From assembly GCA_017447685.1 (NCBI GenBank), contig JAFSMZ010000053.1, positions 2,914 to 66,913 of the forward strand: a stretch of DNA of 64,000 bases, read 5' to 3'. Positions 1 to 64,000 of the stretch are shown one piece after another. Numbering within the stretch: the stretch's first letter is position 1; every line of letters starts with the position of its first letter. Both the position numbers and the translations under genes were made by a program. Source of the DNA: Oscillospiraceae bacterium (GTDB taxonomy: Bacteria; Bacillota; Clostridia; Oscillospirales; Oscillospiraceae). Under the pieces are notes generated by a model. It made no database searches and had not been told where the DNA came from. It saw nothing but the letters and a program-made list of their open reading frames with translations.

Positions 1-100
1 CATGGATTATTCCGACCCGGAGAACATCCGTCCCCAGTTTTTCCGGGCGGAGCTGCAGCGGGGCATACTGGACCTGCGGGATTGTGAGGTGTTCCGATGA
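1..100 (+). CDS. cas5: Cas5 (type I-C Cas5c/Cas5d) C-terminal fragment; the gene starts upstream of the window
   Basis: Open frame from the window edge to TGA 98-100 (..DYSDPENIRPQFFRAELQRGILDLRDCEVFR*). ATGA overlap with the cas8c start at 97. Sits directly upstream of cas8c-cas7, as in type I-C operons. Confidence 0.5.
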   Translation, partial: MDYSDPENIRPQFFRAELQRGILDLRDCEVFR

Positions 101-1851
101 TCCTTCAGGCTTTGGTGGATTATTATGAGGAACTGGCCTCGCAGGGAAAGCTTCCCCGTCCCGGCTGGGCAACAGTAAAAGTGTCCTGGGCGCTGGAGAT
201 CGACGGATCCGGCAGGCTTCTGGATGTGCTTCCCCTCCGCCATCCCAGCGAGGACGGGAAGAGGATGCTGCCTCTGGAGATGGAACTGCCTGCTCCGGTG
301 AAACGCTCCTCCGGTGTGCTGCCGAACTTCCTGTGGGACAACTCCTCTTATCTCCTGGGGCTGGACAACAAGGGAAAAGCAAAACGGGCGGAGGAGTGTT
401 TTGCAGCGGCAAAAGCCCTGCACCTCAAATTGCTCTCTGATGCGGACAGCCTCACAGCGAAAGCAATCTCTGCGTTTTTCTCCACCTGGGATCCGAAGAC
501 GGCGGACAAGATCTCTGCCTTTGCTGCCCATCGGGAGGACCTGCTTGCCGGGGAAAACCTGTGCTTCTTCTGCTGCGGCGTCTTTGCGCAGGACGACCCG
601 CTGATCCGGGAGATTTGGGAGGCTGCTTATGAGGAAAGCGCCGAAGGAGAAGCCGAGCCCTGCCTCATCACCGGAAAGGAAACTGTCCCCGAGCTTGTAC
701 ACCCTGCCATCAAGAATGTCCGGGACGCCCAGTCCTCCGGCGCGGCGCTGGTCTCCTTCAATGCTCCGGCCTTCTGCTCCTACGGAAAAGAGCAAAACGC
801 CAACGCGCCTGTCAGCAAATATGCGGCCTTTGCCTATACCACGGCGCTGAACCGCCTCCTGGCGGATCGGGAGCATGTCAAGGTCATCGGCAATACCACG
901 GTGATCTATTGGGCCAAAAGCGCTGAGAGCCAGTATCAGGATATTTTCACCGCTCTGCTTGACGGCGCGGGCGACAGCGTGACCGACGCCGATCTCAATG
1001 CGCTCATGACCTCCGTCGCCGCTGGCAAGCCCTACAACTATGACGGGCTTCCCATCGAGCCGGAGAACGAATTCTTTATCCTTGGCATCTCGCCCAACGC
1101 AGCCCGCTTGTCCGTCCGCTTTTTCTATCGCAGCAGCTTTGGCCGCGTCGTGGAGAACCTGAAACGGCATTATGACGATATCCGGATCGTCTCCGACGGA
1201 CGCAGCAAGTGGAACACCACGCCCCTCTGGGCGCTTCTGCGCGAGACGGTGAACCAGAAAGCCAGCGATAAAAGCCCGCTTCCCCAGCTGGCCGGAGACA
1301 TGATGAAATCCATGCTCGGCGGCGGGAGATATCCGGAGACGCTCATGCAGCAGACCCTGCTGCGCATCCGGGCGGAGCATATCGTCACCCGCGAAAAAGC
1401 GGGTATCGTAAAAGCCTATCTGATCCGCAATACAGAAAATCATCCCCAACGGGGATCCATCATGGAGGTGACAACCGTGTCCTTGAATCCCGAAAGCGCG
1501 TATCCCCCTTATGTCCTCGGACGGCTCTTCGCCGTGCTGGAGGGCGCCCAGCAGGCGGCCAATCCCGGCATCAACGCCACCATCAAAGACCGCTTCTTCA
1601 ATTCCGCCTGCGCAACGCCTGCGGCGGTCTTCCCCCTCTTGCTGAAGCTCTCCAACAGCCATCTGAAAAAGATGGACGCGGGAAAAGCCATCTGGTGGTC
1701 CAGACAGATCGGAGAGCTCATCGACCGGCTCGGCGTGGACTTCCCCGCGCACCAGACGCTGCAGGAGCAGGGCGCTTTTATCCTCGGCTATTACCATCAG
1801 ACCCAGAAACGTTTTGAAAAGAAAAACAATACCGATAAGGAGGCAGAATAA
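97..1851 (+). CDS. cas8c: Cas8c/Csd1, type I-C Cascade large subunit
   Basis: 584-aa ORF. The N-terminus MILQALVDYYEEL.. and the length are recognised as Csd1-like. Flanked by the cas5 fragment and cas7, and a type I-C-style repeat array follows. Confidence 0.85.
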   Translation: MILQALVDYYEELASQGKLPRPGWATVKVSWALEIDGSGRLLDVLPLRHPSEDGKRMLPLEMELPAPVKRSSGVLPNFLWDNSSYLLGLDNKGKAKRAEECFAAAKALHLKLLSDADSLTAKAISAFFSTWDPKTADKISAFAAHREDLLAGENLCFFCCGVFAQDDPLIREIWEAAYEESAEGEAEPCLITGKETVPELVHPAIKNVRDAQSSGAALVSFNAPAFCSYGKEQNANAPVSKYAAFAYTTALNRLLADREHVKVIGNTTVIYWAKSAESQYQDIFTALLDGAGDSVTDADLNALMTSVAAGKPYNYDGLPIEPENEFFILGISPNAARLSVRFFYRSSFGRVVENLKRHYDDIRIVSDGRSKWNTTPLWALLRETVNQKASDKSPLPQLAGDMMKSMLGGGRYPETLMQQTLLRIRAEHIVTREKAGIVKAYLIRNTENHPQRGSIMEVTTVSLNPESAYPPYVLGRLFAVLEGAQQAANPGINATIKDRFFNSACATPAAVFPLLLKLSNSHLKKMDAGKAIWWSRQIGELIDRLGVDFPAHQTLQEQGAFILGYYHQTQKRFEKKNNTDKEAE

Positions 1852-1852
1852 A

Positions 1853-2743
1853 ATGTCTGAAGCGATCAAGAACAGGTATGAATTTGTGGTGCTCTTCGAT
1901 GTGGAGAACGGCAATCCCAACGGCGACCCCGACGCGGGCAACATTCCCCGGGTCGATCCCGAGACGGGCTACGGCATTGTGACCGACGTCTGCCTCAAGC
2001 GCAAGATCCGCAATTACGTGGAGACGGTGAAGGAAGATCAGCCCGGCTTTGAGATCTACATCAAGGAGGGCGTCCCCCTCAACCGCAGCGACCGGCGCGC
2101 CTTCGAATACCTGGGCCTGGAAGAGGGCAAGGTCAAGGAGGCAAAGAAGGCCGACAAGGATCTGGACCGCAAAGTCCGGGACTTCATGTGCCGGAACTTC
2201 TTTGATGTCCGTACTTTCGGAGCGGTCATGACCACCTTCACCAAAAACGCCCTCAACTGCGGCCAGGTCCGCGGCCCCGTGCAGCTCTCCTTTGCCCGCA
2301 GCGTGGACCCCATCGTCCCTCAGGAGCTCACCATCACCCGCACCGCCATCACCACCGAGGCGGATGCGGAGAACAAGAAAACCGAAATGGGCCGCAAATT
2401 CATCGTGCCCTATGGCCTCTACCGGGCCGAGGGCTATGTGTCCGCCAATCTGGCCCGCAAGACCACCGGTTTCTCCGAGGAGGATCTGGAGCTTCTCTGG
2501 CAGGCGATCTTGAACATGTTTGAAAACGATCATGCCGCCGGAAGAGGCAAGATGGCGGTACGCAAACTCATCATCTTCAGGCATGATTCCGAGCTCGGCA
2601 ATGCCCCGGCCCATAAGCTCTTTGACGCGGTCTCTGTCAAGCGTCTGGACGAGAGCAGCCCCGCCCGCTGCTTTGCCGATTACGTCCTCACCGTGGACGA
2701 GTCTGCGATCCCTGCCGGCGTGACCGTGGAGTACAGGGAGTAA
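1853..2743 (+). CDS. cas7: Cas7c/Csd2, type I-C Cascade backbone subunit
   Basis: ATG 1853 is preceded by AAGGAGG (1837-1843). MSEAIKNRYEFVVLFDVENGNPNGDPDAGN.. is the Csd2/DevR-type N-terminal motif. The track ORF start at 1814 lies inside cas8c and is rejected. Confidence 0.9.
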   Translation: MSEAIKNRYEFVVLFDVENGNPNGDPDAGNIPRVDPETGYGIVTDVCLKRKIRNYVETVKEDQPGFEIYIKEGVPLNRSDRRAFEYLGLEEGKVKEAKKADKDLDRKVRDFMCRNFFDVRTFGAVMTTFTKNALNCGQVRGPVQLSFARSVDPIVPQELTITRTAITTEADAENKKTEMGRKFIVPYGLYRAEGYVSANLARKTTGFSEEDLELLWQAILNMFENDHAAGRGKMAVRKLIIFRHDSELGNAPAHKLFDAVSVKRLDESSPARCFADYVLTVDESAIPAGVTVEYRE

Positions 2744-2746
2744 AAA

Positions 2747-4525
2747 GTCTCGCCCCACGTGGGCGAGTGGATTGAAATAATGTGATCCCCTGCAGCGATT
2801 TCCGCGTGGAATAGTCTCGCCCCAGGCGGGGCGAGTGGATTGAAATCCTTCTTCCCGCCCAAACGCGGCACCCCGCGCCCGTCTCGCCCCACGCGGGGCG
2901 AGTGGATTGAAATGGAAAGAATCATCTGTAGGAGGGATGAAATTGGCGTCTCGCCCCACTCGGGGCGAGTGGATTGAAACTCGCCCAAAAATTCCTTCGT
3001 ATGTTTCCACACGGTGTCTCGCCTCATGCGGGCGAGTGGATTGAAATTACGGCAATCCCCAGAATTGCGAGCTGCCCATCTTGTCTCGCCCCACGCGGGG
3101 CGAGTGGATTGAAATCTGCAGTGTCATAAGTATGCCCACGGCAAATGCAGTCTCGCCCCACGCGGGGCAAGTGGATTGAAATCTCGTAGGTGATGCGCTC
3201 ATCTCCGATCACAAGCTGTCTCGCCCCATGCGGGGCGAGTGGATTGAAATTACATGCCGGTGCAGCCTGCCGGTTACGGCTACGGTCTCGCCCCGAGTGG
3301 GGCGAGTGGATTGAAATCCTGTGTTTGCCAATATCGGTAACCAGCCTGTTTAGTCTCGCCCCAGGCGGGGCGAGTGGATTGAAATCTTGACCACTGCATC
3401 TACGAGCTGGACAAGCACAGTCTCGCCCCACGCGGGGCGAGTGGATTGAAATTTGGTGCGAGTTTTGGCCAACGCCACAGCCTCCTTGTCTCGCCCCACG
3501 CGGGGCGAGTGGATTGAAATAACGGAGAAATTGGTGAGCTGCCTGGTTGCCGCTGACTCGCCCTGCTTGGGCGCGTGGATTGAAATTCGCCGAAAAACTC
3601 TTTTGTTTGCTTCCACACGCCTTCTCGCTCCATGTGGGCGAAGGGATAGAAATAACATCCTGAAACTTGTGGTTGGATTTATCGTGGGTCTCGTCCTACA
3701 AGGGGTGAGTGGATTGAAATATCATGGACATTGACCGAGGTATCAACACCAGCGGTCTCGCCCCATGCGGGGGAGGGGATTGAAATGTACAGGTACGGAT
3801 TGGTACGCCTTATTTGCATGTCTCGCCCCACGCGGGGCGAGTGGATTGAAACTCGTTCCGGATGATCTTCCGGCGGGCAATCTCCGTCTCGCCCCACGCG
3901 GAGCGAGTGGATTGAAATAGTGCCTTTTTTCAAGCACTCCTTTCAATTTGGTGTCTCGCCCCACGGGGGGCGAGTGGATTGAAATAACGACCTTGAGCTC
4001 AACTGCTACATGGTGGCCGTGTCTCGCCCCACGCGGGCGAGTGGATTGAAATATCGAGAACGTGGGCGCACCTGTCCTGAAGGGTACGTCTCGCCCCAGA
4101 CGGGACGAGTGGATTGAAATACCAAGGGCATTGCTTACGCCGAGTTTTTTGACGTGTCTCGCCCCACGCGGGGCGAGTGGATTGAAATAAAAAGACAGGC
4201 CGGCACTTTCCCATTGAGGATCGTCTCGCCCCACGCGGGGCGAGTGGATTGAAATCAGATGCAGAAGTGGCTTGAAAAGTCTGCTCTTTGTCTCGCCCCA
4301 CGCGGGGCAAGTGGATTGATATTTCTTTTGGGCTTCGTATTTGGAAATCTCGCTCATGCCTCGCCCCACGTGGGCGAGTGGATTGAAATGGCCTTAGATT
4401 GATATAAAAACCGCAGTGCTTCGGTCTCGCCCTACGCGGGGCGAGTGGATTGAAATTCTCCGAAAAACTCCTTGGTATGTTCCCAGACCAAAGTCTCGCC
4501 CCACGCGGGGCGAGTGGATTGAAAG
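2747..4525 (+). CRISPR. CRISPR array, 27 repeats and 26 spacers, type I-C repeat family
   Basis: Consensus repeat GTCTCGCCCCACGCGGGGCGAGTGGATTGAAAT (33 bp; internal palindrome CGCCCC/GGGGCG; 3' ATTGAAAT handle). Repeat starts: 2747, 2814, 2881, 2948, 3016, 3083, 3150, 3218, 3285, 3353, 3420, 3488, 3555, 3621, 3688, 3755, 3820, 3886, 3953, 4021, 4088, 4156, 4223, 4290, 4358, 4424, 4493. Spacers are 33-36 bp. Confidence 0.97.
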
Positions 4526-4573
4526 GTGTCGTCAATCTCATAGCCCTTCGGCGTGTCGAAGTCACCCCCAACG

Positions 4574-4605
4574 AAAAAAGCAGAGGCAAAAGCCTCTGCT
4601 TTTTT
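4574..4605. terminator. Bidirectional rho-independent terminator
   Basis: AAAAAA-GCAGAGGC-aaaa-GCCTCTGC-TTTTTT. Lies between the array end and the convergent peptidase gene. Confidence 0.7.
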
Positions 4606-4731
4606 CATAAAGAAAGACGGATTGTACCCGCAGGGCAGGCCCTACGACCAGTTTGAGAGCAGGTCTTGCGATGACAGTGTAATTTGAAGCGAGTCTTTTG
4701 TTATCTCTGTCGTCGCTCTTCCGCCTTCCGC

Positions 4732-5964
4732 TCACTGCTCTTTCCTTTTCCGGAACAGGTATTCGTCCAGCTCCTTCTTCACCTTCTCGGGGATCTCCCG
4801 GCCCACCGGGCAGACGGCCGCCTGGCACATCCGCCGGGTAAACTCCGCGATGAAGGCGATGTCCTTCTGCAGCTGCTCCATGCTCAGCACCTCGGGCCGG
4901 TCGTAGCGGCAGTGGATGGGGGCCACGTTGGTGCCGGCGATCCGCGCCAGGGACAGCGCAGGCACGCCCTTGTCGGCAAAGGGGGTGGAGTCGCTGGAAT
5001 AGACGCCGACGCTGGCCGTCAGGGGGAAGCCCAGCTCCGCGCCCATGTAGCTCAGATAGTGGGCCAGCTTCTCCTCGGCGGAGACCCGGGCGATGAACTT
5101 GCCCATGATGGTGCCGATCATGTCCAGATTGATGTTCAGGGCGACCTGCGAAAGCTCCTCCTCGTGGGCCTTCACATAGGCCTTGGAGCCCAGCAGACCC
5201 CGCTCCTCGCTGCCGCAGAACACAAAGCGCAGCCCGTAGCGGCGCTTTTTGCCCTTCATGGCCTCCAGCACGCCAAGCAGCCCTACGCAGCCGGTCATGT
5301 TGTCATAGGAACCGTGGGAGAGGGCGGTGCTGTCGTAGTGGGCGGAGAGGACGATCCACTCCTCCGTCTCCCCGGGCAGCTCCGCGATCACGTTGTGGGA
5401 GGCGCCCTCGTATTCCTTCTGCCGGATCCGGATGCGGATGCGCTGCGCCTTGTTTTTCACGAGACTCACCGCGCTCTCGCTGTGGATCATGGCGCAGAGC
5501 ACCTTCCGCTCCTCGCCCACCACGTGGGCCCGCAGGTCCCGCTCGTCGATGTCCCGGTTGGGGAAGTGGAGATTACCGTACTGGAACAGGATGCCCCTGG
5601 CCCCGGCCTTCATCAGGTCCTGATAGGGGAAGAAGCCGATGCCCTGGCTGTCCAGCAGCACGATCTTGTCCTTGGCCCCGGCGATGGAGACCTTGTCCAG
5701 CCCGGGCATGTAGTAGAGCTCGCCCTCCACCTCGCCGCTGCCGCAGCAGAAAAAGCCCTTGCAGGGGATCTCCTTCCCGTCGGCAAAGACCCGGGCCTCC
5801 TCCATCTCCGCCATGGGCACGGGGAAGCTCTCCAGCCAGGCCTTCGCGCCCAGCGCCTCGCAGCGGGCCTTCAGATATTCCGCCGCCTGCAGCTCCTCAG
5901 GCGTGCCGCTGCGGTGGACAAAGTCGGTGTCCAGAAAGATCTTTTTCAAAGCGCGTTGATTCAT
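4732..5964 (-). CDS. M28-family metallo-aminopeptidase (with PA-like insert)
   Basis: Start ATG 5964 is preceded by AAAGGAG (the track ORF start at 6099 has no RBS). Motifs HYDSTALSHGSYDNMTG, FCGSEERGLLGS and LNINLDMIG resemble the M28 zinc-ligand blocks. Confidence 0.7.
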   Translation of the reverse strand: MNQRALKKIFLDTDFVHRSGTPEELQAAEYLKARCEALGAKAWLESFPVPMAEMEEARVFADGKEIPCKGFFCCGSGEVEGELYYMPGLDKVSIAGAKDKIVLLDSQGIGFFPYQDLMKAGARGILFQYGNLHFPNRDIDERDLRAHVVGEERKVLCAMIHSESAVSLVKNKAQRIRIRIRQKEYEGASHNVIAELPGETEEWIVLSAHYDSTALSHGSYDNMTGCVGLLGVLEAMKGKKRRYGLRFVFCGSEERGLLGSKAYVKAHEEELSQVALNINLDMIGTIMGKFIARVSAEEKLAHYLSYMGAELGFPLTASVGVYSSDSTPFADKGVPALSLARIAGTNVAPIHCRYDRPEVLSMEQLQKDIAFIAEFTRRMCQAAVCPVGREIPEKVKKELDEYLFRKRKEQ

Positions 5965-6124
5965 GATGCTTGCTCCTTTCGTCTTTCTTGCCCCCACATC
6001 ATAGCAGACGCCGCCCGGAAACGCAACAGGGCGGCGCCTGTATTTGTCGCCTGCCGCGCGACCTCTCCCGTCCGAAGCCGCGCTATACTCAGGCTGCAAT
6101 CAAGAAAAAGGAGGAACACAGCAT

Positions 6125-6808
6125 ATGTTCAACGAAAAAATGGATCAGCAGAACGAGAAGAGAGAGGACCTGACGGAGCTTGTCTTCATCCTGGACCGCA
6201 GCGGCTCCATGAGCGGCCTGGAGGGGGACACCATCGGCGGCTTCAATTCCCTGGTGGAGAAGCAGAAGCAGCAGCGCGGCAAGTGCCTTGTCACCACCGT
6301 GCTGTTCGACAGCCGGGTCGTGACCCTGCACGACCGGGTGGAGCTGCAGGACCTGGGCCCCATGACCCGGGAGGACTACTGCGTCGGCGGCTGCACCGCG
6401 CTGCTGGACGCCCTGGGCGGCACCATCCGCCACATCGCCAACATCCACCGCTATGCCCGGCCCGAGGACGTGCCCGCCCGCACCTCCTTCGTCATCATGA
6501 CCGACGGCCTGGAGAATGCCAGCCGCTGCTTCGGCAGCGACGAGGTCAAGCGCATGATCCGCCACGAGAAGGAGAAATACGGCTGGGAGTTCCTCTTCCT
6601 CGCGGCCAACATCGACGCGGTGGAGACGGCGGAGCGCATCGGCATCCAGCGGGACCGGGCGGTGAATTACCACCCGGATAAGATGGGCGTCCGCGCGGCC
6701 TATAAGGCGGTGTCCGACGCGGTCAGCGCCCGCCGGGCCTGCGCCGAGCCCCTCTCCGCCGACTGGAGCGAGGAAGTGGACCGGGACTATCAGAACCGGA
6801 AGCGCTGA
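6125..6808 (+). CDS. Stand-alone von Willebrand factor A (vWA) domain protein
   Basis: ATG 6125 follows AAAAGGAGGA. MIDAS motif DRSGSMSG near the N-terminus, then ..TALLDAL.. and ..IMTDGLEN.. blocks. 227 aa. Confidence 0.7.
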   Translation: MFNEKMDQQNEKREDLTELVFILDRSGSMSGLEGDTIGGFNSLVEKQKQQRGKCLVTTVLFDSRVVTLHDRVELQDLGPMTREDYCVGGCTALLDALGGTIRHIANIHRYARPEDVPARTSFVIMTDGLENASRCFGSDEVKRMIRHEKEKYGWEFLFLAANIDAVETAERIGIQRDRAVNYHPDKMGVRAAYKAVSDAVSARRACAEPLSADWSEEVDRDYQNRKR

Positions 6809-6867
6809 TGGCCGGGAGGCTCGCGTTTCCCGCGGGAAGCGGCGGCTTCGGCATGGGCAGCCCCGGG

Positions 6868-6900
6868 AGGGCAGCGGCAGCCTCTTTGCCGCTGCCCTTT
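6868..6900 (+). terminator. Terminator-like hairpin downstream of the vWA gene
   Basis: GGGCAGCGGCA-loop-TGCCGCTGCCC followed by TTT. Confidence 0.45.
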
Positions 6901-6927
6901 GCGCGAAAAGCGATCGGTTGCTCCGAG

Positions 6928-6956
6928 TTGACAAAGAATAAAGAAGGAATTATAAT
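6928..6956 (+). promoter_or_regulatory. Sigma-A type promoter
   Basis: TTGACA (6928-6933), 17 nt, TATAAT (6951-6956). About 40 nt upstream of the ATG at 6999. Confidence 0.7.
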
Positions 6957-6998
6957 ACAACAGATAATGCCAAAGACAGGAAAACCGGAGACAGCCTT

Positions 6999-8270
6999 AT
7001 GATTCATCCTTCTCTCGTTTCATATATTGACCCCGGCACCGGCAGCATGCTGTTCACCATTCTGGTGGGCGTTCTGGGCGCCGGGCTTTATGCTGCTCGG
7101 GAGGCAGTGGTAAAGCTGCGCTTTTTCTTCAGCGGCGGGCACGCCGTCCGGAAAGAAGAGGAGCGCATGCCCTATGCCATCTTTGCGGATAACAAGCGAT
7201 ACTGGAATGTGTTTGGCCCGATCTGCGAGGAGTTCGAGGCCAGGGGAGAGGAACTGCATTACCTCACCGCCTCTCCCGACGATCCGGCGCTGGAGCGGGA
7301 GTTTCAGCATGTGAAATGCCGCTTCATCGGGGAAGGGAACAAGGCCTTTGCCGTGCTGAATATGCTCAAGGCGGATGTGCTGCTCTCCACGACGCCGGGC
7401 CTGGAGGTCTACCAGTGGAAACGCTCCAAAGGCGTGGGGTATTATATCCATATCCTGCACGCCTGCAGTGAGGTCACGCTCTACCGCATGTTCGGCGTGG
7501 ATTACTATGACGCGCTGCTGCTTTGCGGCGAGCATCAGATCCGCGAGACCAGGAAGCTGGAGGCCCTGCGGGGGCTGCCGCCCAAGGAGCTGGAGCTGGT
7601 GGGCGTCACCTATATGGATACCCTGCGCAAGCGCCTGGAGCAGGCGGAGCCTCTGCCGGAGCATGAGACCACGGTGCTGCTCGCGCCGTCCTGGGGCGAA
7701 AGCGCCATCCTGAAGCGCTACGGGGGAAGGATCCTGGACGCGCTGCTGAACTGCGGCTACCATGTCATCGTGCGGCCCCATCCCCAGTCCTTCAGCTCCG
7801 AGAAGGAAATGATCGAGGATCTGATGGCCCGCTATCCCGAAAGCGAAAAGCTGGAGTGGAACCGGGACCGGGACAACTTTGAGGTGCTGCGCCGCTCGGA
7901 TATCCTGATCTCGGACTTTTCCGGCGTGATTTTTGACTTCGCGCTGGTGTTTGACAAGCCCATCCTCTATGCCGACACCTCCTTTGACCCTTCGCCCTAT
8001 GACGCCTGCTGGCTGAAGGATGAACCGATCTGGAGCTTTGAGATCCTGCCGAAGCTGGGCATGCAGCTGACGGAGGAGGGCCTGGACCAGCTGGATGAGA
8101 TCATAAGCGCCTGCCTGGAGGATCCGCGCTTCCGGGAGGGAAGGGAGCTTGCCAGAAAGCAGAGTTGGACCCCGCGAGGGGACGCGGCCGCCAGGACGGC
8201 AGATTTCATGATGCGAAAGCGCAGGGAGCTGCTGGAAAACGAAAAGAAGGCCGCAGAAGGTGCAAAATAA
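6999..8270 (+). CDS. CDP-glycerol glycerophosphotransferase family protein (TagB/TagF-like)
   Basis: 423 aa with an N-terminal TM helix. C-terminal blocks VLLAPSWGES, VIVRPHPQS and DILISDFSGVIFDFALVFDKPILYAD resemble the Glyphos_transf family. Confidence 0.55.
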   Translation: MIHPSLVSYIDPGTGSMLFTILVGVLGAGLYAAREAVVKLRFFFSGGHAVRKEEERMPYAIFADNKRYWNVFGPICEEFEARGEELHYLTASPDDPALEREFQHVKCRFIGEGNKAFAVLNMLKADVLLSTTPGLEVYQWKRSKGVGYYIHILHACSEVTLYRMFGVDYYDALLLCGEHQIRETRKLEALRGLPPKELELVGVTYMDTLRKRLEQAEPLPEHETTVLLAPSWGESAILKRYGGRILDALLNCGYHVIVRPHPQSFSSEKEMIEDLMARYPESEKLEWNRDRDNFEVLRRSDILISDFSGVIFDFALVFDKPILYADTSFDPSPYDACWLKDEPIWSFEILPKLGMQLTEEGLDQLDEIISACLEDPRFREGRELARKQSWTPRGDAAARTADFMMRKRRELLENEKKAAEGAK

Positions 8271-8276
8271 TGAATT

Positions 8277-8312
8277 GAGAGCTGCTGACGGAAGGTCGGC
8301 AGCTCTTTTTTG
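8277..8312 (+). terminator. Rho-independent terminator
   Basis: GAGAGCTGCTGAC-ggaag-GTCGGCAGCTC followed by TTTTTT. Confidence 0.65.
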
Positions 8313-8379
8313 GATCAATAAATACCTTATCGCAAAGGGGTGGGGGTCAAAAGCCTTCCCCCCCAGGGGGAGAGCTTTT

Positions 8380-8413
8380 GGCGGCCGACCGATGGACGTC
8401 CCTACGGCGGGGG
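8380..8413 (+). repeat. Intergenic repeat family B copy (GGCGGnCGA..TCGyCCCTACrG)
   Basis: ggcggccgaccgatggacgtccctacggcggggg. Related copies at 13870, 17514 (inverted), 28579 and 28672. Confidence 0.6.
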
Positions 8414-8440
8414 ACTCCCTCAGTCACGGCGGCAGCACAG

Positions 8441-8486
8441 ACAAAAAACAAACAGGACACAAGGAGGAAGATCCTTGTGCCCTGTT
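8441..8486 (-). terminator. Rho-independent terminator of the GH94 gene
   Basis: On the minus strand: AACAGGGCACAAGG-loop-CCTTGTGTCCTGTT followed by TGTTTTTTGT. Confidence 0.65.
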
Positions 8487-8535
8487 CGTGAAAAGGAGAA
8501 AAAACGAGAAAACGTACGGAAAAGAGGGGAGACGC

Positions 8536-10971
8536 TCAGCCCATGACGGCGCGGACGGAGACCAGGGAGCCGGCAGGACGGAGCGGGATCAGGCAGCCGG
8601 GCTGCTTCTCCCCATCCACCCAGAGCTCCCGGATGCCGTGCTGCACACCGTCGGGGTTTTCCACCTGGATCTCATACCTGGCGCCCCGATACAGACGGGA
8701 GAGGCTGAAGCCCTGTACGTCCGCGGGGATGCAGGGGTCGATCTCCAGCCCGTCCAGGCTGGGCTTCACGCCGAGGATGGCCTGGGAAATGCTCAGGAAG
8801 GTCCAGGCTGCGGTGCCGGTGAGCCAGCTGTTTTTGCCCTCGCCGAAGCTGGGAGCGTCCCTGCCGGCGATCATCTGGCTGTAGACATAGGGCTCAGTGC
8901 GGTGGATGTCGCTGATGTCCTCGATATAGGCGGGGGCGGTGCGGCGGTAGACCTCAAAGGCCCGGTCGCCGTGGCCAAGCTCCGCCTCGGCGCAGACGAT
9001 CCAGGGATTGTTGTGGCAGAAGATGCCGGCGTTCTCCTTATAGCCGGGGGGATAGCTGGAGATCTCGCCCAGCTCCAGGTGGTAGCGGGTGTAGGCGGGC
9101 TGCAGCAGCACGATGCCATACTTGGTATCCAGCCGCTCCCGCACGCTCTCCAGCGCCCGGGCGGCTTCTCCGGTCTCCTTGCCCACGCCGGCCATGACGC
9201 ACATGCCCTGGGGCTCGATGAAGATCTGGCCCTCCTCGCAGTCCCTGCCGCCCACGACCTGGCCGAAGGCGTCATAGGCACGGCGGAACCAGGCGCCGTC
9301 CCAGCCGGCGGTGAGGAGCGTCTGCTCCATGGCGGCAACGGCCTGCTCCGCCTCCACGGCTTCGGCTTCCAGCCCCAGGTGGCGGCAGATGGAAACCCAG
9401 GCGCGGCCGTATTTCACGAACATACCGCCGATGAACACGCTTTCCGCCACGGGGCCCTCGCTGGGGCCGGTGGTCTGGAAGCTCTCACCCGGCTGGGCGG
9501 AGAAGCAGTTGAGGTTCAGGCAGTCGTTCCAGTCCGCCCGGCCGATGAGGGGCAGACCGTGGGGGCCCAGGTGGGTCAGCGTGTAGCGGAAGCTCCGCCG
9601 CAGGTGCTCCAGCAGAGGCTGGGCCAGGGCGGGGTCGTTGTCAAAGTCCACGCTCTCGTCCAGGATGCTCCAGTCCCCGGTCTCCCGGAGATAGGCGTCG
9701 GTCCCGGCGATGAGCCAGAGGGGATCGTCGTTGAAGCCGCTGCCCACGGCCAGGTTGCCCTTCTTGGTGAGGGGCTGGTACTGGTGATAGGCGCTGCCAT
9801 CGGGAAACTGGGTGGCGGCAATGTCCAGGATCCGCTCCCGGGCACGCTCCGGGATCATGTGCACAAAGCCCAGCAGGTCCTGGCAGGAGTCCCGGAAGCC
9901 CATGCCCCGGCCCATGCCGCTCTCATAATAGCTGGCGGAGCGGCTCATGTTGAAGGTCACCATGCACTGGTACTGATTCCAGATGTTCACCATCCGGTCC
10001 AGCTTCTCCGACCCGGCGGATACCTGGAAGCGGCCCAGAAGCGCGTCCCAATAGTCCTTGAGGGCCGCGAAGGCGGCGTCGAAGGCGCTGGGATCGGCGT
10101 AGCGGGCCATCATGGCGTGGGCGCGGTCCTTGTTGATCACGCCGGGAGCGCTGAATTTCTCAGCCTCCGGGTTTTCCACATAGCCCAGGCCGAAGAGCAG
10201 GGTGACAGACTGACCGGGCTGCAGGCAGAGGTCGAACTGCTGGGCGGCGATGGGCTGCCAGCCGTGGGCAACGCTGCCGGTGCAGCCGCCGCCGAAGACC
10301 GCTTCCGGCTTCGCGGGGCTGCCGTAGACGCCCAGGAAGGCGTCCCGCTGGGTGTCAAAGCCGTCGGGCTCCCGGTTGCACCAGAAGAGAGAATAGTGGT
10401 CCCGCCGCTCCCGGTACTCGGTCTTGTGATAGATGGCCCGGGGCTCCAGCTCCACCTCGCCGGTGGAGTAGTTGCGCTGGAAGTTGGAGCCGTCGTCCAT
10501 GGCGTCCCAGAGGCAGAACTCCACATAGGAGAAGAGGCGGAAGGACTTGACGGCCTCGCCCTCGTTGGAGAGGGAGAGGCGGATCAGCAGGCAGTCATCC
10601 CCCTGGGGGACCAGCAGCTCCTGGCGGGCGGCAAGGCCGTTTTTCGCGCTCTCCAGAACGGTGTAGCCCAGACCGTGGCGGCAGAGGTAGCGGTCCAGCA
10701 GCGTCTGGCAGGGCTGCCAGCCCGGATTCCAGACCGTGTCCCCATCCTTTATATAGAAGCGGAAGCCTTCGGAGTCCAGGGGGGCGTTGTTGTAGCGGTA
10801 GCGGGTGAGACGGCGCAGGCGGGCGTCCCGGTAAAAGGCGTAGCCGCCGGCGGTGTTGGAGCAGAGGGCGAAGAAGGATTCGTTCCCCAGGTAATTGATC
10901 CAGGGCAGGGGCGTCCGGGGCGTGGTGATCACATACTCCCGACGGGGGTCGTCAAAGTAGCCGTATTTCAT
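8536..10971 (-). CDS. GH94 glycoside phosphorylase (cellobiose/cellodextrin/chitobiose phosphorylase family)
   Basis: Start ATG 10971 follows AAAGGAG; 811 aa. N-terminus [29 protein letters not shown] is typical of cellobiose phosphorylase-like enzymes. Confidence 0.85.
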
Positions 10972-11320
10972 AAGGAAGCTCCTTTGGTACCATTGATGAA
11001 TGAGAAAGAGAGCGGAAAATGGTACAAGAATTTTAGACACTATAACGTTTAAGGTACAAGTTCCACTATAGGGTAACGGATTTTTTCGCAAATTGCAAGG
11101 CCTTTTTCAAAAAAATCAAGGAAAATCTTCATATAATTTGAGGGCGAAGGAAAGAAACGGACCCACAATTGGAAAGAATGCACAAAAAGCAGGCGGCGGA
11201 ATTGTGCTAATATACGAAAGTGAGAAAAAGCCCGTATTTTTTCGAAAAGAATACTTGCACTTTTTCGGGAAATGTTGTATTTTCGAAATGCGAAAACGAT
11301 TAAGTAAGGAGCTGACCGAA

Positions 11321-12337
11321 GTGACGTCCCTGAAGGACATTGCAGCTGCATGCGGGGTATCTGTCGCCACGGTGAGCAAGGCGCTGAACGGCGCGCCGGA
11401 TATCGGCGAGGAGACCCGCCAACGGATCCGGGAGAAGGCCGAGGAACTGGGTTACATGACCAACGCCTCGGCAAGAGCGCTGAAGACCAAGCGGACCTAC
11501 AACATCGGGGTGCTGTTTGTGGACCCGATGCACGGAGGTCTGGCCCACGAGTTCTTCTCCACGGTGCTGGACGGGATCCGGGCCGAGGCCGAGCGCAGCG
11601 GCTACGACATCACCTTTATCAACTGCAACATCGGCAGCCAGCCCACCAGCTACCTGCAGCACTGCCTGTACCGGGGCGTGGACGGGGTGGTGATCGCCTC
11701 GGCGGACTTCAAGGACCCCATGGTGCTGGAGCTGGTGAATTCCAGCCTGCCGGTGGTGACCCTGGACCATGTGTTCAACGACCACATCTCGGTGGTGTCC
11801 GACAACATCCGGGGCATGGAGGAGCTGGTGCGCTACGCGGCGTCCAGAGGCCACAGAAAGCTGGCCATCATCCACGGCGAAAAGACCAGCGTGACGCTGA
11901 ACCGACTGGCGGGCTTCCACAGGACCTGCGAGGAGCTGGGGATCCCGGTGCGGGAGGAATGGGTCCGGGAGAGCGCCTACCACGATCCCCGCGGCTGCTA
12001 CCGGGTCACCAAAGAGATCCTGGAAGGGAAGGAAAGACCCAGCTGCATCATCTTCCCGGACGACTATTCCTATGTCGGCGGCTTCAACGCCATCATGGAG
12101 GCCGGACTTCGCGTCCCGGAGGACATCTCCGCCATGGGCTATGACGGCATCCCGCTCTCGCGGATCATGCATCCGGTGCTGACCACCTGGCGGCAGGACA
12201 CCACGGGCCTGGGCAAAACGGCGGCGGAAAAGCTGATCGGCCTGATCGAGCGGCCCAAGACCGCCATCTTCGACCGGATCGTGGTAAAGGGACAACTCCA
12301 GGAGGGCGGCACCGTCGCCCAAATCGAAAACGTGTGA
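11321..12337 (+). CDS. LacI-family transcriptional regulator
   Basis: HTH segment TSLKDIAAACGVSVATVSKALNG followed by a periplasmic-binding-protein-like sugar-binding fold. GTG 11321 lies 9 nt after AAGGAG. The alternative ATG 11288 lacks an RBS. Confidence 0.85.
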   Translation: MTSLKDIAAACGVSVATVSKALNGAPDIGEETRQRIREKAEELGYMTNASARALKTKRTYNIGVLFVDPMHGGLAHEFFSTVLDGIRAEAERSGYDITFINCNIGSQPTSYLQHCLYRGVDGVVIASADFKDPMVLELVNSSLPVVTLDHVFNDHISVVSDNIRGMEELVRYAASRGHRKLAIIHGEKTSVTLNRLAGFHRTCEELGIPVREEWVRESAYHDPRGCYRVTKEILEGKERPSCIIFPDDYSYVGGFNAIMEAGLRVPEDISAMGYDGIPLSRIMHPVLTTWRQDTTGLGKTAAEKLIGLIERPKTAIFDRIVVKGQLQEGGTVAQIENV

Positions 12338-12390
12338 TAAGCGGGGGAACCCGCTATAAAATAGTCACAAAAAATAAGGAGGATCATACA

Positions 12391-13713
12391 ATGAAAAAGA
12401 TCATCGCACTGCTTCTCGCGCTCGTGATGGTTCTGGCCCTCTGCGCCTGCGGTGAGACCAAGCCCGCCGAGAGCAAGACCGAGGAACCCGCTGCCGAAGC
12501 TGCCGCCGAAGGCAAGGTCCTGAACATCTACGCCTGGAACGAGGAGTTCAAGGGCTTCTTCGAGAAGTACTACACCGTTCCCGAAGGCGTGACCGTCAAC
12601 TGGATCATCACCCCCAGCGACAACGGCGCCTACCAGCAGAAGCTGGATGAGGCTCTGCTGAACCAGGCCACCGCCGCCGACGACGAGAAGGTCGACATGT
12701 TCCTGGCCGAGGCCGACTACATCCAGAAGTACGTGGACAGCGACTACACCCAGGACATCACCGCCATGGGCGTGACCGACTTCTCCAACACCTACAAGTA
12801 CACCGTGCAGGCCGCCTCTGACGCCAGCGGTGTGGTGAAGGGCGTTTCCTTCCAGTGCTGCCCCTCCGCGCTGATCTACCGCCGCTCCATCGCCAAGGAC
12901 GTGCTGGGCACCGAGGATCCCGCTGAGGTTCAGGCCCTGCTGGACAGCTGGGACAAGTTCAACGCTGTGGCCGCCGACGCCAAGGCCAAGGGCTACCTGA
13001 TGACCGGCTCCTTCGCCGAGACCTACCGCGTGTTCTCCAACAACTGCACCATGCCTTGGGTCGATGCCGACAACAAGCTGCAGTTTGACCCCCAGATCGA
13101 GGCCTGGATCGACCAGACCGATGAGTTCGTGAAGAACGGCTACACCCTGACCGCCGGCATCTGGGACCAGGAGAAGAACGACCAGATGTTTGCCGACGGC
13201 AAGGTCATGTGCTTCTTCGGACCTGCCTGGTACTTCAACTTCTGCATGGGCAACGCCATGGATCCCGATAAGGGCTGCATCGGCGACTGGGCCATCTGCG
13301 AAGGCCCCGCTGCTCACTTCTGGGGCGGCACCTGGCTGCTGGCTCCTGCCGGTACCGACAACGCCGGGCTCGTTGCGGATATCATGAACACCTTCATCAA
13401 CAACGAGGACGTCTGCTCCAAGCTGGTTTCCGACGAGGCGCAGTTCAGCAACAACATGAAGGTCAACGCCAAGTTTGCTGAGGATCCCAACTACGGCAGC
13501 GAGTTCCTGGGCGGCCAGAACGACGTTGCGGTCTTCTCCGCCATGACCGACAACATCGTGTGGCAGAACCACACCATTTATGACCAGCTGCTGAACGAGG
13601 GTCTGCAGAACAACCTCCGCGAGTACTTCCAGGGCACCGTTGACAAGGAGACCGCTCTGGCCAACTTCTACAAGTACATCAACGAGACCTATCCCACCAT
13701 CGTCACTCCCTGA
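12391..13713 (+). CDS. Carbohydrate ABC transporter substrate-binding lipoprotein
   Basis: ATG 12391 follows AAGGAGGA. Signal peptide plus lipobox LALCAC. 440 aa, family-1 solute-binding protein. Followed by two permease genes. Confidence 0.85.
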   Translation: MKKIIALLLALVMVLALCACGETKPAESKTEEPAAEAAAEGKVLNIYAWNEEFKGFFEKYYTVPEGVTVNWIITPSDNGAYQQKLDEALLNQATAADDEKVDMFLAEADYIQKYVDSDYTQDITAMGVTDFSNTYKYTVQAASDASGVVKGVSFQCCPSALIYRRSIAKDVLGTEDPAEVQALLDSWDKFNAVAADAKAKGYLMTGSFAETYRVFSNNCTMPWVDADNKLQFDPQIEAWIDQTDEFVKNGYTLTAGIWDQEKNDQMFADGKVMCFFGPAWYFNFCMGNAMDPDKGCIGDWAICEGPAAHFWGGTWLLAPAGTDNAGLVADIMNTFINNEDVCSKLVSDEAQFSNNMKVNAKFAEDPNYGSEFLGGQNDVAVFSAMTDNIVWQNHTIYDQLLNEGLQNNLREYFQGTVDKETALANFYKYINETYPTIVTP

Positions 13714-13750
13714 CGCCGGGATATAAGAGAATCGATCTGAACCTTTTGAC

Positions 13751-13777
13751 GGAGGCAAGGCTTTTTGCCTTGCCTCC
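13751..13777 (+). promoter_or_regulatory. Intercistronic stem-loop between the binding-protein and permease genes
   Basis: GGAGGCAAGGC-ttttt-GCCTTGCCTCC with no U-tract. Probably an mRNA-stabilising or partial-termination hairpin. Confidence 0.5.
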
Positions 13778-13869
13778 GTTGATCGCATGAAAGCGGAGGC
13801 GACTCCTTCCGTCATCCGGCTCGCGGGAGATCGCCGCATGCCGCCTCCCCCTCGAAGAGGAAGACGATT

Positions 13870-13901
13870 GGGCGGACGATCAATGGTCGTCCCTACGGGG
13901 G
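13870..13901 (+). repeat. Intergenic repeat family B copy
   Basis: gggcggacgatcaatggtcgtccctacggggg. Confidence 0.6.
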
Positions 13902-14014
13902 AGAGAAACGGTGAGTTGACGCGTAAACGGAGAGAAAGGCAGATCGGGACGCAGGCGAAGGCCTGCGCCGCGATGCGCCTTTCCGTAAATACAAGATACC
14001 CAGGGAGGGAAGCC

Positions 14015-14980
14015 ATGATGGAAAACACAAAAAGATCCCGCAAACGCGGCGTGAGCTATGCCAAGTGGGGCTATATCTTTATTCTGCCCTTCTTCGTGAC
14101 GTACATCATCTTCACGCTGACGCCGCAGATCATGACGATCTACAACAGCTTCTTTGAAAACTACCGCAACGGCCTGACCCAGGTGGGCCCCAATTTCGTG
14201 GGTTTTCAGAACTATGTGAAGCTCTTTACCCCGGACAAAAGCGGAACGGTGGACGTGCTCAAATACTTCGGCAATACCGTCCTGCTCTGGGTCATGGGCG
14301 CGGTGCCCCAGATCCTGGTGGCGCTGCTGCTGGCGGTCTTCTTTACCAGCTACCGGCTGAACCTGAAGGGACAGCAGTTTTTCAAGACCGTGATCTACAT
14401 GCCGAACCTGATCATGGCCTCCGCCTTTTCCATGCTGTTCTTCACCCTGTTCTCCCCGGTGGGACCGGTGAACCAGGTGATGCTGGCCGCCGGCTGGGCC
14501 GACAAGGCCATCGACTTTTTGTCCCTGAAGATCCCGGTGCGGATGCTCATTTCCCTGATGAACTTCCTGATGTGGTTCGGCAACACCACGATCCTGCTGA
14601 TGGCGGGCATCCAGGGCATCGACCAGAACATGTTTGAGGCGGCGGAGATCGACGGGGCCAGTTCCCTGCAGGTCTTCTTCCGGGTAACGCTGCCGCTGCT
14701 GGCTCCCATCCTGGTTTACACGGTGATCACGGCCATGATCGGCGGCCTGCAGATGTTCGACGTGCCCCAGATCCTGACAAACGGCAAGGGCACCCCGGAC
14801 CGGGCCAGCATGACCCTGGTGATGTACCTGAACAACTACCTGCAGACCAGCAAAAACTACGGCATGGCCGGCGCGGTCAGCGTGGTGCTGTTCCTCGTGT
14901 CCTCGGTGCTGAGCCTGTTTGTGTACAACACCCTGTCCAAGCAGTACAGAGAATCGCCCCGGAAACGGGATCGGATCTGA
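14015..14980 (+). CDS. Carbohydrate ABC transporter permease (MalF/UgpA-like)
   Basis: ATG 14015 follows GGGAGGGA. Multi-TM protein with an EAAxxDGA-type loop (FEAAEIDGAS). Confidence 0.85.
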   Translation: MMENTKRSRKRGVSYAKWGYIFILPFFVTYIIFTLTPQIMTIYNSFFENYRNGLTQVGPNFVGFQNYVKLFTPDKSGTVDVLKYFGNTVLLWVMGAVPQILVALLLAVFFTSYRLNLKGQQFFKTVIYMPNLIMASAFSMLFFTLFSPVGPVNQVMLAAGWADKAIDFLSLKIPVRMLISLMNFLMWFGNTTILLMAGIQGIDQNMFEAAEIDGASSLQVFFRVTLPLLAPILVYTVITAMIGGLQMFDVPQILTNGKGTPDRASMTLVMYLNNYLQTSKNYGMAGAVSVVLFLVSSVLSLFVYNTLSKQYRESPRKRDRI

Positions 14981-14992
14981 GGAGGGGAAATC

Positions 14993-15856
14993 ATGGACAA
15001 CAGAGAAAACAGAAAAGGCCGGATCCAACTGATCGTGGCCCGGACGGTGGCCTACATCATCATGATCTTCCTGGCGGTGATGTGTCTGTTCAGCTTTTAC
15101 ATGCTGATCATCAACGCCACCCGCTCCAACGCCCAGCTGCAGGCGGGCTTCACCCTGGCGCCCAGGGACAATTTCTTCGTGAACCTGAAAAACGCATGGA
15201 ACGACGCTTCCATCGACATTCCCAGAGGCATGCTGAACAGCTTCCTCATCGCGGCGGGAAGCGCACTGCTGACCACCTACTTCTCCGCGCTGACGGCCTA
15301 CGGCATCCATGCGTACAACTTCAAGCTGAAAAAGGCGGCCTTCTACTTCATCATGGCCGTGATGATGATCCCGCCCCAGGTGTCGGCGGTGGGCTTTATC
15401 CAGCTGGCGAACAAGTTCCACCTGACCAACAACTACATCCCCCTGATCCTGCCCAGTATCGCGGCGCCGGTGGTGTTCTTCTACATGAAGCAGTATCTGG
15501 AGAGCGTGCTGCCCATGGAGATGGTGGAGGCGGCCAGAATGGACGGCTCCGGAGAGTTCCATACCTTCAACCGGATCGTGCTGCCCATTATGAAGCCGGC
15601 GCTGGCGGTGCAGATGATCTTCTCCTTCGTGAGCTCCTGGAACAACTACTTCATTCCGGCCCTGCTGCTGGACCGGAAGGAGCTGAAGACGGTGCCCATC
15701 ATGATCGCCCAGCTGCGCTCTGCGGACTACTCCAAGTTCGACATGGGCAAGGTGTACATGTTCATCCTGCTGGCCATCCTGCCGGTGCTGGTGGTGTACA
15801 TCATCCTGTCCAAGTCCATCATCAGGGGCGTCACCGCAGGCTCGGTGAAGGGATAA
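14993..15856 (+). CDS. Carbohydrate ABC transporter permease (MalG/UgpE-like)
   Basis: 287 aa, multi-TM, with the loop VEAARMDGSGEF. Confidence 0.85.
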   Translation: MDNRENRKGRIQLIVARTVAYIIMIFLAVMCLFSFYMLIINATRSNAQLQAGFTLAPRDNFFVNLKNAWNDASIDIPRGMLNSFLIAAGSALLTTYFSALTAYGIHAYNFKLKKAAFYFIMAVMMIPPQVSAVGFIQLANKFHLTNNYIPLILPSIAAPVVFFYMKQYLESVLPMEMVEAARMDGSGEFHTFNRIVLPIMKPALAVQMIFSFVSSWNNYFIPALLLDRKELKTVPIMIAQLRSADYSKFDMGKVYMFILLAILPVLVVYIILSKSIIRGVTAGSVKG

Positions 15857-15867
15857 GAACAGAAGGG

Positions 15868-15903
15868 AATGGGGATGTGAACAGATCACATCCCCATTGT
15901 TTT
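15868..15903 (+). terminator. Terminator-like hairpin
   Basis: AATGGGGATGTGA-acaga-TCACATCCCCATT followed by GTTTT. The core GGGATGTGA..TCACATCCC recurs at 49790-49820. Confidence 0.5.
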
Positions 15904-15954
15904 GAGCTTTGCAATTTGAGTTTTGAGGAGAAACGGGGAAAAAGGAGAAGGAAT

Positions 15955-16908
15955 ATGCTGAAAGAAATGGGCTTTTATAAGGGCGTGAATCTGGGAGGCT
16001 GGTTTTCCCAGTGCGATTACAGCCGGGAGCGGCTGGACAATTTCATCACGGAAAAGGACTTCGCACAGATCGCCGCCTGGGGATTTGACCACGTGCGCAT
16101 CCCCATCGACTATAACGTGATCCAGAACCGGGACGGCAGCATGATCGAGGAGGGGCTGGCGCGGATCGACCGGGCCCTGGCCCTCTGCGAGAAGTACGGC
16201 CTCCATACGGTGCTTGACCTGCACAAGACCCAGGGCTTCTCCTTCGACGCGGGGGAGAAGGAGGAGGGCTTCTTCCGGAACAAAGACGATCAGGAAAAGT
16301 TTTACGCCATCTGGGACTGCTTTGCCCGCCGCTGGGGCGAACGGGCGGACCGGGTGATGTTCGAGCTTCTGAACGAGGTGACGGAGAAGGCCTATCTCCC
16401 GGACTGGAAGCGGATCAGCCGGGAGTGCGTGCGGCGCATCCGCCAAAGCGCCCCGGAGGTACTGGTCCTGCTGGGAAGCTACCAGTGGAACAGCGCCCGG
16501 ACCCTGCCGGAGCTGGATCCTCCCTATGACAGCCGCGTGCTGTACAACTTCCACTTCTACGAACCCCATGACTTCACCCATCAGGGAGCCTATTGGGAGG
16601 CGCCCTACCGGGACATCAGCCCCCGCTATACCTACGCGGAGAGCGGAGCGGGGGAGGCGTACTTCGAGGACTTCCTGCGGCCGGCTCTGGAAAAAGCGGA
16701 GAAGGAGGGCACTGAGCTCTACTGCGGGGAGTACGGCGTCATCGACGTGGTGCCGCCTCAGGAGGCGGTGAAGTGGTTCCGGGACCTGCATAAGGTCTTC
16801 CAGCGCCACGGCATCGCCCGGAGCCTCTGGAGCTACAAGGAGATGGATTTCGGATTGCAGGATGCGCGGATGGACGGCGTGCGCGCCGAGCTGCTGGAGC
16901 TTTTATAA
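15955..16908 (+). CDS. GH5-family glycoside hydrolase, no signal peptide (cytoplasmic)
   Basis: ATG 15955 follows AAAAGGAGAAGG; 317 aa. Blocks GVNLGGWF, FDHVRIPIDY, LLNEVTE (acid/base NE) and CGEYGV (nucleophile E). Confidence 0.7.
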   Translation: MLKEMGFYKGVNLGGWFSQCDYSRERLDNFITEKDFAQIAAWGFDHVRIPIDYNVIQNRDGSMIEEGLARIDRALALCEKYGLHTVLDLHKTQGFSFDAGEKEEGFFRNKDDQEKFYAIWDCFARRWGERADRVMFELLNEVTEKAYLPDWKRISRECVRRIRQSAPEVLVLLGSYQWNSARTLPELDPPYDSRVLYNFHFYEPHDFTHQGAYWEAPYRDISPRYTYAESGAGEAYFEDFLRPALEKAEKEGTELYCGEYGVIDVVPPQEAVKWFRDLHKVFQRHGIARSLWSYKEMDFGLQDARMDGVRAELLELL

Positions 16909-16978
16909 CAGCAAAAAGCTTGCCTGACAGCGGCTTCCTGGTTTATACTGGTTTCAAATCCAGAAGGAGGAGAGACGC

Positions 16979-17473
16979 ATGAGAGCAATTTTTGAGCGTG
17001 TGAGCATCCGCAGATATGAGGAAAGACCCGTGGAAGAGGAGAAGCTGGAAGCGCTGCTGCGCGCGGCCATGGCGGCCCCCTCGGCGGGCAACCAGCAGCC
17101 CTGGGAGTTTTACGTGATCCGGGACCGGGAACTGCTGGAGAAGCTTTCCAAGGTCAGCCCCTATGCCGGCTGCACCGCGAAGGCGCCTGTTGCCATCGTC
17201 AGCGCCTACCGGGAAAAGCTCTGGGCGCCGTCCTATGCCCAGATCGACATGAGCATCGCCATGGAGAACCTGTGGCTGAGCTGCGGCGAGCAGGGGCTCG
17301 GCGGCGTGTGGCTGGGCATCGCCCCGGTGGAGGAGAGGATGCGGGCTGTGGAGGAGATCGTGGGCATCCCCGAGGGCCAGCGGGCCTTTGCCATCTTCCC
17401 CCTGGGCTATCCCGCAGAGAGCCGGGCCCAGCAGGACCGCTGGGATCCGGAGCGGGTCCACTGGATCGGGTGA
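16979..17473 (+). CDS. Nitroreductase-family (FMN) protein
   Basis: 164 aa; RRYEERPVEEEKLEALLRAAMAAPSAGNQQPWEFYVI is the nitroreductase N-terminal signature. Confidence 0.8.
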   Translation: MRAIFERVSIRRYEERPVEEEKLEALLRAAMAAPSAGNQQPWEFYVIRDRELLEKLSKVSPYAGCTAKAPVAIVSAYREKLWAPSYAQIDMSIAMENLWLSCGEQGLGGVWLGIAPVEERMRAVEEIVGIPEGQRAFAIFPLGYPAESRAQQDRWDPERVHWIG

Positions 17474-17478
17474 AGGAA

Positions 17479-17499
17479 ATTCGGAATTCGGAGATCGGA
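17479..17499 (+). repeat. Heptamer tandem repeat (ATTCGGA x3), family C
   Basis: attcgga attcgga gatcgga followed by atgg. A second copy at 42055-42075 reads gttcgga attcgga gttcgga atgc. Confidence 0.55.
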
Positions 17500-17513
17500 A
17501 TGGAGGGAAACAC

Positions 17514-17541
17514 GTAGGGAACGATCCCTTGATCGCTCCGC
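17514..17541 (-). repeat. Intergenic repeat family B copy (inverted orientation)
   Basis: The reverse complement GCGGAGCGATCAAGGGATCGTTCCCTAC matches the family B core. Confidence 0.55.
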
Positions 17542-17551
17542 TTCGCGGGGA

Positions 17552-17587
17552 CCTCATCCGCCCCAGTGTGCGCACTGGGGCACCTTC
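17552..17587 (+). repeat. Intergenic palindromic repeat family A copy
   Basis: cctcatccgCCCCAGTGtgcgCACTGGGGcaccttc. Near-identical copies at 28617-28652 and 30876-30903. Confidence 0.8.
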
Positions 17588-17661
17588 CCCGTGCGCGGGG
17601 AAGGCATTGCTGGCGATCATCCCCCTCCCCTAAAAACGAGAAACTAAAACCTAAAAACTGC

Positions 17662-17710
17662 AAAAAGCAACGGGCATCGGGAAGAAATTCCCGATGCCCG
17701 TTGCTTTTTG
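17662..17710. terminator. Bidirectional rho-independent terminator
   Basis: AAAAA-GCAACGGGCATCGGG-loop-CCCGATGCCCGTTGC-TTTTT. Lies between convergent genes and ends the long minus-strand pyr/pur unit. Confidence 0.8.
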
Positions 17711-17716
17711 CTTAAC

Positions 17717-18910
17717 TCACTCGGCGGTGTAGTTGTCGAAATAGCCCTGGATGAAGACGATGGGGGTGCCCTTGTCGCCGGAGCCGGAGGTCAGGTCGCA
17801 GAGGGAACCGATCAGGTCGGTGAGGCGGCGGGGGGTGGTGCCCTCGGAGGCCATCTGGCCCACCAGATCGCCGTCCTTCTTGCGGATCTCCTCCTCAATG
17901 GCTTCGCGGAGGGCGTCGCCGGAGAGGGCGGCAAAGTCATTGTCCGCCAGGTACTTGAGCTTCAGCTCGTTGGGGGTGCCCTCCAGGCCCTTGGTGTAGG
18001 CCGGGGAGACCACCGGGTCCGCCAGCTCCCAGATCTTGCCGATGGGATCCTTGAAGGCGCCGTCGCCGTAGACCATGACCTCGATGTTCTTGCCGGTCTT
18101 TTCCTTCAGCTCCGCCTGGATGGCATCCACCAAAGGCTGGCAGTCCCGGGGGAAAAGCTTGACCTTGTCCTCGGTGGCCTTGTTGGAGCCCAGCAGACCG
18201 TAGCGCTCGTTGTAGCCGCTGCCGTTTACGGAGGCGGTCATCAGCTCGTCCAGGCCGAAGACCCGCTCGCCGCCGGCGGCCTTCAGGATGCGGGAGGTGC
18301 GGGCGCGGGTGTGGATATCGCAGTGGATGACGTTTTTGGTGTAGTCCAGGATGCGGCGGGCGTCATTGGCGAAGATCACTTCCACCTCGGCGCCGGATTC
18401 CCGGATCAGCTCAGCATAGTAATCCACGTAGTCGACGCCGGTGAAGCGGTGGACACGGTAGCCGAAGAGCTCCCGGTAGCGCTCCAGAGTCAGCAGATCC
18501 CGGTAGGGATCCACGCCCTTCTCGTCCAGACTGTCCCAGTCCACCAGGTGGTTGCCCACCTCGTCGGAGGGATAGGAGAGCATCAGGACCACTTTCTTCG
18601 CGCCCTTGGCGATGCCCCGCAGGCAGATGGCAAAGCGGTTGCGGCTGAGGATGGGGAAGATGACGCCGACGGTCTCGCCGCCCAGCTTCTCCCGCACGTC
18701 GGCGGCGATATCGTCCACCGTGGCGTAGTTGCCCTGGGCCCGGGCCACAATGGCCTCGGTCATGGCGACGATGTCCCGGTCGTGGAAGGCGAAGCCCTCC
18801 TGCTCGGCGGCGGCCAGGACGGATGCGGTCACGATCTGCTTCAGATCGTCTCCCTCACGGATGATGGGGGCGCGGACGCCCCGGGAAACAGTTCCTACCA
18901 TACGACTCAT
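17717..18910 (-). CDS. CofE-like (F420-0:gamma-glutamyl ligase family) protein
   Basis: 397 aa. N-terminal DRDIVAMTEAIVARAQGNY and central ..GLLGSNKATED.. resemble CofE/FbiB N-domain blocks. Only 70 nt downstream of purL, with no terminator between them. Confidence 0.45.
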   Translation of the reverse strand: MSRMVGTVSRGVRAPIIREGDDLKQIVTASVLAAAEQEGFAFHDRDIVAMTEAIVARAQGNYATVDDIAADVREKLGGETVGVIFPILSRNRFAICLRGIAKGAKKVVLMLSYPSDEVGNHLVDWDSLDEKGVDPYRDLLTLERYRELFGYRVHRFTGVDYVDYYAELIRESGAEVEVIFANDARRILDYTKNVIHCDIHTRARTSRILKAAGGERVFGLDELMTASVNGSGYNERYGLLGSNKATEDKVKLFPRDCQPLVDAIQAELKEKTGKNIEVMVYGDGAFKDPIGKIWELADPVVSPAYTKGLEGTPNELKLKYLADNDFAALSGDALREAIEEEIRKKDGDLVGQMASEGTTPRRLTDLIGSLCDLTSGSGDKGTPIVFIQGYFDNYTAE

Positions 18911-18980
18911 AGATTATTTACCTGCCTTTCTTTTGCTGCTTCCGGGATCGGAGCGAATGTTCTCCTGATGACGGTGTCTG

Positions 18981-21900
18981 TTAACGGAAATACTTGACGG
19001 CGGCCTCGAACATGCGGAGGTCGTAATTGCCGGGAACATTTTTATAGAGATTGGAGCCGATGCGCTCGGCATGGCCCATCTTGCCGAAGACGCGGCCGTC
19101 GGGAGAGGTGATGCCCTCCACGGCGAAGAGGGAGCCGTTGGGGTTAAAGTGCACGTCGGCAGTGGCCTTGCCTTCCAGATCCACATACTGGGTGGCGATC
19201 TGTCCGTTTTTGGCCAGGGTGCGGATGGTGGCCTCGTCCGCCAGGAAGCGGCCCTCGCCGTGGGAGATGGGCACATTGTACACCTCGCCCACCTGGGTCA
19301 GCGCCAGCCAGGGGGACTTGTTGGAGGCGATGCGGGTGCGGACGATGCGGCTCTGGTGCCGGGCGATGGTGTTGAAGGTCAGGGTGGGCGCCTTTTCATC
19401 CGGCTCGATGATGCGGCCGTAGGGTACCAGACCCAGCTTGATGAGGGCCTGGAAGCCGTTGCAGATGCCGCAGATGAGGCCGTCCCGCTGCTCCAGCAGC
19501 TCCATGACCCCTTCCTTCACGGGATCGGAGCGGAAGAAGGCGGTGATGAACTTGCCGGAGCCGTCCGGCTCGTCGCCGCCGGAGAAACCGCCGGGGATGA
19601 AGATCATCTGGCTGTCCCGGAGACGCTTGGCGAAGTCCTCCACGGAATGGGCAATGGCGTCGGCGCTCAGGTTGCGGACGACGAAGATCTCCGGCTCGCC
19701 GCCGGCATCACGCACGGCGCGGGCGCTGTCGATCTCGCAGTTGGTGCCGGGAAAGGCGGGGATCAGCACCCGGGGTTTTGCCGCCCGGATCGCCGGAGCC
19801 GGACGGCTTTCGGCGGTATAGGAGAAGGTCTCCAGGGGGATCTCGGGCGTGGGGATGTTGCAGGCATAGACGCTCTCCAGCTTGCCCTCGTAGAGCTCCA
19901 GGAGCTTTGCGCAGTCCAGAGACGCATCGCCGTAGGTGAAGCGGCCGTCGTCGGTGAAGACGCCCAGGCACTCGCCGGGCACGTCCTCGTCCGCCTCCAA
20001 CAGGAAGGCGCCGTAGTCGTAGCTGAAGAGACGGTCCAGGGGCAGATCTTCCCGGAAGCGGAAGCCCAGGGCGTTGCCGATGGCCATCTTCCAGATCGCG
20101 GCGGCGTCACCCCCCTCGCCGGGAGTGTAGCAGGCGTAGGCCTTGCCGCTGTGCAGAAGAGCGTTGACGGTATCGAAGAGGGAGAGGAGGGAGGCGGCGG
20201 TGGGCAGACCGTTTTCGTCCTGTTCGGGCGCGAGACGGATGAGCTTGTGGCCCGCCTGCTTTGCCTCGGGGGTCACGATATCGCCGGTTTTGGCGGTGGT
20301 CACGGCGAAGGAGACCAGGGTGGGGGGCACGTCCAGGGTCTCGAAGCTGCCGCTCATGGAGTCCTTGCCGCCGATGGCGGCAACGCCCAGGCCCATCTGG
20401 GCCTCAAAAGCGCCCAGCAGGGCGGCCAAAGGCTTGCCCCAGCGCTTGGGATCCTTGCCCAGACGCTCAAAGTACTCCTGGAACGTGAGGTACACGTCCC
20501 GGAAGGCGGCGCCGGAGGCAATGAGCTTTGCCACCGATTCCACCACGGCCAGATACGCGCCGTGATAGGGGCTCTGCTCCGAGAGGAAGGGGTTGAAGCC
20601 CCAGGACATGAGGGAGCAATCCTCGGTATGGCCCTGCTCCAAAGAGATCTTCTGCACCATTGCCTGGACCGGGGTGAGCTGATATTTGCCGCCGAAGGGC
20701 ATCATCACGCTGCCGGCGCCGATGGTGGAGTCAAAGCGCTCGCTGAGGCCCCGGCGGGAGCAGCCGTTCAGGTCCGAGACGGTCTTGCCCATGGCCTCGG
20801 CAAAGGAGGCGGCGGGCTGAGGCGCCAGAGCCTTGGGGGCGGCGGCATCCACGGTGATGTGCTTGGCTGCGCCGTTGGTGTCCAGAAAAGCGCGGCTCAG
20901 ATCCACGATGGTCTTGCCGTTCCAGTGCATCCGGAGGCGAGGCTCCGGCGTGACCACGGCCACGGGCACGGCCTGCAGGTTCTCCTGATCCGCCAGGGCC
21001 AGGAAGGCGTCCCGGTCCTCGGGGGCGATGACCACGGCCATGCGCTCCTGGCTCTCGCTGATGGCAAGTTCGGTGCCGTCCAGACCCTCGTACTTCCGGG
21101 GAACGGCGTTGAGGTCAATGTTGAGACCGTCGGCCAGCTCACCGATGGCCACGGAGACGCCGCCGGCGCCAAAGTCGTTGCAGCGCTTGATCATACGGGT
21201 GGCGGCGGGGTTGCGGAAGAGGCGCTGGAGCTTGCGCTCCTCGGGGGCGTTGCCCTTCTGCACCTCGGCGCCGCAGGTCTCCACGGAATGGGCGTCATGG
21301 GCCTTGGAGGAGCCGGTGGCGCCGCCGATGCCGTCCCGCCCGGTGCTGCCGCCCAGGAGGATCACCAGATCCCCGGGGGCGGGCCGCTCACGCCGCACAT
21401 TGGAGGCCGGGGCGGCGGCAATGACCGCGCCGATCTCCATACGCTTGGCGGCGTAGCCCGGGTGATACCACTCGTCCACGATGCCGGTGGCAAGGCCGAT
21501 CTGGTTGCCGTAGGAGGAATAGCCTGCGGCGGCGGTGGTGACCAGCTTCCGCTGGGGAAGTTTGCCGGGGATGGTCTCGCTGACGGGCTTCAGGGGGTCC
21601 GCCGCGCCGGTGAGGCGCATGGCCCCGTAGACGTAGGCCCGACCGGAGAGAGGGTCCCGGATGGCGCCGCCGATGCAGGTGGCCGCGCCGCCGAAGGGCT
21701 CGATCTCGGTGGGGTGGTTGTGGGTCTCGTTCTTGAAGAGCAGCAGCCAGGGCTCGGTTACGCCGTCCACGGTGACCTCGGTCTTCACGGTGCAGGCGTT
21801 GATCTCCTCACTCTCGTCCAGCTTCGGGAGCTTGCCGGCCTTCTTCAGGGCTTTGGCGGCGATGGTGCCCAGGTCCATCAGGCAGATGGGCTTGGTGCGG

Positions 21901-22667
21901 CCCAGGGCCTCACGGGTGGCCAGATAGTCCTCCCAGGCCTGCTGCAGCAGGGGATCGGAGAAGCGGGCCTCGTCGATGACGGTGTTGAAGGTGGTGTGAC
22001 GGCAGTGGTCGGACCAGTAGGTGTCCAGCACCCGGACCTCGGTGATGCTGGGATCCCGGCCCTCGGTGCGGAAATAGTCCTGGCAGAAGGCAAAGTCGTC
22101 CCCGTCCATGGCAAGGCCGAGACGGCGGCCCAGGGCCTCCAGCTCCTCCCGGGGAAGCTCGCGGAAGCCCTCCAGGGTCTCCACGCTCTCGGGCAGCTCA
22201 TAGCGCATGGCCAGCGTCTCCGGATGGCTGAGAGAGGCCTCCCGGGCCTCCACGGGGTTGATAACGTATTTCTTGATCTCTTCCAGCTCCTCCGGCTTCA
22301 GGTCGCCGTAGAGGGCGTAGACCTTGGCGGAGCGGACCAGGGGCCGCTCGCCCTGGGAGAGGATCTGGATGCACTGGGCGGCAGAGTCCGCCCGCTGGTC
22401 AAACTGGCCGGGGAGATACTCCACGGCGAAGACCAGAGCGTCCCCCGGGTCGATGCTCTCCGAGGCCAGGTCCAGCTGGGGCTCGGAGAAGACGGTGCGG
22501 ATGGCGGAATCGAAAAGCTCCCGGCTCAGGCCCTCCGCGTCGTAGCGGTTGAAGAGACGGACCTTGGTGAGGCTCCGGATCCCCAGCAGGCCCCGGGCGT
22601 CGTTCAGCAGGGCGCGGGCCTCCTGGTCCAGGCCGGGCTTCTTTTCGACGTAAACTCTATAAACCAT
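18981..22667 (-). CDS. purL: Phosphoribosylformylglycinamidine (FGAM) synthase, single-chain large type
   Basis: ATG 22667 (MVYRVYVEKKPG..), 1228 aa. C-terminal glutaminase block GICNGFQ. The track start at 22733 is a TTG with no support. Confidence 0.95.
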   Translation of the reverse strand: MVYRVYVEKKPGLDQEARALLNDARGLLGIRSLTKVRLFNRYDAEGLSRELFDSAIRTVFSEPQLDLASESIDPGDALVFAVEYLPGQFDQRADSAAQCIQILSQGERPLVRSAKVYALYGDLKPEELEEIKKYVINPVEAREASLSHPETLAMRYELPESVETLEGFRELPREELEALGRRLGLAMDGDDFAFCQDYFRTEGRDPSITEVRVLDTYWSDHCRHTTFNTVIDEARFSDPLLQQAWEDYLATREALGRTKPICLMDLGTIAAKALKKAGKLPKLDESEEINACTVKTEVTVDGVTEPWLLLFKNETHNHPTEIEPFGGAATCIGGAIRDPLSGRAYVYGAMRLTGAADPLKPVSETIPGKLPQRKLVTTAAAGYSSYGNQIGLATGIVDEWYHPGYAAKRMEIGAVIAAAPASNVRRERPAPGDLVILLGGSTGRDGIGGATGSSKAHDAHSVETCGAEVQKGNAPEERKLQRLFRNPAATRMIKRCNDFGAGGVSVAIGELADGLNIDLNAVPRKYEGLDGTELAISESQERMAVVIAPEDRDAFLALADQENLQAVPVAVVTPEPRLRMHWNGKTIVDLSRAFLDTNGAAKHITVDAAAPKALAPQPAASFAEAMGKTVSDLNGCSRRGLSERFDSTIGAGSVMMPFGGKYQLTPVQAMVQKISLEQGHTEDCSLMSWGFNPFLSEQSPYHGAYLAVVESVAKLIASGAAFRDVYLTFQEYFERLGKDPKRWGKPLAALLGAFEAQMGLGVAAIGGKDSMSGSFETLDVPPTLVSFAVTTAKTGDIVTPEAKQAGHKLIRLAPEQDENGLPTAASLLSLFDTVNALLHSGKAYACYTPGEGGDAAAIWKMAIGNALGFRFREDLPLDRLFSYDYGAFLLEADEDVPGECLGVFTDDGRFTYGDASLDCAKLLELYEGKLESVYACNIPTPEIPLETFSYTAESRPAPAIRAAKPRVLIPAFPGTNCEIDSARAVRDAGGEPEIFVVRNLSADAIAHSVEDFAKRLRDSQMIFIPGGFSGGDEPDGSGKFITAFFRSDPVKEGVMELLEQRDGLICGICNGFQALIKLGLVPYGRIIEPDEKAPTLTFNTIARHQSRIVRTRIASNKSPWLALTQVGEVYNVPISHGEGRFLADEATIRTLAKNGQIATQYVDLEGKATADVHFNPNGSLFAVEGITSPDGRVFGKMGHAERIGSNLYKNVPGNYDLRMFEAAVKYFR

Positions 22668-22668
22668 G

Positions 22669-23940
22669 TTATACCTCTTCCTTCGCGCACAGGGCTCGCT
22701 GTCCGATGTCCCGGCGGCAGAAGGCATTTTCAAATTTCACTTGATCGGCCAGAGCGTAGGCCGCTTCGATGGCGCGTGGCAGGCTCTCCGCCACGGCGGT
22801 GCAGCCCAGGACCCGGCCGCCGTTGGTGACGAGACGCCCGTCCTTCAGCGCGGCGCCGGCCACGTAGACCCGATCGCGGATGGCCTCCGGGATCTCCAGA
22901 GGGAAGCCCTTTTCGTAGCTGCCGGGGTAGCCCCTGGAGGCCAGGATCACGCAGCAGGCGCTCTCCGGGCGGAACTTGACTTCCACATCGCTGAGGCGCT
23001 CCTCGGTGACGGCGCGCATGATGGTGAAAAGGTCGCTCTCCAGCAGGGGCAGCACCACCTGGGTCTCCGGGTCGCCGAAGCGGCAGTTGTACTCGATGAC
23101 CTTGGGCCCGTCCTTCGTGATCATCAGCCCGAAGTACAGGCAGCCCTTGAAGGGACGGCCCTCGGCCTGCATGGCGCGGACGGTGGGCAGGAAGATCTCT
23201 TCCATGCAGCGCCGGGCCACGGCCTCGGTGTAATAGGGGTTCGGCGCAACGGTGCCCATGCCGCCGGTGTTGGGGCCGGTGTCCCCGTCAAAGGCGCATT
23301 TGTGGTCCATGGAGGAGACCATGGGGACGATGGTCTTGCCGTCGGTAAAGGAAAGGACGGAGACCTCGGGACCCTCCAGGAATTCCTCGATGACCAGCTT
23401 CTCTCCGCTCTTGCCGAACTTGTGGTTCTCCATGCTCTCCCGGACGGCCTGCTCGGCCTCCTCACGGCTCCGGGCCACCACAACGCCCTTGCCCAGGGCC
23501 AGGCCGTCCGCCTTCACCACCACGGGGATGGGGCAGCTGCGGACGTAGTCCAGAGCGGCGTCCAGCTGGGTGAAGACCTCATAGCGGGCGGTGGGGATGT
23601 TGTACTTCTTCATCAGGTCCTTGGCAAAGACCTTGCTGCCTTCGAGGATGGCGGCCTCGGCCCGGGGGCCGAAGCAGGGCACGCCGATCTCCTCCAGGGC
23701 GTTGACGCAGCCCAGGACCAGGGGATCGTCCGGCGTGACCACCGCGTAGTCGATGGCGTTTGCCTCGGCAAAGGAGACGATGGAGGGGATGTCCTTGGCG
23801 CCGATGGGAACGCAGGCGGCGTCCGCCGCGATGCCGCCGTTGCCGGGCAGGGCATAAATCTCGGTGATGTCAGGGTTCTCCTTCAGCTTGCGGATGACGG
23901 CGTGCTCCCGGCCGCCGCCGCCGATAACCATTACTTTCAT
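22669..23940 (-). CDS. purD: Phosphoribosylamine--glycine ligase
   Basis: ATG 23940 follows GAGGAG (MKVMVIGGGGREHA..), 423 aa. The stop lies 1 nt from the purL start. Confidence 0.95.
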   Translation of the reverse strand: MKVMVIGGGGREHAVIRKLKENPDITEIYALPGNGGIAADAACVPIGAKDIPSIVSFAEANAIDYAVVTPDDPLVLGCVNALEEIGVPCFGPRAEAAILEGSKVFAKDLMKKYNIPTARYEVFTQLDAALDYVRSCPIPVVVKADGLALGKGVVVARSREEAEQAVRESMENHKFGKSGEKLVIEEFLEGPEVSVLSFTDGKTIVPMVSSMDHKCAFDGDTGPNTGGMGTVAPNPYYTEAVARRCMEEIFLPTVRAMQAEGRPFKGCLYFGLMITKDGPKVIEYNCRFGDPETQVVLPLLESDLFTIMRAVTEERLSDVEVKFRPESACCVILASRGYPGSYEKGFPLEIPEAIRDRVYVAGAALKDGRLVTNGGRVLGCTAVAESLPRAIEAAYALADQVKFENAFCRRDIGQRALCAKEEV

Positions 23941-24229
23941 GTTGAACTCCTCAAATGTGATAGTGCGGATGGGCTTCCACCTCATCCGTCGCCTGCTCCG
24001 GAAAGCGGGGGAGGAAGGCTGAGAGGAAGAAATAAAAACCTCATCCGTCATCCGCCTTGCGGGGGACGGCGGATGCCACCTTTCCGCCTTGCGGTTCCCG
24101 AAAAACCGTTCGGGCTTACGCTGATCCTCCGGTTTTTCGACCGCTGCGGAAAAAGCGCGCTGCCTTCTCCTGCCGCCGGCAGCGGCAGCACGCTTTTCCC
24201 TCAAGGGGAAGGCAAAGAGGATAGGATGA

Positions 24230-25408
24230 TTAGTGGTGGAACAGGCGCATGCCCGTGAAGGCCATGACCATGTTGTAGCGGTCCGCGGTGGCGATGACGT
24301 GATCGTCCCGGATGGAGCCGCCGGGCTCGGCAATGTACTGCACGCCGGACTTGCGGGCGCGCTCCACATTGTCCCCGAAGGGGAAGAAGGCGTCGGAGCC
24401 GCAGGTGACGCCGCTCTGAGTGGCGATCCAGGCCTTTTTCTCCTCGGCGGTGAGGACCTCGGGCTTCACCTTGAAGATCCGCTGCCACTCGCCCTCCCGG
24501 AGCACGTCCTCGTACTCATCGGAGGTGTAGATGTCGATGGCGTTGTCCCGGTCGGGGCGGCGGATGCCGTCCACAAACTGCAGGCCCAGCACCTTGGGAT
24601 GCTGGCGGAGATACCAGTTGTCCGCCTTCTGGCCGGCGAGACGGGTGCAGTGGATGCGGCTCTGCTGGCCGGCGCCCACGCCGATGGCCTGGCCGTCCTT
24701 CACGTAGCAGACGGAGTTGGACTGGGTATATTTCAGGGTGATAAGGGCCACGATCATGTCGATCTTGGCCTGCTCGGGCAGTTCCTTGTTCGCGGTGACG
24801 ATGTTCTGCAGCAGCGCCTCGTCGATCTTGAAGTTGTTGTGGCCCTGCTCAAAGGTGATGCCGAACACGTCCTTGTACTCCTGAAGCGCGGGAACGTAGT
24901 CGGGATCGATCTGGACCACGTTGTAGCCGCCCTTTTTCTTGGTCTTCAGGATCTCCAGGGCTTCCTCGGTGTAGCCCGGGGCGATGACGCCGTCGGAGAC
25001 CTCATCCTTCAGATAGGCGGCGGTGGCGGCGTCGCAGACTTCGCTGAGCGCGGCCCAGTCCCCGTAGGAGCAGAGACGGTCCGCACCGCGGGCGCGGATG
25101 TAGGCGCAGGCGATGGGGCTGAGCTCGGCCTCGGGGGCGACGAAGTAGATCCTGCGGTCAGTCTCGCTGAGGGGCAGGCCCACGGCGGCGCCGGCGGGGG
25201 AGACGTGCTTGAAGGAGGCGGCGGAGGGAAGACCGGTGGCCTCCTTCAGCTCCTTGACAAGCTGCCAGGAGTTGAGAGCGTCCAGAAAGTTGATGAAGCC
25301 CGGGCGGCCGTTCAGAACGGTGACAGGCAGGTCGGAGCCGTCCTTCATGAAGATGCGGGCGGGCTTCTGGTTGGGGTTGCAGCCGTATTTGAGTTGCAGT
25401 TCGTTCAT
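24230..25408 (-). CDS. purH: AICAR formyltransferase (PurH, transformylase domain only)
   Basis: MNELQLKYGCNPNQ.. FKHVSPAGAAVG. 392 aa, so the N-terminal MGS-like IMP cyclohydrolase domain of canonical ~510-aa PurH is absent. ATG 25408 lies 11 nt after GGGAG. Confidence 0.85.
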   Translation of the reverse strand: MNELQLKYGCNPNQKPARIFMKDGSDLPVTVLNGRPGFINFLDALNSWQLVKELKEATGLPSAASFKHVSPAGAAVGLPLSETDRRIYFVAPEAELSPIACAYIRARGADRLCSYGDWAALSEVCDAATAAYLKDEVSDGVIAPGYTEEALEILKTKKKGGYNVVQIDPDYVPALQEYKDVFGITFEQGHNNFKIDEALLQNIVTANKELPEQAKIDMIVALITLKYTQSNSVCYVKDGQAIGVGAGQQSRIHCTRLAGQKADNWYLRQHPKVLGLQFVDGIRRPDRDNAIDIYTSDEYEDVLREGEWQRIFKVKPEVLTAEEKKAWIATQSGVTCGSDAFFPFGDNVERARKSGVQYIAEPGGSIRDDHVIATADRYNMVMAFTGMRLFHH

Positions 25409-25413
25409 ATCGA

Positions 25414-26046
25414 TCAATCTCCCAAATGTTTATTGAATAGTTTGACTTCGCCCTTTACGTTAGCGTAAAGGGAAACTTTGTTGTCCTTGTTGAGGGCCTC
25501 CCAGACCTGCTCGGGCTCGGGCATGTCGATGCAGAGCGGCTCGCCGGTGAAGCTGGGCAGGGGGCTGCCGTCTCCCTGGTAGGTGCTGATGAAATAGCCC
25601 TTGCCCTCGTCGCAGCCTTCGTAATCGTAGTAGCAGCGGAGGCAGCGGCCGTCCACGTGCTTTAGGATGGAGAGGGAAAAGCTGCCGTCCTTGTGGCAGA
25701 TGGCGGAGATGCGGGGGGTCCAGTTGGGCTCGTCGGGCTCATATTCCCGGGTGGAGAGAGCAGCGCGGAAGTCGCCCATGTCCCGGATGGTGTCGGTCTG
25801 GTTGCCGTTGGTGACGATGAGATCCTCGCCCATGGAGCGGACGGGGTGGTAGATGATGAGGCTGGGGTCGGACAGCTTGGAGGCGTCATAGGCCTCGGTG
25901 CGGATGCCGTCTTCCGTCAGGGAGAAGATGCGGTTGCGGCTGTTCTCGCTGCGGCCCATGATGAAGTAATAGACCCGGTCCTTGCCCACGGCGATGCCGC
26001 GGCCTGGGTAGCTGGTGTTTCTTAAAAATTCCAGAAAGTCGATCAT
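25414..26046 (-). CDS. purO: IMP cyclohydrolase, archaeal PurO-like family
   Basis: 210 aa. YPGRGIAVG, VTNGNQTDTI, YEPDEPNWTPRISA and FISTYQ align by eye with the M. jannaschii PurO blocks. Confidence 0.75.
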   Translation of the reverse strand: MIDFLEFLRNTSYPGRGIAVGKDRVYYFIMGRSENSRNRIFSLTEDGIRTEAYDASKLSDPSLIIYHPVRSMGEDLIVTNGNQTDTIRDMGDFRAALSTREYEPDEPNWTPRISAICHKDGSFSLSILKHVDGRCLRCYYDYEGCDEGKGYFISTYQGDGSPLPSFTGEPLCIDMPEPEQVWEALNKDNKVSLYANVKGEVKLFNKHLGD

Positions 26047-26066
26047 GTTCTCTTCTCCTTTTTATT

Positions 26067-26090
26067 CAAATGCAAACTCGTTTGCATTTG
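26067..26090. promoter_or_regulatory. Perfect 11-2-11 palindrome upstream of purO (candidate operator or RNA hairpin)
   Basis: CAAATGCAAAC-tc-GTTTGCATTTG, 21 nt upstream of the purO start codon. Confidence 0.4.
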
Positions 26091-26232
26091 TGATACACGC
26101 GCTTATCGCACGCGGCGCTCTGGAACGCCGCGTTTGGTCGGCGCGTGGGCTCGCTCAGCTCGCCTCAGGGTGTTTTTGCCGCGGCAAAGCCACGTCAAAA
26201 ACTATTGAATAACTGAGGTCTGCGAGGTGAGT

Positions 26233-26859
26233 TTACTGCTTCTCGTGTTCCGCTTGCTCTCTCATGAGCTTGGCGGAGACCAGCTCCGCCGCCTGGGGCA
26301 GGAGGATCCATTCGGCCTGCTCCATGACCCGCCGCTGCAGGACCTCCGGCGTGTCGCCGGGGAGAACGGGGACGGGCTGCTGCAGGAGGATCTCTCCGCC
26401 GTCGGGAATGTGGTTTACATAATGCACGGTAGCGCCGGTGTACTTGACGCCCCGGGCCAGAGCGGCCTCATGGACCTTGAGCCCATAGAAGCCTTTGCCG
26501 CAGAAGGAGGGGATCAGGGAGGGGTGGACATTGAGGATGCGGTTTTCCCAGCGCTGGGTAAATGCTGCGCTGAGGATGCTGAGGAAGCCGGCCAGGATGA
26601 TGAGCTCCACGCCCCGCGCATCCAGAGCCTCGTTCAGGGCCGCTTCAAAGCCCTCCTGTCCGCCGCAGGCGGAGCGGGTGAGGGTCAGCGCCTCCACCCC
26701 GGCGTTTTCCGCGCGGGTGAGGGCATAGGCCCCGGGCTTGTTGGACACCACCAGGACGATCTCACCGCTGCGGAGGACGCCGCTTTTTTCCGCGTCCAGC
26801 AAGGCCTGGAGATTGGTGCCGCCGCCGGAGACCAGCACGGCGATTTTGGTTTTGCTCAT
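26233..26859 (-). CDS. purN: Phosphoribosylglycinamide formyltransferase
   Basis: [23 protein letters not shown].., 208 aa. Confidence 0.9.
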   Translation of the reverse strand: MSKTKIAVLVSGGGTNLQALLDAEKSGVLRSGEIVLVVSNKPGAYALTRAENAGVEALTLTRSACGGQEGFEAALNEALDARGVELIILAGFLSILSAAFTQRWENRILNVHPSLIPSFCGKGFYGLKVHEAALARGVKYTGATVHYVNHIPDGGEILLQQPVPVLPGDTPEVLQRRVMEQAEWILLPQAAELVSAKLMREQAEHEKQ

Positions 26860-27470
26860 GCCTTGTTGCCCCCTCTCAGCAGCTGCAGGCAGGGGATGAA
26901 GAGACCGCCCAGGCTGTTGCCCAGGACCACCAGCAGCAGGAACAGCAGGCTTCTGCCCTGGAAGACGGTGCCCGCCAGAGAGAAATAGAACATGTCCGCG
27001 ATGGAGTGCTCAAAGCCGGAGAGGATGAACACCGGGATGCAGAAGAGGATGCCCACCACGGTTTTCTTTTCCCGGTAGACCCAGACGGCCACATACATGA
27101 GGACGCCGCAGAAGAAGCCCCGGAACAGGGTCTGCAAAGGCAGCTGGGTCAGGCGTTTTTCGCAGGCGGCCAGGGCCGCCTCCCGCAGGGCGGGGACAGC
27201 CAGAAAGACCAGAAGGCCCGCCAGAAGGGTGCCCAGGAAATTCCCCAGCAGGCCCACGTAAGCGGTGGAGAGAGCCTTGCCGCTGTGGTCCATGGCCAGG
27301 AAGCCCACCTTGCCGGTGTAGAGGTTGAAACCGAACCAGCAGATGGTGAGCAGGGCAATGCAGAAGAGAAAAGCGCCGGCATAGCGGTTGTCGCAGGAGA
27401 GGAGCACGGCCCCGCCGATGGAGACCAGAAAGCCCGCCAGGACGCCGTCGATCAGATCCCGTCTCAGCAT
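26856..27470 (-). CDS. Formate/nitrite transporter (FNT) family membrane protein, short form
   Basis: 204 aa, multi-TM, with a [13 protein letters not shown]-type signature. The start overlaps the purM stop by 7 nt, and the stop overlaps the purN ATG (ATGA). Confidence 0.6.
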
Positions 27471-28501
27471 AGGGCGATCTTCTCCTCTCCGGAGACGATC
27501 TCTCCGATGACGTAGGCCTCCACACCCTGCTCCTGCAGTGCGGCCAGGGCCTTGTCGGCACTGTCGCGGGAAACGGTGAGGCTCATGCCCACGCCCATGT
27601 TGAAGGTGTTGAACATGTCCCGCTCGGGAATGTTCCCCAGCTTCCGGATCAGGTCGAAAATGGGAAGCACCCGCACGGCGCTCTTTTCGATCTTTGCGCA
27701 GAGTCCCTGGGGGATGGAGCGGGGGATATTTTCGTAGAAACCGCCGCCGGTGATGTGGCTGACGCCGTGGACCTGCGCGGCCCGGAAGGCGGCCAGAACG
27801 GGCTTGACATAGATGCAGGTGGGGGTGAGCAGCACTTCGCCCAGCGTCTTGCCCAGCTCGGGGACGGTTTTGCCCAGATCCGCGTGCTCCACATCGAAGA
27901 CCTTGCGGACCAGAGAGTAGCCGTTGGAGTGGATGCCGCTGGAGGGAAGGGCCAGGATCACATCCCCGGCGGAAACGCTCCGGGGATCCAGGATCTTGGC
28001 CTTGTCCACGATGCCCACGGAGAAGCCCGCCAGGTCATAATCCTCGGGGGACATGGTGCCGGGATGCTCGGCCGTCTCGCCGCCGATAAGGGCGCAGCCG
28101 GCACGGACACAGCCCTCGGCCACGCCGGAGACCAGGCTTGCCACCTTTTCGGGCTCATTTTTGCCGATGGCGATGTAGTCCAGGAAAAAGAGGGGCTTGG
28201 CGCCGCAGCAGACGATGTCGTTGACGCACATGGCCACGCAGTCGATGCCCACGGTATCGTGCTTGTCCATGAGCTGGGCGATGCGCTGCTTGGTGCCCAC
28301 ACCGTCGGTGCCGGAGACCAGAACGGGCTCCTGCATGCCGCTGAGATCCGGGGCGAAGAGACCGCCGAAGCCGCCCAGGTCCGAGACCACGCCGGGGATG
28401 AAGGTGCGCTGCACATGCTTTTTCATGAGGCGCACACCCTCATAGCCCGCTTCGATATTCACGCCGGCCGCGGCGTAGGAGGCGGAATGGGAAAGTTCCA
28501 T
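27464..28501 (-). CDS. purM: Phosphoribosylformylglycinamidine cyclo-ligase (AIR synthase)
   Basis: 345 aa; [13 protein letters not shown].., DGVGTK. Confidence 0.95.
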
Positions 28502-28578
28502 ATCTGTTGTACCGTCCTCTGTGAGATAGAATTCTTTGGAAAAGGGGGATGTGTTGGAGCGGGATGGAAACGGGGAAC

Positions 28579-28610
28579 GGCGCGATTCGTAGATCGCCCT
28601 GTGACAGGGG
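28579..28610 (+). repeat. Intergenic repeat family B copy
   Basis: ggcgcgattcgtagatcgccctgtgacagggg. Confidence 0.55.
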
Positions 28611-28616
28611 ATGACA

Positions 28617-28652
28617 CCTCATCCGCCCCAGTGTGCGCACTGGGGCACCTTC
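28617..28652 (+). repeat. Intergenic palindromic repeat family A copy
   Basis: cctcatccgCCCCAGTGtgcgCACTGGGGcaccttc. Identical over about 34 nt to the copy at 17552. Confidence 0.85.
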
Positions 28653-28671
28653 TCCTCAAGGAAAAGGCGAT

Positions 28672-28708
28672 GGGGCGGGCGATTCGTGAATCGCCCCTAC
28701 AGGGCAGG
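28672..28708 (+). repeat. Intergenic repeat family B copy
   Basis: ggGGCGGGCGATTCgtGAATCGCCCCTACAGGGcagg, with a 9-bp perfect stem. Confidence 0.6.
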
Positions 28709-28716
28709 CGGGAGGC

Positions 28717-30141
28717 TTATTCTTTACCGGTCCAGCAGTAGGTGCAGATCTTGTCCCGGTCGATGCCGATGGCCTCCAGCAGCCCGTCCAGGGACTGGTA
28801 GCCCAGAGAGTCGAAGCCCAGCTTTTCGCAAATGGCGCGGAGCAGACACTGGCCCCGCTGGGTCTTGGCGTCGCCGTATTCCTCCAGATGCTCCAGACCT
28901 TCCGCGCCGTCCAGCTCGTTTACGATGCGGCGGGCCAGCAGGTCCATGTCGGAGTTGTTGCGGGAGAAGTTCAGATACTTGCAGGCGTACATGATGGGCG
29001 GGCAGGCAGAGCGCATGTGTACCTCGGCGGCGCCGGACTCATAGAGAAAGTCCACGGTGCTCTGCAGCTGGGTGCCGCGGACGATGGAATCGTCCACAAA
29101 GAGGAGCTTTTTGCCCTCGATGAGCTCGGGCACCGGGATCTGCTTCATCTTGGCCACCTGATCCCGCATGGCCTGGTTGGAGGGCATGAAGGAGCGGGGC
29201 CAGGTGGGGGTGTACTTCACGAAGGGACGGGCAAAGGGCTTGCCGCTGCGGTTGGCATAGCCGATGGCGTGAGGCACGCCGGAATCGGGCACGCCGGCCA
29301 CATAGTCCACCTTGGGAAGGCTGCCCCGGGCGACTTCGTCCCGGGCCATGATCTCGCCGTTGCGCACGCGCATGACCTCCACGTTGACCCCCTCGTAATT
29401 GGAATTGGGGTAGCCGTAATAGGTCCAGAGGAAAGCGCAGATCTTCATGTCCTTCCCGGCAGGGGAGAGAGTCTCATAGCCTTCGGCGGTGATGCGCAGG
29501 ATCTCCGCCGGGCCCAGCTCATACTCGTTCTTATAGCCCAGCTTCTGATAGGCAAAGGACTCAAAGGCCACGCAGAAGCCGTCCTCGTCCTTGCCCACAT
29601 GTACCGGGAGACGGCCGAAGCGGTCCCGGGCGGCGATGATGGCCCCATCCTCCGTCATGAGAAGGATGGTCATGGAGCCGTCGATGCGCGCCTGGGCATG
29701 GCGGATGCCGTCGGTCAGGTTCCCGCCCTGGTTGATGAGGGCGGCCACCAGCTCGGTGCTGTTGACCCGGCCGGAGCCCATGGCCATGAACTGATGGTCT
29801 CCGTTGGAGAAGTAGTCCTGGACCAGCTGCTCGGCATTGTTGATCTGGCCCACGGTGGTGATGGCGTAGGTCCCCAGGTGGGAGCGGACCAGCAGCGGCT
29901 GGGGATCGGAATCGCTGATGCAGCCGATGCCGATGTTGCCGGCAAAGTCCGGCAGGTCCTTTTCAAAACGGGTGCGGAAGGGGGTGTTGGCGATGGAGTG
30001 GATCTCCCGGGTGCAGCCCTTGTCCGGGCTCCACACCGCCATGCCGGCGCTGCGGGTGCCCAGGTGGCTGTGATAGTCCGTGCCGAAGAACAGGTCCATC
30101 ACAATATCGCGGTGGGAGACCGCGCCGAAGAAGCCGCCCAT
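28717..30141 (-). CDS. purF: Amidophosphoribosyltransferase homologue (PurF-like, atypical N-terminus)
   Basis: 474 aa. PRPP loop LLFVDDSIVRGTQ and C-terminal Cys-rich blocks. The N-terminus is MGGFFG rather than MCG(I/V)xG. TAATG overlap with purC. Confidence 0.8.
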   Translation of the reverse strand: MGGFFGAVSHRDIVMDLFFGTDYHSHLGTRSAGMAVWSPDKGCTREIHSIANTPFRTRFEKDLPDFAGNIGIGCISDSDPQPLLVRSHLGTYAITTVGQINNAEQLVQDYFSNGDHQFMAMGSGRVNSTELVAALINQGGNLTDGIRHAQARIDGSMTILLMTEDGAIIAARDRFGRLPVHVGKDEDGFCVAFESFAYQKLGYKNEYELGPAEILRITAEGYETLSPAGKDMKICAFLWTYYGYPNSNYEGVNVEVMRVRNGEIMARDEVARGSLPKVDYVAGVPDSGVPHAIGYANRSGKPFARPFVKYTPTWPRSFMPSNQAMRDQVAKMKQIPVPELIEGKKLLFVDDSIVRGTQLQSTVDFLYESGAAEVHMRSACPPIMYACKYLNFSRNNSDMDLLARRIVNELDGAEGLEHLEEYGDAKTQRGQCLLRAICEKLGFDSLGYQSLDGLLEAIGIDRDKICTYCWTGKE

Positions 30142-30827
30142 TATGCGAAGAAGAGCTTGGACAGAGTCATCGGATCGATGTACTCGCCATCCTTGTACAC
30201 GCGCATGTTGCCGGAGGCGATCTCGTCGATGAGCATGACCTTGCCTTCCGCATCATAGCCGTACTCAAACTTGATGTCATAGAGGACCAGACCCCGGGCG
30301 GCCATCTCGTCGGCCACGATCCTGGTGATCTTCTGGGTCATGTCCTTGATCTCGTCATACTGCTCGCCGGTCATGACGCCCAGCACGATGAGGCCGTCCT
30401 TGGTGACCAGGGGATCGCCCTTCTCGTCGTTTTTGAAGGTCATTTCCACATAGGCGGGCAGATCGGCGCCGGACTCCACGTAATCGCCGTAGCGGCGGAG
30501 GAAGGAACCCACGGCCTTGTAACGGCAGATGACTTCCAGACCCTTGCCGAAGACCTTGGCGGGGAGGACTTCCATGGTGGTGTTCTCCAGATCCGCGGAG
30601 ACGAAGTGGGTGCGAATGCCGGCGGCGTTGATCTTCTCGAAGAAGTAGATGGACATGCGCAGGTTCACATCGCCCACGCCCTCGATGGTGAGGCCGACGC
30701 TGTTCTCGCCCGGATCGAAGACGCCGTCCTTGCCGGTGCAGTCGTCCTTGAACTTGAGCAGGTAGTTGCCGTTGGGCAGAGCGTAAACATTCTTGGTTTT
30801 GCCGGTGTAAACGAGTTTGTTTTCCAT
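30141..30827 (-). CDS. purC: SAICAR synthase
   Basis: 228 aa; [15 protein letters not shown]... Confidence 0.9.
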
Positions 30828-30875
30828 AGTGATCTATCTCCTTTTGATTAGAATACAGAATGGGGAACACCCCTA

Positions 30876-30903
30876 CCGCCCCAGTGTTCGCACTGGGGCA
30901 CCT
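30876..30903 (+). repeat. Intergenic palindromic repeat family A copy
   Basis: ccgCCCCAGTGttcgCACTGGGGcacct. Confidence 0.8.
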
Positions 30904-30981
30904 CCCCCAAAGGGGGAGGCAAGGGGAGGGATATTCTTGCTTCCCCCTTTGGGGGAAGTGGCCGAAGGCCGATAGGGGGGG

Positions 30982-31470
30982 TCACAGCCTTGCCGCGATG
31001 CCGGCGTCCTTTTCCAGGACCTTGGCGGTATCGGCGGCGCGCTTGGCGGAGAGACGGTCGGCCAGGGCCGTGTCCTCCACGGCCAGGATCTGGGCGGCCA
31101 GGAGGGCGGCGTTGGCGCCGTTATTTACGCCAACGGTGGCCACGGGGATGCCGGAGGGCATCTGGACGGTGCTCAAAAGCGCGTCCATGCCGTCCAGCGC
31201 CGGGCCCTTGCAGGGAATGCCAATGACGGGGAGGGTGGTGTTCGCGGCGATGGCCCCCGCCAGGTGGGCGGCCATGCCGGCTGCGGCGATGATCACGCCG
31301 AAGCCCTGTTCCCGGGCGGAGAGGGAAAAGTCCCGGGCCTCCACGGGGGTGCGGTGGGCGGAATAGACGTGGACCTCAAAGGGGATCTCCAGAGCGCGGA
31401 GCTGATCCACCGCTTTCTGGATCACGGGCAGATCGCTGTCACTGCCCATGACGATGCCGACTTTTTTCAT
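30982..31470 (-). CDS. purE: N5-CAIR mutase / AIR carboxylase catalytic subunit
   Basis: 162 aa; [19 protein letters not shown]. Confidence 0.9.
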
Positions 31471-31483
31471 CGATCCGTTCTCC

Positions 31484-32992
31484 TTACTTGATGGTGGGGG
31501 AGGTGTCCTTCTGCAGCACGTCGTGGGCGCCGCCCTCCACGATGGTGGTGGCGGAGACCAGAGTCAGGACGGCCTTCTCCTGGAACTCGGGGATGGTGAG
31601 GGAGCCGCAGTTGCACATGGCATGGCGGACCTTGGAGAGGGTCATGGCCACATTGTCCTTCAGAGAGCCGGCGTAGGGCACATAGGAATCCACTCCCTCC
31701 TCGAAGCTCAGCTTCTTGTCGCCGCCCATGTCGTAGCGCTGCCAGTTGCGGGCACGGGCAGAGCCCTCGCCCCAGTACTCCTTGTAATAGGTGCCGCCGA
31801 TGTTGACCTTGTTGGTGGGGCTCTCGTCGAAGCGGGCGAAGTAGCGGCCCAGCATCACGAAGTCCGCGCCCATGGCCAGGGCCAGGGTGATGTGATGGTC
31901 ATAGACGATGCCGCCGTCGGAGCAGACGGGAACGTAGATGCCGGTCTCCTCAAAGTAGCGGTCCCGCTCGGCGCAGACGTCGATGAGGGCGGTGGCCTGA
32001 CCGCGGCCGATGCCCTTGGTCTCCCGGGTGATGCAGATGGAGCCGCCGCCGATGCCGACCTTCACAAAGTCGGCGCCGCACTCGGCCAGGAAGCGGAAGC
32101 CCGCGGCGTCCACCACGTTGCCCGCGCCAACCTTCACACTGTCGCCGTAGCGCTCCCGGACCCAGGAGAGAACGAAGCGCTGCCAGTCGGTAAAGCCCTC
32201 GGAGGAGTCGATGCACAGTACGTCCGCGCCGGCCTCCAGCAGAGCGGGGATGCGCTTTTCATAGTCCCGGGTGTTGATGCCGGCGCCCACCACATAGCGC
32301 TTGTGGGCGTCCAGCAGCTCGTTGGGGTTCTGCTTGTGGCTCTCATAGTCCTTGCGGAAGACGAAGTAGCAGAGACGGCCGCTGTCGTCGATGATGGGCA
32401 GGGAATTGAGCTTGTGCTCCCAGATGATGTCGTTGGCTTCCTTGAGGGTGGTGCCCTCCTTGGCCCAGACGAGCTTTTCAAAGGGAGTCATGAAGCTGGA
32501 GACCTTGGTGTCGGGCTCCATGCGGCTCACGCGGTAGTCGCGGCTGGTGACGACACCCACCAGCTTGCCTTCAGCGGAGCCGTCCTCGGTGATGGCGATG
32601 GTGGCGTGACCGGTGCGCTCCTTCAGCGCCAGCACGTCCCGCAGAGTGGCCTCCGGGCTCAGGTTGGAATCGCTGCGGACAAAGCCGGCCTTGTAGCTCT
32701 TGGCCCGGCGGACCATGGCGGCCTCATCCTCGATGCTCTGGGAGCCGTAGATGAAGCTGACGCCGCCCTCTTTGGCCAGCGCAACGGCGAGACGGTCCCC
32801 GGAGACAGACTGCATGATAGCGGAGACCATGGGGATGTTCATGCGGATGGGGCATTCCTCTTCCCCCTTGCGGAACTTCACCAGGGGGGTGGCCAGATTG
32901 ACCTTTTCGGAACGGCAGGTGATGGGGGTGTAGCCGGGGATCAGCAGATATTCATTAAAAGTATGGGAGGGCTCGTTGATGATCTTTGCCAT
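31484..32992 (-). CDS. guaB: IMP dehydrogenase family protein
   Basis: 502 aa. TIM-barrel blocks, CBS-pair insert, catalytic-loop-like [12 protein letters not shown]. Stop lies 13 nt from the purE start. Confidence 0.8.
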
Positions 32993-33028
32993 GTCATTTC
33001 TCCTTATCTTTTATTGTCTTTTGTTTAT

Positions 33029-33046
33029 TGCGAAACACGTTTCGCA
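33029..33046. promoter_or_regulatory. 8-2-8 palindrome between pyrI and guaB (candidate operator or RNA hairpin)
   Basis: TGCGAAAC-ac-GTTTCGCA. Lies 36 nt upstream of the guaB ATG and 5 nt downstream of the pyrI stop. Confidence 0.4.
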
Positions 33047-33051
33047 GGGAC

Positions 33052-33468
33052 TTAGTTCGCTTTGGTTTCGCAGTAGAGGCAGCGGTAGACCTTGTGCTTG
33101 CGGTCGGTGAGGACGAAAACGTGCTTGAGCTCCTGCTCGCAGGAGGTGATGCAGCGGGGGTTCTTGCAGAAGATCACATTGGTAAGGGTCTCGGGCATGT
33201 CGATGCGCTTTTTCTCCACGAGCACGCCGCCGTGAATGATGTTGACGGTGACGCCCGGGTCCACATAGCCGATCACGTCCAGGTTCACGGGAATGTCGGC
33301 GTCGATCTTGATGATGTCCTTCTTGCCCTGTTTCTGGCTGTGGACGTTCTTGATGATGGCCACGGAGCAGTCCAGCTTCTCCAGGCCCAGCAGGTCGTAG
33401 AGCCGCATGCCCAGACCCGCCGTGATGTGGTCGATGACGATGCCGTTCTGGATGGAGTCAATGTTCAT
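33052..33468 (-). CDS. pyrI: Aspartate carbamoyltransferase regulatory subunit
   Basis: 138 aa with C-terminal zinc Cys pairs CKNPRC..CLYC. Confidence 0.9.
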
Positions 33469-34388
33469 AGGGTTCCCGCCTCCTTCAGAAGCTTCATGAT
33501 GAGCGCCATGCGCATGTACTTGCCGTTGAGGACCTGCTTGAAGTAGCAGGCGCGGGGATCGTCGTCAATGGCGACGCTGATCTCGTTGACACGGGGCAGG
33601 GGGTGGAGGATGGAGAGGTCGGACCTTGCGTTTTTCAGCTTGTCCGGGGTGAGGATGTAGCTGTCCTTCAGGCGGAGGTAGTCCTCCTCGTTGAAGAAGC
33701 GCTCCCGCTGGACGCGGGTCATATACAGGATGTCCAGCTCCGGCATGGCGCCTTCCAGATCGGTGGTCTGGGTGTAGGGGATGCCCTTTTCCTTCAGGGC
33801 GTCCTGCTTCACGTAGCTGGGCAGCTTCAGCTCCTCGGGGGAGATGAGCACGAATTTCAGGCCCTCATAGCGGCTGAGGGCGGAGATGAGGGAATGGACG
33901 GTGCGTCCGAATTTCAGGTCGCCGCAGAGGCCCACGGTGAGATGGTCGAAGCGGCCCTTTTCCCGGTAGATGGTGAGCAGGTCCGCCAGGGTCTGGGTGG
34001 GATGATTGTGTCCGCCGTCGCCGGCGTTGATGACGGGGATGGAGGCTGCGTTGGCGGCCACCAGGGGAGCGCCCTCCTTGGGGTGGCGCATGGCGATGAT
34101 ATCGGCGTAGCAGCTGATGGTCTTGGCGGTGTCGGCCACGCTCTCGCCCTTGGCGGCGGAGGAGTTCTGGGCCGCAGAAAAGCCGATCACATTGCCGCCC
34201 AGCTCGTACATGGCGGCTTCAAAGCTGAGCCTTGTGCGGGTGGAGGGCTCGAAGAACAGGGTGGCCAGCTTCTTTCCGTGGCAGACCTCGCTGTACTTTT
34301 TGGGGTCGGCGATGATGTCGTTGGCTACGTCCACCAGCTCCTGCAGCTCTTCGGTGGAGAAATCCAGAATGTTAATGAGGTGTCTCAT
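33465..34388 (-). CDS. pyrB: Aspartate carbamoyltransferase catalytic subunit
   Basis: 307 aa; STRTR, HPTQ and HPLP motifs. Confidence 0.95.
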
Positions 34389-35019
34389 GTCATGCTCCTC
34401 CAGCTGTCGTCGTTGGGATCATCGCGAAAGGCCAGCAGGCGCTTCACATCTTCGGGGCGGATATAAGCCTCCTCGGCGGCCACCCGGGCGATGACGTCAA
34501 AATTGGTGAGACTGTGGTTCTCCACCCCGGCGGCGGCCAGACGCTCCAGGCCCCGGCGCATGCCGTAGGTGAAGATGCTGACGATGCCCAGGACCTGGGC
34601 GCCGGCCTCCCGGAGAATGTCTACCACTTCCAGGACGCTGCCGGCGGTGGAGATGAGATCCTCCACCACCACTACCTTCTGGCCCGGCTCCAGCCGGCCT
34701 TCGATCTGGTTTTTGCGGCCGTGGTCCTTGGCGCCGGAGCGGACGTAGCCCATGGGAAGTCCCAGAAGCCAGGCCGTGATGGCCGCATGGGCGATGCCCG
34801 CGGTGGAGGTGCCCATGAGGACCTCTGCCTCGGGGTAATGCTCCCGCACCAGGTCTGCCAGGCTGTTTTCCACATCCCGGCGCACGGCGCGGTCGCTGAG
34901 GGTCAGGCGATTGTCGCAGTAGACGGGGCTCTGGATGCCGCTGGCCCAGGTAAAGGGCTCGTCCGGCCGGAAAAACACGGCCTGGATCCGCAGCAGATCC
35001 CGCGCGATGACTTCTTCTC

Positions 35020-35023
<4 letters not shown>
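34385..35023 (-). CDS. pyrE: Orotate phosphoribosyltransferase
   Basis: ATG 35023 lies 7 nt after AAAGGAG and forms an ATGA overlap with the pyrF stop. PRPP loop [13 protein letters not shown]. Confidence 0.9.
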
Positions 35024-37347
<2,324 letters not shown>

Positions 37348-37350
37348 AAA

Positions 37351-40300
37351 TCAGGCGTCGATCGTGGAGACCGTTATGGTGGTCTCCTCCAGAACGTCCA
37401 GCAGCACCCGGACCGTGTCCAGAGAGGTGAAGATGGTGACGTTGTTTTCTGTGGCGCACATGCGGATGGCCACGCCGTCCTCCAGGTGCTTGCCCCGCTG
37501 CAGAGCGCGGGTGTTGATGATATAGCTCACGTAGCCGGCGCGGATGGAGTCCAGGATCTCCTCGCTGCCCTCGCTGATCTTGCGGCGGATACGGGTGCGG
37601 ATGCCGTGCTGCTTGAGGAAGGTGGCCGTGCCCACGGTGGCCTCGATGTTGAAGCCCATGTCGTAGAAGCGGCGCACCAGGGGGAGAGCCTCCTCCTTGT
37701 CCTCATCGGCCAGGGTGACGAACACGGTGCCGTAGTTCTGCAGCTTCATGCCGGAGGCCTGCAGGGCCTTGTACATGGCGCGGGAGAGCTTGGCGTCGTA
37801 GCCGATGGCTTCGCCGGTGGATTTCATCTCCGGGCTCAGGTAGGCGTCCAGGCCCTTGATCTTGTTCCAGGAGAAGACCGGGACCTTTACATAGTGGCGC
37901 TTCTTTTCCTCGGGATAGAGATCGAAGATGCCCTGCTCCTTCAGACTCTTGCCCATGATGACCTCCGTGGCGATGTCCGCCAGGGAGAAGCCCGTGGCCT
38001 TGGAGAGGAAGGGGACCGTGCGGGAGGAGCGGGGGTTGACCTCGATGATGTAGACGTTTTCTTCCTTATCTACAATGAACTGGATGTTGAACAGGCCGAT
38101 GATGCCGATGCCCAGACCCAGCTTTTTGGCGTACTGCAGGATGATGCCCTTGACCTTGTTGGAGATGGAGAAGGAGGGATAGACGCTGATGGAGTCGCCG
38201 GAATGGACGCCGGTGCGCTCCACCAGCTCCATGATGCCGGGAACGAACACGTCTCGTCCGTCGCAGATGGCGTCCACCTCTACCTCACGGCCCAGGATGT
38301 ACTTGTCCACCAGGACGGGCTTGTCCGCGTCGATCTCCACGGCGGTCTTCAGATAGTGGCGTAACATCTCCTCGCTGGCCACGATCTCCATGGCCCGGCC
38401 GCCCAGGACGAAGCTGGGGCGGACCAGCACCGGGTAGCCGATGCGCTCCGCCGCGGCGATGCCGTCTTCGATGTTGGTCACGGCGGTGCCGGTGGGCTGG
38501 GGAATGTCCAGGGAGAGGAGGATCTTTTCAAAGCTGTCCCGGTTCTCTGCCCGTTCGATGGCCGCGCAGTCGGTGCCCACGATGCGCACGCCACGGTCCA
38601 TGAGGGGCTGGGCCAGGTTGATGGCCGTCTGCCCGCCCAGGGAGGCGATGACGCCTTCGGGCTGCTCAAAGTCCAGGATCGCCATCACGTGCTCCGGCGT
38701 CAGAGGCTCGAAGTACAGCTTGTCGCCGGTGGTGTAGTCGGTGGAGACGGTCTCGGGGTTGTTGTTGATAATGATGGCCTCGTAGCCGTTGCGCTTGATG
38801 GTCTGCACCGCGTGGACGGTGGAGTAGTCAAACTCCACGCCCTGACCGATGCGGATGGGGCCGGCGCCCAGGACCACCAGCTTCTTCTTGTCGGTGAGGC
38901 GGGAATCGTTCTCCCCGGAATAGGAGGAGTAGAGATAGGCGATGTATTTGCCGGTGTGCAGGGTGTCCACCATGCGGAACACCGGCGTGATGCCCAGCTT
39001 GCGGCGCCGCTCGTAGATCTCCGTCTCCGAGAGGTTCCAGAAGCAGGCGATGCAGCTGTCGGAAAAGCCCATTTTCTTGGCTTCGCGGAGCAGGGCGGCG
39101 TCGTTGATGTGCTCCCGGAGGGCGCGCTCCATGTCCACGATCTTCCGGAAGGATTCCAGGAAGAGCTCGGTGATGCTGGTGAGCTCATGGAGCTTTTCCA
39201 CGGAAACGCCCCGGCGCAGCAGCTCGAACACGGCGAAGACGCCGTCATGCCGGAACTCGGAAATATAGGAGAAAAGCTCTTCGTCCGACTGCTCGTCAAA
39301 CTTTGCCATATGGAAGTGATCCACGCCGATTTCCAGGGAGCACACGGACTTGAGCAGGCATTCCTCCAGATTGGAGCCGATGCCCATCACCTCGCCGGTG
39401 GCCTTCATCTGGGTGCCCAGGGTGTTGGGCGCGGAGGTGAACTTGTCGAAGGGGAAGCGGGGGAACTTGGCCACGATATAGTCAAGGCTGGGTTCCATGG
39501 CCGCGGTGCCGCCGGCCACGGGGATCTCCTCCAGGGCCATGCCCAGGGCGATCTTCGCCGTGACACGGGCGATGGGATAGCCGCTGGCCTTGGAGGCCAG
39601 GGCGGAGGAGCGGGAGACCCGGGGGTTCACTTCGATGAGGTAATACTCACTGCTGGTGGGGTTCAGCGCAAACTGCACGTTGCAGCCGCCCTCGATCTTC
39701 AGCTCCCGGATGATCTTGATGGCGCTGTCGTTGAGCATTTTGAGATCGTGCTCGTTCAGGGAGAGGATGGGGGCCACCACAATGGAATCACCGGTGTGCA
39801 CGCCTACGGGGTCCACGTTCTCCATGCCGCAGATGGTGATGGCGCGGTCGTTGGAGTCCCGCATGACCTCAAACTCGATTTCCTTATAGCCCTTCACGCT
39901 CTTTTCGATCAGGACCTGGTGCACGGGGGAGAGGCGGAAGGCGTTGACGCCGATCTCTTCCAGCTCCTGCTCGTTATAGGCAAAGCCCCCGCCGGTACCG
40001 CCCAGGGTGAAGGCGGGGCGCAGCACCACGGGATAGCCGATGCGTTCCGCCGCGGCTTTGGCCTCCTCCAGATTGTAGGTGATCTCGGAGGGGATCACCG
40101 GCTCGCCGATGGCCTGGCACATTTCCTTGAAAAGCTCCCGGTCCTCGGCCCGCTCGATGCTTTCGCTGCTGGTGCCGAGAAGCTTGACCCCGCACTCGCG
40201 GAGGATGCCCTTGCGCTCCAGCTGCATGGCCAGGTTCAGCCCCGTCTGCCCGCCGATGCCGGGGACGATGGCATCCGGCCGCTCATAGCGGAGGATCTTG

Positions 40301-40524
40301 GCCACATAGTCCAGGGTCAGGGGCTCCATATAGACCTTGTCGGCAATGGAGGTGTCCGTCATGATGGTGGCGGGGTTGGAGTTCACCAGCACCACCTCGT
40401 AGCCCTCTTCCTTGAGGGCCAGGCAGGCCTGGGTGCCGGCATAGTCGAATTCCGCCGCCTGGCCGATGACGATGGGGCCGGAGCCGATGATCAGTACTTT
40501 TTTGATGTCCGTTCGTTTTGCCAT
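37351..40524 (-). CDS. carB: Carbamoyl-phosphate synthase large subunit
   Basis: ATG 40524 (MAKRTDIKKVLIIGSGPIVIGQAAEFDYAGTQA), 1057 aa. The track start at 40719 lies inside pyrC. Confidence 0.95.
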   Translation of the reverse strand: MAKRTDIKKVLIIGSGPIVIGQAAEFDYAGTQACLALKEEGYEVVLVNSNPATIMTDTSIADKVYMEPLTLDYVAKILRYERPDAIVPGIGGQTGLNLAMQLERKGILRECGVKLLGTSSESIERAEDRELFKEMCQAIGEPVIPSEITYNLEEAKAAAERIGYPVVLRPAFTLGGTGGGFAYNEQELEEIGVNAFRLSPVHQVLIEKSVKGYKEIEFEVMRDSNDRAITICGMENVDPVGVHTGDSIVVAPILSLNEHDLKMLNDSAIKIIRELKIEGGCNVQFALNPTSSEYYLIEVNPRVSRSSALASKASGYPIARVTAKIALGMALEEIPVAGGTAAMEPSLDYIVAKFPRFPFDKFTSAPNTLGTQMKATGEVMGIGSNLEECLLKSVCSLEIGVDHFHMAKFDEQSDEELFSYISEFRHDGVFAVFELLRRGVSVEKLHELTSITELFLESFRKIVDMERALREHINDAALLREAKKMGFSDSCIACFWNLSETEIYERRRKLGITPVFRMVDTLHTGKYIAYLYSSYSGENDSRLTDKKKLVVLGAGPIRIGQGVEFDYSTVHAVQTIKRNGYEAIIINNNPETVSTDYTTGDKLYFEPLTPEHVMAILDFEQPEGVIASLGGQTAINLAQPLMDRGVRIVGTDCAAIERAENRDSFEKILLSLDIPQPTGTAVTNIEDGIAAAERIGYPVLVRPSFVLGGRAMEIVASEEMLRHYLKTAVEIDADKPVLVDKYILGREVEVDAICDGRDVFVPGIMELVERTGVHSGDSISVYPSFSISNKVKGIILQYAKKLGLGIGIIGLFNIQFIVDKEENVYIIEVNPRSSRTVPFLSKATGFSLADIATEVIMGKSLKEQGIFDLYPEEKKRHYVKVPVFSWNKIKGLDAYLSPEMKSTGEAIGYDAKLSRAMYKALQASGMKLQNYGTVFVTLADEDKEEALPLVRRFYDMGFNIEATVGTATFLKQHGIRTRIRRKISEGSEEILDSIRAGYVSYIINTRALQRGKHLEDGVAIRMCATENNVTIFTSLDTVRVLLDVLEETTITVSTIDA

Positions 40525-40525
40525 A

Positions 40526-41725
40526 TTATTTCTCCCGGTAAACCGTCTGCCCGCTGTAAACCGTCTGCAGGCATCTGCCGAAGACCCTGCGGCCGGTGAA
40601 GGGACTTGCTTTTCCCTTGGACAAAAAGTCCGCGGGATCGATCGTGTATTCTTGTTCCAGATCCCAGAGGGACCAGTCCTCCCCAAGGGGGAGAGCGAAG
40701 CGCTCACGGGGGCGCTCACAGAGAAGCGAGACGAGGGCCTCCAGCGTGAGGACGCCGGATTTCACCAGCCCGGTGTAGAGCAGGGGAAAGGCCGTTTCCA
40801 GGCCCACGATGCCGAAGGCGCTGCCCTCCAGGCCCCGGGATTTTTCCTCGGCACTGTGGGGAGCGTGGTCGGTGGCGATGCACAGGATGTCCCCGTCGCA
40901 GAGCCCCTCCAGCAGGGCCTCCCGGTCCTCCCGGGCGCGCAGCGGCGGGTTCATTTTGAAGCGTCCGTCCTCCTGCAGGTCGTTTTCGTCCAGCAGCAGG
41001 TAGTGGGGCGCGGTCTCGCAGCTGACGTCCAGCCCGTCCCGCCGCGCCTCACGGATCAGGCGGAGGGATTCCTTCGTGGAAATGTGGCACACATGGTAGC
41101 CGCAGCCGGTTTCGGCCACCAGCTCCAGATCCCGGGCCACCTGGCGCCACTCGCTCTCCGAGCAGATGCCCCGGTGGCCGTGGGCGGCGGCCCAGGCCCC
41201 GTCGTGGATATAGCCGCCCCGGAGGAGTGTGTTGTCCTCGCAGTGGGCCACGATCAGCTTGCCGAGGGCTTTGGACCGTTCCATGGCCTCCCGCATCATG
41301 CCGTCGTCCTGGACGCCGTGTCCGTCGTCGGAAAAGGCGATCACATGGGGGGCCATGCCCTCCAGATCCGCAAGCTCCTTCCCGGCCTCGTTCACGGTGA
41401 TGGCCCCATAGGGGCGCACGTCGATGACCGCGTCCCGCCGGATGAGGGAGAGCTCTGCCTCCAGATGCTCCGCACTGTCCGGCACCGGGTTCAGGTTGGG
41501 CATGGCGCAGACTGCCGTGTAGCCGCCCCGGGCCGCGGCCAGAGAGCCGCTGCGGATGGTCTCCTTATAAGAAAAGCCCGGTTCGCGCAGGTGCACATGC
41601 ACATCGCAAAAACCGGGCAGTTTGACATATCCAGTTTTCTCCTGACGGAGGAAGGCGACACAGTCTCCGGCGAAGGGCAGGGCACCAGCGCCGTCCAGCT
41701 GCTTGTATCGGGGAAAGACAGGCAT
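40526..41725 (-). CDS. pyrC: Dihydroorotase
   Basis: ATG 41725 follows GGAGGG. DVHVHLREPG metal-binding motif. 399 aa. Confidence 0.9.
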   Translation of the reverse strand: MPVFPRYKQLDGAGALPFAGDCVAFLRQEKTGYVKLPGFCDVHVHLREPGFSYKETIRSGSLAAARGGYTAVCAMPNLNPVPDSAEHLEAELSLIRRDAVIDVRPYGAITVNEAGKELADLEGMAPHVIAFSDDGHGVQDDGMMREAMERSKALGKLIVAHCEDNTLLRGGYIHDGAWAAAHGHRGICSESEWRQVARDLELVAETGCGYHVCHISTKESLRLIREARRDGLDVSCETAPHYLLLDENDLQEDGRFKMNPPLRAREDREALLEGLCDGDILCIATDHAPHSAEEKSRGLEGSAFGIVGLETAFPLLYTGLVKSGVLTLEALVSLLCERPRERFALPLGEDWSLWDLEQEYTIDPADFLSKGKASPFTGRRVFGRCLQTVYSGQTVYREK

Positions 41726-41738
41726 GGCAAAACCCTCC

Positions 41739-41806
41739 GAAAAAAACAAAATCCCTTCCCGGAAAACCGACAAGGAAACAGCGATCCGCACCCCCGAAAG
41801 GGGCGC
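41739..41806 (-). promoter_or_regulatory. pyr leader with terminator-type attenuator
   Basis: Minus-strand RNA: GCGCCCCuuucGGGGGUGC hairpin (41787-41806), then CCUUGUCGG-uuuu-CCGGGAAGG (41754-41775) followed by GAUUUUGUUUUUUU, immediately before the pyrC RBS. Confidence 0.6.
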
Positions 41807-41853
41807 TTTTTTCACCCTTGCCGATCTCACCGGATCGCCTTAAAGACGCCCTG

Positions 41854-41883
41854 ATTATAACGGTTTACGCGCTTTTTTGTCAA
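41854..41883 (-). promoter_or_regulatory. Sigma-A type promoter heading the pyr/pur gene block
   Basis: On the minus strand: TTGACA (41883-41878), 18 nt, TATAAT (41859-41854). Confidence 0.7.
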
Positions 41884-42054
41884 TCGGCAGAATGCACAGA
41901 AAAGAAAGAGCGAAAAGGCCCATTTCCGACGCACTTTCGGAGGGGAAATTCTGACTGTTTTTCGGGAAAGGGGCAGCTTTCCGTGCCTCCGGGATACTGG
42001 AGCATTTGCACAAAAGAAGAATCCCAGCTTTGTGCAGCTTGACGAGGGGGAAGA

Positions 42055-42075
42055 GTTCGGAATTCGGAGTTCGGA
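42055..42075 (+). repeat. Heptamer tandem repeat (RTTCGGA x3), family C
   Basis: gttcgga attcgga gttcgga followed by atgc. Confidence 0.55.
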
Positions 42076-42443
42076 ATGCGGCATTGTTGGGACGGCGTTT
42101 TTTCGGAAGGCGGAAATGAAAAGAGGCGCGGCAGGTCTCCGCATTGCGCTGCGGTCTCGCCGTCATCCTGAGGAGGCAAAGCCGACGAAGGATCTCAGCG
42201 CTGCGTTTTTGACAGAGCTGGCAGGCCAAAGTCGCCGCTGCTCGTTCCAAGTGCATCGGCGGCACGATCGGGGCACCGTGTCCTGCGCGAGGGGACGGCT
42301 CCCTTCGTCAGCTACGTCTGCAGGACGGAAACGGGCGCTCCCGGAGAGCCCGCATTGGAATAAATATGATATTCTGCGCTTTTGAACAAAAACGAATTGG
42401 CAATTTTGTTCAAAAATACAGCTTGAAAATGGCAGGACTGCAA

Positions 42444-42472
42444 TGGACAAAGGACCAGACCGGGAGTATAAT
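42444..42472 (+). promoter_or_regulatory. Sigma-A type promoter of the ABC importer operon
   Basis: TGGACA (42444-42449), 17 nt, TATAAT (42467-42472). Confidence 0.55.
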
Positions 42473-42558
42473 ACAAAAAGTGGAATGATCCTGTTCGTTC
42501 CGCAAAACGGATCGCTTTCCCGCCAAGCGGCGGGAAAAAGAATTGAAGGAGGAAAAAC

Positions 42559-43680
42559 ATGAAAAAGGTATTTGCACTGCTGCTCGCGCTTGTTATGGTC
42601 TTCGCCCTGGCCGCCTGCGGCGAGGCCAAGACCGAGGCCAAGACCGATGCCGCCGCCGAGGGCGAGCTGGCTGAACTCATCAAGGCCGCTCAGGCCGAGG
42701 GCGAGCTGGTGGTCTACGGCTCCTGCGAAGAGGAGTACCTGGCTGCCGCCACGGCTCACTTCGAAGAGCTTTACGGCATCAAGACCTCTTATCAGCGTCT
42801 GTCCACCGGCGAAGTCCAGGCCAAGATCGAGGAAGAGAACGGCAATCCTTCCGCTGACGTCTGGTTCGGCGGCACTACCGACCCTTACAACGTGGTTGCT
42901 TCCGAGGGCCTGCTGGAGCCCTATGCGGCCGTTAATGCCGCGCATCTGACCAGCGACATGTACAAGCACCCCGACAACATGTGGTTCGGCATCTACAAGG
43001 GCATCCTGGGCTTCATGGTCAATACCAATGAGCTGGAGCGCATGGGCCTGGAGGCTCCCCAGGATTGGCAGGATCTGCTGAAGGAAGAGTACAAGGGCCT
43101 GATCTGGCTGTCCAACTACAATACCGCCGGCACCGCCAAGCTGGTCATCAACACCATGATCCAGAAGTACGGCCATGACGAGGGCATCCAGTTCCTGGTA
43201 GACCTGGACAAGAACATTGAAGTCTACACCAAGTCCGGCTCCGGCCCGTCCAAGAACGTGGGTACCGGCGAGTGCGTCATCGGCATCGGCTTCCTGCATG
43301 ACGGCATCACCCAGATCCTGGACAACGGCTATGACAACGTGGCCCTGGTCATCCCCAGCACCGGCACCTCCTTCGAGATCGGCGCAACCGCCATCTTCAA
43401 GGGCGCCGCGCATCCCAACGCCGCCAAGCTCTGGATCGAGTACGCGCTGAGCCCCGATTGCGTGGAGCTGGGCGCCAAGAACGGCTCCTACCAGTTCCTG
43501 GTCATCGACAACGCCCAGCAGCCTGAGGCTGCCGCCCAGTTCGGCCTGGATCCCGAGAACGTCATGAAGTATGACTTCGAGGACGCCACCAAGAACATCA
43601 AAACCTATATCGACGAGGTCATGAACGCCATCGCCGCCTCCGGTGCGGACACCGGCGCCGATCGTTTCAAGACCGAGTAA
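42559..43680 (+). CDS. ABC transporter substrate-binding lipoprotein (FbpA/AfuA/PotD-like family)
   Basis: ATG follows GAAGGAGGA. Lipobox FALAAC. 373 aa. Operon partners are a fused double permease and a PotA/FbpC-like ATPase. Confidence 0.75.
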   Translation: MKKVFALLLALVMVFALAACGEAKTEAKTDAAAEGELAELIKAAQAEGELVVYGSCEEEYLAAATAHFEELYGIKTSYQRLSTGEVQAKIEEENGNPSADVWFGGTTDPYNVVASEGLLEPYAAVNAAHLTSDMYKHPDNMWFGIYKGILGFMVNTNELERMGLEAPQDWQDLLKEEYKGLIWLSNYNTAGTAKLVINTMIQKYGHDEGIQFLVDLDKNIEVYTKSGSGPSKNVGTGECVIGIGFLHDGITQILDNGYDNVALVIPSTGTSFEIGATAIFKGAAHPNAAKLWIEYALSPDCVELGAKNGSYQFLVIDNAQQPEAAAQFGLDPENVMKYDFEDATKNIKTYIDEVMNAIAASGADTGADRFKTE

Positions 43681-43693
43681 GCACTGCTTCCGC

Positions 43694-43726
43694 AAGGATG
43701 GCGGGATCTCCCGCCATCCTTTTTTA
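43694..43726 (+). terminator. Strong hairpin with T-tract between the binding-protein and permease genes
   Basis: AAGGATGGCGGGA-tct-CCCGCCATCCTT followed by TTTTT. Confidence 0.65.
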
Positions 43727-44032
43727 TACGAATGTCTGATAAGAAGCTTTCATAGGATTCCGAGGCAGAATTGTGCCGGACGAGGCGCCTTCCGCAGAGC
43801 ATAATGGAGATATATGGTCAGGCTCAGGGCTCCCATCAAAGCGTCTGCTTTGATGGGAAGAGGAGGCGCAGCGGAGGGAGCGAGCTTTCGTGACGCTTCA
43901 CGGAAGCGAGACGATCCGGAGCTTGTGCCGACGAAACGAAGTATGACACAATTCTGACCGGAAGGCTTGAATGATTTCTATCAGATATTCGTATCAGATC
44001 CTTTCGGGGAAAAGAAGAAAGGAGAGAATTCT

Positions 44033-45742
44033 ATGGCAAGAGGCCAGGGCGCGGCGCTGGACCGGAAAAAGCTGATGGCGGATCCCATCATGGTCACCAC
44101 CATCGTCGTGCTGATCACATTTCTGACACTGTTTATTCTCTACCCGCTGGCAATTCTGCTGGTGGACAGTTTCGTGGGCGACGGCGGCTTCGGCTTCGGT
44201 ATTTTCAAGCGGATCTTCGCCATGCCCAACTTTACCCGCGCCATCGGCAACACCCTGAAGATCGGCTTCGTGGTGGGTATCCTGTCTGCTCTCGTTGGCC
44301 TGCTCTTCGCCTATGTGGAGGTCTACGTCCACATGAACAGGTTTGTAGGCGGACTGTTCAAGGTGGTGTCCATGCTGCCGGTGGTGTCGCCGCCCTTTGT
44401 GCTGAGCCTGTCCATGATCATGCTCTTCGGCAAGGCGGGCCTGGTCACCCGCTTCCTGTTGGGTATCTACGACAACAGCGTCTACGGCTACTGGGGCATC
44501 GTGGTGGTCCAGACCCTCACCTTCTTCCCGGTGTGCTACATGATGCTCAAGGGATTGCTGAAGAACATCGACCCCTCTCTGGAGGAGGCGGCACGGGACA
44601 TGGGGGCCAGCCGCTGGCGGGTCTTCATGGACGTGACGCTGCCTCTGCTGCTGCCGGGCATCGGCAACGCCTTCCTCGTGACCTTTATCGAATCCATCGC
44701 GGACTTTGCCAACCCCATGATCATCGGCGGCTCCTACGACACCCTGGCCACCACCATCTACCTGCAGATCACCGGCGCCTATGACAAGGCAGGCGCGGCG
44801 GCCATGGCTGTGGTGCTGCTGTGCATCACGCTGCTGATGTTTGCGGTGCAGAAGTACTATCTGGAGGCCAAGACCGCCGCCACCCTGACGGGCAAGGCTT
44901 CCCGCGCCAGGATGCTCATCGAGGACAAGAGCGTGAAGATCCCGCTGACGGTGTTCTGCGCACTGGGCGCGGCTTTCGTGATCCTGATGTACATCTGTGT
45001 GCCCATCGGCGCCTGCTTCCCCACCTGGGGCTACAAATTCTTCCCTCTCACAGGCAAGTGGTTCGGGCTGGTCTTCAGCCGCTATCACGGCTTCAAGGCC
45101 TTTAAGGACTCCTTCCTGCTGTCTCTGATCGCAGCTCCCGTCACGGCGCTGCTGAGCATGATCATCTCCTATCTGGTCGTCAAACGGAAGTTCAAGGCCA
45201 AGGGCTTTATCGAGGCGGTCAGCATGCTGGCCATGGCTGTGCCCGGCACGGTGCTGGGCGTGGGATACATCCGGGGCTTTTCCGGCGGACTCTTCCACAC
45301 CGGCTTCCTCCAGGGCCTCTACGGCACCGGCCTCATCCTGATCATCGTGTTCGTGGTGCGCTCCCTGCCCACCGGCACCCGCAGCGGCATCTCCGCCCTG
45401 CGGCAGATCGACAAGTCTATCGAGGAATCGGCCTACGACATGGGCGCGGACAGTCTGCGGGTGTTTATGACCGTGACGCTGCCTCTGATCAAGGATTCCT
45501 TCCTCTCCGGCCTTGTGACCGCCTTCGTGCGGAGCATCACCGCCATCTCCGCCATCATCCTGCTGGTGACGCCCCAGTTCCTGCTCATCACCGTGCAGAT
45601 CAACGAGTTCGCGGAGAAGGGCTCCTTCAGTCTGGCCTGCGCCTTTGCGACCATTCTGATCATCATTACCTACGGCGCTGTGCTGCTGATGAACCTGTTC
45701 ATGAAGTACTTCGGCACCAGCAGAAAGATCAAGGAGGACTGA
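44033..45742 (+). CDS. ABC transporter permease, fused two-domain (FbpB/ThiP-like)
   Basis: ATG 44033 follows AAAGGAGAG. 569 aa, about 12 TM segments, with two EAA-type loops (EEAARDMGAS, EESAYDMGAD). Confidence 0.85.
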   Translation: MARGQGAALDRKKLMADPIMVTTIVVLITFLTLFILYPLAILLVDSFVGDGGFGFGIFKRIFAMPNFTRAIGNTLKIGFVVGILSALVGLLFAYVEVYVHMNRFVGGLFKVVSMLPVVSPPFVLSLSMIMLFGKAGLVTRFLLGIYDNSVYGYWGIVVVQTLTFFPVCYMMLKGLLKNIDPSLEEAARDMGASRWRVFMDVTLPLLLPGIGNAFLVTFIESIADFANPMIIGGSYDTLATTIYLQITGAYDKAGAAAMAVVLLCITLLMFAVQKYYLEAKTAATLTGKASRARMLIEDKSVKIPLTVFCALGAAFVILMYICVPIGACFPTWGYKFFPLTGKWFGLVFSRYHGFKAFKDSFLLSLIAAPVTALLSMIISYLVVKRKFKAKGFIEAVSMLAMAVPGTVLGVGYIRGFSGGLFHTGFLQGLYGTGLILIIVFVVRSLPTGTRSGISALRQIDKSIEESAYDMGADSLRVFMTVTLPLIKDSFLSGLVTAFVRSITAISAIILLVTPQFLLITVQINEFAEKGSFSLACAFATILIIITYGAVLLMNLFMKYFGTSRKIKED

Positions 45743-45745
45743 GCC

Positions 45746-46822
45746 ATGGAAAAAGTGAAAAAAGGCGTTCGCCTGGAGCATATCTCCAAAATCTATCAGG
45801 ATCCCAAGACGGGGAAGGACTTTTACGCGGTGAAAGACACCTCCCTGACCATCGAGCCCGGCTCCTTCGTGACCCTGCTGGGACCTTCCGGCTGCGGCAA
45901 GACCACCACGCTGCGCATGATCGCCGGCTTTGAGAGCCCGGACGAGGGCGAGATCTACCTGGGGGACGAGCCCATCAACGAGCTGACCCCCAACAAACGG
46001 GACACGGCCATGGTGTTTCAGAGCTACGCCCTGCTGCCCCACTACAACGTGTTCGACAACGTGGCCTACGGCCTGAAGCTGCGCAAGGTGCCCAAGGACG
46101 AGATCCGGGAGCGGGTCATGAAGATCCTGGACCTGGTGGAGCTGAGCGGTATGGAAGGCCGCATGACCAACCAGCTCTCCGGCGGCCAGCAGCAGCGCGT
46201 GGCCCTGGCCCGCGCCCTGGTGATCGAGCCCTCGGTGCTGCTCTTCGATGAGCCGCTGAGCAACCTGGACGCCAAGCTGCGCGTCACCATGCGCACGGAA
46301 ATCCGCCGTATCCAGCAGGAGGTGGGCATCACCGCTGTTTACGTCACCCATGACCAGTCCGAGGCCATGGCTTTGTCCGACAACATCATCATCATGAACA
46401 AGGGCGTTGTGGCCCAGATGGGCACGCCCCAGGAGATCTACTACCATCCGGTGAACGAATTTGTTGCGGACTTTATCGGCGAGGCCAACTTCCTGAGGGG
46501 CGAGATGCTGCGCCGGGAGAAGGACATGGCGGTGCTGAATGTGGAAGGCAGCGAGTTGCAGGTCCCTGCCCGGGACGACATGAAAGCGGGAGAGCAGTAC
46601 ACCCTGGTGCTGCGGCCCGAGGCGGCGCATCTTGAGGATGTGGGCGGCCTGCCCTGCAAGGTGGTGCTCAGCTGCTTTATGGGCTCCTACCAGAACTACC
46701 ATGTGATGGTAGGCAACACCCTGGTGAAGCTGGAGGAGCACAACCCCAAGAACAAGCGGATCTATCGGGTCGGGGAGAGCTGCAATCTTGTCTTCGAGCC
46801 GGAATCTGTGCACGTGCTCTGA
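45746..46822 (+). CDS. ABC transporter ATP-binding protein (FbpC/PotA/MalK-like)
   Basis: Walker A GPSGCGKTT, signature LSGGQQQRVALARA, Walker B LLFDEPLS. C-terminal TOBE-like domain. Confidence 0.9.
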   Translation: MEKVKKGVRLEHISKIYQDPKTGKDFYAVKDTSLTIEPGSFVTLLGPSGCGKTTTLRMIAGFESPDEGEIYLGDEPINELTPNKRDTAMVFQSYALLPHYNVFDNVAYGLKLRKVPKDEIRERVMKILDLVELSGMEGRMTNQLSGGQQQRVALARALVIEPSVLLFDEPLSNLDAKLRVTMRTEIRRIQQEVGITAVYVTHDQSEAMALSDNIIIMNKGVVAQMGTPQEIYYHPVNEFVADFIGEANFLRGEMLRREKDMAVLNVEGSELQVPARDDMKAGEQYTLVLRPEAAHLEDVGGLPCKVVLSCFMGSYQNYHVMVGNTLVKLEEHNPKNKRIYRVGESCNLVFEPESVHVL

Positions 46823-46855
46823 GAAGGGGCGCGCGAAAAGCGGCTTGCACACGGT

Positions 46856-46896
46856 TCTCCTGCGCGGGAGGGCTTCCGGTCCTCCCGCGCAGGAGA
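46856..46896 (+). terminator. Terminator-like GC-rich hairpin
   Basis: TCTCCTGCGCGGGAGG-loop-CCTCCCGCGCAGGAGA with a weak T-tract. Confidence 0.45.
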
Positions 46897-46948
46897 TCCT
46901 TTGCGGCATAATCAAAAAAGAATCCGCATATTTTTGAGAAGAAAGCTC

Positions 46949-46977
46949 TTGACAAAGGGAGAAAGTGCTGGTATATT
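46949..46977 (+). promoter_or_regulatory. Sigma-A promoter (extended -10) of infC-rpmI-rplT
   Basis: TTGACA (46949-46954), 17 nt, TGgTATATT (-10 at 46972-46977). Confidence 0.75.
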
Positions 46978-46983
46978 ATCAAA

Positions 46984-47127
46984 GCTAAAACAAAGCAGGT
47001 ACGGCATCCCCGGCCTCACCCGGCGGCCTTTTGAGCCAGCCGCGGTCAATAGAAGCAGCGCCCCCAAGGGGGATTTACGGTGTTTTTATGCGCGGATGCT
47101 GTGCATCCGCGTTTTTATTTTTCGGAG
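46984..47127 (+). promoter_or_regulatory. infC leader with intrinsic terminator (L20-leader-type attenuator)
   Basis: About 145-nt structured 5'UTR ending in GCGCGGATGC-tgt-GCATCCGCG followed by TTTTTATTTTT (47090-47121), just before the infC RBS. In Firmicutes, L20 autoregulates through such a leader. Confidence 0.55.
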
Positions 47128-47136
47128 GTGTTTCCC

Positions 47137-47709
47137 ATCGCAAACGCTGTTCATCAAATCAACGAAGAGATCAATGACAAGGAAGTCCGCCTGATTGGAG
47201 ATCAGGGCGAGCAGCTGGGCATTATGTCTGCTGCGGAGGCGCTCAGGATCGCAGAAGAGAAGGAACTGGATCTGGTCAAGATCGCTCCGGGCTCCAATCC
47301 TCCCGTCTGCAAGATCATGGACTACGGCAAGTACCGCTTCGAGCAGACCAAGAAGGAAAAAGAGGCCAAGAAGAATCAGCGCATCGTGGAGGTCAAGGAG
47401 ATCCGCATGTCCCCGGGCATCGATACCAATGACTTCAACACCAAGCTGAAGAACGCCCAGAAGTTCCTGGCGGACGGAGACCGGGTCAAGGTGTCCGTGC
47501 GCTTCCGTGGCCGCGAGATGGCACATACCGACATCGGCGCGACCCTGCTGAAGGACTTTGCGGCCCAGTGCGCGGAGATCGCCAATATGGACAAAGCCCC
47601 CAAGCTGGAGGGCCGGAATATGTCCATGTTCCTGTCCCCCAAGCCCGTCACCCCGGCAAAGAAGCCGGCCAAACCCAAAGCGCCCAAGACCGAAAGCGTC
47701 GAGGGCTAA
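47137..47709 (+). CDS. infC: Translation initiation factor IF-3
   Basis: ..INEEINDKEVRLIGDQGEQLG.. IF-3 core. The most likely start is the non-canonical AUC at 47137, 8 nt after GGAGG (47124-47128). In-frame GTG 47128 overlaps the RBS, and ATG 47080 lies inside the terminator. Confidence 0.85.
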   Translation: MANAVHQINEEINDKEVRLIGDQGEQLGIMSAAEALRIAEEKELDLVKIAPGSNPPVCKIMDYGKYRFEQTKKEKEAKKNQRIVEVKEIRMSPGIDTNDFNTKLKNAQKFLADGDRVKVSVRFRGREMAHTDIGATLLKDFAAQCAEIANMDKAPKLEGRNMSMFLSPKPVTPAKKPAKPKAPKTESVEG

Positions 47710-47730
47710 CACACGGAAGGAGAAATAGTC

Positions 47731-47928
47731 ATGCCCAAACTGAAGACCCACAGCGGTGCCAAGAAGAGATTCAATCTCACCAAGACCGGCAAGGTAAAGC
47801 GCGCCCACGCTTTTAAGAGCCATATCCTCACCAAGAAGGACACCAAGCGCTGCCGTCGCCTGCGCAGCGAGACCTACGCCGACGAGACCAACGCTGCTAC
47901 CATCAAGAAAATGATCCCTTACAAATAA
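47731..47928 (+). CDS. rpmI: 50S ribosomal protein L35
   Basis: [14 protein letters not shown].., 65 aa. Confidence 0.97.
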
Positions 47929-47957
47929 GGGTTGACGCGAAATAGGAGGAAACACAA

Positions 47958-48311
47958 ATGGCTAGAGTTAAAGGCGCAATGATGACCCGCAAGCACAGAA
48001 ATAAGGTGCTTGGCCTTGCTAAGGGTTACTGGGGCAACAAGTCCCGTCACTATAAGATGGCTCAGGAGCAGATGATGAAGTCCGGCCGCTACGCTTATGT
48101 CGGCCGCAAGCAGAAGAAGAGAGACTTCCGTCAGCTCTGGATCACCCGTATCAGCGCAGGCTGCAAGATGAACGGCCTGAACTACTCCAAGTTCATGTAC
48201 GGTCTGAAGAAGGCCGGGATCGAGATGAACCGCAAGATGCTCTCCGAGACCGCCATCCACGACCCCGCCGCTTTCACCGCCCTCTGCGATCTGGCGAAGA
48301 ACGCCCAGTAA
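47958..48311 (+). CDS. rplT: 50S ribosomal protein L20
   Basis: [18 protein letters not shown].., 117 aa. Confidence 0.97.
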
Positions 48312-48319
48312 ATTATCAT

Positions 48320-48354
48320 AAAAAATCCTCCCCTGAACAGGGGAGGATTTTTTT
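48320..48354 (+). terminator. Rho-independent terminator of rplT
   Basis: AAAAAATCCTCCCC-tgaaca-GGGGAGGATTTTTTT. Confidence 0.85.
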
Positions 48355-48475
48355 GTGAAAAAGTGAAGAGTGAAAAGTGAAGAGTGAAAAGTGAAGGGTG
48401 AAGAGTGAAAAGTGAAGAGTGAAGAGTGAGGAGTGAAGAGTGAAAAGCGAGGAGTGAAAAGGGAAGAGTGAAGCG
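48355..48475 (+). repeat. Tandem heptamer repeat, about 17 x GTGAARA
   Basis: gtgaaaa(a) gtgaaga gtgaaaa gtgaaga gtgaaaa gtgaagg gtgaaga ... gggaaga gtgaagc. Confidence 0.9.
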
Positions 48476-48528
48476 CTTCCAGAGATTCCTTCTTGCCAGG
48501 GAAAGAGCGCAGGGTGTATAGTGGGGCC

Positions 48529-49671
48529 ATGGAAATGACGAGAGAGAAAAAACGCGGCTTTGCCGCCATAGGGAGGCTCTGCCCGTTAAGGCATGTGCTG
48601 CTCCTGCTGAACGCCGTCATCATCGGCGTGCACCTGGCCACCAGGGGGAATTATGCCTGGAACCGGGAACTGTCGGGAAACTATGTGCGGCCGGTCCACC
48701 GCTTCCTGGCCAAGGCCACGGATCTGCTGCCCTTCTCCCTGGCGGAAGCGATCTACGCCCTTGCGATCGTCGGCGGACTGGTTTACATAATCCTGGAGCT
48801 GGTGCAGTGCATCCGCCGGAAGGAATGGGGCAAACGGCTGTACAAGGTGCTGGTGAGCCTGCTCACCGCGGGCGCGGTGTTTTACGGCGGCTTCTGCCTG
48901 CTCTGGGGCGTATTCTATTACGGCGACGATTTCATGGCCCAGAGCGGGCTCAAGCGGGAGAAGATCTCCACAGAACAACTGGCGGAAGTCACTGCCTGGT
49001 ACGCGGCGCTGGCAAACGAGTACGCGGAGCAGGTGCCCCGGGACGAGCGTGGCGTCTGCGATCTGGACAGGAAAGCGATCCTGGCCCGCTCGCCGGAGGT
49101 CTACCGGGGACTGGAGCAACGCTTTCCCTGCCTGGAGGGGCCGGAGGTCCACGCCAAGGGGATGGTCTTTTCCCGGGTGATGAGTCTGATCGATTTCACC
49201 GGCTTCTTTTTCCCCCTCACTGCCGAGGCCAATGTGAACACGGATTTTCCCAGCTCTCTTTTCCCCTCCACGGTGGCCCATGAGTTGGCCCACCAGCGTG
49301 GCGTTGCCAAGGAGCAGGAGGCGAATTTCGTAGCGGTGCTGGCCTGCCTGGACTACGGGGATCCGGAATATGTGTATTCCGCGGCGCTGCTGGCCTACAC
49401 CCATCTGGGCAACGCCCTCTACGGGGCGGACCGGGCGGCCTGGGAGCCGGTCTACGGCAGCCTCTGTGAGGACGTGAAGCGGGATTTCGCCGCGAACCGC
49501 CTGTACTGGCAGCAGTTTGAGACCCCGGTGCAGAAGGCTTCCAACACGGTGTACGAGGGCTTTTTGCAGAGCTATGACCAGGAGATGGGCCTCAAAAGCT
49601 ACGGCGCCTGTGTGGACCTGCTGGTGAATTATTATTATGAGGCCGGGCAGGGCGCGGGTGCAAACGGATAA
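48529..49671 (+). CDS. DUF3810-like membrane-associated zinc metalloprotein (HExxH)
   Basis: 380 aa. N-terminal TM segments, then STVAHELAHQRGVAKEQEANF. Confidence 0.6.
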   Translation: MEMTREKKRGFAAIGRLCPLRHVLLLLNAVIIGVHLATRGNYAWNRELSGNYVRPVHRFLAKATDLLPFSLAEAIYALAIVGGLVYIILELVQCIRRKEWGKRLYKVLVSLLTAGAVFYGGFCLLWGVFYYGDDFMAQSGLKREKISTEQLAEVTAWYAALANEYAEQVPRDERGVCDLDRKAILARSPEVYRGLEQRFPCLEGPEVHAKGMVFSRVMSLIDFTGFFFPLTAEANVNTDFPSSLFPSTVAHELAHQRGVAKEQEANFVAVLACLDYGDPEYVYSAALLAYTHLGNALYGADRAAWEPVYGSLCEDVKRDFAANRLYWQQFETPVQKASNTVYEGFLQSYDQEMGLKSYGACVDLLVNYYYEAGQGAGANG

Positions 49672-49683
49672 AGAGGATAGAAC

Positions 49684-49730
49684 AAAATCGGGCGGACGTG
49701 CTGAGATCAGCTGCGCATCCGCCCGATTTT
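49684..49730 (+). terminator. Rho-independent terminator
   Basis: AAAATCGGGCGGA-loop-TCCGCCCGATTTT. Confidence 0.65.
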
Positions 49731-49789
49731 GTGCGCGGGGAATGAGAGCCGGGGCGTCGACCCCTGCTCAAAACTCAAAACTGAAAACA

Positions 49790-49820
49790 AAAAGGGATGT
49801 GAGAAATCACATCCCTTTTC
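49790..49820 (-). terminator. Terminator (bidirectional form) of the lipoprotein gene
   Basis: AAAAGGGATGTGA-gaaa-TCACATCCCTTTT. Confidence 0.75.
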
Positions 49821-49822
49821 AT

Positions 49823-51268
49823 TTAATAGGTGGCAATGGCGAGAAAGCCGGCGTAGCTGTCCGGGTCTTCCACCACAGTGATGCGGAGCCGGGTGCCGTT
49901 GGCTTCATAGTTCCAGTAAGTGGAATGCTCATACAGGTCCGAGGTGATGAACAGGTCATAGGTCCCGTCGGGGTTTACGAAGGCGCCGTCCAGCACCAGG
50001 TTGTTCACATCGGTGGCCCAGGTGTTGACCCAGGTCCGGTCCATGAGGGCAAGGTTGATGCGCTGCCACAGCTCGCTTTCCCGGGAAACGTAGCGGGAAA
50101 GCTCGCCAAAATAATAGTCATAGGACTGGCTGCCGAAAAAGCCGTAATAGAAGGGCGCAAACTCCTGGGCGAAGATGAGGAAGCGCTCCTTCAACTCCTC
50201 GTCACATTCCTCCGCGTATTCCCGGTGCTCATCCAGGGCATCTTCGGGCAGGACAACGCGGTCCGGAACGCTTTCGGGCTTCACATAGCCCGCCGGCTTG
50301 GGGGCAACCAGCCAGGCGTTGGGAAGGTCCCGGGTGCCGCCGGCCTGGTTGGAGGAGCGGTTCACAGCCTCGCCGTTGAGGTACATGCAGGTGGAGTTGC
50401 CGCCGTCCATGTTGGAGGCGTTGATGCAGCCGAACTTGTCGGCCATGAGGTCAATGCAGTCGCCGAAGGTGACGCCGATGCTGTAGCCCTGGCGGCCGTC
50501 AATGGCGACCAGGACCATCACGCCGTCCTCCCGCTGGCCGACCATGGTTCTGGCGCCGATGCCGGATTCCAGCGTTTCCGGATCCGTCTTCACGCCGTCC
50601 TGAATCAGAGCGGGGCCGAAGCAGACCGCATCCCGGAGACCCAGGTCCTCACAGTCCTGATAGGTATAGAAGCCGGACCAGAGGCGATTGTTCTGATCCA
50701 GACCGGCAATGGGACCGAATTCTTCCTGCTCAAAGTTGATGCCGCGGCTGTAGGTGATGCCCTGGGGGGGCCAGCCACGGCCGCCGCCGTCCTCGTCCTT
50801 GAAGCCGCCGGCGTTGACACCGGCCAGCGCGCCGTACTCCTCGGCCAGTTTGTCCAGCGTCAGGCCCTGGCCGCCCCAGGGATTGGGCTCGGGCAGCGCG
50901 GTTCCCACGAAGACCTGGGAGGGGTCGAGAACGAAAAGTGCATAGACCGTTGCGCCCTTGTAGTTCATCCGATAGGGGATGATGCCGTCGCCGTCCTCGT
51001 CCTCAAGGAGCTCTCCGATGATGGGCTCGGGAGTCGGCTCCGGGGTGGGTTCGGGAGTCGGCTCCGGGGTGGGTTCGGGAGTAGGCTCTGGGGTCGGCTC
51101 CGGGGTGGGCTCGGGCGTGGGCTCCGCGGTAGGCTCCGGGCTGGGCTCCGCAGTGGCCACGGCGGGGGCGGGAGTCTCGGGAGGGGGCATGCTGCAGGCC
51201 GCCAGGGCAAGGATCAGAGCGGCGCAGAGGAATATGGACAAAGTGCGGGTCAAAACTCTTTTATTCAT
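49823..51268 (-). CDS. Phosphodiester glycosidase (DUF2233/NAGPA-like) family lipoprotein with an (EPTP)n linker
   Basis: Lipobox LALAAC. About 45-aa Pro/Glu/Thr repeat. Core blocks AGVNAGGF.., GARTMVGQREDG.. and ASNMDGGNST. Confidence 0.65.
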   Translation of the reverse strand: MNKRVLTRTLSIFLCAALILALAACSMPPPETPAPAVATAEPSPEPTAEPTPEPTPEPTPEPTPEPTPEPTPEPTPEPTPEPIIGELLEDEDGDGIIPYRMNYKGATVYALFVLDPSQVFVGTALPEPNPWGGQGLTLDKLAEEYGALAGVNAGGFKDEDGGGRGWPPQGITYSRGINFEQEEFGPIAGLDQNNRLWSGFYTYQDCEDLGLRDAVCFGPALIQDGVKTDPETLESGIGARTMVGQREDGVMVLVAIDGRQGYSIGVTFGDCIDLMADKFGCINASNMDGGNSTCMYLNGEAVNRSSNQAGGTRDLPNAWLVAPKPAGYVKPESVPDRVVLPEDALDEHREYAEECDEELKERFLIFAQEFAPFYYGFFGSQSYDYYFGELSRYVSRESELWQRINLALMDRTWVNTWATDVNNLVLDGAFVNPDGTYDLFITSDLYEHSTYWNYEANGTRLRITVVEDPDSYAGFLAIATY

Positions 51269-51461
51269 GAAAAAGTCCCTTCTTCAAAGCAAATCAATGG
51301 GATTGTACAATAAGAAACCTGACAAGTCAAGGAAAAGAGACGGGACTTTCGAAAAGAGAGACGGGACTTTCGAAAAGAGCCGATTGCAGAAAAGCGTTCT
51401 TTGTGATAAACTAAACAATTAGAGTATAGGGCCTTTATCAGGCGGGATGGAGCGAGAAGCC

Positions 51462-51953
51462 ATGGATTTTACGCATTTTAACGAACAGGGCAGGGCAAAA
51501 ATGGTGAACGTGGGGGAGAAAAGCCCCAGCGTTCGCAGCGCCACGGCAGCTGCAAGAGTCCTGGTGAACCGGGAGACCTTTGCCCTGATCCGCAGCGGCG
51601 GCATGAAAAAGGGGGATGTGCTCACCGTGGCCCAGGTGGCCGGCGTCATGGGCGCCAAACGCACCCCGGACCTGATCCCCATGTGCCACCCGATCCTGAT
51701 CGACGGGGTGGATCTGCAGCTGAGCCTGGACGAGGAGCGCTGCAGCGTGGAGATCCGGGCCACCGTCTCCTGCGACGGGCGCACCGGCGTGGAGATGGAG
51801 GCCCTCACCGCCGTGAGCACCGCGGCCCTTACAGTATATGACATGTGCAAGGCCGTGCAAAAGGACATGGTCATCACGGACGTCCGGCTGCTGCGCAAAA
51901 GCGGCGGTGTGCACGGGGATTTTGAGAGAAAGGATGAGGCGCAGCATGGATAA
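51462..51953 (+). CDS. moaC: Cyclic pyranopterin monophosphate synthase MoaC
   Basis: MDFTHFNEQGRAKMVNVGEK.. DLIPMCHPI .. TGVEMEALTAVS... The alternative ATG 51447 would add 5 aa. Confidence 0.85.
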   Translation: MDFTHFNEQGRAKMVNVGEKSPSVRSATAAARVLVNRETFALIRSGGMKKGDVLTVAQVAGVMGAKRTPDLIPMCHPILIDGVDLQLSLDEERCSVEIRATVSCDGRTGVEMEALTAVSTAALTVYDMCKAVQKDMVITDVRLLRKSGGVHGDFERKDEAQHG

Positions 51954-52698
51954 ACAGGAGATCACCGCGCTGCTGGAGAGCGTGGCCGCCGGGACCACCC
52001 CGGTGGAGGAGGCGGTGCTGCAGTTGAAGACCGCGCCCATCCGGGAGATCGGCGCCTATGCCAAGGTGGACCTGCACCGGGGCCTGCGCCAGGGCGTGCC
52101 CGAGGTTATTTACGGCGCGGGCAAAACGCCGGAGCACATCCTGGGCATTGCCAGGGCCATGCGGGAGAGCGGCCAGGAGACCGTGCTGGTGACCCGCATG
52201 AGCCCGGAGGCGGCGGCCCTGGTGGAGAAAGAGCTGCCCCTGCGCTACGATCCCCAGTCCAAAACCGGGGTGATCGGAAGGCTACCCGCGCCCACGGGCA
52301 AGGGCACCGTGGTGGTGGCAACCGGCGGCACCAGCGATATCCCCGTGGCGGAGGAGGCGGCCGTCACCGCCGAGGCCCTGGGCAACCGGGTGGTGCGGCT
52401 TTACGACGTGGGCGTCTCCGGCATCCACCGACTGCTGAGCCATCTGGAGGAGATCATGAGCGCACGGGTCATCGTGGCGGTGGCCGGCATGGAGGGGGCC
52501 CTCCCCTCGGTGATCGGCGGCCTTGCCGACTGCCCGGTGATCGCGGTGCCCACCAGCGTGGGCTACGGCGCCTCCCTGGGCGGGATCGCGGCGCTTCTCA
52601 GCATGCTCAATTCCTGCGCCAGCGGCGTTTCGGTGGTGAACATCGACAACGGCTTCGGCGCGGGCTATATGGCCAGCATGATCAACCATCTGGATTGA
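51946..52698 (+). CDS. larB: LarB, pyridinium-3,5-biscarboxylic acid mononucleotide synthase (PurE-fold)
   Basis: 250 aa; VVVATGGTSDIPVAEEA .. AVAGMEGALPSV. The start overlaps the moaC stop by 8 nt. Confidence 0.8.
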   Translation: MDKQEITALLESVAAGTTPVEEAVLQLKTAPIREIGAYAKVDLHRGLRQGVPEVIYGAGKTPEHILGIARAMRESGQETVLVTRMSPEAAALVEKELPLRYDPQSKTGVIGRLPAPTGKGTVVVATGGTSDIPVAEEAAVTAEALGNRVVRLYDVGVSGIHRLLSHLEEIMSARVIVAVAGMEGALPSVIGGLADCPVIAVPTSVGYGASLGGIAALLSMLNSCASGVSVVNIDNGFGAGYMASMINHLD

Positions 52699-52733
52699 AC
52701 GAGTTTTGCGTTTTGAGACTTGACCTTTGCGCT

Positions 52734-53489
52734 ATGACGATTCAAGACTTTTTTTCCGAACACCCCAAGGCGGCGCTGGCCTTTTCGGGGGGCGTGGACT
52801 CGGCCTATCTGCTGTATGCGGGAATACAGGCCGGGGCCGACATCCGACCCTACTATGCTAAGAGCCAGTTCCAGCCCCAATTTGAATATGAGGACGCCAT
52901 GCGCCTCTGCCGGGAGCTGGGGGCGGAGCCCAGAGTGCTGCGGCTGGACGCCTTGTGCTCAAAGGACGTGGCGCGCAACGGACCGGACCGCTGCTACCAC
53001 TGCAAGATCAATATTATGTCAACCGTTTTGAAGGCCGCAGCTGAGGACGGCTATCCGGTATTGCTGGACGGGACCAACGCCTCCGACGACGCGGGGGACC
53101 GGCCCGGCATGCGGGCGCTGCGGGAACTGGAGATCCTCTCGCCCCTGCGGCTCTGCGGGCTCACCAAGCCCGAGATCCGGCGGCGCAGCCGGGAGGCGGG
53201 GCTTTTCACCTGGAATAAGCCCGCCTACGCCTGCCTGGCCACCCGGGTGAAGACCGGAGAGCTCATTACCAACGAACGGCTCGCGGCCATCGAGGAGAGC
53301 GAGGATTATCTCTTTTCCAAAGGCTATACGGATTTCCGGGTGCGCACCATGGGAAAGGCGGCGCTGCTGCAGTTTCCGGCGGAGCAGCTGGAAAAGGCCA
53401 AAAGCGAGGAGACGGAGATCGTCGGAAGGCTGAGGGCCTTCTTTGAGAGCATTTCCATAGACCCGAGGGGGAGAACAAAAGGCTTATGA
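52734..53489 (+). CDS. larE: LarE, ATP-dependent sacrificial sulfur transferase (PP-loop)
   Basis: PP-loop FSGGVDS. Candidate sacrificial Cys in YACLATR. The track start at 52695 is TTG; ATG 52734 is preferred. Confidence 0.8.
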   Translation: MTIQDFFSEHPKAALAFSGGVDSAYLLYAGIQAGADIRPYYAKSQFQPQFEYEDAMRLCRELGAEPRVLRLDALCSKDVARNGPDRCYHCKINIMSTVLKAAAEDGYPVLLDGTNASDDAGDRPGMRALRELEILSPLRLCGLTKPEIRRRSREAGLFTWNKPAYACLATRVKTGELITNERLAAIEESEDYLFSKGYTDFRVRTMGKAALLQFPAEQLEKAKSEETEIVGRLRAFFESISIDPRGRTKGL

Positions 53490-54664
53490 AAACACTGTAT
53501 TTGGAATGCAATATGGGCGCGGCGGGGGATATGCTGACGGCTGCCCTGCTGGAGCTGCACCCGGAGCCCGGGGCCTTTCTGGAAAAGCTGAACGCCGCGC
53601 TGCCCGAGGGGGTCGCCGTTTCGGCGGAGAAGGACGAAAAGCGGGGCATTCGCGGCACCCATGTCCATGTGAATATCCACGGGGAAGAGGAGGGGCAGGA
53701 GGTCGGACACCACCACCATCACCACCATACTTCGGTGAGCGAGATCCTGGAGCGGATCCGGGGACTGGAGATCCCGGAGCAGGTGAAGGAGGATGCCTTC
53801 GCCGTCTACCGCCGGATCGCGGCGGCGGAGAGTGAGGTCCACGGAGAGCCGGTGGAGAATATCCACCTGCACGAGGTGGGCTCCCTGGACGCCCTGGCGG
53901 ATGTGCTGGCGGTGTGCTGGCTGCTCTTTGAGCTGGAGCCGGAGAAGATCGTCTGCTCCCCCATCGCGGTGGGCAGCGGCACCGTAAAATGTGCCCACGG
54001 CATCCTGCCGGTGCCGGCGCCGGCCACGGCGCTGCTGCTGCGGGGTCTGCCCGTCTGGGCGGGAAGCGAAAAGGGAGAGCTCTGTACGCCCACGGGAGCG
54101 GCGCTGCTGGGTCATTTCGCGCAGCAATACGGCCCCATGCCCGCCATGGTCCCGGAAAAGTGCGGGATCGGCACGGGACACAAGGACTTTGCCACGGCCA
54201 ATGTGCTGCGGGCCTTCTGGGGCGAGAGCGAAGGAGAGCGGGAAGCGATCCTGGAGCTCAAATGCAACCTGGACGACAGCACCGGGGAAGAACTGGGCTT
54301 TGCCATGGAAATGCTCTTTGAAGAGGGCGCCCTGGACGTGTTCACCACTCCCATCGGCATGAAGAAGGACCGCCCTGCAGTTATGGTAACTGTTTTATGT
54401 AAACCAGAAAAGCGGGACGAGCTGATCCGCTGCCTGTTCCGGCACACCACGACCCTGGGCGTGCGGGAGAGCGCCTGCCTGAGATCTACCCTGCAGCGGG
54501 GCTTTTACACGGTGGAGACCGAGGCTGGCCCGGTGCGCTTCAAGACGGCGGAGGGCTTCGGCGTGAACCGGGAGAAGGCGGAGTTTGAGGACCTGGCCCG
54601 GATCGCCCGGGAGCAGGGCATCAGCCTGCGGGAAGCCGCCGCTTTGGCGGAGCTGGAGTCATGA
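53486..54664 (+). CDS. larC: LarC, nickel insertion protein (NPN cofactor cyclometallase)
   Basis: 392 aa. MKTLYLECNMGAAGDM.., His tract GHHHHHHHT, HLHEVGSLDALADV. ATGA overlap with larE. Confidence 0.85.
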   Translation: MKTLYLECNMGAAGDMLTAALLELHPEPGAFLEKLNAALPEGVAVSAEKDEKRGIRGTHVHVNIHGEEEGQEVGHHHHHHHTSVSEILERIRGLEIPEQVKEDAFAVYRRIAAAESEVHGEPVENIHLHEVGSLDALADVLAVCWLLFELEPEKIVCSPIAVGSGTVKCAHGILPVPAPATALLLRGLPVWAGSEKGELCTPTGAALLGHFAQQYGPMPAMVPEKCGIGTGHKDFATANVLRAFWGESEGEREAILELKCNLDDSTGEELGFAMEMLFEEGALDVFTTPIGMKKDRPAVMVTVLCKPEKRDELIRCLFRHTTTLGVRESACLRSTLQRGFYTVETEAGPVRFKTAEGFGVNREKAEFEDLARIAREQGISLREAAALAELES

Positions 54665-55182
54665 AGATCGCGATCCTGGGTTTTTCCGGCTCCGGAAAAT
54701 CCACTCTGGCCCAGACCCTGGGGGAGATTACCGGCGCGCCGGTGCTGCACCTGGACACGGTCCAGTTCCTGCCGAACTGGGAGGTCCGGGACGGGGCGGA
54801 AAAGGAGCGCATGGTGGAGGAGTTCCTGGACAGTCACAGCGCTTGGATCATCGACGGCAATTACCGGAAGCTCTCCTATGAGCGGCGTCTTGCCGAGGCG
54901 GATCAGATCTGGATCCTGCTCTTCGACCGGCTCACCAGGCTCTATCGGGTCTGCCGCCGCTACCGGCAGTACCGGGGGAAGAACAGACCGGATATGGCGG
55001 AGGGCTGCCCGGAAAAGCTGGACGCAGAATTTATCCGCTGGGTGCTGTGGAAGGGCTGCACGCCGGAGATCGACCAAAGGATGCGGGACATCGTCCGGCA
55101 GTACCCGGAAAAGAGCCATCTGCTGGAAAATCAGCACCAGGTGGATACCGCCCTGCGGCTCTTTCGGGAGGGGAGACTGTGA
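54661..55182 (+). CDS. P-loop adenylate-kinase-like protein (FlaR topology modulation family)
   Basis: GFSGSGKST P-loop, then ..RYRQYRGKNRPDMAEGCPEKLD... ATGA overlap with larC. Confidence 0.7.
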   Translation: MKIAILGFSGSGKSTLAQTLGEITGAPVLHLDTVQFLPNWEVRDGAEKERMVEEFLDSHSAWIIDGNYRKLSYERRLAEADQIWILLFDRLTRLYRVCRRYRQYRGKNRPDMAEGCPEKLDAEFIRWVLWKGCTPEIDQRMRDIVRQYPEKSHLLENQHQVDTALRLFREGRL

Positions 55183-55502
55183 TCGGCCGGACCGTTACCG
55201 TCGCCGTGGACCGTCCTCTGGGGAGCAGGCATCCGGAGTATCCAGAACTAATTTACCCGGTGAATTACGGCTATATCCCCGGGATCCTCGCAGGAGACGG
55301 GGAAGAGCAGGATGCCTATATCCTGGGAGTGGAGGAGCCGGTTCGGACCTTTACCGGCAGGGTCATCGCCGTGATCCATCGGCTGGACGATGCGGAGGAC
55401 AAGTGGGTTCTGGCCCCGGCTGGCAGCGTATACACGGCGGAGCAGATCGCTGCGGCGACTGCGTTTCAGGAACGATACTTCCGCACATGGATCGAAATAT
55501 AA
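55179..55502 (+). CDS. Small inorganic-pyrophosphatase-like protein
   Basis: GTG 55179 follows GGGAG, with a GTGA overlap onto the upstream gene. 107 aa. YPVNYGYIPGILAGDGEEQDAYILG resembles the family I PPase core. Confidence 0.5.
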   Translation: MIGRTVTVAVDRPLGSRHPEYPELIYPVNYGYIPGILAGDGEEQDAYILGVEEPVRTFTGRVIAVIHRLDDAEDKWVLAPAGSVYTAEQIAAATAFQERYFRTWIEI

Positions 55503-55545
55503 AAAAGGAACTGCTCTGTCCCAGCGCGACAGAGCAGTTCCTTTT
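55503..55545. terminator. Bidirectional rho-independent terminator
   Basis: AAAAGGAACTGCTCTGTC-loop-GACAGAGCAGTTCCTTTT. Confidence 0.85.
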
Positions 55546-55586
55546 TGCAATTTGATTTACATAACATCAAGATTATTGAATTAATG

Positions 55587-57074
55587 TTAACCTATGTGGT
55601 TTACATAATTAACAAACCGGAGGAAAGCGGCCTGGCCTGCCGCATCCCGCTTGTAAACGCCGGCGTCGCAGAGGACCTGGAGGAACACGGCGCCCACCTC
55701 CTGACGGAGGATCGCCTCGGTGTTTTCCTCGGTGAAGGTATAGCGGGTCTTCAGCTCCTCGGCCCAGTCGGCGTGGGCGGCGGTGAGAGGATCGGCCTTC
55801 AAATCGGCACCGGAGAGGATGGCGCTGCGCAGGGCTTCCAGCTCCGCCTTCAGGCGGCTGGGGAGAACGGCAAGGCCCATGACCTCGATGAGGCCGATGT
55901 TTTCCTTCTTGATGTGGTGCAGGTTCTGGTGGGGATGGTAGAGACCGAGAGGGTACTCCTCGGTGGTCAGGTTGTTGCGCAGCACCAGGTCGATCTGGTA
56001 GTCCTCTCCCCGACGGCGGACAATGGGGGTGATGGTGTTGTGGGGGACGCCATCGGTCTCGGCAAGGATCACGGCGGCCTCGTCGGTGTAGCCCCGCCAG
56101 GCCAGCAGGATCTTGTCGGCCAGCTCCGCCAGGCGGAAGCGATCCGGCCCGGTGAGGCGGATCACCGACATGGGCCACTTCACGATACCTGCCTGCACGT
56201 CGTCAAAGCCGGCAAAGGAGAGCGGCGTTTCCACCGGGGCTTTGGCCATGGCGAACTCATAGTGGCCACCCTGGAAGTGATCGTGGCTCAGGATAGAGCC
56301 GCCCACGATGGGCAGGTCCGCGTTGGAGCCCACAAAGTAGTGGGGGAACTGACTGACAAAGTCAAAGAGCTTGAGGAAGGCGGCCTTGTCGATCTTCATG
56401 GGGGTGTGTTTAGCATTGAAGACGATGCAGTGCTCGTTATAGTACACATAGGGGGAATACTGAAAGTACCAGGGCGCGTCGTTGATGGTGAGGGGGATGA
56501 TGCGGTGATTCTGGCGGGCGGGGTGGTTCATGCGCCCGGCGTAGCCCTCGTTCTCGGCGCAGAGCTGGCACTTGGGATAGCCGGACTGGGGGGCGAGCTT
56601 GGCAGCCGCGATGGCCCGGGGATCCTTTTCGGGCTTGGAGAGGTTCACGGTGATGTCCAGATCCCCGTACTCACAGGGATAGACCCATTTCAGATCCTTC
56701 TGGATCCGATCCCGCCGGATATAGTTGGAGTCGCAGCTGAACTGGTAGTACCAGTCCGTGGCGGCCTCGGGATAGTCCACCCGCAGGCCCTCGAAGATCG
56801 CCCGGACCTCGTGGGGCGGGGGCAGGATGGCGCCCATGAGTCTGGTGTCAAACAGGTCCCGGGCGGTGATGTTGTCCTCAATGAGGCCGCGGCGCACCGC
56901 GTCGTCGGTAAGAGCGGTGAGGATCTCGGGCAGCTCCGCCTGCACCGGCTCTCCCTCGGCTTCGTCCAGACCCATGACCTCCAGAAGACGGTTATAGGCC
57001 CAGAACTCGTCTCCCTCCTGGATCAGGGCCCGATCCAGGGCGTAGTTCACCAGCGCGTCAAGATAGCCTTTCAT
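55587..57074 (-). CDS. galT: Galactose-1-phosphate uridylyltransferase (Firmicutes long type)
   Basis: 495 aa; MKGYLDALVNYALDRALI... Confidence 0.85.
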   Translation of the reverse strand: MKGYLDALVNYALDRALIQEGDEFWAYNRLLEVMGLDEAEGEPVQAELPEILTALTDDAVRRGLIEDNITARDLFDTRLMGAILPPPHEVRAIFEGLRVDYPEAATDWYYQFSCDSNYIRRDRIQKDLKWVYPCEYGDLDITVNLSKPEKDPRAIAAAKLAPQSGYPKCQLCAENEGYAGRMNHPARQNHRIIPLTINDAPWYFQYSPYVYYNEHCIVFNAKHTPMKIDKAAFLKLFDFVSQFPHYFVGSNADLPIVGGSILSHDHFQGGHYEFAMAKAPVETPLSFAGFDDVQAGIVKWPMSVIRLTGPDRFRLAELADKILLAWRGYTDEAAVILAETDGVPHNTITPIVRRRGEDYQIDLVLRNNLTTEEYPLGLYHPHQNLHHIKKENIGLIEVMGLAVLPSRLKAELEALRSAILSGADLKADPLTAAHADWAEELKTRYTFTEENTEAILRQEVGAVFLQVLCDAGVYKRDAAGQAAFLRFVNYVNHIG

Positions 57075-58255
57075 GCTTCGACCTCCTCCAGCAGAATGCC
57101 GCCCTCGGGGCGGATGGACAGGACCTGGCAGCTGCCTTGCCCCAGCACGGCCTCCATGCCGCTGCGGAAGGAATCCAGCAGATCCAGGGGCACAAAGGCC
57201 TGGATGGTGCCTGCAAAGCCGCCGCCGTGGACCCGGCAGGCGCCTCTGCCCCGCAGGAGACGGGCGGACAGGGCCAGGCTCAGGGCCAGCTCCTGGTGCC
57301 GGGTGCTGCCGGTGGGGACCACGTTTTGCAGGTAGAGCCAGGAGGAGCGGCCGGACTCGTTCACCAGGTCCAGGAAGCGGGGAAAGTCTTTTGCCTTCAG
57401 GGCTTCCACCTGGAGCGCCACCCGGCGGTTGTCCTCAAAAAAGTGCATGGCGCGCAGAGCGGCCCGGTCACCGGCCGCGGCGCGGACCTCTTTTAGGCGG
57501 GCGTAGAAGGCGTCCTCGTCCACCTCGCGCAGATGCTCCTTGCCGAAGACGGCGCAGACGGCCTTCATTTCCCGGGGAATGGCGGCATATTCGTCGGTGA
57601 GATCCGCATGGTCGGCGCCGGAATTGACGATACAGAGGGCATGGCCGCAGGAGGCAAAGTCAAAGTCCAGGGGCTCCACCACAGGGTGGGAAGCATCGGC
57701 AAAGTCGATGGTGACGATGCCGCCCACGGAGGAGGCCATCTGGTCCATCAGGCCGCAGGGCTTGCCGAAGAAGACGTTTTCGGCATACTGGCCGATCTGG
57801 GCGATCTCGATGGCGGAGAGACCGCAGCCGTCCAGGCTGTTGATGACGGTCCCCAACAGGACCTCAAAGGCGGCGGAGGAGGAGAGCCCGCTGCCGGGCA
57901 GGACCCGGGAAGTCACATAGGCGTCAAAGCCGTGGACCGCATGGCCCAGCTGGGTGATCCGGGCGGACACGCCGCGGATCAGACTCAGGGTGCTGCCGAA
58001 TTCCGCCGGGCGGACATCCAGCTCCTCCAGAGAGACGGTGCAGAGGGGATAACCCTCCGACTGGACACGGATCACGCCCTCGCCGTTGGGCGCGACGGCG
58101 GCCAGGGTATCCACGCTGACGGCGCCGGCCAGCACACGGCCCAGCTGATGATCCGTGTGGTTGCCGCCCAGCTCCGTGCGCCCGGGGGCGGAGAAGAGAA
58201 AGCGCGCGGAGCGGCCAAAGCAGGCCGCAAAGCTTTGCTTGATCGATTCGTACAT
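57071..58255 (-). CDS. galK: Galactokinase
   Basis: 394 aa. GRTELGGNHTDH and the GHMP kinase motif PGSGLSSSAA. ATGA overlap with galT. Confidence 0.9.
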   Translation of the reverse strand: MYESIKQSFAACFGRSARFLFSAPGRTELGGNHTDHQLGRVLAGAVSVDTLAAVAPNGEGVIRVQSEGYPLCTVSLEELDVRPAEFGSTLSLIRGVSARITQLGHAVHGFDAYVTSRVLPGSGLSSSAAFEVLLGTVINSLDGCGLSAIEIAQIGQYAENVFFGKPCGLMDQMASSVGGIVTIDFADASHPVVEPLDFDFASCGHALCIVNSGADHADLTDEYAAIPREMKAVCAVFGKEHLREVDEDAFYARLKEVRAAAGDRAALRAMHFFEDNRRVALQVEALKAKDFPRFLDLVNESGRSSWLYLQNVVPTGSTRHQELALSLALSARLLRGRGACRVHGGGFAGTIQAFVPLDLLDSFRSGMEAVLGQGSCQVLSIRPEGGILLEEVEA

Positions 58256-58366
58256 AATTCAGTCCTCCGAGACACATAAAAATCCATATTGAAAATAACA
58301 CAAACTATTCGGATGGTCAACGGGAAAACGAGACTTTGCATCCGGCGCTCCCGGGCAGGGCAGCGA

Positions 58367-58395
58367 TTGACGAAAGGAAAAACCTTTGCTATAAT
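58367..58395 (+). promoter_or_regulatory. Sigma-A promoter of the kinase-PqqD-peptidase-ABC cassette
   Basis: TTGACG (58367-58372), 17 nt, TATAAT (58390-58395). Confidence 0.7.
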
Positions 58396-58479
58396 CTACA
58401 GGATAATATGGGGTCTTGCGGGATCACACAGCCGTGGGCTTGCACAACTCGCAGAGAAACAGAGACCCGGAGGAATGGA

Positions 58480-59232
58480 ATGGCGGAAAACATGACGGAA
58501 TTCACGGTAAAGCTGGCGGATATCCCGGTGAGGATCCGGGCGATCTGGCCGGAGCTGCGGCAGTTTCTGCAGGCTTATCTGACGGAAGAGGAAGCGGTGT
58601 TCACCATCGAGACCGGACAGGAGGACATCGACCGGGAACGGGTCATGAGCGCAAGGACCCGGGCCGCGGAGGGCCTGCCGGAGCTGCACACCAGCGACTT
58701 CTACCTGGAGACCCTTGCCGTCTATCGAAAGCTGGCGGATGCGCTGGTGGAGCGGGAAGTGCTGCTGTTTCACGGCTCCGTGGTGGCGGTGGACGGGGAA
58801 GCCTATCTTTTTACAGCCCCGAGCGGCACCGGCAAGAGCACCCACACCAGACTTTGGCGGGAGACCTTCGGAGAGCGCGCCGTGATGATCAATGACGACA
58901 AGCCCCTGCTGCGTGTGAGCCGGGAAGGCGTTCGTGCTTACGGTACCCCCTGGAACGGCAAACATCATCTGGGCGGCAACTGCTCGGCGCCGCTGAAGGC
59001 GCTTTGCATCCTGGAACGGGCCAGGGAAAACCATGTGGAGCGTGTGTCTCCCGAGGATGCCTTCCCCCGGATGCTGCAGCAGTGCTATCTGCCGGAGAAC
59101 GGAGAGAAAGTGGAGAAGACGCTGGCACTGCTGGAACGCATGTGCCAAACTGTGAAGCTTTACAGACTGGGCTGCAATATGAAACGGGAAGCGGCGCTGG
59201 TCTCATATCAGGGAATGCAGGAGGAAGCATAA
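58480..59232 (+). CDS. HPr-kinase-like P-loop protein (HprK-related / ScmC-like)
   Basis: ATG 58480 lies 6 nt after GGAGG; 250 aa. FTAPSGTGKSTHTRLW...VMINDDKPLL matches the HprK C-domain pattern GxSGxGKS...DD. Confidence 0.55.
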   Translation: MAENMTEFTVKLADIPVRIRAIWPELRQFLQAYLTEEEAVFTIETGQEDIDRERVMSARTRAAEGLPELHTSDFYLETLAVYRKLADALVEREVLLFHGSVVAVDGEAYLFTAPSGTGKSTHTRLWRETFGERAVMINDDKPLLRVSREGVRAYGTPWNGKHHLGGNCSAPLKALCILERARENHVERVSPEDAFPRMLQQCYLPENGEKVEKTLALLERMCQTVKLYRLGCNMKREAALVSYQGMQEEA

Positions 59233-59233
59233 G

Positions 59234-59497
59234 ATGAAACTGAAACAAGGCTTTATCACCCATAATGTGGGAAAGACCCAGATGATGGTAGCCACAGGCC
59301 CCGCCAGCTCGGTCTTTCGCGGTCTGGTCCGTTCCAACGAGACGGCGGCCTTTATTGTTGACTGCCTGAAGAAGGAGACCACGGAAGAGGAAATCGTGAA
59401 AGCCATGCTGCAGGAATACGACGCTCCGGAAGAAGTGATCGCACGGGACGTGCACAGTGTGGTGGAAAAGCTTCAGGAAATCGGAGCACTGGAATGA
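59234..59497 (+). CDS. PqqD-family protein (RiPP recognition element / peptide chaperone)
   Basis: 87 aa; ..NETAAFIVDCLKKETTEEEIVKAMLQEYDAPEEVIARDVHSVVEKLQEIGAL is the PqqD-like winged-helix pattern. Confidence 0.7.
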   Translation: MKLKQGFITHNVGKTQMMVATGPASSVFRGLVRSNETAAFIVDCLKKETTEEEIVKAMLQEYDAPEEVIARDVHSVVEKLQEIGALE

Positions 59498-59937
59498 GCT
59501 CCTTCGAGGAAGAACTGGAGCAGAACGGCACCCTGGTCTTCCCCAATAAGGGGAAAAGCATGCTGCCACTGCTGCGGGAAAACCGGGACCTGATGGTGAT
59601 TCGGAAAAAAGGACCGGAACGCTGCAAAAAATACGACGCCGTGCTCTTTCGGCGGGGCGAGCAGTATGTGCTGCACCGGATCCTGAAGGTCCGGGAGAAG
59701 GACTACTGGATCGTGGGTGATAATTGCTGTACCGGCGACGATGTTCGGGACGAGCAGATCCTGGGCGTTCTGACTCAGGTGGTGCGGGACGGGAAGACCA
59801 TTTCCACAACGGACCCGGTTTACCGGATCTATGTACACCTGTGGTGTGATCTCTTCCCGCTGCGCTCGGTCCTGCTCCGCACCAGGGGACGGGCATACAG
59901 AGCGGGATCCAGGATCAAGAGGATGCTGAAACGATGA
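59494..59937 (+). CDS. S24/S26-family Ser-Lys dyad peptidase-like protein
   Basis: 147 aa. GKSMLPLL (Ser) and VLHRILKV (Lys) blocks. ATGA overlaps on both sides. Confidence 0.6.
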   Translation: MSSFEEELEQNGTLVFPNKGKSMLPLLRENRDLMVIRKKGPERCKKYDAVLFRRGEQYVLHRILKVREKDYWIVGDNCCTGDDVRDEQILGVLTQVVRDGKTISTTDPVYRIYVHLWCDLFPLRSVLLRTRGRAYRAGSRIKRMLKR

Positions 59938-61622
59938 AAGAGCGAAAATCCACCCTGCGCTGGCTGATCCGGATCGCGGGCCGGGTCAGACTCTGTGTGG
60001 CAGGGCTGACGCTGGCGCAGGTCTTTCTCGGCGGGATCAGCGTGCTCTACGCCTTCCTGATGCGCAGCATCGTCGATGAGGCTGTGGCGGGCAGAAGGGA
60101 AGGCGTGGTGCGCGGCGCGCTGCTGCTGATCGTGCTGGCGCTGGCTCAGCAGCTGCTCTGGGCCGGGACCCGCTTCCTGAAGGAATTCGGGGCGGCGGAG
60201 TTGGAAAACCGGCTGAAAAAGCGGCTATTCTCCGCACTTTTGCGAAAGGACTATGCCGCGGTGACGGCTCTGCACTCCGGTGAGTGGATGAACCGGCTGA
60301 CCAGCGACAGCGCTGTGGTGGCCAAGTCCGCAGTCAACATCCTGCCGAACCTGACGGGCATGACGGTGAGGCTGCTGGGAGCACTGACTGCGCTCATCTA
60401 TCTGGAGCCCCTTTTCGCCGCCGTGCTGATTCCCGGGGGACTGCTGGTGATGCTGTTGACCTATGGCATCCGGCGGCTGCTGAAAACGCTGCACAAACGT
60501 ATCCAGGAATCCGACGGGCGCTTGCGCAGTTTCCTGCAGGAGCGGCTGGGCAGCCAGCTGGTGCTGCGCAGTTTCGGCGCCCAGGCGCAGAGCGAAGATC
60601 TGGCCGCAGAGCGGATGAAGGAGCATAAAAACGCCAGGATCCGCAGAAACCACGTCTCCAACCTCAGCAGTCTGGCCTATGGAATCCTGATTCAGGGGGC
60701 TGTGGTGGGCAGTATAGTGTTCTGCGCCTTCGGCCTTCTGCAGGGAACGCTCAGCTACGGCACGCTCATGGCGGTGGTACAGCTGGTGGGACAGATCCGG
60801 GGCCCCTTTGCCAACCTTTCCGGCCTGGTGCCGGAATACTATGGCATGATCGCCAGCGCCGAGCGCCTTATGGAGGCGGAAAGCTTTCCCGATGACGGAG
60901 GACAGACCCGGACCCGGGAGCAGATCCAGCGCCTTTATGAGGAGGAGCTGGAGTCGCTGGGCCTGGAGAAGGCCAGCTTCACCTACCGTCCGCCGATGCG
61001 GGAAGAGGGGGAGCGCCCGATGTCCGTGGTGCTGGAGGACCTGAGCCTGCAGATCCGCAAAGGAGAATATGTGGCCTTCACCGGCCATTCCGGCAGCGGC
61101 AAGAGCACGGTGTTGAAGCTTTTGATGAGCATTTATCCGCTGGACAGCGGAGAGCGCTATCTGGAGACCGGAGCGGGAAGAACAGAGCTGGACGCCTCCT
61201 GGCGGGGACTCTTCGCCTATGTGCCCCAGGGAAACGAGCTACTCAGCGGCAGTATCCGGGAGATTCTCGCTTTTGGGGACCGGGAGAAGATGCACCGGGA
61301 CGAGGAGCTCTGGACGGCGCTGCGTATCGCCTGCGCGGAGGATTTTGTCTCTGCTCTGGACAGGGGCTTGGACAGCGAATTGGGAGAGAGCGGCGCGGGC
61401 CTTTCCGAAGGGCAGATGCAGCGCATCGCCATCGCCCGGGCGGTGTTCTCGGCCCGGCCGGTGCTGCTGCTGGACGAGGCGACCAGCTCGCTGGACGCCG
61501 ATACGGAAAAGCAGGTGCTGGAAAACCTGCGCAGCATGACGGATCGCACCGTGCTGATCGTGACCCACCGGCCTGCGGCCCTGGCCATCTGTGACAAGGA
61601 GATCCAGCTGGCGGGAGAATAA
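59934..61622 (+). CDS. ABC exporter, fused TMD-NBD, no C39 peptidase domain
   Basis: 562 aa with a 6-TM N-terminal half. Walker A GHSGSGKST, signature LSEGQMQRIAIARA, Walker B LLLDEATSSLD. Confidence 0.85.
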   Translation: MKERKSTLRWLIRIAGRVRLCVAGLTLAQVFLGGISVLYAFLMRSIVDEAVAGRREGVVRGALLLIVLALAQQLLWAGTRFLKEFGAAELENRLKKRLFSALLRKDYAAVTALHSGEWMNRLTSDSAVVAKSAVNILPNLTGMTVRLLGALTALIYLEPLFAAVLIPGGLLVMLLTYGIRRLLKTLHKRIQESDGRLRSFLQERLGSQLVLRSFGAQAQSEDLAAERMKEHKNARIRRNHVSNLSSLAYGILIQGAVVGSIVFCAFGLLQGTLSYGTLMAVVQLVGQIRGPFANLSGLVPEYYGMIASAERLMEAESFPDDGGQTRTREQIQRLYEEELESLGLEKASFTYRPPMREEGERPMSVVLEDLSLQIRKGEYVAFTGHSGSGKSTVLKLLMSIYPLDSGERYLETGAGRTELDASWRGLFAYVPQGNELLSGSIREILAFGDREKMHRDEELWTALRIACAEDFVSALDRGLDSELGESGAGLSEGQMQRIAIARAVFSARPVLLLDEATSSLDADTEKQVLENLRSMTDRTVLIVTHRPAALAICDKEIQLAGE

Positions 61623-61633
61623 AAACCGAACAC

Positions 61634-61667
61634 AAAAAGGGATCCCACCGCGGTGGGATCCCTTTTT
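61634..61667. terminator. Bidirectional rho-independent terminator
   Basis: Perfect palindrome AAAAAGGGATCCCACCG/CGGTGGGATCCCTTTTT. Confidence 0.85.
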
Positions 61668-63091
61668 CAGAGGTTGTAGTATTTTGCAAATTCGGCGGGG
61701 TGGGGGATCTGGGAGAGCTCCAGGCACTCCGCCCGTTTGCGCTGGATAAAGCCCTGCAGCAGTTCCTCCGGGAAGACGGAGCCTGCGGTGAGATAGTCAT
61801 GATCCCGCTCCAGCGCGTCCAGCGCCTGGTCCAGAGAGCTGGGCAGATGATGGAGTTTGGCTTTCTCCGCATCGGAGAGCTGGAAAAGGTTCATGTCATA
61901 GGGACCCCAGCCCCGCTCATGGGGATCGATCTGCCTTTGAATGCCGTCGAGACCCGCCATGAGGATGGCGGCATAGCAGAAGTAGGGGTTGCAGGTGGCG
62001 TCGGGGTTGCGCAGCTCGAAACGGCGGAGCTTCGGGCTCTTGGCATAGGCCGGGATGCGGATGACGGCGCTCCGGTTGGAGGTGGCGTAGCCCACGGTGA
62101 CCGGAGCCTCAAAGCCCGGTACCAGACGCTTGAAGGAGTTGGTGGAGGGGTTGGTGATGGCGCAGAGGGAGGCGATATGCTCCAGCAGACCGCCCATGAA
62201 CCAGTGGGCCTCGCGGCTCAGGTGGGAATAGCCGGCGTCGTCGGAGAAGACCGGTTCCCCGTCCTTCAGCAGAAGCATGTGCACATGCATGCCGCTGCCG
62301 GCCTCGCCATAGACTGGCTTTGGCATCAGGGTGGCGCTGTAGCCGTACTTGCGGGCCACATTGTGGATGATGTACTTGACGAACATGGTGCCGTCCGCCA
62401 TCTTGGACATCTGCATGAGCAGGGGCTCGATCTCAAACTGGCCCGCGCCGCCCACCTCGGGGTGGTGGTACTTCACGGGAATGCCCGCTTTTTCCATCTC
62501 CAGGCACATTTCGCTGCGGCACTCGTAGCTCCGGTCCAGGGGCTTGGCGATGTGGTAGTTCTTCTGGAAGGGCACCACATTGCCGCTGCCCTCCACATCG
62601 CTGTTCCAGTGGGCCTGGGCGGTGTCCAGATGCATCTCGATCCGGTTGGGAGCTACCTTCCAGCCCACCTGATCGAAGAGATAAAACTCAAACTCCGGCA
62701 GGATCAGCATGGTGTCGGCGATGCCGGTATCCTCCATGTACTGCTCGGCGGCGAGAACGATGTTGCGGGGGTACTGCTTCAGCGGGCGGTTTTGGGGATA
62801 GTCGATGATCATGGCGTTGCCGATCATGGAGAGGGTTTTGACGCCGCAGAAGGGATCGATCTGCGCGCTGTCCAGATCCGGGATATAGACCATATCACTC
62901 TTTTCCACCACGGCGTAGCCGTAGTTGGAGGCGTCGAAGCCGATGCCGTTTTCCATGGTCTCCGCATTGAAATGGGCGGCGGGAATGGTGACGTGGCGGA
63001 ACTGGCCATCGATATCCACCACCTTGAAGTCCACCATCTGGACGTCCAGCTCCCGGATCATCTGCATGATGTCTTGCGCGGTCTTTGCCAT
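61667..63091 (-). CDS. glnA: Glutamine synthetase, type I
   Basis: 474 aa; ..KPVYGEAGSGMHVHM.., NPSTNSFKRLVPGFEAP, SNRSAVIRIP. Confidence 0.9.
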   Translation of the reverse strand: MAKTAQDIMQMIRELDVQMVDFKVVDIDGQFRHVTIPAAHFNAETMENGIGFDASNYGYAVVEKSDMVYIPDLDSAQIDPFCGVKTLSMIGNAMIIDYPQNRPLKQYPRNIVLAAEQYMEDTGIADTMLILPEFEFYLFDQVGWKVAPNRIEMHLDTAQAHWNSDVEGSGNVVPFQKNYHIAKPLDRSYECRSEMCLEMEKAGIPVKYHHPEVGGAGQFEIEPLLMQMSKMADGTMFVKYIIHNVARKYGYSATLMPKPVYGEAGSGMHVHMLLLKDGEPVFSDDAGYSHLSREAHWFMGGLLEHIASLCAITNPSTNSFKRLVPGFEAPVTVGYATSNRSAVIRIPAYAKSPKLRRFELRNPDATCNPYFCYAAILMAGLDGIQRQIDPHERGWGPYDMNLFQLSDAEKAKLHHLPSSLDQALDALERDHDYLTAGSVFPEELLQGFIQRKRAECLELSQIPHPAEFAKYYNL

Positions 63092-63175
63092 AGCTGCCTC
63101 ACTTTCCTGCCGATGGCAGGTTCATACATTCTCCGGCATTTGCGCCGGGCGGGTAGGAGAAAATCTCCGAGGGAT

Positions 63176-63246
63176 ACTATAGCAGAGTTTCGTGATTTTG
63201 TACATCATGTTTTTTGAAAAACAGGCATATGTTTGGAAATTTTACA
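63176..63246 (-). promoter_or_regulatory. Candidate glnA promoter with a GlnR/TnrA-like box
   Basis: On the minus strand: TGTAAAATTTCCAAACA (63246-63230; consensus TGTNA-N7-TNACA, one mismatch), then TGTACA, 17 nt, TATAGT (63181-63176). Confidence 0.4.
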
Positions 63247-63286
63247 TAAAAACAGCAGAGCGGGCATGCTGCCCGCTCTGCTGCGC
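63246..63286 (-). terminator. Rho-independent terminator of the upstream minus-strand gene
   Basis: CAGCAGAGCGGGCA-tgc-TGCCCGCTCTGCTG followed on the minus strand by TTTTTAT. Confidence 0.75.
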
Positions 63287-63292
63287 GTTTCA

Positions 63293-64000
63293 TTATGGCC
63301 GCCTGCCGGGTCCGCCGGGACCTCCGCCGGGGCCGCCGGGACCTCCGCCGGGGAAACCGCCCATGCCGTGGCCGCCCATGCCCATGCCGCCGCCGTAGAT
63401 CAGGGAATCCAGCGTGATGGTCTGGGTGAAGCTGCCGGCGGTGACGGTGTAGCGCTTGCCCGCCTCCAGGCCCGGGCAGCTGATCAACACGCTCTGATAG
63501 CTTTTCTCCGGACTGCAGCTTGCGAGGATCCGGCCGTTTTCGTCCGCGATGCTGACGGCAGTGCCGGCGGCCTGATTGCCCACCGGGAGCAGGATGCTGC
63601 CCTGGGTGGAGGAGGGGCCGAAGTTCTCCGCCATGTCGGCGGAGCCCACGGCGATAACGGTGCCGCCGGTGATGCTTCCCTCGGTTCCGTAGTCCAGGGC
63701 GCCGTTGCCGCCCCGGGTGGGACCGCTGACATAGATTTCGCCGCCGCTGACGGAGAGAAGCCCGTTGCTGTCCAGCCCGTCCCCCTCGGCGTTCACGGTG
63801 AGGACGCCGCCGCTGACGGTGAGGCCGGCGCTGCTGTCGCCCCGGAAGGGGTCGCCCCCAAAGGGGCCGAAGCCGTTGGAGCCGTCGCTGCCGCCGGCGG
63901 CGTTGAGTCCGTCGTCGGAGGCGAGGATCGAGAGCGTACCGCCGCGGATCTCGATGACCCGGGCCTCCAGCCCCTCGTAGCTTTGCGCCACGTTGAGGCT
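63293..64000 (-). CDS. Carbohydrate-binding beta-helix protein (Cthe_2159-like), 3' part; the gene continues beyond the window
   Basis: Repeated GGxLTVNAEGDGLDSNG / GGEIYVSGPTRGGNGALDYG blocks and a Gly/Pro-rich C-terminal tail. The reading frame is open to the window edge. Confidence 0.5.
   Translation of the reverse strand, partial: SLNVAQSYEGLEARVIEIRGGTLSILASDDGLNAAGGSDGSNGFGPFGGDPFRGDSSAGLTVSGGVLTVNAEGDGLDSNGLLSVSGGEIYVSGPTRGGNGALDYGTEGSITGGTVIAVGSADMAENFGPSSTQGSILLPVGNQAAGTAVSIADENGRILASCSPEKSYQSVLISCPGLEAGKRYTVTAGSFTQTITLDSLIYGGGMGMGGHGMGGFPGGGPGGPGGGPGGPGRRP

Follow-up and report, generated by a model that had tools for sequence, protein, structure and literature searches.

Canonical type I-C (Dvulg) loci have the order cas3-cas5c-cas8c-cas7-cas4-cas1-cas2-leader-array. 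The window analysed here, a stretch of 64,000 nucleotides from a ruminant-gut bacterium of the Oscillospiraceae, resembles such loci in having four effector genes in order, no Cas6 match, a 32-33-bp hairpin repeat ending in ATTGAAAT, the same orientation of the array and a candidate TTC-type PAM. It differs from them in lacking cas4, cas1, cas2 and the leader, in an array that starts 3 nt after the cas7 stop codon, and in the high heterogeneity of its repeats. The question is whether this is a working system that has lost the means to acquire spacers, an array that is still growing, a decaying remnant or an error of assembly. We consider it probable that the locus is a true type I-C CRISPR-Cas system that still functions but is frozen, an old deletion of about 2.15 kb having removed cas4-cas1-cas2 together with the leader, so that the cas3-cas5c-cas8c-cas7 operon now ends in the array.

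Results and Discussion

Effector genes and the cas7-repeat junction

The features of the locus are collected in Table 1. The first 207 nt of the contig precede cas3. The four effector genes stand in the canonical order, each scoring above its NCBIfam cut-off (218.65 for TIGR01863 and 182.25 for TIGR02589). The NCBIfam profiles place the HD nuclease and the helicase in a single Cas3 ORF, as expected for type I-C, and the TGA stop codon of cas5c (98-100) overlaps the ATG of cas8c. A search of the MAG, which is 86% complete, gave no Pfam match to Cas6. The presence of Cas8c, a Csd2-family Cas7, Cas5c without Cas6, an HD-helicase Cas3 and the type of repeat identify the locus as type I-C, with Cas5c as the predicted pre-crRNA nuclease. 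Within cas8c, an in-frame GGAGG (1464-1468) is followed by a GTG at 1477, which, by analogy with published I-C biology, could be the start of the small subunit Cas11c.

Table 1. Features of the type I-C locus and its surroundings (window coordinates unless stated otherwise)
Feature	Position	Strand	Description
cas3	G000:C2:208-2340 (same contig, upstream of window)		Intact, one 710-aa ORF; TIGR01596 (HD), 79 bits; TIGR01587 (helicase core), 105.7 bits
cas5c	G000:C2:2351-3013 (3' end = window 1..100)	+	TIGR01876, 161.7 bits
cas8c (Csd1)	97..1851	+	584 aa, intact; TIGR01863, 472 bits, full length
cas7 (Csd2)	1853..2743	+	296 aa, intact; TIGR02589, 358 bits
cas7-repeat 1 gap	2744..2746	+	AAA only; no leader, promoter-like site or cas4 remnant
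CRISPR array	2747..4525	+	27 repeats (each 32-33 bp) separated by 26 spacers (each 33-36 nt)
Spacer 4	2981..3015	+	Belongs to a set of three paralogous spacers; the others lie at 3587-3621 and 4457-4492
Spacer 9	3318..3352	+	86% identical to Gokushovirinae/Microviridae major capsid genes; weak E-values, 0.2-0.6; 5' TTT in one target
Spacer 24	4323..4357	+	89% identical to a faecal phage scaffold; E = 0.01; 5' TTC PAM
Last spacer (27)	4526..4560	+	Read from the sequence
Repeat stump	4561..4573	+	13 nt, truncated, degenerate; agrees with the 5' half of the repeat at 10 of its 13 bases
Intrinsic terminator, bidirectional	4573..4606	.	A run, GC-rich stem with 4-nt loop, T run
M28-family peptidase gene	4732..6099	-	Convergent; Pfam PF04389, 112 bits

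The initial annotation had placed the first repeat 3 nt beyond cas7, and the sequence reads exactly so: the TAA stop codon (2741-2743) is followed by AAA (2744-2746) and by repeat 1 (2747-2778). In the junction alignment, the C-terminus of Cas7 is identical to that of L095 and L097, which belong to the canonical clade. Such a junction might be an artefact of assembly or binning, for example a repeat collapse that masks cas4-cas1-cas2, since the MAG is fragmented (83 contigs) and misassembly of CRISPR arrays is common. However, to the left of the junction lies cas7 sequence that is unique, and Logan contigs from runs of two different studies, X1 (1912-2841) and X6 from goat gut (2114-2910), span cas7, repeat 1, spacer 1 and repeat 2 with no mismatches and no gaps. 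The collapse at 2744-2747 that had been raised as a concern is thereby disposed of. Moreover, the architecture is identical in L093, an independent metagenome contig, and the same layout appears in assemblies of other lineages (L005, L072, L094 and L096), so that we regard an artefact as extremely improbable.

Absence of the adaptation module and leader

The cas4-cas1-cas2 genes are missing from the same place in L093, L094, L096, L005 and L072. The initial annotation had called for a genome-wide profile search for these genes; across the whole MAG (86% complete, with the contig starting 207 nt before cas3), there is no Pfam match to Cas1, Cas2 or Cas4. The 2 kb upstream of cas3 in L093 are taken up by small ORFs, an HTH gene and a MatE fragment, with no adaptation genes among them, and Cas1 has no match in the genomes holding L005, L072 and L037. 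In canonical relatives, the first repeat lies approximately 2150-2200 nt after the cas7 stop codon. The absence of adaptation genes and leader thus stands as originally described, but its size, put at about 2.5 kb, is revised to some 2.15-2.2 kb. Canonical leaders are about 150-200 nt long and have a conserved repeat-proximal end, ...TTTTGCT, which is absent before repeat 1 of the window; AAA alone separates stop codon and repeat, in keeping with the claim that neither cas4-cas1-cas2 nor a leader is present. The deletion of the adaptation module is probably an old event, and its right end plausibly lies within an older array.

A repeat is found 0-26 nt after the cas7 stop codon in at least four independent I-C lineages of gut Clostridia. 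In the tree, the window, L005 and L072 fall in separately supported clades among canonical loci, and L094 is the sister of the canonical L095 (support 100/100); a single clade of all abutting loci is ruled out by strongly supported branches. The sample includes 76 complete canonical I-C loci (for example, L024, L028 and L095), and about one locus in eight has a damaged adaptation module. The placement of a repeat next to the stop codon is the extreme of this common decay. The idea that the abutting form is carried by phages was examined with an IMG/VR scan using Cas7, which gave five loci, all with cas4 directly after cas7, and so no sign of it.

Across independent lineages, the ends of the deletions cluster at the cas7/cas4 boundary and at repeats. 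It is possible, although we doubt it, that the fusion of stop codon and repeat is the product of a specific, recurrent mechanism rather than of random deletion kept by selection, such that the module cuts itself out time and again and a stable array without a leader stays behind within the operon. Breakage and joining may be stimulated by hairpin-forming sequences at its two borders, the CRISPR repeat on one side and, on the other, a palindrome at the 5' end of cas4; alternatively, the Cas1-Cas2 integrase may perform strand transfer at the repeat boundary. In L094, 26 nt separate cas7 from repeat 1 and match neither cas4 nor a leader. As a candidate cas4 start or leader end, this segment was rejected: by hand, about 35% of its positions match the sister locus L095, and the leader motif is absent. 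A deletion ending exactly at the integrase cut site is therefore unsupported for L094, and the 3-nt gap of the window is uninformative in this respect. If a recurrent mechanism does operate, the same scar would be expected across type I subtypes.

Array, repeats and terminator

The array had been described as co-oriented with the cas genes, which is correct: its repeats lie on the + strand, and every one ends in ATTGAAAT. The repeat consists of a GC-rich hairpin of 7-8 bp and a conserved handle, TGGATTGAAAT, with the 3' end ...ATTGAAA(C/T), and is of the same type as in 70+ related loci. Seven repeats of the array are 32-bp variants. The variant at repeat 1, CACGTGGGCGAG, was said to occur also at repeat 25; it does recur there (4358-4389), but with one further difference, and the identical form is found as repeat 12 of L093.

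Only 6 of the 27 repeats match the consensus exactly, repeat 1 differs from repeat 2, and a block of degenerate repeats occupies 3555-3786. Canonical arrays have a median repeat identity of about 99%; the abutting arrays of the window, L093 and L005 are among the 5 most heterogeneous of 77. The scarcity of consensus repeats, the dissimilarity of the first two and the high heterogeneity together argue against recent acquisition of spacers. The changes are unevenly distributed along the repeat, with 20 of 50 in four loop positions (p = 6e-7) and the handle depleted of them, and stem pairing is kept in 95% of cells despite the changes. Compensatory evolution of the hairpin was considered and rejected because covariation values equal those of shuffles and are not significant; the claim is accordingly limited to the contrast of the loop with the stem and handle.

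The segment 4526-4573, comprising the last spacer and the repeat stump, is the trailer end of the array. The 13-nt stump did not figure in the initial annotation, which had the array bounded by a terminator and a convergent peptidase gene, both of which are found. The terminator hairpin folds with -25.2 kcal/mol (z = -8.0), and none of 200 shuffles is equally stable; on this evidence, it is predicted to close both the cas-array transcription unit and the peptidase gene. The latter is chromosomal context, outside the CRISPR system. Other arrays with the same repeat, the search for which had also been proposed, were sought genome-wide, and no second array is present in the MAG (86% complete). 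Periodic repeats on MAG contigs C3, C5, C43 and C70 turned out to be tandem palindromic intergenic or coding repeats.

Comparison with relatives

The closest comparison is with L093, in which Cas8c is 98% and Cas7 99% identical to that of the window and the junction is the same, a stop codon, 3 nt and a repeat. Values of dN/dS between the two are 0.094 for cas3, 0.125 for cas5, 0.069 for cas8c and 0.023 for cas7, at dS of 0.18-0.35; against L096, where dS is about 0.8-1.0, they are 0.05-0.16. None of the four effector genes is disrupted in the window, L093, L094 or L096. These ratios indicate strong purifying selection on the effector genes since the loss of adaptation, across a considerable divergence. 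Over the four spacers that the window has in common with L093, 4 of 137 nt differ, whereas the synonymous difference is about 0.16 (p = 9e-7, binomial). That common spacers are more conserved than synonymous sites, and that repeat changes are concentrated in the loop, supports an interference-only reading of the locus.

The same comparison bears on whether the array is still growing, with Cas1-Cas2, perhaps with Cas4, provided in trans by a plasmid, a phage or a stretch of the genome missing from the assembly and inserting at the cas7-proximal repeat without a leader. All cas7-proximal spacers differ between the window and L093, and the four common ones are internal, as growth would have it. 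A goat-gut contig of run X6 carries repeats of the repeat 1 type flanking a different 34-nt spacer, the MAG is 86% complete, and other systems without adaptation genes are documented to acquire spacers in trans (bioRxiv 10.1101/2023.06.23.546257). However, spacers confined to one of the two arrays lie at both ends, and the common spacers stand in a different order, a pattern without polarity that fits loss and rearrangement rather than polar growth. Insertion duplicates repeat 1, whereas the first two repeats are unlike each other in the window and in L093 alike. Because the repeat 1 variant also occurs elsewhere, at repeat 25 and at repeat 12 of L093, the X6 contig need not adjoin cas7. With the conserved leader end beside the repeat gone, no Cas1, Cas2 or Cas4 match in the MAG and no Cas1 in the genomes of three adaptation-less relatives, continued growth is unlikely; a supply of Cas1-Cas2 in trans is without positive support.

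Alternatively, the locus might be a decaying, non-functional remnant, its array untranscribed or unprocessed and its cas genes on the way to becoming pseudogenes. A leader promoter is lacking, and many repeats are degenerate, including the block noted above. Elsewhere, all that is left of the array in L072 is one repeat without a spacer, and in L117 the 7 kb that follow cas7 contain no array. Against such decay stand the intact effector genes of all four loci, with dN/dS of 0.02-0.16 over dS of 0.18-1.0, the far greater conservation of common spacers than of synonymous sites, and repeat changes that avoid the crRNA handle and leave the stem paired. We consider a non-functional remnant very unlikely. 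The interference-only, adaptation-dead state proposed in the initial annotation is the best-supported reading, given the missing Cas1, Cas2 and Cas4, the lack of a second array in the MAG, the like state of L093, the loss of the leader end and the heterogeneous repeats.

Spacer targets

The three paralogous spacers (Table 1) differ from one another mostly at every third base and probably derive from alleles of one site in a Microviridae major capsid gene. A first IMG/VR pattern for the spacer 4/13 family found no match; a protein-level degenerate pattern for the spacer 4 family matched two microvirus contigs, L156 and L157, in both of which a TTC or TTT PAM stands on the 5' side. A search of a cultured-phage database with the spacers gave weak and imperfect matches only. 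Overall, four of five candidate protospacers, all of them imperfect matches, have a 5' TTC or TTT, and no spacer has a perfect database target. Their orientation agrees with transcription of the array on the + strand. No self-targets of the spacers were found.

Transcription and proposed mode of action

A search of the + strand between 2400 and 4800 revealed no promoter-like site; one is present upstream of cas3. These observations suggest that the array is transcribed by read-through from the cas operon. RNA run X17 contains only short contigs from a related strain, in which carry-over of DNA is possible, and is set aside as evidence of transcription. A transcript from the cas3 promoter would pass through cas7, enter the array and end at the terminator. 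Going by published I-C biology, Cas5c would cleave the repeats at the base of the hairpin to give crRNAs that begin with a handle of 11 nt and end in a hairpin, a step with which the conserved stem and handle are consistent. Cascade (Cas5c, Cas8c and Cas7) would then locate targets flanked by a 5' TTC or TTT and recruit Cas3, the candidate protospacers lending support to this PAM and orientation. No spacers would be gained; judging by L093, the memory, several of whose spacers resemble conserved Microviridae capsid sequence, would be inherited, slowly mutated, duplicated and pruned.

Relation to known systems

Effector-only type I gene sets are known from Clostridioides difficile, where partial type I-B cas operons without an adaptation module are reported in a review (PMC6079278, citing Boudry et al. 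2015) that describes such a set as widely kept in this Clostridia lineage. Those systems differ from the present one in being of type I-B with Cas6, in having dispersed arrays, each with its own leader, and in that about 90% of strains also carry a full operon with cas1, cas2 and cas4; an array fused to a cas stop codon is not described in the review. Type IV and Tn7-associated CAST systems are adaptation-less derived systems that, according to the preprint cited above, rely on acquisition in trans. They likewise have no cas1 or cas2 of their own, and their short arrays adjoin the effector genes. They are distinct subtypes borne on mobile elements with altered effectors, whereas the window holds an ordinary chromosomal I-C locus with an intact Cas3 and no sign of a trans donor.

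The locus is thus a genuine variant within a known type of system, for which the interference-only reading is supported, and probably a natural, repeatedly evolved example of CRISPR immunity without its learning half or a leader. The clustering of deletion ends makes it testable how, and how often, gut bacteria lose their adaptation modules. If read-through and processing by Cas5c take place as proposed, an array of type I is able to function from the 3' end of its cas operon, a very compact layout that may interest builders of minimal I-C tools.

Anatomy of the locus and its cas7–array junction

The window occupies positions 2914–66913 of its contig (G000:C2) and opens within cas5c; the remainder of that gene and an intact cas3, with HD and helicase domains, precede it on the same contig, cas3 lying only 207 nt from the contig start on the upstream side. 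All effector-side characters of a type I-C system are present, and both adaptation-side characters, the module and the leader, are missing. The sequence bears out the initial annotation in the fusion of array and operon, the cas7 stop codon being followed by AAA and then directly by the first repeat, and in the closure of the far side of the array, where the predicted hairpin is strong and the convergent gene encodes an M28 peptidase. The first-repeat variant does recur at repeat 25, as had been noted, but with one further change. The consensus is matched exactly by only six of the 27 repeats, and seven are 32-bp variants.

Within cas8c, at 1462–1479, an ATG (1462), a GGAGG (1464–1468) and a GTG (1477) occur in frame. 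The small subunit Cas11c is made from an internal cas8c start in other I-C systems, and this site is a plausible candidate for such a start, which would yield the last ~125 residues.

Features of the window and of related I-C loci (L-numbers)
Feature	Position	Strand	Remarks
cas5c 3′ end	first 100 nt	+	start of window
cas8c	97–1851	+	full-length, well above NCBIfam I-C family cut-off
cas7	1853–2743	+	full-length, well above NCBIfam I-C family cut-off
cas7 stop TAA	2741–2743	+	then AAA, then first repeat from 2747
CRISPR array	2747–4525	cas strand	27 repeats
Repeat stump	4561–4573		13 nt, 3′ of spacer 27
Terminator	4573–4606		strong, bidirectional; −25.2 kcal/mol, z = −8
M28 peptidase gene	beyond terminator	convergent	
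Window and L093, cas7 stop to repeat			3 nt
L096, cas7 stop to repeat			9 nt
L094, cas7 stop to repeat			26 nt
L005, cas7 stop to repeat			about 7 nt
L072 (rumen Ruminococcaceae MAG)	10897–10965		solo degenerate I-C repeat right after cas7 stop, then intrinsic terminator
L034, lesion start	2–9 nt after cas7 stop		clean deletion between two CTGGCCCG copies
L037, lesion start	+1 to +30		leader retained
L053, lesion start	about +28		
L042, lesion start	+110		
L076, lesion start	+152		
cas3, window versus L093			dN/dS 0.094
cas5, window versus L093			dN/dS 0.125
cas8c, window versus L093			dN/dS 0.069
cas7, window versus L093			dN/dS 0.023

The source genome is a metagenome-assembled genome (MAG) of 83 contigs, 86% complete, and the junction was hence checked on public sequencing runs. 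The window's stretch is present in ruminant-gut metagenomes. A contig from run X1 spans 1912–2841 and one from X6, a goat-gut run of a separate study, spans 2114–2910. Neither contig shows a mismatch or a gap, and each runs from cas7 through the first repeat and the first spacer into the second repeat. Moreover, an independent metagenome contig, L093, whose Cas8c and Cas7 are 98% and 99% identical to those of the window, has the same layout of TAA, three nucleotides and a 32-bp first repeat. Together, these sequences rule out the assembly collapse at the junction that the initial annotation had named as a refuting finding. The goat-gut run also contains a contig in which 32-bp repeats of the first-repeat type (compare 2747–2778) flank, on both sides, a 34-nt spacer absent from the window; either a new spacer was inserted at repeat 1, or the unit belongs to some other part of the array of a different strain.

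Loss of the adaptation genes and leader

Canonical relatives have ~2150–2200 nt between the cas7 stop and the first repeat, which is preceded by a leader with conserved final bases (...TTTTGCT). Nothing of the cas4-cas1-cas2-leader segment remains between cas7 and the window's first repeat. Whole-genome searches, which had been proposed as a check, gave no match to Pfam profiles of Cas1, Cas2, Cas4 or Cas6 and no second CRISPR array, of the same repeat or any type, in the 86% complete MAG. Other periodic elements in the MAG lack unique spacers and were rejected as CRISPR arrays on that ground. The region upstream of cas3, where a displaced cas4-cas1-cas2 would have refuted the initial annotation, extends for only 207 nt on the window's contig. 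In relatives it contains small ORFs, an HTH gene and a fragment of MatE in L093 (2 kb), HlyD-like, histidine-kinase and ATPase genes in L094 (5.2 kb), and a tyrosine-recombinase fragment and DUF6809 in L005 (4 kb).

Some minor features of these regions may be recorded here. Homology between L093 and the window's contig starts only ~20 nt ahead of cas3. Between the MatE fragment and the HTH gene (L093:600–870), TTATGTAAAC occurs ~6 times in 250 nt, and the copies resemble iterons or operator sites. Tandem palindromic units of ~67–77 nt, forming GC-rich hairpins, are found in intergenic regions of the MAG (G000 C5:14560–15050, C3:1–300 and C43:35540–35790), and L093 has comparable ones ahead of its cas3.

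A probably frozen array with signs of functional constraint

Spacer acquisition copies the first repeat, and active arrays are homogeneous for this reason; the repeats of 77 arrays from related loci have a median identity of ~99% to the consensus of their array. The five most heterogeneous include L005 (78%), L093 (84%) and the window (89%, first nine repeats only). In both the window and L093 the first repeat differs from the second, and there are unique spacers at either end of the array. Repeat 14, in a degenerate block of repeats 13–16 (3555–3786), has an odd handle (GGGATAGAAAT) that is also present in L093 repeat 8, beside the same two spacers; this degeneracy is therefore older than the split of the two strains.

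The effector genes are under purifying selection, as judged from dN/dS between the window and L093, computed at dS 0.18–0.35 for two loci with a common junction. Comparison with L096, which may share this old junction, gives dN/dS of 0.05–0.16 at dS ~0.8–1.0. Four spacers are common to the window and L093, in differing order, with 4 differences over 137 nt, far below the expectation from a synonymous difference of ~0.16 (p = 9e-7). Among changes in the window's repeats, 20 of 50 fall in four loop positions (p = 6e-7) and the 11-nt handle is avoided; the stem is paired in 95% of cells, with covariation across these repeats not significant. Taken together, these comparisons point to selection for working effectors, spacers and crRNA processing signals since adaptation was lost. 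No self-targeting spacers were found. With no Cas1, Cas2 or Cas4 match in the 86% complete MAG, no leader, constrained effectors and heterogeneous repeats, the earlier view of an interference-only, adaptation-dead locus is the best supported. Such a locus would be expressed by read-through into the array from a promoter-like site upstream of cas3, with Cas5c processing the crRNA and Cas3 mediating interference.

Recurrent loss among I-C loci

The Cas7 and Cas8c of the window served to collect similar I-C loci. Some 112 have enough downstream sequence, with a full module in 76 and at least cas4 in 15 more; the 21 below the coverage cut-offs include about a dozen with clear lesions, and the remainder look like threshold or short-contig cases. 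The adaptation module is thus damaged in about one-eighth of the loci in this sample when short contigs (L037, L096 and L098, among others) are included. No Cas1 match was found in the genomes holding L005, L072 or L037, and L072 is an effector operon with zero spacers. The cas7 stop is followed by a repeat at a distance of 0–26 nt in the window, L093, L096, L094, L005 and L072. An IQ-TREE tree of Cas5, Cas8c and Cas7 separates the window, L005 and L072 into three clades, supported at 100, 98 and 100 and interspersed with canonical loci, and a careful tree confined to the clade of the window places L094 as sister to the canonical L095 (100/100). We conclude that this abutting layout had at least four independent origins. 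The L094 deletion looks recent because of this sisterhood, and the repeats of its array are still uniform. Four human-gut metagenome contigs (L117, L119–L121) also carry I-C loci in which cas7 is not followed by cas4; in L117 no array occurs within 7 kb, and in L121 the array lies ~330 nt past the cas7 stop.

Effector-only type I gene sets are already known, among them the partial I-B operons of Clostridioides difficile (PMC6079278). Searches of the literature found neither I-C arrays joined to the cas7 stop codon nor their repeated emergence described, although such searches do not prove absence.

Deletion endpoints

Left deletion ends bunch at the cas7/cas4 boundary far beyond a uniform spread over 2 kb. 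The loss in L034 demonstrably bears the marks of illegitimate recombination at microhomology. For L094, the 26 nt resemble neither cas4 nor leader, so that the right end more likely sits inside a spacer. In many loci, including L012, L027 and L102, the start of cas4 encodes E-E-D/E-F-L-Q and carries the perfect palindrome GGAGGA..TCCTCC (6 bp) shortly after the cas7 stop, within 30 nt of it; CRISPR repeats are likewise hairpins. The palindrome may be a deletion hot spot, and these two features make hairpin-stimulated deletion an attractive, if hypothetical, route to adaptation loss. Selection surely contributes to which losses persist, a deletion of the leader promoter being retained only where the cas operon still transcribes the array.

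Spacer targets and PAM

Spacers 4, 13 and 26 and one L093 spacer are variants of a single sequence, with most of their differences at every third base, and therefore represent separate captures of a coding site in different alleles. In IMG/VR, a degenerate search placed this site in the gene for the major capsid protein of two ~5-kb microvirus contigs. There it encodes the conserved Microviridae motif VW(K/E/N)HTKEFFG, with TTC or TTT directly before it; the same capsid site has thus been captured at least three times (2981–3015, 3587–3621 and 4457–4492). Capsid genes of Gokushovirinae and Microviridae match spacer 9 at 86% identity, and a faecal phage scaffold matches spacer 24 at 89%, with TTC as the PAM. 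These imperfect matches likely indicate target classes rather than proven targets. The PAM side is consistent with transcription of the array from the + strand. In place of the final T, repeats 4 and 17 have a C (2980 and 3852) and repeat 27 has a G (4525); the two C residues would fit a last repeat base derived from the PAM, which for spacer 4 would be TTC.

What the first reader, a model, noticed from the sequence alone, without database searches (positions are those of the whole stretch)
2981..4492. Three spacers are codon-periodic variants of one protospacer
Three spacers align end to end:
- Spacer 4 (2981-3015): tcgcccaaaaattccttcgtatgtttccacacggt
- Spacer 13 (3587-3620): tcgccgaaaaactcttttgtttgcttccacacgc
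- Spacer 26 (4457-4492): tctccgaaaaactccttggtatgttcccagaccaaa

Between spacers 4 and 13, six of the seven mismatches fall at positions 6, 12, 15, 18, 21 and 24, that is, every third base. The reverse complements encode VWKHTKEFLG, VWKQTKEFFG and VWEHTKEFFG.

This pattern is what independent acquisitions from the same site of a conserved protein-coding gene in diverged invaders would produce. Possible causes are a hot protospacer, priming, or repeated encounters with escape variants. Random drift of a duplicated spacer would not give it.
Basis: seen in the sequence. Interest (0 to 1): 0.6.

Follow-up and report, generated by a model that had tools for sequence, protein, structure and literature searches.

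The report
Three spacers, one microvirus capsid site
Three memory units in a gut bacterium's CRISPR array are separate captures of one very conserved site in the capsid gene of small single-stranded-DNA phages (microviruses); this is a clear but ordinary record of repeated encounters with diverged viruses.

Summary
Spacers 4 (2981-3015), 13 (3587-3621) and 26 (4457-4492) of a 27-repeat type I-C array align in the same register. They share 25-27 of 35 bases, against at most 18 for any other spacer pair. Their differences fall almost only on every third base.

The target is identified. It is the major capsid gene VP1 (Pfam Phage_F) of gokushovirus-like Microviridae, at the motif RLVW-x-HTKEFFGEN, and the coding strand is the reverse complement of the spacers. 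The codons for Glu and Asn that follow the motif supply the type I-C PAM (TTC, or TTT in many viruses) exactly 5' of the protospacer.

The columns that vary among the three spacers are essentially the columns that vary among 11 natural viral copies.

Some caveats apply:
- No near-exact source virus was found; the best match is 30 of 36 bases.
- An orthologous metagenome array shows that one or two of spacer 13's differences arose inside the array.
- No cas1, cas2 or cas4 was found.

The pattern recurs in related I-C arrays, has a published precedent (Legionella I-C) and was met several times before in this scan on other DNA. It is a new member of a known kind, of modest interest.

The parts
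97..1851 (+). cas8c (Csd1), the large subunit of the type I-C Cascade
   Evidence: Pfam Cas_Csd1, E 1e-178, full length.
1853..2743 (+). cas7 (Csd2). Its stop codon lies 3 nt before the first repeat, with no cas4-cas1-cas2 and no leader between.
   Evidence: Pfam Cas_Cas7, E 2e-109. The junction is read. The same junction is present in the orthologous locus L006.
2747..4525 (+). Type I-C CRISPR array with 27 repeats and 26 spacers, transcribed on the + strand.
   Evidence: The repeat hairpin folds at -16.8 kcal/mol. Orientation is supported by a TTC PAM 5' of protospacers read in the + sense.
2981..3015 (+). Spacer 4. Its reverse complement encodes T-VWKHTKEFLG-(E). It is a variant of the VP1 protospacer.
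3587..3621 (+). Spacer 13. Its reverse complement encodes G-VWKQTKEFFG-(E). It is a variant of the same protospacer. The orthologous copy in L006 differs at positions 18 and 21 and encodes H instead of Q.
4457..4492 (+). Spacer 26. Its reverse complement encodes LVWEHTKEFFG-(E), identical to the motif of many natural VP1 proteins.
3318..3352 (+). Spacer 9. It is in coding sense and encodes PVFANIGNQPV, a second conserved VP1 motif of Microviridae.
   Evidence: It matches gokushovirus capsid genes at 86% in the phage collection (H5 and H6). The motif is found in 82 microvirus loci, 11 of them with TTC directly 5'.
4323..4357 (+). Spacer 24. It matches 31/35 bases of an unannotated human-gut phage scaffold (MT836198) with a TTC PAM, over the start codon of a gene on the opposite strand.
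   Evidence: (H4).
3555..3653 (+). The two most degenerate repeats of the array (3555-3586 and 3622-3653), which flank spacer 13.
   Evidence: The downstream repeat folds weakly (-7.5 kcal/mol, z -0.8) against -16.8 for the consensus. The same degenerate repeat is shared with L006.
4580..4605 (+). GC-rich hairpin followed by a T-run just after the last repeat. It is the likely terminator of the array transcript and may work in both directions.
   Evidence: Read in the sequence. The consensus scan did not list it.

Best explanation
The three spacers are independent acquisitions, by a type I-C system, of the same PAM-defined protospacer from three diverged gokushovirus-like microviruses.

The site lies in the most conserved stretch of the major capsid gene VP1 (RLVW-x-HTKEFFGEN). 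The invariant Glu-Asn codons that follow it put TT(C/T) exactly 5' of the protospacer on the strand opposite to the coding strand. Every virus whose Glu codon is GAG therefore offers the same TTC PAM in the same register.

The amino acids are fixed, so the viral copies differ almost only at third codon positions, and so do the spacers.

Inferred, not shown: published Dvu I-C data report little tolerance of mismatches except at positions 6, 12, 18, 24 and 30. The spacers differ from each other at 3 to 7 other positions. One spacer therefore probably does not cover the other genotypes, and a new capture at the same site was favoured each time a diverged virus or a silent-site escape variant was met. 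Spacers at conserved sites would be kept longest.

Cascade made from these crRNAs would pair with the packaged (coding) strand in the double-stranded replicative form, and Cas3 would then degrade it.

Spacer 13 is the oldest and is decaying: its flanking repeats are degenerate and at least one base changed inside the array.
For: Shown:
- The spacers share one register and 25-27/35 identities, against a background of at most 18/34.
- 8-9 of 11-12 variable columns are multiples of 3, P 4e-4 to 2.5e-3.
- The degenerate pattern hits only microvirus contigs of 2.2-7.1 kb plus one orthologous array. The genome-contig scan, which may leave out records of the window's own genome, found nothing.
- The site lies in Phage_F genes, and the coding strand is opposite to the spacer.
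- The motif and its GEN tail are conserved in 54 of 55 VP1 genes. The PAM position reads TTC in 23 and TTT in 31.
- The natural variable columns (3, 6, 9, 12, 15, 18, 21, 24, 26, 30, 33, 35) nearly equal the spacer variable columns.
- The spacer-specific residues exist in nature: K in L004 and L in L015.
- Each spacer is as close to viral copies (up to 29-30/36) as to its sister spacers.
- The repeats flanking spacers 4 and 26 are near consensus and fold well.
- The I-C interference genes cas3, cas5d, cas8c and cas7 are intact.
- Other spacers of this lineage hit other conserved microvirus motifs: spacer 9 in VP1, and L006 spacer 10 in the Rep motif CAYVARY.

From the literature:
- The Dvu I-C PAM is TTC, far better than TTT. 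Only mismatches at 6, 12, 18, 24 and 30 are harmless (PMC10579709).
- Legionella I-C arrays hold older and newer spacers on overlapping sites of one element, read there as priming by escape variants (PMC5071653).
- Gut Microviridae are CRISPR-targeted by Firmicutes (10.1101/2020.09.04.282665).
Against: - No viral sequence matches any of the three spacers better than 30/36, so the actual donors are not in the collections searched.
- The PAM-distal codon of spacers 4 and 13 (Thr, Gly) is not seen in about 105 natural VP1 sequences, which all have Leu or Ile.
- For the pair spacer 4 versus the L006 form of spacer 13 alone, only 4 of 6 differences are in phase. The case for that pair rests on positions 1-32, where 4 of 4 are in phase.
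- No cas1, cas2 or leader was found in the 86%-complete genome. It is therefore unclear when and by what machinery the captures were made.
- Interference activity, crRNA processing and cross-protection were not tested.
Confidence: 0.85

Rival explanations
1. One spacer was captured once. The repeat-spacer unit was then duplicated within the array by recombination between repeats, and the copies drifted apart by point mutation.
For: - The array does rearrange and mutate. The orthologous array L006 carries shared spacers in a different order. Its copies of spacers 13 and 14 and of the repeat between them differ from the window's by about 7%, against 4.4% in the cas genes.
- The repeats downstream of spacers 4 and 13 both carry a CATG loop and a one-base-shorter G run.
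- Position 21 of spacer 13 looks like an in-array mutation.
Against: - Drift should hit all positions alike, yet 8-9 of 11-12 variable columns are in one codon phase and coincide with the columns that vary among natural viruses.
- The repeats flanking spacers 4 and 26 are 1-3 changes from consensus, while the spacers differ at 9 of 35 positions.
- The shared repeat features (a transition at a CG dinucleotide, a G-run slip) recur in several unrelated repeats of the array.
Confidence: 0.07
2. The three variants come from different strains of a population and were threaded into one array by metagenome assembly. No single cell would then carry all three.
For: - The genome is a bin of 83 contigs, 86% complete.
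- CRISPR arrays are prone to mis-assembly.
- L006 shows that related strains carry differently ordered arrays.
Against: - Each variant sits between different unique spacers and different repeat variants, in a 72-kb contig.
- Same-array variant pairs and triples of this kind are also present in assemblies labelled as strains rather than MAGs: L117 and L176.
- Even if true, it would not change the inference of independent captures at one site.
Confidence: 0.08
3. Re-capture at exactly the same site is directed rather than passive. A mismatched older spacer primes adaptation, and the Cascade-marked protospacer itself is preferentially re-sampled, so the spacer is in effect updated.
For: - A 5-kb microvirus offers about 213 TTC sites on both strands, so three hits at one site are unexpected under uniform sampling.
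- Same-register variants recur in 5 of 38 other I-C arrays as codon-periodic pairs or triples, and in a sixth (L176) as a pair that differs at position 3 and at the last base.
- Priming is shown for I-C in Legionella (PMC5071653).
Against: - Such pairs can only be detected at conserved sites, which shrinks the effective number of sites.
- Selection for conserved targets explains the retention without any directed mechanism.
- No adaptation genes are present to examine.
- In published priming data the new spacers are spread over the target. Two independently acquired spacers did hit one protospacer, but most did not.
Confidence: 0.08

Closest known systems
Paired spacers on overlapping LME-1 protospacers in Legionella pneumophila type I-C arrays (Rao et al. 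2016, PMC5071653)
   Same: It is the same CRISPR subtype and the same PAM (5'-TTC, written there as 3' GAA). Several spacers in one array are aimed at the same site of one kind of invader, and older copies are mismatched. The authors read this as repeated challenge by escape variants, with priming.
   Different: Here there are three copies in an identical register. The invader is a family of ssDNA microviruses rather than an integrative element. The differences are codon-periodic because the donors are deeply diverged. The locus has no adaptation genes, and no exact donor is known.
CRISPR targeting of human-gut Microviridae by Firmicutes, Bacteroides and Proteobacteria (Sugimoto et al. 2020, bioRxiv 10.1101/2020.09.04.282665)
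   Same: Small circular genomes that encode a Phage_F capsid protein and a Rep protein are matched by spacers of gut Firmicutes-type arrays.
   Different: That work links genomes to hosts at scale. In the passages I read it does not describe repeated capture of one conserved capsid site within one array.
Type I-C Cascade-Cas3 of Desulfovibrio vulgaris: target rules (Li et al. 2023, PMC10579709)
   Same: The gene set (cas3, cas5d, cas8c, cas7), the TTC PAM and spacers of 34-36 nt are shared. The rule that positions 6, 12, 18, 24 and 30 are not read explains why half of the silent differences here would be invisible to Cascade.
   Different: Those rules were measured in plant cells with another orthologue. 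They are applied here by inference only.
Earlier findings of this scan on other genomes (e1-5245622, e1-2802962, e1-085592, e1-5840758, e1-5706051)
   Same: Two to four spacers of one array are point or silent-site variants of one protospacer. They were judged real and ordinary. In one case a sister strain showed that part of the differences arose inside a frozen array.
   Different: Those are other CRISPR types and other invaders. Here the target gene, its motif and the codon origin of the PAM are identified.

Membership tests
Type I-C CRISPR-Cas | The signature gene cas8c (Csd1) together with cas5d, cas7 (Csd2) and cas3 | tested here: met
   Cas_Csd1 at E 1e-178 and Cas_Cas7 at E 2e-109. Cas3 (710 aa) and Cas_Cas5d at E 1e-38 lie just upstream of the window on the same contig. 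The gene order is the same in L006.
Type I-C CRISPR-Cas | The adaptation module cas4-cas1-cas2 and a leader between cas7 and the array | tested here: not met
   The cas7 stop codon is 3 nt from repeat 1. No Cas1 or Cas2 match exists in the whole 86%-complete genome. In 38 related I-C loci the array mostly starts about 2.2-3.2 kb after cas7, and never less than about 1 kb. Absence from an incomplete bin is not proof.
Type I-C CRISPR-Cas | PAM 5'-TTC directly 5' of the protospacer on the strand with the spacer's sequence | tested here: met
   TTC is present in L002, L009 and L010 for the triple, in MT836198 for spacer 24, and in 11 of 82 viral copies of the spacer 9 site. The other viral copies of the triple's site have TTT.
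Type I-C CRISPR-Cas | A 32-33-nt repeat with a stable hairpin and a 3' end ...ATTGAAA(C/T) | tested here: met
   Repeat consensus. The hairpin has 8 bp and folds at -16.8 kcal/mol. The same repeat ending is found in 38 related I-C loci. Rfam has no matching model.
Target: Microviridae (gokushovirus-like) major capsid gene VP1 | The protospacer lies in a Phage_F (PF02305) gene of a 4.5-6 kb genome that also encodes a Rep protein | tested here: met
   Phage_F at E 1e-99 to 1e-145 and REP_ORF2-G2P in L001 and L002. Chlamy_scaf and Phage_ORF5 neighbours are present in L180, L181 and L184.
Record of primed adaptation against escape variants | The older spacer is mismatched and the newer one perfect against a known invader, with further new spacers from the same strand of the same invader | not testable with these tools
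   No exact donor genome was found, and the polarity of the array is uncertain without a leader. Only one further microvirus spacer (9) was recognised, and it lies on the other strand.

The most novel reading that the evidence does not exclude
Exact re-capture of one PAM-registered site may be a regular property of type I-C immunity in gut Clostridia rather than a coincidence. Two readings would fit.

The first is that a mismatched spacer directs re-sampling of its own protospacer, so the spacer is updated.

The second is that sites in this codon register are kept preferentially. Here the PAM's C and all five unread positions (6, 12, 18, 24, 30) fall on wobble bases, so half of all silent drift is invisible to Cascade.

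Hints in favour:
- 9 of 12 spacers or spacer groups whose phase could be read have the wobble at multiples of 3. This is my own tally, not a computed test.
- GC content over 895 I-C spacers shows a weak period of 3 with the same phase: 0.526, 0.505 and 0.487.
Probability: 0.1. Interest if true: 0.6.

Novelty: new member of a known kind. Interest (0 to 1): 0.3.

Why it matters
It links an uncultured gut Clostridia lineage to a clade of gokushovirus-like microviruses, viruses whose hosts are mostly unknown. The nearest Cas7 relatives of this lineage are Oscillospiraceae-type genomes.

It also shows concretely how a fixed protein motif (GEN) can pin both a PAM and a protospacer, so that one site is hit again and again. 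Together with the missing adaptation genes, it suggests an old, slowly decaying array that survives on spacers against the most conserved viral motifs.

The process itself, repeated capture of variants of one site, is already documented, so this adds an example and not a principle.

Tried and rejected
1. Plus-strand coding. Frame 0 of the + strand is open and makes all six differences between spacers 4 and 13 silent. It is rejected because in all viral hits the Phage_F gene is on the opposite strand.

2. Exact donors. These searches found none closer than 30/36:
   - the whole array against 50,697 phage records;
   - a back-translation pattern against IMG/VR, JGI metagenomes and GTDB genomes;
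   - patterns for VWKHTKEF with or without the odd preceding residue (no hit in IMG/VR);
   - a protein search giving 40 VP1 clusters with the motif, with DNA fetched for six of them.

3. The other 22 spacers against about 95 microvirus genomes, at DNA and peptide level with reversed-sequence decoys. Only spacers 4, 9, 13 and 26 stand above the decoys.

4. Self-targeting. There is no Phage_F gene in the own genome; the tool's control genomes did not ring either, so this is weak.

5. A second array or adaptation genes elsewhere in the genome. None was found.

6. The same VP1 site in 889 spacers of 38 related I-C arrays. None was found, so the site is not a universal hot spot in this sample. One of those arrays (L176) does hold two variants of one microvirus Rep-gene site with a TTC PAM.

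7. Rfam and promoter/terminator scans of the array gave nothing useful.

Full report
**What is in the sequence.**
Positions 2747-4525 hold a CRISPR array of 27 repeats of 33 nt and 26 spacers of 33-36 nt.
- The repeat forms an 8-bp GC hairpin (-16.8 kcal/mol) and ends in ...GGATTGAAAT.
- Directly upstream, on the same strand, lie cas8c (97-1851) and cas7 (1853-2743).
- Upstream of the window on the same contig lie a full-length cas3 and cas5d.
- This is therefore a type I-C interference module.
- The cas7 stop codon is 3 nt from the first repeat, so there is no cas4-cas1-cas2 and no leader.
- No Cas1 or Cas2 match exists anywhere in the 2.6-Mb, 86%-complete genome bin, and there is no second array with this repeat.

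**Check of the observation.**
- Spacers 4 (2981-3015), 13 (3587-3621) and 26 (4457-4492) align without any shift at 27/35, 26/35 and 25/35 identities.
- All other spacer pairs, on both strands and at any offset up to 10, reach at most 18/34.
- The mismatches are at these positions:
  - spacers 4 and 13: 6, 12, 15, 18, 21, 24, 34, 35;
  - spacers 4 and 26: 3, 6, 12, 18, 26, 30, 33, 34, 35;
  - spacers 13 and 26: 3, 15, 18, 21, 24, 26, 30, 33, 34, 35.
- Of the 12 variable columns, 9 are multiples of 3. The hypergeometric probability is about 4e-4 after multiplying by three for the choice of phase.

**What the spacers target.**
I replaced every third base of the common sequence with N. This is in effect a back-translation of VW-x-HTKEFFGE.
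- The pattern hit two IMG/VR contigs of 5.6 and 5.0 kb and seven metagenome contigs.
- It hit nothing in the species-representative genomes, a scan that may leave out the window's own genome.
- Eight of the nine hits are microvirus genomes or fragments.
- In L001 and L002, where I translated the gene, the site lies in a 550-570-aa gene that matches Pfam Phage_F, the Microviridae major capsid protein, at E 1e-145 and 4e-99. It lies on the strand opposite to the spacer sequence, and a Rep gene is nearby.
- Related genomes also carry the Chlamydia-phage scaffold and ORF5 families, so the viruses are gokushovirus-like.
- The + strand frame, which is also open and would make spacers 4 and 13 fully synonymous, is a coincidence of the phase.

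**Why this site.**
- In the 55 VP1 genes in which the motif search located the site (of about 90 microvirus loci held at that point), the motif reads R-(L/I)-x-W-x-H-x-K-x-F-x-G-E-N.
- G-E-N is present in 54 of the 55.
- The protospacer starts at the second base of the complement of the Glu codon. The three bases 5' of it are therefore TT, from the Asn codon AAY, plus the complement of the Glu wobble base. That gives TTC when Glu is GAG and TTT when it is GAA.
- Of the 55 genes, 23 have TTC and 31 have TTT. L002, L009 and L010 have TTC directly before the protospacer.
- TTC is the type I-C PAM (PMC5071653; PMC10579709).
- A fixed protein motif thus pins both the PAM and the register, which explains why all three spacers start at the same base.
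- The PAM assignment and the array orientation have independent support:
  - spacer 24 matches a gut phage scaffold at 31/35 with TTC 5';
  - the site of spacer 9 is preceded by an in-frame TTC (Phe) in 11 of 82 viral copies.

**Independent captures or a drifted duplicate.**
- Among 11 natural copies of the HTKEFFGEN type, the variable columns are 3, 6, 9, 12, 15, 18, 21, 24, 26, 30, 33 and 35.
- Among the three spacers they are 3, 6, 12, 15, 18, 21, 24, 26, 30, 33, 34 and 35.
- Even the one internal out-of-phase column (26) is the second base of the one variable residue of the motif (E, K, N, D, S).
- The residues peculiar to the spacers occur in nature: K in L004 and L in place of F in L015.
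- Each spacer is as similar to viral copies (up to 29/35 and 30/36) as to its sisters.
- Spacer 9 lies in a second conserved VP1 motif, P-V-F-A-N-I-G-x-Q-P. At least four of the 26 spacers are therefore aimed at microvirus capsid genes.
- The other 22 spacers gave nothing above decoy level against about 95 microvirus genomes.

**What the orthologous array adds.**
One metagenome contig (L006) carries the same locus: cas3, cas5d, cas8c, cas7 and then the array.
- It is 95.6% identical over 2743 nt of cas8c and cas7 without gaps, and it has the same junction between the cas7 stop codon and the first repeat.
- It shares spacer 16 and spacer 21 exactly.
- It shares a block made of spacer 13, a degenerate repeat and spacer 14, with about 7% differences, but in a different order. 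Its first five spacers are different.
- Its copy of spacer 13 differs at positions 18 and 21 and encodes His, where the window's copy encodes Gln.
- Since nearly all natural VP1 sequences inspected have His there (two have Tyr), position 21 of the window's spacer 13 is most likely a mutation inside the array.
- With the L006 form, the three-way phase test still gives P 2.5e-3. Within positions 1-32, all four differences between spacer 4 and spacer 13 are in phase.
- The repeat after spacer 13 folds poorly (-7.5 kcal/mol, z -0.8), so its crRNA may no longer be made.
- Another L006 spacer encodes the Rep motif CAYVARY, found in 65 microvirus loci.

**How it most likely works.**
Shown: the I-C interference genes are intact, the target gene and the PAM are identified, and the captures are independent.

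Inferred:
- The crRNAs are antisense to VP1, so they pair with the packaged strand. PAM reading needs double-stranded DNA, so interference would act on the replicative form.
- In Dvu I-C, single mismatches are harmless only at positions 6, 12, 18, 24 and 30, and TTT works about fifty times worse than TTC (PMC10579709).
- In this register those five positions are all wobble bases.
- After removing them, spacer 4 and spacer 13 still differ at 3-4 positions, and spacer 26 differs from both at 5-7, including position 3 of the seed.
- The three spacers would therefore cover different viral genotypes, and a diverged virus or a silent-site escape variant would call for a new capture.
- Whether priming by the older, mismatched spacer helped, as proposed for Legionella I-C, cannot be told.

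**How unusual it is.**
- A 5-kb microvirus has about 213 TTC sites, so three hits at one site are not expected under uniform sampling.
- Variants can, however, only be recognised at conserved sites, and spacers at conserved sites are the ones selection would keep.
- The pattern is not rare. Among 889 spacers from 38 related I-C arrays, five arrays hold same-register, codon-periodic pairs or triples. One is a triple in L117 whose differences all fall on multiples of 3.
- L176 holds two variants of one site in the microvirus Rep gene, again with TTC 5'.
- The Legionella work is a published precedent.
- This scan has met the same kind of record several times on other DNA and judged it ordinary.

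**Unexplained details and caveats.**
- The PAM-distal codon of spacers 4 and 13 encodes Thr and Gly, where all about 105 natural VP1 sequences inspected have Leu or Ile.
- No donor virus closer than 30/36 was found.
- The genome is a metagenome bin, so a chimeric array cannot be fully excluded.
- The organism's taxonomy was not established. Its nearest Cas7 relatives, at most 79% identical, are Oscillospiraceae and other gut Clostridia.

**Verdict.**
The feature is real, the reading is correct and the target is identified. It is a new member of a known kind, and I score its interest at 0.3.

Noticed in passing
window 1-4525; L006 1955-8213: The type I-C locus is cas3-cas5d-cas8c-cas7 followed at once by the array. 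It has no cas4-cas1-cas2 and no leader, and no Cas1 or Cas2 was found in the 86%-complete genome. The same junction is kept in a lineage whose cas genes are 4.4% diverged, yet the cas7-proximal spacers differ between the two arrays. In 38 related I-C loci the array never starts less than about 1 kb after cas7.
   Followed up: partly
window 3555-3786; L006 7776-7990: Four degenerate repeats sit in the middle of the array. The one between spacers 13 and 14 is shared, with its odd changes, with L006. Shared spacers are ordered differently: 16 precedes 13 in L006. Spacers 16 and 21 are identical between the lineages, while the block of spacers 13 and 14 is about 7% diverged.
   Followed up: partly
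window 4323-4357; MT836198 11049-11084 (L185 1501-1536): Spacer 24 matches an unannotated human-gut phage scaffold at 31/35 with a TTC PAM. The match covers the ribosome-binding-site-proximal start codon of a gene on the opposite strand. Three of the four mismatches are at multiples of 3.
   Followed up: partly
L117 about 14294-14870, and other pairs in L117, L119, L137, L141 and L176: Other Clostridia I-C arrays hold same-register spacer variants whose differences are codon-periodic. These include a triple in L117, and in L176 two variants of one microvirus Rep-gene site (motif SLRKRDFQLFMKRLRK) with a TTC PAM.
   Followed up: partly
895 I-C spacers (38 related arrays plus the window): GC content by spacer position shows a weak period of 3: 0.526, 0.505 and 0.487 for positions 3n, 3n+1 and 3n+2. 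This suggests a preferred register of TTC-PAM protospacers relative to the codon frame. By my tally, 9 of 12 spacers or spacer groups with a readable phase have the wobble at 3n.
   Followed up: partly
window 3013-3015 and 3619-3621: The last codon of spacers 4 and 13 reads Thr and Gly, where all natural VP1 sequences inspected have Leu or Ile. Possible causes are unusual donor viruses, PAM-distal mutation in the array, or imprecise trimming at capture.
   Followed up: no

Follow-up and report, generated by a model that had tools for sequence, protein, structure and literature searches.

The question posed by this locus is what a kinase, a peptide-binding adaptor, a peptidase and an exporter accomplish together when no recognisable peptide substrate is encoded beside them. 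The four genes, hereafter labelled K, D, P and T, form a tightly coupled unit at positions 58480–61622 of the stretch of DNA analysed here (64 kb; the window), which belongs to an Oscillospiraceae bacterium (Clostridia) of the gut or rumen. Starting upstream, a sigma-70-type promoter on the + strand (58367–58395) consists of TTGACG and TATAAT separated by 17 nt, with an 11/12 match and a TG-extended −10 element; it is kept in the three closest relatives (L007–L009), in which the intergenic DNA around it has diverged. The 5′ untranslated leader of about 80 nt, read directly from the sequence (58396–58479, + strand), contains neither a match to an Rfam family (E up to 1) nor a small open reading frame (ORF) of precursor type, and carries a GGAGG ribosome-binding site at 58469–58473, 6 nt 5′ of the K ATG at 58480. 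The K stop codon (59230–59232) is followed after a 1-nt gap by the D ATG at 59234, and the D/P and P/T junctions are ATGA overlaps at 59494–59497 and 59934–59937, respectively. Beyond T, a bidirectional intrinsic terminator (61634–61667, assigned to neither strand) is common to T and the convergent glnA; an A-run and a U-run border its stem of 15 bp, which is perfectly paired. Its folding energy is −29.1 kcal/mol (z = −6.1), a value that none of 200 shuffled sequences reaches. A simple terminator scanner overlooked this hairpin. The first-pass annotation of this DNA had described the promoter, the gap, both overlaps and the terminator, all of which are present. The remaining genes of the window comprise type I-C cas genes with a CRISPR array, genes for sugar utilisation and purine/pyrimidine metabolism, infC/rplT, larBEC, galTK and glnA.

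The same four kinds of component make up the pathway to linear polyphosphorylated peptides (LPPs), reported for the first time in 2026: a kinase, a peptide-binding adaptor, a signal-peptidase-like leader protease and an exporter (Popov et al., Nat Commun, May 2026, PMC13381572). The LPPs described there come from about 126 clusters, most of them in Bacilli, and the lppA-K-B-S-D-N cluster is found in Paenibacillus alginolyticus DSM5050 and other Bacilli (PMC13381572). The LPP kinase polyphosphorylates a single Ser, observed as a +80 Da series, and removal of the leader depends on both LppS and the RiPP recognition element (RRE), with mutations of LppS S29, H68 and D93 abolishing cleavage (PMC13381572). 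Because deletion of lppN left the products unchanged in the published system (PMC13381572), the four genes are biochemically sufficient. The window shares the gene content and order K-B-S-D of this cluster, and the models that score best for its proteins, TIGR02228, PqqD, TIGR04249 and TIGR02203/02204, are those by which LPP clusters were defined. We therefore consider it likely that the cassette is a clostridial LPP-like operon for peptide maturation and export that lacks its own substrate gene and nucleotidyltransferase. The cassette had earlier been described as having no core enzyme, which is misleading, since the enzyme that defines the LPP class is the kinase.

K (58480–59232, + strand; 250 aa) is an LppK-like P-loop kinase of the HprK/PEPCK fold, belonging to the Pfam family ScmC (PF27840); on identical metagenome contigs, gene callers give the same 250-aa product and the same family assignment. 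Its AF2 model (pLDDT 94.5) has ATP-PEPCK and HprK/P as top Foldseek matches (E 1e-7 to 1e-5), in agreement with the HPr-kinase-fold P-loop protein proposed in the first pass, and H98 and S100 of an HGS motif, the P-loop S115-G-T-G-K119-S120 and the NDD motif N138-D139-D140-K-P are all invariant. The Hpr_kinase_C profile suggested as a check finds no match in K (E up to 0.1), and a PDB profile search reaches HprK only at E = 0.85, in the P-loop region. An HPr kinase/phosphorylase proper, with Hpr_kinase_C and an N-terminal regulatory domain, is therefore not what K encodes, although the similarity to the HprK fold is real. The top NCBIfam match is TIGR04249 (ScmC; 2.2e-6), below its cut-off. 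From its motifs and model, K looks like a functional HprK-like kinase of the LPP-cluster type (TIGR04249/TIGR04352). Clustering at 90% identity divides the K family into at least 7,764 groups; its members are named 'hypothetical' wherever a source gives a name, and the literature searched contained no account of them.

P (59494–59937, + strand; 147 aa) is, by homology and predicted fold, an LppS-like leader peptidase resembling archaeal and ER signal peptidases, with a predicted Ser22/His61/Asp82 triad. A PDB profile search with P returns SPase I and SEC11A/C, and the AF2 model (pLDDT 91) has SpsB, UmuD′, LexA, SipA and SEC11A as its top Foldseek matches; the best NCBIfam match, TIGR02228 (E = 6e-5), is below cut-off. 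P aligns with LppS over 134 residues (26% identity, E = 2e-10 in BLASTP; 97.9% probability in hhalign), placing its triad on LppS S29/H68/D93, and this alignment identifies P as homologous to LppS. Homologues of P all keep S22 and H61, and most have Glu at the position of D82. The earlier assignment to S24/S26 peptidases holds for the signal-peptidase-like fold and fails for the Ser-Lys dyad: the position of the Lys in S26A/S24 enzymes of the LexA type is occupied by the invariant His61-Arg62, which matches the SEC11 'VHR' motif in place of the bacterial 'VKR', as expected of a Ser/His/Asp enzyme of the SipW/Sec11/LppS type. Similar to SipW, Sec11 and archaeal SPase I (MEROPS S26B), P combines the fold with the GxSMxP Ser, xHR His and GDN...D motifs, with 39 residues separating Ser and His. 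As opposed to these enzymes, P is only 147 aa long, ends in a long basic C-terminal helix and has an RRE gene in the same operon, and it would probably need an RRE-presented substrate; it also lacks an N-terminal transmembrane anchor, and its catalytic domain should therefore be cytoplasmic. Compared with the published sequence similarity network (SSN), P would fall outside cluster 1, which holds the LppS relatives, and is closer to clusters 9 and 4: pairwise E-values are 2e-9 to 6e-8 against three cluster-1 members, 3e-19 against cluster 9 and 5e-16 to 8e-14 against cluster 4. These values come from a tiny database, which makes their comparison with the cluster-1 edge threshold of about 1e-23 approximate.

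D (59234–59497, + strand; 87 aa) is a discrete, LppB-like RRE of the PqqD type, as first annotated, matching Pfam PqqD at E = 8e-16 (58.6 bits, cut-off 23.4). It is 38% identical to an SpI-paired RRE of an uncultured Ruminococcus, and both P and D are closer to such clostridial SpI–RRE pairs, which Popov et al. catalogued without studying them (PMC13381572), than to the LPP family. BLASTP finds no match between D and LppB; by hhalign, D is equally close to LppB (92% probability) and to the lasso RRE PbaB1 (91%). A profile alignment places N35 and D72 of D on LppB N33, which fixes the proline, and D70, which bonds the Tyr. D is also the most constrained of the four genes (dN/dS 0.04–0.20), and it looks functional as a PqqD-type RRE. 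T (59934–61622, + strand; 562 aa) is an MsbA-like, LppD-like half-transporter of the ABC exporter type, with Pfam ABC_membrane (residues 26–292) and ABC_tran (367–518) domains and matches to TIGR02203 (6e-68) and TIGR02204 (1e-65). The domain search detects no C39 peptidase domain in T, in line with what had been noted before.

A kinase and a PqqD protein also occur together in two better-known settings, and the cassette might be a fragment or accessory of a paeninodin-type lasso cluster or of a SynChlorMet (SCM)-type radical-SAM cluster whose core enzymes lie elsewhere. The paeninodin/pseudomycoidin-type phosphorylated lasso clusters of Firmicutes have an HprK-like kinase, a discrete PqqD protein (B1) and an ABC exporter, as does the window; they share a nucleotidyltransferase with relatives of the window cassette, and the leader start (Y/W)-x-x-P-x-(L/V/M) is common to both, precursors in related loci opening with the Firmicute lasso motif Y-x-x-P-x-(L/M)-E-x-(V/L). 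In addition, the best NCBIfam model for D, below cut-off, is a lasso PqqD, K is best assigned to ScmC of the TIGR04249 family, which is likewise paired with a PqqD protein, and a few related loci (L063, L067, L069 and L079) contain a radical-SAM gene. Against this, the window has neither the macrolactam synthetase (C), an Asn-synthase-like cyclase, nor the transglutaminase-like B2 (Transglut_core3) of a lasso cluster; leader removal would fall to a peptidase of another class that the cassette itself encodes, the serine SpI-like P, and a linear product is expected. SCM clusters contain two radical SAM/SPASM enzymes, for which the window has no counterpart, and K scores 27.3 bits against a ScmC cut-off of 125. 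We know of no SCM cassette with an SpI-like peptidase. The first-pass statement that lasso cyclase, B2, radical-SAM and YcaO genes are missing extends to all 64 kb. Nor are homologous cassettes embedded in such clusters: Radical_SAM, the Pfam family matched most often among 118 genes flanking them, accounts for just 5, and the list of the 25 most frequent families includes neither Asn_synthase nor Transglut_core3. All-versus-all clustering of the related loci turns up no sixth gene that is conserved in more than 7 of them. A fragment of either cluster type is thus very improbable.

The comparison with the LPP clusters is closer but has its own limits. The window contains an SpI-like peptidase, a discrete PqqD RRE beside it, an HprK-like kinase and an MsbA-like exporter, and lacks LppN (NTP_transf_5), an adjacent precursor with the YxxPxVLxHQxIxFETxxS leader and a peptidase of SSN cluster 1. 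Its host belongs to the Clostridia whereas LPP hosts are Bacilli, its P and D are both nearer SSN clusters 9 and 4 than LPP cluster 1, and it is neither in a capsule locus nor beside a lasso cluster. The window proteins are distant from the characterised LPP family, as the 26% identity of P to LppS and the lack of a BLASTP match between D and LppB show, and K, P and D all score under the NCBIfam trusted cut-offs.

Related loci reveal what a complete clostridial cassette looks like. We analysed 81 loci, 80 from a genome scan and one (L001) on a metagenome contig carrying a near-identical (98–100%) copy of the window cassette; 63 of them contain D, 60 P and 54 T, and NTP_transf_5 (PF14907, E = 4.6e-39) lies downstream of T in 37. 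The neighbourhood analysis suggested in the first pass does turn up a co-occurring small ORF, whose family adjoins the cassette in 32 of the 81 loci, mostly immediately upstream of K, giving the archetype precursor-K-D-P-T-nucleotidyltransferase. The proposal of a four-gene candidate pathway stands as to the type of pathway, published since (May 2026), while the archetype also has a precursor and NTP_transf_5. The precursor family (at least 2,178 clusters) is unannotated in all sources consulted and did not turn up in the literature searched. Its motif, Y-x-x-PEMEIVEF-x-x-EDVITTS, is followed by a short Gly/Asp-rich tail and is always N-terminal in a small ORF of about 30–50 aa, rarely longer, up to about 120 aa. 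Similar to LPP precursors, these peptides begin with a Y-x-x-P leader, keep an invariant Ser close to where leader and core meet and end in a variable low-complexity tail, but the leaders share only Y-x-x-P, an F-(E/D)-(small residue) triplet and the conserved Ser, and the clostridial cores are short (median 13 aa), variable and acidic, whereas the LPP core is a 45-aa Gly/Asn/Lys-rich segment. The clostridial precursor hidden Markov model (HMM) does not detect LppA, and the phosphorylation and cleavage sites are therefore extrapolated.

The window itself contains no member of this family, in agreement with the first-pass reading: neither the HMM (E up to 100), applied to every stop-to-stop frame of at least 18 aa including the long ORFs, nor a regular expression finds one in six frames. 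The precursor is likewise absent within about 10 kb downstream on contigs with identical or near-identical (98–100%) copies of the cassette, and so the substrate is hypothetical for this organism. NTP_transf_5 is also absent from the window, where T is followed by the terminator and then glnA. These absences, which recur in the closest relatives (L007–L012), together with the frequent gain and loss reported for LPP-type clusters (PMC13381572), could indicate a functionless remnant, an LPP-like cluster that has lost precursor and nucleotidyltransferase and whose remaining four genes are decaying or idle. Yet all four reading frames are intact, and dN/dS is 0.04–0.34 across the four genes against six relatives (dS up to about 1); purifying selection thus acts on all four in the clade that lacks the precursor. 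As the first pass had required, the P-loop and, with the Asp/Glu variation at D82 of P noted above, the catalytic residues are kept on alignment, the promoter and translational coupling are retained, and of 47 loci whose flanks are complete, 12, from several lineages, share this four-gene form. Decay or idleness is thus quite unlikely, and the remnant or non-peptide alternative first offered for the cassette is disfavoured. The precursor gene probably lies in another part of the genome. Peptide-centred look-ups place two abundant peptides a few kilobases upstream of K-D-P-T-N, and a third, from a contig of 290 kb, is an orphan; unlinked precursors therefore exist.

For the preferred reading, an LPP-like operon acting on a distant substrate, we infer each step from counterparts shown experimentally in the homologous Paenibacillus lpp system. 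A precursor with a Y-x-x-P leader, made from elsewhere in the genome, would be bound by the adaptor D. K would then use ATP to place one or several phosphates on one Ser near the leader–core junction, the likely acceptor in the clostridial family being the invariant Ser of EDVITTS. P, through Ser22/His61/Asp82, would cut the leader off the D-presented phosphorylated precursor, and T would export a short, linear, acidic Gly/Asp-rich phosphopeptide. Lacking a nucleotidyltransferase, this locus would yield a peptide modified no further than phosphorylation. By analogy, the lpp system supports the earlier suggestion of a linear, possibly phosphorylated exported peptide with a precursor elsewhere and a separate leader peptidase. 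The cassette might instead serve another substrate, either a larger leader-bearing secreted or surface protein or peptides of other loci or organisms, with a signalling, surface or biofilm role in place of conventional natural-product synthesis. LPP precursors of 35 to 200 aa and the location of LPP clusters in capsule loci (PMC13381572) are consistent with such a role, as are clostridial loci in which the peptide gene directly follows a gene for a 1,100–1,200-aa Glug-domain protein, and cores whose brevity and variability resemble signalling peptides. We regard this as unlikely, given that the HMM found nothing in the long ORFs of the window and that the motif in relatives is confined to the start of small ORFs.

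The cassette is not a lasso or radical-SAM fragment; it is a new clostridial variant of the just-described LPP pathway, and this window can be recognised as part of an emerging family, although the one gene from which a product could be predicted is missing. We tentatively suggest that the clostridial cassettes form a separate, much larger sister family of the LPPs, that their products may be (poly)phosphorylated peptides, very short, acidic and Gly/Asp-rich, made from Y-x-x-PEMEIVEF-x-x-EDVITTS precursors, and that the four-gene versions may be maintained as trans-acting maturation and export modules for scattered precursors. The members of such a family would number in the thousands, in Oscillospiraceae, Lachnospiraceae and Ruminococcus of the gut and rumen. 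This locus brings LPP-like enzymatic logic to strictly anaerobic gut and rumen Clostridia, at a much larger scale and with a different leader motif and much shorter cores than in the LPPs of Bacilli. The precursor HMM and the five-gene signature would permit mining of microbiome data, and the precursor-less form maintained by selection poses a testable question, namely whether RiPP enzymes act on unlinked substrates.

The cassette comprises four co-directional genes, encoding a predicted kinase (K, 58480-59232, 250 aa), a small PqqD-like protein (D, 59234-59497, 87 aa), a signal-peptidase-like protease (P, 59494-59937, 147 aa) and an ABC exporter (T, 59934-61622, 562 aa). A 1-nt gap separates K from D, and the D/P and P/T junctions are ATGA overlaps, at precisely the coordinates proposed in the first-pass annotation, which had also called a promoter and a bidirectional terminator for this unit. 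Both are recovered. The promoter scan returns TTGACG-17-TATAAT at 58367-58395, matching 11/12 positions and with a TG-extended -10 element; it is kept in the three nearest relatives while the remaining intergenic DNA is divergent. The terminator hairpin at 61634-61667, between T and the convergent glnA, has a perfect 15-bp stem with an A-run on one side and a U-run on the other (-29.1 kcal/mol, z = -6.1; 0/200 shuffles fold equally well). An in-frame upstream ATG at 58408 was rejected as the start of K because it is not conserved in the related loci L008 or L009, and the start is kept at 58480. The 5′ leader of K gave no Rfam match, and hence no recognised structured RNA. Many metagenome contigs from gut and rumen carry an identical or near-identical (98-100%) cassette with the same gene calls, and NCBI lists P as IJQ42_09655 from an Oscillospiraceae bacterium MAG.

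Profile and fold comparisons agree with the initial reading of the recognition, export and kinase components. D, first taken for a PqqD-like RiPP recognition element (RRE), passes the Pfam PqqD profile (E = 8e-16, 58.6 bits against a cut-off of 23.4), and we assign it to the PqqD-type recognition elements on this basis. T combines a membrane domain with an ATPase domain and, in Pfam and NCBIfam searches, has no C39 protease domain, as had been said of it; it is an MsbA-like half-transporter. K has no match in the Pfam library searched, PF27840 (ScmC) is assigned to it on identical contigs, and its best NCBIfam match, TIGR04249 (2e-6), lies under the cut-off. Its AlphaFold2 model, from a 47-sequence alignment (pLDDT 94.5), has ATP-dependent PEP carboxykinases and HPr kinase/phosphorylase as top PDB fold matches (E 1e-7 to 1e-5), which identifies the PEPCK/HprK P-loop fold, in line with the HPr-kinase fold first proposed for it. 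The family alignment, checked for P-loop loss, shows H98-G-S100, the P-loop S115-G-T-G-K119-S120 and N138-D139-D140 to be invariant, and a PDB profile match aligns these motifs with the HprK "HG...GxSGxGKS" segment.

The peptidase is of another catalytic type than first supposed. Sequence-level matches of P are weak (Pfam S24, E = 0.03; TIGR02228, 6e-5); its family profile matches bacterial SPase I and human SEC11A/C, and all top fold matches of its AlphaFold2 model (pLDDT 91) belong to S24/S26 (SpsB, UmuD′, LexA, SipA, SEC11A). The family alignment, checked for catalytic-residue loss, keeps G20-x-S22-M-x-P25, H61-R62 and G75-D76 invariant and residue 82 acidic, and in the profile alignment His61 stands where SEC11 has its catalytic His and the bacterial enzymes their catalytic Lys. 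The Ser-Lys dyad of the first-pass annotation is thus rejected, and from the invariant residues, the position of His61 and the profile and fold matches, P is an archaeal/ER-type (S26B) Ser/His/Asp enzyme. P lacks an N-terminal membrane anchor, and in the model residues 108-146 form a long C-terminal helix that carries a basic tail.

Scanning a single genome per species yielded 321 relatives of K. We analysed 81 loci, the best 80 of these and L001, a metagenome contig with a near-identical (98-100%) copy of the window cassette. Clostridia account for nearly all of them (Oscillospiraceae, Lachnospiraceae, Ruminococcus, Acutalibacteraceae), and Kandleria, which lies outside Clostridia, is also represented. 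All-versus-all clustering of neighbouring ORFs finds K in 81/81 loci, D in 63, P in 60, T in 54 and a fifth gene after T, hereafter N (~387 aa; Pfam NTP_transf_5, 4.6e-39), in 37; every other family is limited to at most 7 of the 81. Across 118 immediate flanking genes the Pfam census is led by Radical_SAM (5), TraX (4) and short-chain dehydrogenases (3), and lasso enzymes are absent from the 25 commonest families listed. Homologous cassettes are therefore not embedded in lasso or radical-SAM clusters, and the cassette is an autonomous unit. The 64-kb window itself contains no Asn-synthase-like cyclase, Transglut_core3, radical-SAM enzyme or YcaO, as first remarked for the lasso cyclase, B2-type protease, radical-SAM and YcaO classes, and no further RiPP-pathway gene beyond the cassette. 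With such genes missing from the window and only 5/118 flanking genes being Radical_SAM, it is very unlikely that the four genes are accessories of a lasso or radical-SAM pathway.

Elsewhere, the window carries a type I-C CRISPR-Cas locus (97-4531), with Cas8c/Csd1 at 97-1851, Cas7 at 1814-2743 and, downstream of Cas7, an array of ~27 repeats (GTCTCGCCCCACGCGGGGCGAGTGGATTGAAAT, 67-nt period) from ~2761 to 4531. It also holds genes for a GH94 phosphorylase together with its LacI regulator and sugar ABC importer, purine/pyrimidine biosynthesis genes, infC, rplT, galT/galK and glnA. Upstream of galT/galK is a larB-larE-larC operon for nickel-pincer cofactor synthesis (51838-54664; assigned Pfam AIRC and Ni_insertion on identical contigs), with no lactate racemase gene noticed nearby.

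Small ORFs are a recurrent feature of the related loci. The K-D gap in some of them led to a small-ORF family, then modelled by HMM, which constitutes the precursor genes (A) and is present in 32 of the 81 loci. Its usual place is 200-700 nt upstream of K, in the same orientation; in some loci it lies between K and D, and two or three copies are often present. In peptide-centred look-ups, two abundant peptides precede K-D-P-T-N by a few kb, and a third peptide, on a 290-kb contig, is an orphan with no cassette within 7 kb. As the look-ups agree with the small-ORF positions in the loci, the archetype is A-K-D-P-T-N. Among 47 loci with complete flanks, 11 have this full set, 7 have K, D, P, T and N without A, 3 have A, K, D, P and T without N, 12 have K, D, P and T only, as in the window, and 14 have other, mainly partial, sets. 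Among carriers of the full cluster, Ruminococcus flavefaciens ND2009 (L057, two precursors) and Kandleria vitulina DSM 20405 (L076) are available in culture.

A profile search of the protein database extends the precursor family to at least 2,178 clusters, few of them named, those as "hypothetical", and none with a Pfam domain; MKERYETPEMEIVEFETEDIITTSGNDLPEVGI is an example of a close clostridial precursor. The top 119 share a near-invariant 20-residue block, Y-[ETI]-[TA]-P-E-M-E-I-[VI]-E-F-[ED]-[TAVN]-E-D-[VI]-I-T-T-S, followed by a tail of 6-47 residues (median 13) with 25% Gly and 13% Asp, also rich in Pro/Asn/Glu, and with only 1.6% Lys plus Arg. In the more divergent set, invariance is limited to the Asp and the Ser of EDVITTS. 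One 65-aa metagenomic member, P0241, has two complete tandem leader repeats (MEKYEALEMEVIRFEAEDVICTS...MEKYEALEMEVIRFEAEDVICES...) and is either a fused double precursor or a read-through of two adjacent genes. In the lineages with the abundant peptides P0270 and P0356 (loci L088-L092), the precursor gene comes directly, at ~16 nt, after one encoding a 1,076-1,215-aa protein that matches the Glug domain faintly; K-D-P-T-N lies 1.5-5 kb beyond the peptide gene, across apparent mobile or defence genes (AAA_14/DUF4143, Fic/Bro-N, AbiEii).

Other variations appear in subsets of the loci. In five of them a perfect (ATAC)n tetranucleotide microsatellite, with six copies at L067 4019-4043 and similar in L023, L025, L027 and L081, closely precedes the second precursor gene, in the interval that separates K from the downstream precursor gene, and could be a slipped-strand on/off switch for precursor expression. 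A few loci have a radical SAM gene (~455 aa) between K and the precursor/D genes (L063 5881-7245; L067 2591-3955; L069 6115-7542; L079 3413-4777), with a CxxxCxxC motif, Pfam Radical_SAM and Fer4_12 and a Cys-rich C-terminus. Several adjoining precursor tails contain Cys, and these loci may form a hybrid subfamily with an extra cross-link. A TraX-family membrane protein gene lies inside or beside four cassettes (L034 3384-4121 and three others). TraX N-acetylates F-pilin after signal-peptidase cleavage; the protein here could provide an N-terminal acylation step after cleavage by P. In the next-closest clade (L010 9046-10011, also L011 and L012), a gene between galK and K, ending at the K start codon, encodes a 321-aa membrane-anchored protein with an N-terminal TM segment and then a coiled-coil-like region; the window has only promoter-bearing intergenic DNA there.

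The window cassette has no precursor gene, in agreement with the first reading. Successive HMMs, modelled on 20 and later 40 clostridial precursors, were run against all six-frame stop-to-stop fragments of the window at E up to 100, alongside regular expressions for lasso-like leaders and the EDVITTS motif, and a precursor inside the window was rejected as neither gave a match. None was found on contigs with the same or a near-identical cassette, which reach ~10 kb further downstream, or at the closest relatives, L007-L012, and no second peptide family is recognisable upstream of K in precursor-less loci. An idle remnant would also lack a precursor, and this reading is unlikely: all four genes are under purifying selection, with dN/dS against six relatives (dS up to ~1) of 0.15-0.30 for K, 0.04-0.20 for D, 0.22-0.34 for P and 0.21-0.32 for T, which argues against decay. 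D is the most constrained of the four, and strong constraint on the protein expected to contact the peptide is consistent with a conserved partner encoded elsewhere.

For the precursor motif and cassette enzymes, the one relevant publication found defines the Linear Polyphosphorylated Peptides (LPPs; Popov et al., Nat Commun 2026, PMC13381572). In these clusters, mainly from Bacilli and often beside paeninodin-type lasso clusters, lppA encodes the precursor, lppK an HprK-like kinase, lppB an RRE, lppS an archaeal-type SpI homologous to SipW, lppD an MsbA-like exporter and lppN an NTP_transf_5 protein (PMC13381572). Upon heterologous expression LppK adds up to four phosphates to core Ser3; LppS cuts the leader after Thr-1, poorly without phosphorylation, and its cleavage requires LppB and is abolished by S29A, H68A or D93A, whereas lppN deletion causes no change (PMC13381572). 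The clostridial archetype, independently derived, has the lpp gene order, the best models for the window proteins (TIGR02228, PqqD, TIGR04249/04352, TIGR02203/02204) are those of the paper, and NTP_transf_5, another LPP-defining model, is matched in relatives. Common to the clostridial precursors and LppA are Y-x-x-P-x-(V/M) at the N-terminus, the triplet F-(E/D)-(small residue), a conserved Ser a few residues after it and a variable Gly-rich tail.

Compared with sequences from the supplement of PMC13381572, window P aligns with LppS over 134 residues (26% identity, E = 2e-10; hhalign probability 97.9%), with S22, H61 and D82 on LppS S29, H68 and D93. D has no BLASTP similarity to LppB, and the LppB structure 9X8Z is absent from the matches of the PDB sequence search; the link is by profile comparison only, the D family profile giving 92% probability for LppB and 91% for the lasso RRE PbaB1. 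In this low-identity alignment, two residues of D, the invariant N35 and the conserved D72, correspond to LppB N33 and D70, which hold the kink at the leader Pro in place and form a hydrogen bond with the leader Tyr (PMC13381572). In pairwise comparisons, both P and D clearly lie nearer to SpI-RRE pairs of the paper's minor SSN clusters, unanalysed there and with the precursor given as "ND" (PMC13381572), than to cluster 1. Identities are 30% for P (3e-19) and 38% for D (5e-18) with cluster 9 (uncultured Ruminococcus), and 28-30% (5e-16 to 8e-14) and 26-30% (2e-14 to 5e-10) with cluster 4 (Dehalobacter, Anaerocolumna). With cluster 1, the LPP family proper (Paenibacillus, Rossellomorea), P reaches 26-31% (2e-9 to 6e-8) and D 30% over 53 aa in Rossellomorea (5e-6), with no match to P. 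alginolyticus LppB. Because of this closer affinity, and because the clostridial precursor HMM detects neither LppA nor lasso precursors, the locus, which differs from LPP clusters in lacking A and N, is an incomplete LPP-like cassette of a distinct clostridial subfamily and falls outside the LPP family as defined.

By analogy with the Paenibacillus system, for which all four steps have been shown (PMC13381572), D would bind the Y-x-x-P leader of a trans-encoded precursor, K would (poly)phosphorylate its junction-proximal Ser, P would cleave the D-presented phosphopeptide and T would export it. The invariant Ser of EDVITTS is the likely phosphate acceptor, given the strict Ser requirement at LppA Ser3 (PMC13381572). 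Cleavage after F-E-T, giving a core that begins EDVITTS, or after T-T-S, giving the variable tail alone, would each be compatible with the LPP precedent and signal-peptidase preferences. As N is absent, no further phosphate decoration is expected. We hold it very probable that the window locus is an LPP-like maturation and export cassette, and probable that it is one acting on an unlinked precursor; that proteins with these LPP-like parts and order serve a different kind of substrate or role seems rather unlikely.

The original observation is correct, and its RiPP-type reading was essentially right except for the peptidase's catalytic type. Published in May 2026, the pathway type is not categorically new. 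What is new, as a variant, is the clostridial branch, with its own large unannotated precursor family and precursor-less four-gene cassettes maintained by selection; it is of moderate interest for microbiome natural-product mining.
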